A stretch of 11,611 nucleotides of DNA from Verrucomicrobiota bacterium (lineage in GTDB: Bacteria > Verrucomicrobiota > Verrucomicrobiia > Limisphaerales > CANJXF01): positions 1 to 11,611 of the forward strand of contig JBBQRQ010000126.1 of assembly GCA_038214755.1 (NCBI GenBank), read 5' to 3'. The position numbers were made by a program, and so were the translations under genes. A model generated the notes under the pieces. That model saw only the letters and a list, made by a program, of their open reading frames with translations, was not told where the DNA came from and did not search any database. Positions within the stretch are counted from its first letter, which is position 1; the number at the start of each line of letters is the position of its first letter. Shown here piece after piece: positions 1-11,611 of this stretch.

Positions 1-47
1 AAGTGAGTTCTTCCCGTTTTCCCGTTTTCCCACTTTCTCACTTTCTC
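1..47. repeat. Octamer tandem array inside bioA (TTCTTCCC, GTTTTCCC x2, ACTTTCTC x2), probably one arm of an inverted pair
   Basis: Units at 8-47. AAGTGAG (1-7) is the reverse complement of CTCACTT (37-43). Translates as VGESEKVGKRENGKNSL directly after DEVMTGFGRTG. Confidence 0.75.
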
Positions 48-948
48 CCACACCCGTCCTACCAAACCCCGTCATCACTTCATCTGCGATCAATTGCGCG
101 CCGTCGTTGCGCACAATTTCCGCGACGCGTTTCAACCAACCTTCCGGCTGCGCCATCATTCCGGCCGCGCCTTGCATCAGCGGCTCGACGATCATGGCGG
201 CGTAGGGATTTTTTGTTTTGCGTTGCGTGGAAAATTTTTGCTCAACCAATTTCAAACACTCGAATTTGCATTTGCGATAATCGCGCGAATCACCGCGTTC
301 CGGCTGCGCGCGATTGTGCGGACAACGATAGCAATAGGGCGCGGCCACCTTGTCCGTCTTAAAAAGCAAAGTGGAATACGCGTTGTGAAATAAATCGATA
401 TGACCGAGGCTGGCCGCGCCGATGGTGTCCCCGTGATAAGCGCCATCGAGCGAAAGGAATTTTGGATTTTTGCTGCGGCCGGTGCGACGCGCAAATTCGT
501 AGGCGAGCTTCAATGCCACTTCCATTGCCGTCGAACCGTCGTCGGAGAAAAACACTTTGTTCAATTTTGGATTTCCGATTTTCGATTTACGGGCCGATTG
601 AACATTTCGGTCGTAAATCGTAAATTGTAAATCGTAAATGTCAGGACTGGCGGCGCGGACTAATTTGTCCGCGAGGAGTGACGCCGGTTCATTCGCGAAA
701 CCCAGCGCGGAGGAATGAGAAATTTTTTTCAACTGTTTTTCGATGGCCGAATTGATTTTCGGATGCGCGTGGCCGTGCAGATTCGTCCAGATCGAGGAAT
801 TGGCGTCGAGATATTCTTTGCCGTGAACGTCGCGAAGCGTCGCGCCTTTTCCAGAGGTAATGACGATTGGCTCCCGCTTCAGCCAGTCACGCATCTGGGT
901 GAACGGATGCCAAACGTATTGATGGTCGAGTTGCGCGAGAGCGTGCAT
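1..948 (-). CDS. bioA: Adenosylmethionine-8-amino-7-oxononanoate aminotransferase (DAPA synthase), 5' part; continues off the left edge
   Basis: Manual translation from ATG at 948: MHALAQLDHQYVWHPFTQM...YLDANSSIWTNLHGH...VFFSDDGSTAMEVALKLA...AYHGDTIGA...IVEPLMQGAAGM...LIADEVMTGFGRTG. These are class-III PLP aminotransferase/BioA motifs. No stop to position 1; lies directly downstream of bioF. Confidence 0.95.
   Translation of the reverse strand, partial: MHALAQLDHQYVWHPFTQMRDWLKREPIVITSGKGATLRDVHGKEYLDANSSIWTNLHGHAHPKINSAIEKQLKKISHSSALGFANEPASLLADKLVRAASPDIYDLQFTIYDRNVQSARKSKIGNPKLNKVFFSDDGSTAMEVALKLAYEFARRTGRSKNPKFLSLDGAYHGDTIGAASLGHIDLFHNAYSTLLFKTDKVAAPYCYRCPHNRAQPERGDSRDYRKCKFECLKLVEQKFSTQRKTKNPYAAMIVEPLMQGAAGMMAQPEGWLKRVAEIVRNDGAQLIADEVMTGFGRTGVGESEKVGKRENGKNSL
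564..639. repeat. Inverted pair of heptamer arrays (4x ATTTACG-like / 4x CGTAAAT-like) in frame within bioA
   Basis: ATTTTGG ATTTCCG ATTTTCG ATTTACG (564-591), 20-nt spacer with a CCGA/TCGG mini-stem, then CGTAAAT CGTAAAT TGTAAAT CGTAAAT (612-639). Confidence 0.9.
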
Positions 949-952
949 CGGG

Positions 953-980
953 AATTACGATTTAGGATTTACGATTTACG
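953..980. repeat. Heptamer array (ATTTACG-like x4) overlapping the bioF stop codon
   Basis: AATTACG ATTTAGG ATTTACG ATTTACG; encodes the last bioF residues (VNRKS) and the TAA stop at 964-962. Confidence 0.85.
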
Positions 981-2176
981 AGATTCAGTTTTTCGAGAAC
1001 GCAACAAAGTTTTTCCACGTCACTTGCCTCGTGAGCGGCGGTCAAGGTCACTCGCAATCGCGCCGCGTTTCGCGCGACGGTCGGATAACGAATGGCTGGA
1101 ACAAATATTTTTTCCCTTCGCAATTCTTCGGCGGAGCGCAACGCTTTTTCTTCATCGCCCATAATTATCGGAATGATGACTGAGAGTTTGGAAGTTTTAA
1201 TTTTTAATTTTGAATTGAGTTCGCCCACGCGTCCCCAGAGCAATGTGCGCCGCTGCTCGCCGGCGACGGATTGACAAAAACAAATGGCCGCAGTTGCAGC
1301 AGCGGCCGCAGCGGGAACTGGAGCGGTCGAAAAAATGAAAGTGCGGGCGCGATTGATCAAGTAGTCGATCAAATTGCGCGAGCCGCAAATGTATCCGCCC
1401 GATGCGCCCAGTGCTTTGCCCAAAGTTCCCATTTGAATTTCGATTTGGTCAGCGATGCCGGAATCTTCCGCAAAACCGCGCCCGTGTTTTCCAATGAGCC
1501 CAGTCGCGTGCGCCTCATCAACCATTAGCCACGCGCCGTATTTTTCTTTGAGCGCAACAATTTCTTTGAGCGGCGCGAAATCGCCGTCCATTGAGAAGAT
1601 TGATTCCGTAACTACTAAAACTCGCGAACGAGAAAAACTTTGGACTTTGGACTTTGGACTTTGGACTCGGTTCGCCGCCCATTTTAGAATTTTTTCCAAA
1701 TCATCCAAATCGTTGTGGGCAAACACGCGAAGTTTCGCGCCGCTCAGACGCGCGGCATCGACGATGGACGCGTGAACCAGTTTGTCGAGGACGATAATGT
1801 CGTCTTTGCCGAGCAGCGCGGTAATGGTCCCGACCGCCGCCGCGTAACCGGTGGAAAAAACCAGGGCGGCTTCGGTCTTCTTGAACTGCGCGAGAGTTTC
1901 CTCCAGTTCGTGATGCGGCGCGAGAGAACCACAGATGAGCCGAGACGCGCCGGAGCCTGCGCCGAATTTTTTCACGGCTTCAATCGCGGCGTCTTTGAGC
2001 AACGGATCGTTGGCGAGGCCGAGATAATCGTTGGAGGAAAAATTCAGGAACGATTTTCCATCGATCTGGATGCGGGAACTTTGCGCGGAATCGACGCGCC
2101 GCAATTCGCGAAACAGATTTTGTTCGCGAAGCGCGTCGAGTCGTTGCTTGAGTTCGATGTCAAATTCCCTCGTCAA
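962..2176 (-). CDS. bioF: 8-amino-7-oxononanoate synthase
   Basis: NFSSNDYLGL, GAGSGASRLICG, FSTGYAA, D..VHASIVD, VTESIFSMDGD, VDEAHATG, GTLGKALG (PLP lysine), AIRYPTV...RLRVT; adjacent to bioA. TTG start. Confidence 0.96.
   Translation of the reverse strand: MTREFDIELKQRLDALREQNLFRELRRVDSAQSSRIQIDGKSFLNFSSNDYLGLANDPLLKDAAIEAVKKFGAGSGASRLICGSLAPHHELEETLAQFKKTEAALVFSTGYAAAVGTITALLGKDDIIVLDKLVHASIVDAARLSGAKLRVFAHNDLDDLEKILKWAANRVQSPKSKVQSFSRSRVLVVTESIFSMDGDFAPLKEIVALKEKYGAWLMVDEAHATGLIGKHGRGFAEDSGIADQIEIQMGTLGKALGASGGYICGSRNLIDYLINRARTFIFSTAPVPAAAAAATAAICFCQSVAGEQRRTLLWGRVGELNSKLKIKTSKLSVIIPIIMGDEEKALRSAEELRREKIFVPAIRYPTVARNAARLRVTLTAAHEASDVEKLCCVLEKLNLVNRKS
1187..1214. repeat. Degenerate heptamer array (TTTTGAA-like x4) in frame within bioF
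   Basis: TTTGGAA GTTTTAA TTTTTAA TTTTGAA; translates as NSKLKIKTSKL; very AT-rich relative to the gene. Confidence 0.7.
1637..1664. repeat. Perfect heptamer array (ACTTTGG x4) in frame within bioF
   Basis: Four exact ACTTTGG units followed by ACTCGG; translates as RVQSPKSKVQS between LEKILKWA and RVLVVTES. Confidence 0.9.
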
Positions 2177-2302
2177 CCTGCCACCAAGTTTTCAGCGACG
2201 GAAAACGAAAGCAACGAGCAATTGCGCCGCGATGCGGCTGGACAAGGGAGAAATGCAGTTTTACGGTTCGAAGCAATAACTGTGATATGAGACAATTTTG
2301 TC

Positions 2303-2757
2303 GCTTAATCTACCGTTAGGCCACATTCCCGCACCATGCACCCAATGCTTGCGTTTCACTTTCTGAAAAACGACTGTTTGATTGTTCCATTTGCGACTGG
2401 CGGCGTTCTGCCGCGCTGGTCGTGGAGCCGGTCAGTGCTCGTTGCTCATTCCGAAGGTGCGAAGACCGCAGGAAAAATCGTGCGACAGGCGATGGAGGCT
2501 GCGTCAATACTTGTGCGCAGCGCGATCGACACAGCCCATTCCGAGGAGTGGCAATCTCGATATTCAGAGCACTTCAATTCACCCGTTTACGGCAGTATGG
2601 AGCTTAAGGACAAGCGATGGACGATTTACTGCGGCAATGATTGTTCGCCGCAGCTTGCGACATCGCTGCCCGCAGTTCCTTCAGACGAGGCCGCAGGTCT
2701 TGCTTTCTTTGAGCTGCGTCAGGAGTTACAGAGGCTTGCCTGAAAATGTGGGCTAAC
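2303..2757 (+). mobile_element. Solitary integron gene-cassette remnant (attC half-sites bracketing one ORF)
   Basis: Upstream: GCTTAAT (L'-like, 2303-2309), CTACC, GTTAGGC (R' core GTTRRRY, 2315-2321). Downstream, 7 nt after the stop: GGCTAAC (R''-like, one mismatch to RYYYAAC, 2751-2757). GTTAGGCCACATT (2315-2327) and AATGTGGGCTAAC (2745-2757) are 12/13 complementary. Confidence 0.65.
2336..2743 (+). CDS. Hypothetical protein, 135 aa (weak resemblance to CdiI-type immunity proteins)
   Basis: ORF exactly fills the space between the attC-like half-sites. Two similar helix-entry motifs (VAHSEGAKTAGKIV, LPAVPSDEAAGLAF). The start could be 2336 or 2345. Confidence 0.6.
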   Translation: MHPMLAFHFLKNDCLIVPFATGGVLPRWSWSRSVLVAHSEGAKTAGKIVRQAMEAASILVRSAIDTAHSEEWQSRYSEHFNSPVYGSMELKDKRWTIYCGNDCSPQLATSLPAVPSDEAAGLAFFELRQELQRLA

Positions 2758-2789
2758 CAGCGGTGAAAAAAATTTTCCGCTGATTTTTT
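2758..2789 (+). terminator. Possible intrinsic terminator
   Basis: CAGCGG...CCGCTG stem (2758-2782) with inner AAAA/TTTT, followed by ATTTTTT. Confidence 0.4.
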
Positions 2790-2869
2790 CTGGCTTCTGT
2801 CCGGTAGGTTCCTCGGTTTTCCTAAAACTGTTTTGCTCGCTCAATTCCGCCAAGCTCAGGATGTTCAAC

Positions 2870-2906
2870 ACCTAGTGGCACGGGCGAGACGCCCGTGCCA
2901 CTAGGT
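2870..2906. repeat. REP-like perfect palindrome (17-bp stem, 3-nt loop) overlapping the amidohydrolase stop codon
   Basis: ACCTAGTGGCACGGGCG-AGA-CGCCCGTGCCACTAGGT; contains the TAG stop (2903-2901). Confidence 0.9.
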
Positions 2907-4295
2907 TCCCGCATTGCTTCCCGTCCCTTGCGCAGGAACAACCCAATTTCCGTCAACCATGGAGGCAAAAACCTCGCCTTGGTGCTGAAGAACTGCCTCA
3001 TGCGCTCCGGAGATTTTGCCGGAAAAAGGCAGAGCGATTAAATCCGCGAACGCATTGGGCGTCAGTTCGCCGATTTGCTTTTGCATCCCCAAAGCGCGCG
3101 CGCCGTTGAGCGTCGCCATTTGCAAAATCTTTTCCGTCGGCACGTCGGGATTTGCTTTTGCGAAAGTTTGCATTTCGGAAAACAGGCTGAGTTCAAACGC
3201 ATGGGGAGCGCACGCGTCTCGCGTGCGGTTTTCGGCGTCGCGTCGAAAACTTCGTTCCCCTGAAATTAGCGGCGGCTCCCAATCAGACCCGGGTTTGTTC
3301 AACGAAGGTTGGGGCGCGACGCCCGAACCTGCACGCGGGACGCGTGCGCTCCTAACGCTGGCGAGGCTGTCGGTGCCGAGACAAATATTCACGCCCGCGC
3401 GGTGGAGCAATTCATACGGAAACTTTTTGTGCCGAAAATATTCGTGGCTGCGCGGACAATGGACGACGGAGCATTTTCGTTGGCCGAGCAACGCGGCATC
3501 GCTTTCGGAAATGTAGTTGGCGTGGACGGCGAGAAATTTTTCCGACAAAACGCCGAGCCGTTCGAGTTGCTGGACTGGCGAGATTCCGCAATCGGAAATA
3601 TCGCGCTGCGTTTTGAGCCAATTGAACAGTGGGCCGCGACGGTTTTCAAACATTTCGGATTCTTCGTCGGATTCCGCGACGTGCGTGCTGAGAAGCCAAT
3701 TTTTTTCGCGAGCGATCGCAGCGCTGCATTGCAAAAGTTCCGGCGAAGTGGAATAGAGAGCGTGGGGCGAAAGTCCTGCGAAACATTTTTCGTGACGGAC
3801 CGAATCGATGATTGCGACCGCTTCAGAAACTATTTCTTTGTAAAACCGGCGGCTCTTCACGCTGGTCAATTCCAGCAGGGAACAAACCCGCAACGGAGTC
3901 GCCGTCCAAACTTCCGGCAGCAATTCGGGCACAGCTTCGATGTCCGCGACAGTGGTCGTGCCGGTGCGCGCCAGCATTTTCGCGCCGTTGATCCAGGATT
4001 GCGCGTAGTCCGAATAGGACCATTGCGCTTTCAACGCTAGCATCGACTTGATCCAGTCGCTGAACGATTTTTGCGGAGAAATCATTCCCGCCATGTCGGT
4101 GTAATCGAGATGGCAATGGGCATTGATCAAACCCGGCAAAATAATCGCGTCGCCGAGATCAATGACTTCGTCGGCGAACGAAGACAAATCCGGCCAGCGT
4201 CCTATTGCAGCGATGTGTTTTCCGCGAATCAGAATCGCCCCGTTTTCAATTGGCGGCCTGACCATTGGTAAAACAATATGGGCACGAAGGAGCAT
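2901..4295 (-). CDS. Metal-dependent amidohydrolase (TRZ/ATZ/SsnA-like; aminodeoxyfutalosine-deaminase-like) with an in-frame ~50-aa palindromic insertion
   Basis: PGLINAHCHLD (HxH), SPHALYS, THVAES, VHANY, HCPRSH, LGTDSLAS, MATLNGARALG..G.L....ADL. Start moved to ATG 4295 (MLLRAHIVLPM) because the upstream extension is a translated heptamer repeat. Confidence 0.9.
   Translation of the reverse strand: MLLRAHIVLPMVRPPIENGAILIRGKHIAAIGRWPDLSSFADEVIDLGDAIILPGLINAHCHLDYTDMAGMISPQKSFSDWIKSMLALKAQWSYSDYAQSWINGAKMLARTGTTTVADIEAVPELLPEVWTATPLRVCSLLELTSVKSRRFYKEIVSEAVAIIDSVRHEKCFAGLSPHALYSTSPELLQCSAAIAREKNWLLSTHVAESDEESEMFENRRGPLFNWLKTQRDISDCGISPVQQLERLGVLSEKFLAVHANYISESDAALLGQRKCSVVHCPRSHEYFRHKKFPYELLHRAGVNICLGTDSLASVRSARVPRAGSGVAPQPSLNKPGSDWEPPLISGERSFRRDAENRTRDACAPHAFELSLFSEMQTFAKANPDVPTEKILQMATLNGARALGMQKQIGELTPNAFADLIALPFSGKISGAHEAVLQHQGEVFASMVDGNWVVPAQGTGSNAGT
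3204..3353. repeat. REP doublet (REPIN-like), 150 bp, inside the amidohydrolase ORF
   Basis: 53-bp inverted arms (3204-3256 and 3301-3353, 43/53 matching without gaps) around a 44-bp spacer; each arm holds two small hairpins. Confidence 0.88.
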
Positions 4296-4313
4296 GCGGA
4301 AAAAATTAGCGCA

Positions 4314-4432
<119 letters not shown>

Positions 4433-4456
4433 AATGGTTGAAATCCGGAAGACGAA

Positions 4457-4810
4457 TTAAAGTTCCGCTTCCTGACGGGTGCGTTTGGTGCGCGAGGCGA
4501 GCGAGTGATTTTTCGCTTTGAATTTGTTGTGACGTTTGCGGAGTTGTTGCTCGATTTTTTTTGTCACTAAATCCATTGCGGCGTAAAGATCACTTTCAGA
4601 ATCTTCGGCGAAAAGGTCGGGGCCGGGAACGGACAAACGAATCGAGCAGGTGAACTGGCGGTCCGGCGCTTTAAGCTGGTCATGTTCAAAAATTACGCGG
4701 GCATTGATCGCGTATTGGTCCATGTGTTCTAACTTTTCGATGCGGGACACGATGTGGTCTTCGATGGCTTTGGTGAGAGTTACGTTGTGCGTCGAGAGAA
4801 TCAATTTCAT
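4457..4810 (-). CDS. raiA: Ribosome hibernation promoting factor / ribosome-associated inhibitor (S30AE family, short form)
   Basis: MKLILSTHNVTLTKAIEDHIVSRIEKLE...LFAEDSESDLYAAMDLVTKKIEQQLRKRHNK, a typical HPF/RaiA pattern. Confidence 0.93.
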   Translation of the reverse strand: MKLILSTHNVTLTKAIEDHIVSRIEKLEHMDQYAINARVIFEHDQLKAPDRQFTCSIRLSVPGPDLFAEDSESDLYAAMDLVTKKIEQQLRKRHNKFKAKNHSLASRTKRTRQEAEL

Positions 4811-4908
4811 AAAGAAAAGGTGCGCCCGGCCGGGATGAAAATCCAGCGAAACTCTTTAGGGGAAAATTTCGCTCACCGGCCAATCGATCATGGACTGAAA
4901 AATTTTGG

Positions 4909-4989
4909 GGGTTGCATCTGCCTGCGGTGGGTGTGGGAGAATCTGTTCGGGAATATAGAATTCGCACCCGCCGGAGGCAGATGCTACCC
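4909..4989. repeat. REP doublet (GTAG-tagged) in the divergent raiA-lysS intergenic region
   Basis: Plus strand GTTG-CATCTGCC-TGC-GGTGGGTG (4911-4933); minus strand GTAG-CATCTGCC-TCC-GGCGGGTG (4987-4965). The whole unit can fold into a long imperfect hairpin. Confidence 0.75.
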
Positions 4990-5044
4990 GGGCCATCAAA
5001 AACTTGGACATCGCCGGGACGCCGGTGTTTTATCTCTGCCTGCC

Positions 5045-6802
5045 ATGGATGAAACGAACTCATTGATCGCACAGCGAAAAATAAAACTGGCCGCTCTCCG
5101 CGCCAAAGGCATCAACCCGTTTGCCAATAAATTTTTACCGAAAGAAAAATGCGGCGACGCGCGCGCCCACTATGTCGAAGGACGCGAAGTCGCGCTTGCT
5201 GGGCGCATCACCGCGCATCGCGAGATGGGCAAGAGCATGTTCATCGACATCAAAGATCAGAGCGGGAGGATTCAAATTTACGCGCAGAAAAATGTTTTGG
5301 GCGATGAGCAGTGGAACATTTTTACGCATCTCGATCTCGGCGATTTTATCGGCGTGAATGGCGCGATGTTCACGACGAAGACGGGCGAAATTTCCGTGAA
5401 GCTGGCGAGCTTTATTATTTTAGGAAAAGCGCTGCGACCGATGCCGGAGAAATGGCACGGCGTGGTGGATACGGAAATTCGATACCGCCAGCGGTATCTC
5501 GATTTGATGGGCAACGATGACGTGAAGGAGACATTCCTGAAACGGAGCGCGATCATTCGTGAGATTCGCAATTTTTTCCATGGGCGCGGCTATGTGGAAG
5601 TCGAGACTCCGGTACTGCAAGGCATTCCCGGCGGCGCGGCGGCGCAACCCTTCAAGACGTTTCACAACGCGCTCGGCTGCGAGTTTTATTTGCGCATCGC
5701 GCTGGAGCTTTATCACAAGCGATTGCTCGTCGGCGGCGTGGATAAAATCTTTGAAATCGGGAAAAATTTTCGCAACGAAGGTTTGTCGCGCAAACACAAT
5801 CCTGAATTCACGATGCTCGAAGCGTATGAAGCGTTTGGGGATTACGAGACGATGATGGAAACGGTGGAGTCGCTAATCTGCCAAGTGGCGGAAAAGATTT
5901 TTGGCACGTTATTTATCACTCATGCTCAAAGAACTGAAACCATTACAGCCTTAAATAATTTAGCAAAAGCAGTTTCCCATTGTGCTCATTCAATTGATCG
6001 AAATTCGGAAGAACTTGGAGCTTTTAGCAATCATATGCTTAACGAATCCATGAGACTGTATCCTCAACAGAATGAACTTTCTCATCTAAAAGCAGACGAA
6101 GGATTAAAGCTCGCCGTTGAATCAGGACGGACGCTTTCTCATCATCTTTCACTTGCCCAAAGTAAAATGACCATGAGTGAGCAAAGCGTCAAAGATGCTT
6201 TCAATAAACTTGATAACGCACGTGCAGAGTTGGAAAAATTAAAGGAACCCAAGACGATCAATCTTACCCGTCCGTGGAAACGCGCGCGCTACAAAGATTT
6301 GGTACGCGAAAGAGCCGGTGCCGATTGGTTTGAAATTTCTCCCGCCGAACGCCGCGAACGCGCACAAAAACTTGGCGTGGAAATCGGGAAGGAATACGAG
6401 GACTTCGAAGTTACCGGAGCCGTCTTTGAAAAATTGATTGAGCCGACCATAAATAATTTCAACCCCATTTTCGTCACGCATTTGCCGAAGGAACTGGTGC
6501 CGCTCGCCAAACTTTCGCCCGATGACCCGACGACTGTAGAAGTTTTCGAATGTTGCATCAACGGCGCGGAGATTGCGCCCGGTTACACCGAGCAAAACGA
6601 TCCGATTGCCCAACGCAACACCTTGGAACATCAAGCCGGCGGCGAACAACAAAAGCTCGACGAAGATTTTCTCGTCGCGCTCGAACACGGCATGCCTCCC
6701 GCCGGCGGTATCGGCATTGGCATTGATCGTTTGTGCATGATGTTGCTCGGCCAAGAAAGCATCCGCGACGTGATCTTATTTCCGCAGATGAAGCCGAAGT
6801 GA
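5045..6802 (+). CDS. lysS: Lysine--tRNA ligase (class II), 585 aa, with a ~109-aa internal insertion
   Basis: AGRI...MGK..F, LDLGDFIGV.G, KALRPMPEKWHG, RYRQRYLDL, EVETPVL, GGAAAQPF.T, YLRIALELY.KRL.VGG, FRNEG...HNPEFTMLE, ALEHGMPPAGGIGIGIDRL, IRDVILFP. ATG at 5045 (MDETNSLIAQRK) preferred over 4754. Confidence 0.97.
   Translation: MDETNSLIAQRKIKLAALRAKGINPFANKFLPKEKCGDARAHYVEGREVALAGRITAHREMGKSMFIDIKDQSGRIQIYAQKNVLGDEQWNIFTHLDLGDFIGVNGAMFTTKTGEISVKLASFIILGKALRPMPEKWHGVVDTEIRYRQRYLDLMGNDDVKETFLKRSAIIREIRNFFHGRGYVEVETPVLQGIPGGAAAQPFKTFHNALGCEFYLRIALELYHKRLLVGGVDKIFEIGKNFRNEGLSRKHNPEFTMLEAYEAFGDYETMMETVESLICQVAEKIFGTLFITHAQRTETITALNNLAKAVSHCAHSIDRNSEELGAFSNHMLNESMRLYPQQNELSHLKADEGLKLAVESGRTLSHHLSLAQSKMTMSEQSVKDAFNKLDNARAELEKLKEPKTINLTRPWKRARYKDLVRERAGADWFEISPAERRERAQKLGVEIGKEYEDFEVTGAVFEKLIEPTINNFNPIFVTHLPKELVPLAKLSPDDPTTVEVFECCINGAEIAPGYTEQNDPIAQRNTLEHQAGGEQQKLDEDFLVALEHGMPPAGGIGIGIDRLCMMLLGQESIRDVILFPQMKPK
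5924..6250 (+). other. Low-GC in-frame insertion domain within lysS (boundaries approximate)
   Basis: Hand count 125 G+C in 320 nt (~39%) for 5921-6240, versus 75/120 for 5581-5700. Lies between KIFGTLFITH and KTINLTRPW, where LysRS normally has a short hairpin. Confidence 0.85.
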
Positions 6803-6850
6803 TCAATGGAACGTCAGCCATGGACATTGTGTAAATCTCAGTGGCGACGC

Positions 6851-6879
6851 TTGTCAGAAGTTCCTCGCGCAGCTATTTT
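6851..6879 (+). promoter_or_regulatory. Putative sigma70 promoter (leaderless) for module A
   Basis: TTGTCA-17 nt-TATTTT, 6 nt before ATG 6886; conserved in the second copy at 7889-7917. Confidence 0.55.
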
Positions 6880-6885
6880 CAAACT

Positions 6886-7044
6886 ATGCAAGCGAAAGCA
6901 ATTGTTGGCGGGAAACTGGTGAGTCTAAAACTCTCTCCCGAACTTGCGCGCGCCCATCGTGCCAACGCTGGCAAAACGATGACGGACGAACAATCCATCG
7001 CCTTCGTCGAAAAGAAACGCGGCAGCTTCCAGAGCCGCAGATGA
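6886..7044 (+). pseudogene. 3'-truncated copy of the putative antitoxin at 7924-8109; no toxin follows (module A)
   Basis: 6850-7020 matches 7888-8058 at 163/171 nt. It diverges after ...VEKKR and ends at a TGA inside a lysS-tail copy. Confidence 0.75.
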
Positions 7045-7052
7045 AACTGAAA
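7035..7052 (+). repeat. Short copy of the lysS 3' end (tail copy 1)
   Basis: CCGCAGATGAAACTGAAA vs lysS 6782-6799 CCGCAGATGAAGCCGAAG (15/18; PQMKLK vs PQMKPK); sits at a module boundary. Confidence 0.65.
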
Positions 7053-7055
7053 TCG

Positions 7056-7083
7056 TTGCAAACGATTGGTGACGCGATACACT
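7056..7083 (+). promoter_or_regulatory. Putative sigma70 promoter (leaderless) for vapBC
   Basis: TTGCAA-16 nt-TACACT, 7 nt before ATG 7091; no Shine-Dalgarno. Confidence 0.5.
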
Positions 7084-7090
7084 GATTTCC

Positions 7091-7318
7091 ATGACCGCTA
7101 TCGCCATCGAGTTGGATCAGAAAATCCAAAGCCTTGATCCTGAAACCGCCGCTTCAGTCGAGCGGTTGGTGCGCGACGCTTTGCAATTGGCGGAGAAAAA
7201 GCAGGCCGTCGCTTCAGTCTGGCCGTCCGATTTCTGGCAACGAATCCGGGAAGATTGGGGTAACGAGCCATTCGAGCGTCCGCCGCAGGGAGAGTTTGAA
7301 AAACGCGAGGACTGGTAA
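7091..7318 (+). CDS. Putative VapB-type antitoxin (module B)
   Basis: 75 aa with an acidic C-terminus (WPSDFW...ERPPQGEFEKREDW); TAATG stop/start overlap with the PIN toxin gene. Confidence 0.8.
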   Translation: MTAIAIELDQKIQSLDPETAASVERLVRDALQLAEKKQAVASVWPSDFWQRIREDWGNEPFERPPQGEFEKREDW

Positions 7319-7722
7319 TGGCGTGGCTTCTTGATACGAACGCCTGGATTCAACATCTCAAAAATCCTGGCGGGCCGGTGGAGCAACGTCTCAACCGCGT
7401 TTCACCTTCGGAAATTCTTCTTTGTGCCGTTGTGAAAGCGGAACTCTGGCATGGCGCACACAAGTATGAGCGGCGCGAACGTCGGTTAGTCGCCTTGCAC
7501 AATTTATTTCAACCTTTTGTCTCGTTGCCTTTCGATGATGCCGCCGCGCATCATTACGCAACCGTCCGGCACAATCTTGAAACTCTCGGTCAAATCATCG
7601 GCCCAAACGATCTCAAAATCGCAGCCATTTGTCTCGCGCATGGATTGACGCTGGTTAGCGCCAACGTCGGTGAGTTCGGTCGTATTTCGGAATTGCGCGT
7701 GGAAAATTGGGCAAAACTTTGA
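7318..7722 (+). CDS. vapC: VapC-family PIN-domain ribonuclease toxin (module B)
   Basis: [36 protein letters not shown]...[11 protein letters not shown]; the PIN acidic residues are present. Confidence 0.93.
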
Positions 7723-7865
7723 ACAACAAAAGATTTTCTCGGCACGCTCGAACGCAGCATGCCTCGGTCAGCAGGATCGGCATTGATCGTTTGTGCATGA
7801 TGTTGCTCGGCCAGGAAAGCATTCGCGAGTTGATTTTATTTCCGCAGATGAAGCCGAAGGCATAG
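7721..7865 (+). repeat. Long degenerate copy of the lysS 3' end (tail copy 2)
   Basis: Aligns to 6644-6802. 7779-7859 vs 6719-6799 is 76/81 identical ([28 protein letters not shown]). The 5' part has small deletions, including 10 nt between AAG repeats and one GGCATT unit. Confidence 0.97.
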
Positions 7866-7888
7866 TGTTGCGCCGCATTTTCGCAAAC

Positions 7889-7917
7889 TTGTCAGAAGTT
7901 CATCGCGCAGCTATTTT
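7889..7917 (+). promoter_or_regulatory. Putative sigma70 promoter (leaderless) for module C
   Basis: TTGTCA-17 nt-TATTTT, 6 nt before ATG 7924. Confidence 0.55.
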
Positions 7918-7923
7918 TAAACC

Positions 7924-8109
7924 ATGCAAGCGAAAGCAATTGTTGGCGGGAAACTGGTGAGTTTCAAACTCTCTCCCGAACTTGCGCGCGCCCATCGTGC
8001 CAACGCCGGCAAAACGATGACGGACGAAGAATCCATCGCCTTTGTCGAAAAGAAACGCCGCGCTCTCGCGTTGCGTCGCGCCAAACCTTATCTTGAGAGT
8101 CGTCCTTGA
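7924..8109 (+). CDS. Putative antitoxin of unrecognised family (module C)
   Basis: 61-aa ORF upstream of and overlapping a PIN toxin gene; a second near-identical partial copy exists in the window. Confidence 0.7.
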   Translation: MQAKAIVGGKLVSFKLSPELARAHRANAGKTMTDEESIAFVEKKRRALALRRAKPYLESRP

Positions 8110-8512
8110 TACCTGCGTGCTGAAGCTGGCGACGCTGCCGAATCCCGTCAATCCGGCAGCCTTGATCGTGGAACTTTGTTTGACCGGCAATTTGCGGGCG
8201 TGGACCTCTCCCGCAATGATCGAGGAATATCAGGAAGTCCTTTCCGATGAACCACAACTTCTCCCACGAATGCTCTCTGTTCTGGAATTTTGTTATCCAT
8301 TGACCGAACTGGATGTCATCCGTCACAAACCGGATAATCGTTTTCTGGAATGCGCGCTGGCCGTCACGGCGGATTTCATCATCACGGTCAATACCGCGCG
8401 CGGCCATTTTGATCAGCCCAAATATCAATCGGTGTCTGTCATAACTCCGGGCGCATTCGTGAATTCGCCTGATATCCAAAAGCTGATGCGAAAACAATTC
8501 GGCTCCGCGTGA
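8093..8512 (+). CDS. PIN-family putative toxin (PIN_3/TIGR00305-like; module C)
   Basis: From TTG 8093: MRVVLDTCVL...SPAMIEEYQEVL...IRHKPDNRFLECALAVTADFIITVN...VITPGAF. Confidence 0.88.
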   Translation: MRVVLDTCVLKLATLPNPVNPAALIVELCLTGNLRAWTSPAMIEEYQEVLSDEPQLLPRMLSVLEFCYPLTELDVIRHKPDNRFLECALAVTADFIITVNTARGHFDQPKYQSVSVITPGAFVNSPDIQKLMRKQFGSA

Positions 8513-8540
8513 TTCTGTTTCCGCAGATGAAGCCAAATAA
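8509..8540 (+). repeat. Copy of the lysS 3' end (tail copy 3)
   Basis: GTG ATT CTG TTT CCG CAG ATG AAG CCA AATAA vs lysS 6770-6796: 23/27 identical, all four differences silent (VILFPQMKP). Confidence 0.9.
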
Positions 8541-8563
8541 CCGCAGGATAAAATTTGCCCTGA

Positions 8564-8591
8564 TTGACTTTGTGCACACTGTGCACAAAAT
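8564..8591 (+). promoter_or_regulatory. Promoter with palindromic operator for module D
   Basis: TTGACT-16 nt-CAAAAT overlapped by the perfect inverted repeat TTTGTGCACA-C-TGTGCACAAA (8569-8589); ATG at 8600. Confidence 0.7.
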
Positions 8592-8599
8592 TCGATGAA

Positions 8600-8977
8600 A
8601 TGAAAACCGCCTACGTCTCCGCTCGCGTGCCACTGCGCTACGAACGGTTGGTCGCGAAACAAGCCCGCGCCGCGAAAACTTCCAAGAGTGATCTCGCTTC
8701 CCGCTATGTTATCGAAAAATCTCTTGAGACGGAGTTTCCCGGAATCTCTTTCCGCGATTCATTGTCCGGACGCGAAGCCTATCTCACTGGTCATCGGGTG
8801 GCGGTTTGGGAAGTGGTCGATGTTCACGCGGAATTAAAGTCGGTGGAGAAAACGGCGGACCATTTTCACTGGCCATCGGTCATCGTGAAACGCGCGATTG
8901 CTTACGCCAAAGCTTTTCCTGAAGAAATCCGTGAGTCGCAGGAGGGAGAGAAATATGGCGTTCAAGCTGTTGGCTGA
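8600..8977 (+). CDS. RHH + DUF433-like antitoxin (module D)
   Basis: N-terminal RHH-like VSARVP...KTSKSDLASRYV, then FPGISFRDSLSGREAYLTGHRVAVWEVV...TADHF....VKRAIAYAKAFPEEI; paired with a DUF5615-like gene. Confidence 0.82.
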   Translation: MKTAYVSARVPLRYERLVAKQARAAKTSKSDLASRYVIEKSLETEFPGISFRDSLSGREAYLTGHRVAVWEVVDVHAELKSVEKTADHFHWPSVIVKRAIAYAKAFPEEIRESQEGEKYGVQAVG

Positions 8978-9335
8978 CGAGAATACTTCGCATCGTTTGG
9001 TATCCGCTTGCCGCCGTCTTGTGCCGGAGTTTTCACTGATTCATCTCGCCAACTGGCAGGACGGAATGTGGCTGGGATTGGACGACGCCGCCTAGTTGAT
9101 TTGCTGCGCTGAAGTGAAACTCATTCTCGTGGCTTTTGATCGCTCGACCCTCGCATGGCACGCCGGACAATTGCTCCGCGCCGGTTACGATCACGCGGGA
9201 ATTATTTTATTTCGCCGGAGTGTTCGAAGTTCAGATCACGGTCATCAATCGCGACTGCTGACTGGCTTTTGGCCGGGCGAAGGAAAGAATTGGGACTGGC
9301 AGAATCGCATTGTTTATTTGCCGAAGTCGGCGTGA
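8955..9335 (+). pseudogene. DUF5615 (PIN-like, VapC45-type) toxin interrupted by an in-frame TAG at 9093-9095
   Basis: MAFKLLADENTS...LGLDDAA*LICCAEVKLILVAFDRSTL...HAGIILF...WQNRIVYLP. Both halves are in the same frame; GGAGG upstream. Confidence 0.85.
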
Positions 9336-9362
9336 ATCGGATGCGAAGTTAAAGCAGGCTAA

Positions 9363-10490
9363 ATGAATTTTAAAACGACACTTCAATTTTGCCTCTGTCT
9401 TTTCTTGGTGTCGCTTTCAACAACCTTCGGTGAAAGCGCGGAGCAAATAGTTTTGGACATCACTCCAACGAAAGAATTTCCGCGCAACTCCGAAGGCGCT
9501 TTCGTCACCCTGAAATCCAAACGTGTTTTGTTTGTCTATTCTCAATTTCAGGGTTCAGCCGCGGATGAAAGTCCGGTGCGAATTGTTTCCGTTTTTTCCG
9601 ATGACGGGGGGCGAACCTGGAGCCAGCAACCCGAAGTCGTCGCGCAGAATGGTGGCGGGCAGAATTTGATGAGCGTCTCCCTCTTGCGTCTGGCGGATGA
9701 ACGCATCGCCCTGTTTTATCTCGTCAAAAATAACTTTCACGATTGTCGCCCGGTGATTTGTTTTTCCGCAGACGAAGCGAAAACGTGGTCGAAACCCACG
9801 CCCGTTTTCGCCGCGCCCGGTTATTTTGTTTTAAATAACGATCGCGTCATTCAAACCCGTTCCGGCCGTTTGATTATGCCGGTGGCTTTTCACCGCTCGC
9901 GCAATGGAAACCCAAATGATCCGCACACGCTCGATTACCGCGCCATCGATTTGTGGTATTTGTCGGATGACAGCGGGAAGATGTGGCGGGAGGCGAACGA
10001 TTGGCGGGCAATTCCGCTTCCGAGCAAAACGGGTTTGCACGAACCCGGAGTGGTGGAACTGGGGAACGGAAATATTTTTAGTTGGGCGCGCACCGATCAG
10101 GGTTGTCAGTTTGGCTGCATTTCGACGAACCGAGGAATCTCGTGGTCGATCCCGGAGCCGACCGCGCTCAAATCGCCCATCGCGCCCGCCAGCATTAAAC
10201 GGCTGCCAAACTCAACGGACTTGCTCGCGGTTTTTAACGATCATTCCGGCGATTTTCCTTTTGAAAAAAATAAACGCACGCCACTCGTCACGGCGATTTC
10301 GAGTGACAATGGCAGGACGTGGGCGAAAAAAAAGTTAATTGAGAACGATCCGCAAGGCGCATTTTGCTACACGGCGATTCATTTTATCGGCGATTCCGTA
10401 TTGCTCGGTTATTGCGCCGGTGATCCGGGAGTGAACGGGTTAAATCGCCTGCGAGTCCGACGCATCGCTTTGCCGTGGCTGCGAGAATAA
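9363..10490 (+). CDS. Secreted sialidase-family / BNR (Asp-box) beta-propeller protein
   Basis: Signal peptide; Asp boxes SDDGGRTW, SADEAKTW, SDDSGKMW, STNRGISW, SSDNGRTW; also RNSEG, NNDR, HEPGVVEL, RTPL and YCYT-like motifs. Confidence 0.88.
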   Translation: MNFKTTLQFCLCLFLVSLSTTFGESAEQIVLDITPTKEFPRNSEGAFVTLKSKRVLFVYSQFQGSAADESPVRIVSVFSDDGGRTWSQQPEVVAQNGGGQNLMSVSLLRLADERIALFYLVKNNFHDCRPVICFSADEAKTWSKPTPVFAAPGYFVLNNDRVIQTRSGRLIMPVAFHRSRNGNPNDPHTLDYRAIDLWYLSDDSGKMWREANDWRAIPLPSKTGLHEPGVVELGNGNIFSWARTDQGCQFGCISTNRGISWSIPEPTALKSPIAPASIKRLPNSTDLLAVFNDHSGDFPFEKNKRTPLVTAISSDNGRTWAKKKLIENDPQGAFCYTAIHFIGDSVLLGYCAGDPGVNGLNRLRVRRIALPWLRE

Positions 10491-10569
10491 CCCGGCCAAC
10501 AATGATTGGGAATCTTGCTCTCGCTTGATCCTTCTCCTTCGCCGACTGGGAACCGGCGCGCAAAAAAAA

Positions 10570-11277
10570 TCAGTTGCTTACTTCCAGCACAATGGCGCCG
10601 GGAATGATACGCAGGCTTTTGACACCTCGCAGCGCGGGCCTTCCGTTGTGTTGGCCCACCGCGTCGGCGAGAAGATTTTCGCCCTTCAAACCGCCCAGCC
10701 ACGCCTTCGGCAGGCTCAGCCCCAGCACTGTGACATCTTCCAAGATTGCATAAGGCGCTTGATCATTGAGCGACACGCGGAAGCGACCGCGGGCGCGAAA
10801 TATTTTTCCGCCCCCCACGGGAAAATCTTGCGGGATGGGCACGGCCAAATAGGCATTGATGGCGTCGCGCGCCAACTCCAGTCGCACCGTTTTGCCAAGG
10901 TCCGTGTTCGCGTTCAACAACCCGTTCAATTCCCGTTCGGTCAACTGCAACTCTTTTGAACCCGGCGTGTAAGACCGATCAAGTTCTGGCTTCGAAACGG
11001 AGTCGCGCGAGGACGAAATTGATGAACGACTTTCCGCCGCGCCACCGAGATGCTGAAGTTTATCATCCACTTTTGCTTTTTCAGATGCTGACAAGACCAC
11101 CGGCTTGATCGGGCGCTGCAACCACCAAAGCGTGATGGCGACCGTCGCGACGATGATGAGCAGCAGGGCGAGCAAACCGCCGCAGCCAAAGAGCAGCCAA
11201 CGGCGTCGTTTCGGAGCGGGCGCTGGAGCGGAACCGCCTACTGGCTGGAGCGGCGGGGGCGTGGAATGGGGCGTCAT
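10570..11277 (-). CDS. Hypothetical single-pass membrane-anchored protein
   Basis: Pro-rich N-terminus, KRRR, then one TM helix (WLLFGCGGLLALLLIIVATVAITLWW); soluble domain with LTERELNGLL and LGLSLPKAWLGGLKG. Confidence 0.8.
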   Translation of the reverse strand: MTPHSTPPPLQPVGGSAPAPAPKRRRWLLFGCGGLLALLLIIVATVAITLWWLQRPIKPVVLSASEKAKVDDKLQHLGGAAESRSSISSSRDSVSKPELDRSYTPGSKELQLTERELNGLLNANTDLGKTVRLELARDAINAYLAVPIPQDFPVGGGKIFRARGRFRVSLNDQAPYAILEDVTVLGLSLPKAWLGGLKGENLLADAVGQHNGRPALRGVKSLRIIPGAIVLEVSN

Positions 11278-11428
11278 AGAAAAATCGTAACCAATGCGTC
11301 CCGCCGCCGCAAGTTCACTGGACGGTTCTTACCTTTTCCGACGAGTTGCACGATGGGCTGCTACTGTAAGCCACGAAGGTCGCAAAAAAGCTCGCGTCTT
11401 AAAAACCGGGGCGAAATACTCATTCAGA

Positions 11429-11611
11429 ATGAAATCCACAGTTAGACGTCTGACCATTCTGTGTCTTTTGGCTCTTGTTCTTTTCACGTCATCGGCTCTT
11501 GCGGACTGGAAATCCGACGCCAATACGAGCATCGAACAAATCCGCAAGCGCGATTGGGTTTTGTTGGTCCAGAATACAGATGGGCAGCCCGTCGCCGGAG
11601 CAACGGTCCAG
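11429..11611 (+). CDS. Start of a secreted protein, probably a GH10 xylanase-like glycoside hydrolase (partial)
   Basis: Manual translation: MKSTVRRLTILCLLALVLFTSSALA-DWKSDANTSIEQIRKRDWVLLVQNTDGQPVAGATVQ. Signal peptide plus the W...AN..IEQIRKRD...G.PV.GATV segment that often precedes GH10 domains. The catalytic domain is off-window. Confidence 0.65.
   Translation, partial: MKSTVRRLTILCLLALVLFTSSALADWKSDANTSIEQIRKRDWVLLVQNTDGQPVAGATVQ

Follow-up and report, generated by a model that had tools for sequence, protein, structure and literature searches.

The lysS gene examined here is followed by a stack of small toxin-antitoxin (TA)-like cassettes separated by copies of the lysS 3' end. We consider it probable (about 0.68) that this stack, which has no recombinase nearby, was built and spread through the host's homologous recombination machinery acting on DNA from related bacteria. 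The window, that is, the whole stretch of 11,611 nucleotides analysed, contains the tail-copy-punctuated array reported in the initial annotation, with lysS at 5045-6802 and tail copies at 7035-7051, 7721-7865, and 8508-8537. The order is lysS, A', copy 1 (17 bp), B (vapBC-like), copy 2 (145 bp), C (PIN), copy 3 (30 bp), and D (DUF433/DUF5615), and the modules are 0.2-0.8 kb in size. The features are as follows.

5045..6802, + strand: lysS, class II lysyl-tRNA synthetase (LysRS), 585 aa (gene call; PF00152, E 1.8e-84; PF01336)
5921..6250 (bounds approximate), + strand: in-frame LysRS insert, approx. 100-110 aa, GC 0.40-0.44 (segment-length survey)
6644..6802, + strand: working lysS tail, the part recurring downstream (sequence comparison)
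6851..6879, + strand: promoter-like TTGTCA-17-TATTTT before A' (consensus match only)
6886..7044, + strand: module A', truncated copy of the C antitoxin, 52 aa (132/138 nt identical to C)
7035..7051, + strand: tail copy 1, eroded core (15/17 vs 6782-6798; remnant reaches about 7011)
7091..7318, + strand: module B putative antitoxin, 75 aa (no family match)
7318..7722, + strand: module B predicted VapC-like PIN toxin, 134 aa (PF01850, E 2.8e-16)
7721..7865, + strand: tail copy 2, 145 bp, beginning at the equivalent of 6644, with 10-nt and 6-nt deletions and its own stop
7889..7917, + strand: promoter-like site before C (consensus match only)
7924..8109, + strand: module C putative antitoxin, 61 aa (no known family)
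8093..8512, + strand: module C predicted PIN_3 toxin, 139 aa, TTG start (PF13470, E 1.4e-13; TIGR00305 above cut-off)
8508..8540, + strand: tail copy 3, 30 bp plus its own TAA (8508-8537 vs 6769-6798, 26/30)
8564..8591, + strand: promoter-like site before D (consensus match only)
8600..8977, + strand: module D putative antitoxin, 125 aa (PF04255, DUF433, E 0.023, below cut-off)
8955..9335, + strand: module D DUF5615-like toxin, pseudogene (stop at codon 47, 9093-9095)

The 17-mer core of the tail occurred three times in the 5.1-Mb genome, each time inside the window. Copy 1 had been placed from the equivalent of 6782 onward, which held, but at a length of 18 bp, which did not: it matches at 15 of 17 positions over 17 bp. 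Marginal on that alignment alone, it is nevertheless a genuine eroded copy, given that its region aligns with a 50-nt tail copy and the B leader of the same-genus genome G003 (99 identities, 22 mismatches, and 8 gaps). In the same junction alignment, A' is fused to copy 1 at a short shared word. Copy 2 is a different allele, ending K-P-K-A-stop and 88% identical to the lysS of G001, and in the affinity ranking its own and other alleles tied (rank 2). Copies 2 and 3 share their first bases with the TGA stops of the B and C toxins, respectively, and the C toxin TGA falls within copy 3. Since A' nearly duplicates the C antitoxin in truncated form, the repeat extends past the tail (6663-7027 vs 7730-8064). 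A fourth tail-like match, at 9758-9782, lies in frame in an Asp-box repeat of a BNR gene and was rejected as a chance match.

Modules B, C, and D have the layout of type II TA systems, namely a small overlapping gene pair with the antitoxin first, a PIN-family second gene, and a promoter of their own, and from this layout a TA function is predicted for the modules. The promoter-like sites are consensus matches only, four being found against 1.7 in shuffles, and the B promoter was judged by eye (8/12). Within the order, 20 of the 351 genomes, G000 among them, carried homologs of the B antitoxin, and the B toxin scored 116 bits against NF047863, under the cut-off of 140. The C antitoxin, already described as novel, had no Pfam or NCBIfam match and no usable Atlas match, and its PDB matches were solely designed proteins. 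In an alignment of 15 loci it is conserved 5' of the PIN gene, and residues D6, E45, D81, and E86 of the C toxin are invariant in 15 sequences. Neither module C nor the whole array matched the plasmid and phage collections. The D antitoxin is 81% identical to a gene behind lysS in G042, where the D toxin homolog is intact (126 aa, PF18480 above cut-off).

We compared the tail copies with working lysS genes. In 22 lysS copies of at least 70 nt, 468 of 1244 third positions were mismatched, vs 158 of 2491 first and second positions. Working lysS alleles of different genomes show 36-52% third-position vs 0-9% first- and second-position mismatch, and the copies were close to these values. This codon-position pattern indicates that the copies are alleles, not decayed duplicates. 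Of 21 copies of at least 78 nt, 20 resembled the lysS of another genome more closely than the lysS of their host genome. For the G007 copy, identity is 92-95% to same-genus lysS and 83% to the G007 gene itself; for the L240 copy, it is 96% to L137 and 76% to the L240 gene. Conversely, the working lysS of G007, L240, L121, and G024 is mosaic, matching its kin upstream of the insert and dropping after it; between L240 and L137 the identity falls from 91-99% to 74-80% past the insert. This drop places the left crossover far upstream of the copy start. The foreign part of the working gene in G007, L240, and L121 takes in the insert and already starts some 1 kb upstream, against copy starts of -177, -367, and -372. 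Judged by these affinities, the working gene in several relatives is a mosaic and the copy is the native allele. The foreign-allele copies and mosaic genes bear out the initial proposal that a donor lysS end recombines within lysS and displaces the resident tail with the older modules. In the window, the last 80 codons of the working lysS are 92-95% identical to same-genus lysS and copy 2 gave a tie, so the polarity is seen in relatives and not in this window. Indels along the copies numbered 18 vs 9 from 5' to 3', 12 of them from one copy, and formed no clear decay gradient. Donor and resident tails differ by 15-25%, a divergence that is high for RecA pairing.

Tail copies were found behind lysS in 41 of 160 related loci, against 3 in the control; these loci are related and partly duplicated, so the counts are not independent events. 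The copies start at -24 to -372 and their 3' ends cluster at the stop, in agreement with the ragged 5' and fixed 3' ends noted before. Up to four modules are stacked in the related arrays, which take their TA and other cassettes from a common pool and carry the same packets in shuffled order. The layout downstream of lysS is variable and not identical or fixed across relatives; in G001, another species and not a strain, lysS is followed directly by the resident gene, giving an empty site. The insert site within LysRS was likewise hypervariable in the segment-length survey, and the insert itself had no Pfam match and Atlas matches only below 0.8. C antitoxin homologs of at least 72% identity lay behind lysS or a lysS tail in five of seven loci, those of 52-65% identity in none of eight; this linkage amounts to one change on the tree (0/500 shuffles), with weak group support (73/45). 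For B homologs of at least 65%, the figure was 7/11, and module D showed no such locus lock, with one of 29 loci at lysS.

The junctions were of two kinds. One ParE/RelE cassette was joined at about -85 in L034, L035, L092, and L175 and eroded in L033 and L182 (all six loci shown), a junction common to three families with five different downstream neighbours. Gap-free fresh copies begin 3-19 nt from the cargo stops (L173, L189, L240, and L245). Together, these two observations suggest that the cassettes are likely to carry a pre-formed second homology arm. Of 47 same-strand lysS joins, 35 lay between -26 and +32 nt relative to the cargo stop, whereas a range much like this one holds 34% of ordinary gaps. 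Stop words close to the 5' edges of the copies (37/53 vs 0.32) are confounded by the cargo stop. By contrast, the right junctions of B were at about -155, -83, -89, -328, and -372 or absent, and those of C at -34, -38, -135, and about -280 or absent, indicating that double crossover with a second arm is not the sole route. The C, B, and ParE/RelE joins show shared words near the cargo stop, an appearance that later deletions would also produce.

We infer the following course for the enzymes, the entry of the DNA, and the order of events. In a rare first step, linear donor DNA carrying a lysS end and cargo would cross over inside lysS and, by homology-facilitated illegitimate recombination, be joined to a more distal point of the resident lysS through a short shared word. 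The working end would then be the donor's, and the resident end would survive 3' of the cargo. In a commoner second step, the cassette would have two homology arms to one gene, lysS to its left and the tail copy to its right, and could enter the lysS of any relative by double crossover irrespective of the downstream sequence. The newest cassettes would enter beside lysS, older ones would shift away, and subsequent deletions would wear down copies and redundant modules. The genome encodes RecA, ComEC, and DprA. Such displacement would give the chronological array proposed initially, whose repeats may also let modules loop out, but modules need not arrive singly: G175 has the layout lysS-C-tail-B, a possible source of A'+B, from which the latter is derivable by one insertion and one deletion.

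A circle model like that for rhs tips, in which a cassette loops out between tail copies as a small circle, passes to another cell, and enters the lysS end there through a single crossover, is unlikely here. It needs no recombinase, yields allelic repeats, and, as modelled in PMC2935791, would explain shared junctions, locus locking, and variable copy length. However, a circle can replace lysS only inside the copy span, yet the foreign tract in G007, L240, and L121 begins far outside it. The loop-out joint was also not found in the contigs of run X1, though contigs drop rare forms.

It is improbable that every cassette made its own illegitimate join with one arm and that later deletions trimmed the joins to the cargo stop. 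The differing right junctions of B and C and the truncated A' speak for such joins, as do the broad cargo-to-copy distances (-28 to +609) at 40 other genes of this genome that carry the same scar, and the same mechanism is proposed for type VI secretion (T6SS) arrays in the accessible part of PMC5361080. It does not account for one junction kept across families with different neighbours, for undecayed copies that already abut the cargo stop, or for the excess of joins near that stop; such joins are also, in the same source, orders of magnitude rarer than homologous recombination. The resident tail is indeed displaced, as the initial annotation held, but its one illegitimate join per new module is hard to reconcile with the ParE/RelE junction.

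The 40 other sites were hand-picked, and two of the alignments caught an internal piece. Their mismatches were again concentrated at third positions (447/1898 vs 233/3787 at first and second positions), and no junction word was shared across them. The TA array is thus anchored on lysS here, but the scar is neither lysS-specific nor TA-specific, since it occurs at these other genes with other cargo.

It is very improbable that the array consists of remnants of integrase-driven elements that took the lysS end for their attB and piled up in tandem, their integrase having been lost or working in trans; this reading is largely refuted. Streptococcal integrative conjugative elements (ICEs) do use the lysS 3' end, but with a tyrosine integrase and fixed 13-17 bp repeats (PMC4701971, as far as its text was available). 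The clustering of copy 3' ends at the stop would also fit, and five tyrosine and one serine recombinase matches occur elsewhere in the genome. However, no recombinase was found in any array examined: no recombinase or transposase was present among the 14 window ORFs scanned, as stated initially, no tyrosine recombinase matched in 870 kb behind 175 lysS loci, and none was found among 91 and 70 cargo proteins, serine recombinases being covered by the Pfam scan of the 70. A fixed short att core is contradicted by the range of copy starts and by the lack of a shared word or motif across about 40 unrelated host genes, and the mosaic lysS reaches far upstream. The array spacers are coding lysS sequence, and attC-like folds were absent at the array (z 0.57, -1.91, 0.34, and 0.86, the -1.91 being a palindrome in the B leader). 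Integron arrays likewise hold ordered cassettes but use IntI and attC hairpins, neither of which was seen here, so the earlier judgement that neither a fixed-att element nor an attC integron fits is upheld. The window contained no tRNA and no Rfam match; six relative loci contained one tRNA in all, located upstream of lysS.

Contigs of run X1, which may be the source sample and is not long-read data, tile 4964-10959 with 0 other letters; unique pieces have a depth of 22-25, and single pieces span 6939-7808 and 7977-10959. An assembly chimera of strain variants is therefore hardly credible, although this is a short-read MAG whose window is one whole contig and whose contig graph is broken by repeats, because depth is flat, single pieces cross junctions, and the same architecture recurs at 40 other loci from other assemblies.

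Published precedents exist in long target duplication, in rhs and T6SS displacement arrays, and in fungal mitochondrial ORFs. For insertion with long target duplication, Nobusato et al. 2000 is reportedly a further reference. The system described by Furuta, Abe and Kobayashi 2010 (PMC2853133) resembles this array, in the text available, in its small addiction-type cargo, long variable direct repeats, often at starts or stops, and absence of a mobile-element gene, and it is found mostly in competent species. Its cargo consists of restriction-modification genes ('toxin' is absent from the main text), and its repeats are read as duplication of the target, whereas the repeats here are allelic and of different origin, up to four modules are stacked, and the pool is shared across families. 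The insert here is under 20 kb with no other mobile element, and G001 provides the empty site in a related genome. Copy 2 exceeds 30 bp and the lengths vary, copies 1 and 3 being at or below 30 bp. The cargo is TA-like and other, not R and M, and allelic divergence and foreign best matches argue against both repeats coming from one target. A homologous crossover on one side is seen as the mosaic anchor of G007, L240, L121, and G024 and is not resolvable in the window, few-base joins on the other side occur at C, B, and ParE/RelE, and no recombinase lies in or beside the element at lysS.

Vibrio T6SS effector-immunity arrays (PMC5361080) and rhs displacement (PMC2935791), insofar as these texts were accessible, are likewise polarised on a conserved upstream anchor, new modules pushing older ones back and homologous recombination spreading finished arrays; homology-facilitated illegitimate recombination or circles are proposed. 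Their anchor is the toxin's own delivery gene, and its swap alters protein function, whereas the anchor at lysS is an unrelated, essential gene, its protein is left intact, and the cargo forms an operon of its own. Next to fungal mitochondrial endonuclease ORFs (PMC3630166), the array shares a foreign gene end that replaces the native one, left 3' of the cargo, and a polarity read from sequence affinity; those ORFs rely on a homing endonuclease encoded by their cargo, whereas the PIN and ParE/RelE cargo here is of RNase-type families and this array contains no homing nuclease. TA-only islets (PMC13617665) are also chromosomal TA loci without mobile-element genes, for which spread by recombination is proposed, but they need two conserved flanking genes, and 'direct repeat' does not occur in the available text; here both arms match one gene, leaving the downstream neighbour free. 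PMC2654758 and PMC2884548, in their accessible parts, are background only. A literature search, with subscription journals largely outside its coverage, returned no report of TA arrays behind lysS tail copies.

A wider reading, which we hold only tentatively, is that the lysS end is a recombinase-free platform across families, on which selfish cassettes needing only RecA and carrying a pre-formed arm stack and drag the LysRS domain along, resulting in addiction-driven allele replacement. If so, this order of Verrucomicrobiota would have cassettes that stack like integron cassettes with RecA alone, addiction modules would drive allele exchange of an essential translation enzyme between families, and a hypervariable in-frame LysRS domain would travel with them. 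For the arrival and spread of chromosomal TA modules without integrase or transposase, recombination at flanking core genes is proposed in PMC13617665. The lysS locus offers a testable route, in which a leftover gene end makes any cargo self-targeting for one conserved gene, regardless of the gene that follows. Essential genes would thereby join rhs and T6SS loci as sites of displacement arrays. The route predicts cassette lineages locked to a locus, marker trees misled by mosaic housekeeping genes, and a simple, countable genome-wide scar.

We scanned the genome for this scar. At score 40, tail-vs-downstream matches occurred in 51 of 3191 genes, mid-gene matches in 16, and reverse-strand matches in 3, counts that include paralog repeats. 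The head-vs-upstream mirror control gave 27/3134, against which the tail enrichment is modest. The polarity test at the purC and aroF sites of this genome did not favour the copy; at purC, the working tail matched seven same-genus genomes at 0.77-0.90 and the copy at 0.70-0.79.

The genome containing the window is 5.1 Mb in size and 97% complete, and the window corresponds to the entire 11.6-kb contig C126. Its closest lysS relatives were mostly from Verrucomicrobiota or Limisphaerales. As listed below, four modules, all on the + strand, are set apart by three copies of the lysS 3' end (tail copies).

5045-6802, + strand: lysS (gene call)
6886-7044, + strand: module A', a truncated near-copy of the module C antitoxin (132/138 nt identical)
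7035-7051, + strand: tail copy 1 (15/17 match to the lysS end)
7091-7722, + strand: module B, vapBC-like; the second gene encodes a PIN protein
7721-7865, + strand: tail copy 2 (145 bp), with two deletions; its start corresponds to 6644
7924-8512, + strand: module C, a putative novel antitoxin gene followed by a PIN gene
8508-8537, + strand: tail copy 3 (26/30 match to the lysS end)
8600-9335, + strand: module D, a weak DUF433/DUF5615 pair; toxin with a stop at codon 47
Before A', C, and D, + strand: promoter-like sites (sequence match)

Tail copy 1, the shortest, can be aligned with a 50-nt copy preceding the same module in the same-genus genome G003 and is therefore considered real. Contigs of a sediment sequencing run (X1), which may be the source sample, tiled the array region at even depth with no variant letters. 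The layout lysS-A'-copy-B-copy-C-copy-D described in the initial annotation was thus reproduced by gene calls, copy alignments, and flat depth in contigs of one run. In each module, a -10-like hexamer was located 6-8 nt 5' of the ATG (6851-6886, 7056-7091, 7889-7924, and 8564-8600), a spacing that suggests leaderless mRNAs. Palindromes were present within the leaders of B and D and could be operators. Homologs of the 235-aa gene at 10570-11277 are the convergent neighbor of aroF in four same-genus genomes, so the gene order of the window differs from that of the genus.

The survey of lysS took in 181 loci: the window itself, 20 relatives that were retrieved, and 160 found by homology searches. 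Downstream sequence of 1 kb or more was available for 160 of them, and the set contains a few duplicates and at least one chance match. A tail copy was detected behind lysS in 41 of the 160 loci, with two or more copies in 13, against 3 in the reverse-strand control. Copy starts were spread from -24 to -372 nt relative to the lysS stop, and most ends lay within ~5 nt of it. The cargo formed a common pool whose order changed between loci. In a scan of 70 of 105 representative proteins, module C was found at 7 loci, a ParE/RelE pair at 6-7, B at 4, and D at 2, together with other toxin-antitoxin (TA) pairs. Variable TA content between copies with ragged 5' and fixed 3' ends, as initially proposed, was therefore borne out. 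Ordinary genes (for an ABC transporter, ankyrin proteins, and thioredoxin proteins) were also among the cargo. At four loci (L118, L121, L132, and L195), the gene behind lysS is an ordinary one of the ABC family whose terminal residues come from a lysS tail copy in another frame. The lysS site was empty in G001, of the same genus. A copy within 1.5 kb was found at 1/29 purC and 1/28 aroF loci, each positive being the source genome; lysS is a hotspot for tail copies compared with these two genes. The relative genome G009 (unpublished), on which none of the principal conclusions rests, had one further lysS locus, plus a purC locus sharing its ParE cassette with the source genome.

The scar was also found at other housekeeping genes of the source genome. 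The last 45 nt recurred within 3 kb downstream in 51 of 3,191 genes, compared with 16 for mid-gene probes, 3 on the reverse strand, and 27/3,134 for gene heads versus upstream regions, counts that include paralog repeats. Forty non-lysS sites were chosen by hand, with hosts including purB, purC, deoC, pyc, accC, a gyrB/parE gene, glyA, ilvD, ftsK, aroF, mutS, and lipA. Of their 98 cargo ORFs, 91 were scanned, the 7 that overlap the copies being omitted. TA-type families were found at 19 sites, 10 of them through a TA or PIN label in Pfam itself and 9 through DUF433, DUF4258, DUF4160, DUF5615, or nucleotidyltransferases, which we take to be TA-associated. No junction word common to the 40 sites exceeded the null. 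Further multi-copy tail arrays were observed at L067 (ilvD), L063 (gyrB/parE-like), L075, and L073, with TA, MNT-HEPN, AbiEii, Fic, and GIY-YIG cargo.

We compared the copies with the genes that they follow. In 22 lysS copies of at least 70 nt, mismatches occurred at 468/1,244 third codon positions and 158/2,491 first and second positions, resembling working alleles of different genomes. The 40 other sites were alike (447/1,898 and 233/3,787). Such a bias would not be expected from neutral decay of a fresh duplicate. Of 21 lysS copies of at least 78 nt, 20 had a better match in another genome's lysS than in their own. Judged by these sequence comparisons, the tail copies are foreign alleles. 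The copy in genome G007 shared 92-95% identity with lysS of the same genus, compared with 83% with its own lysS; for the copy at locus L240, the values were 96% with L137 and 76% with the lysS of L240 itself. In G007, L240, L121, and G024, the working lysS resembles the same kin 5' of a variable insert and departs from them 3' of it. These results indicate that the resident end was displaced in these relatives, as initially proposed, and that the left crossover lay ~1 kb 5' of the stop, much farther upstream than the point where the copy begins. In the window, however, the polarity test did not decide between copies and working tail, and at purC and aroF of the source genome it did not favor the copy.

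Among 47 same-strand joins at lysS, 35 lay within -26 to +32 nt of the cargo stop; 17 overlapped it, and the stop is therefore often supplied by the tail copy. Four loci had the ParE/RelE cassette joined at one and the same point (~-85), and two more retained eroded traces of this junction; together they span three families and five different neighbors. For the C and B antitoxins, close homologs were behind lysS in 5/7 and 7/11 cases, and distant homologs were behind other genes (0/8 and 0-1/7 at lysS); D homologs (1/29 at lysS) had no lysS tie.

We favor, at a probability of about 0.68, a two-step model. A rare one-arm illegitimate join would yield lysS'-cargo-tail, and the tail would then be a second homology arm by which the cassette could enter the lysS of relatives by double crossover. 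The initial mechanism would thus stand for displacement via lysS recombination and is amended by this double crossover, given the ParE/RelE junction common to three families. The genome contains recA, comEC, and dprA. In the window, D was likely the first module to arrive and C the second, followed by a composite of the C-tail-B type seen in genome G175; loss of the second, redundant C toxin by deletion would finally have left A' and the eroded copy 1. A route through loop-out circles is unlikely. Independent illegitimate joins alone would fit the several different junctions of both B and C, but this reading appears still less probable, because the ParE/RelE junction is shared and several undecayed copies already adjoin the cargo stop. 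The genome has recombinase matches (five tyrosine, one serine), all on other contigs. Integrase remnants are very improbable: no recombinase or transposase was found among the 91 cargo ORFs at the 40 sites, and the five tyrosine recombinases, used as queries against 870 kb of sequence downstream of 175 lysS loci, gave no match, in agreement with the initially noted lack of an integrase. An assembly chimera is hardly credible given the even run X1 coverage.

Judging from the available parts of these papers, the lysS array works like rhs (PMC2935791) and T6SS (PMC5361080) displacement arrays and fungal mitochondrial ORFs bearing a foreign C-terminus (PMC3630166). It outwardly resembles insertion with long target duplication but, as far as the accessible part of that source goes, lacks its restriction-modification cargo and single origin of both repeats (PMC2853133). 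An ICE remnant was rejected because copy starts vary, and an integron because no attC-like hairpin was present at the copies. The literature searched, whose coverage largely excludes subscription journals, yielded no account of TA arrays located behind copies of the lysS tail.

One site in the LysRS of this group (window 5921-6250; lysS of L031-L250) carries in-frame insertions and is hypervariable, and donor tracts in lysS take in the insert. Among 117 proteins, 69 had the short form, 15 had ~30-50 extra residues, many resembling translated palindromic repeats, and 33 had 80-150 extra residues, very divergent from each other. The insert had no Pfam match and no usable Atlas match. A 135-aa ORF without a Pfam match (2336-2743, opposite strand), between the bioF-like and amidohydrolase genes, is possibly another small insert. 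Heptamer tandem repeats (an AACATCG array and two other units) occur at gene ends (4314-4430, 611-640, 955-981, and 1636-1670), and a related repeat-derived peptide is in frame within lysS of G003 and the relative G042. Palindromic repeats were observed at 4909-4989, 2870-2906, and 3205-3352. The one preceding lysS is covered by many other run X1 contigs (bin depth 2439), and that at 3205-3352 lies in frame within the amidohydrolase gene.
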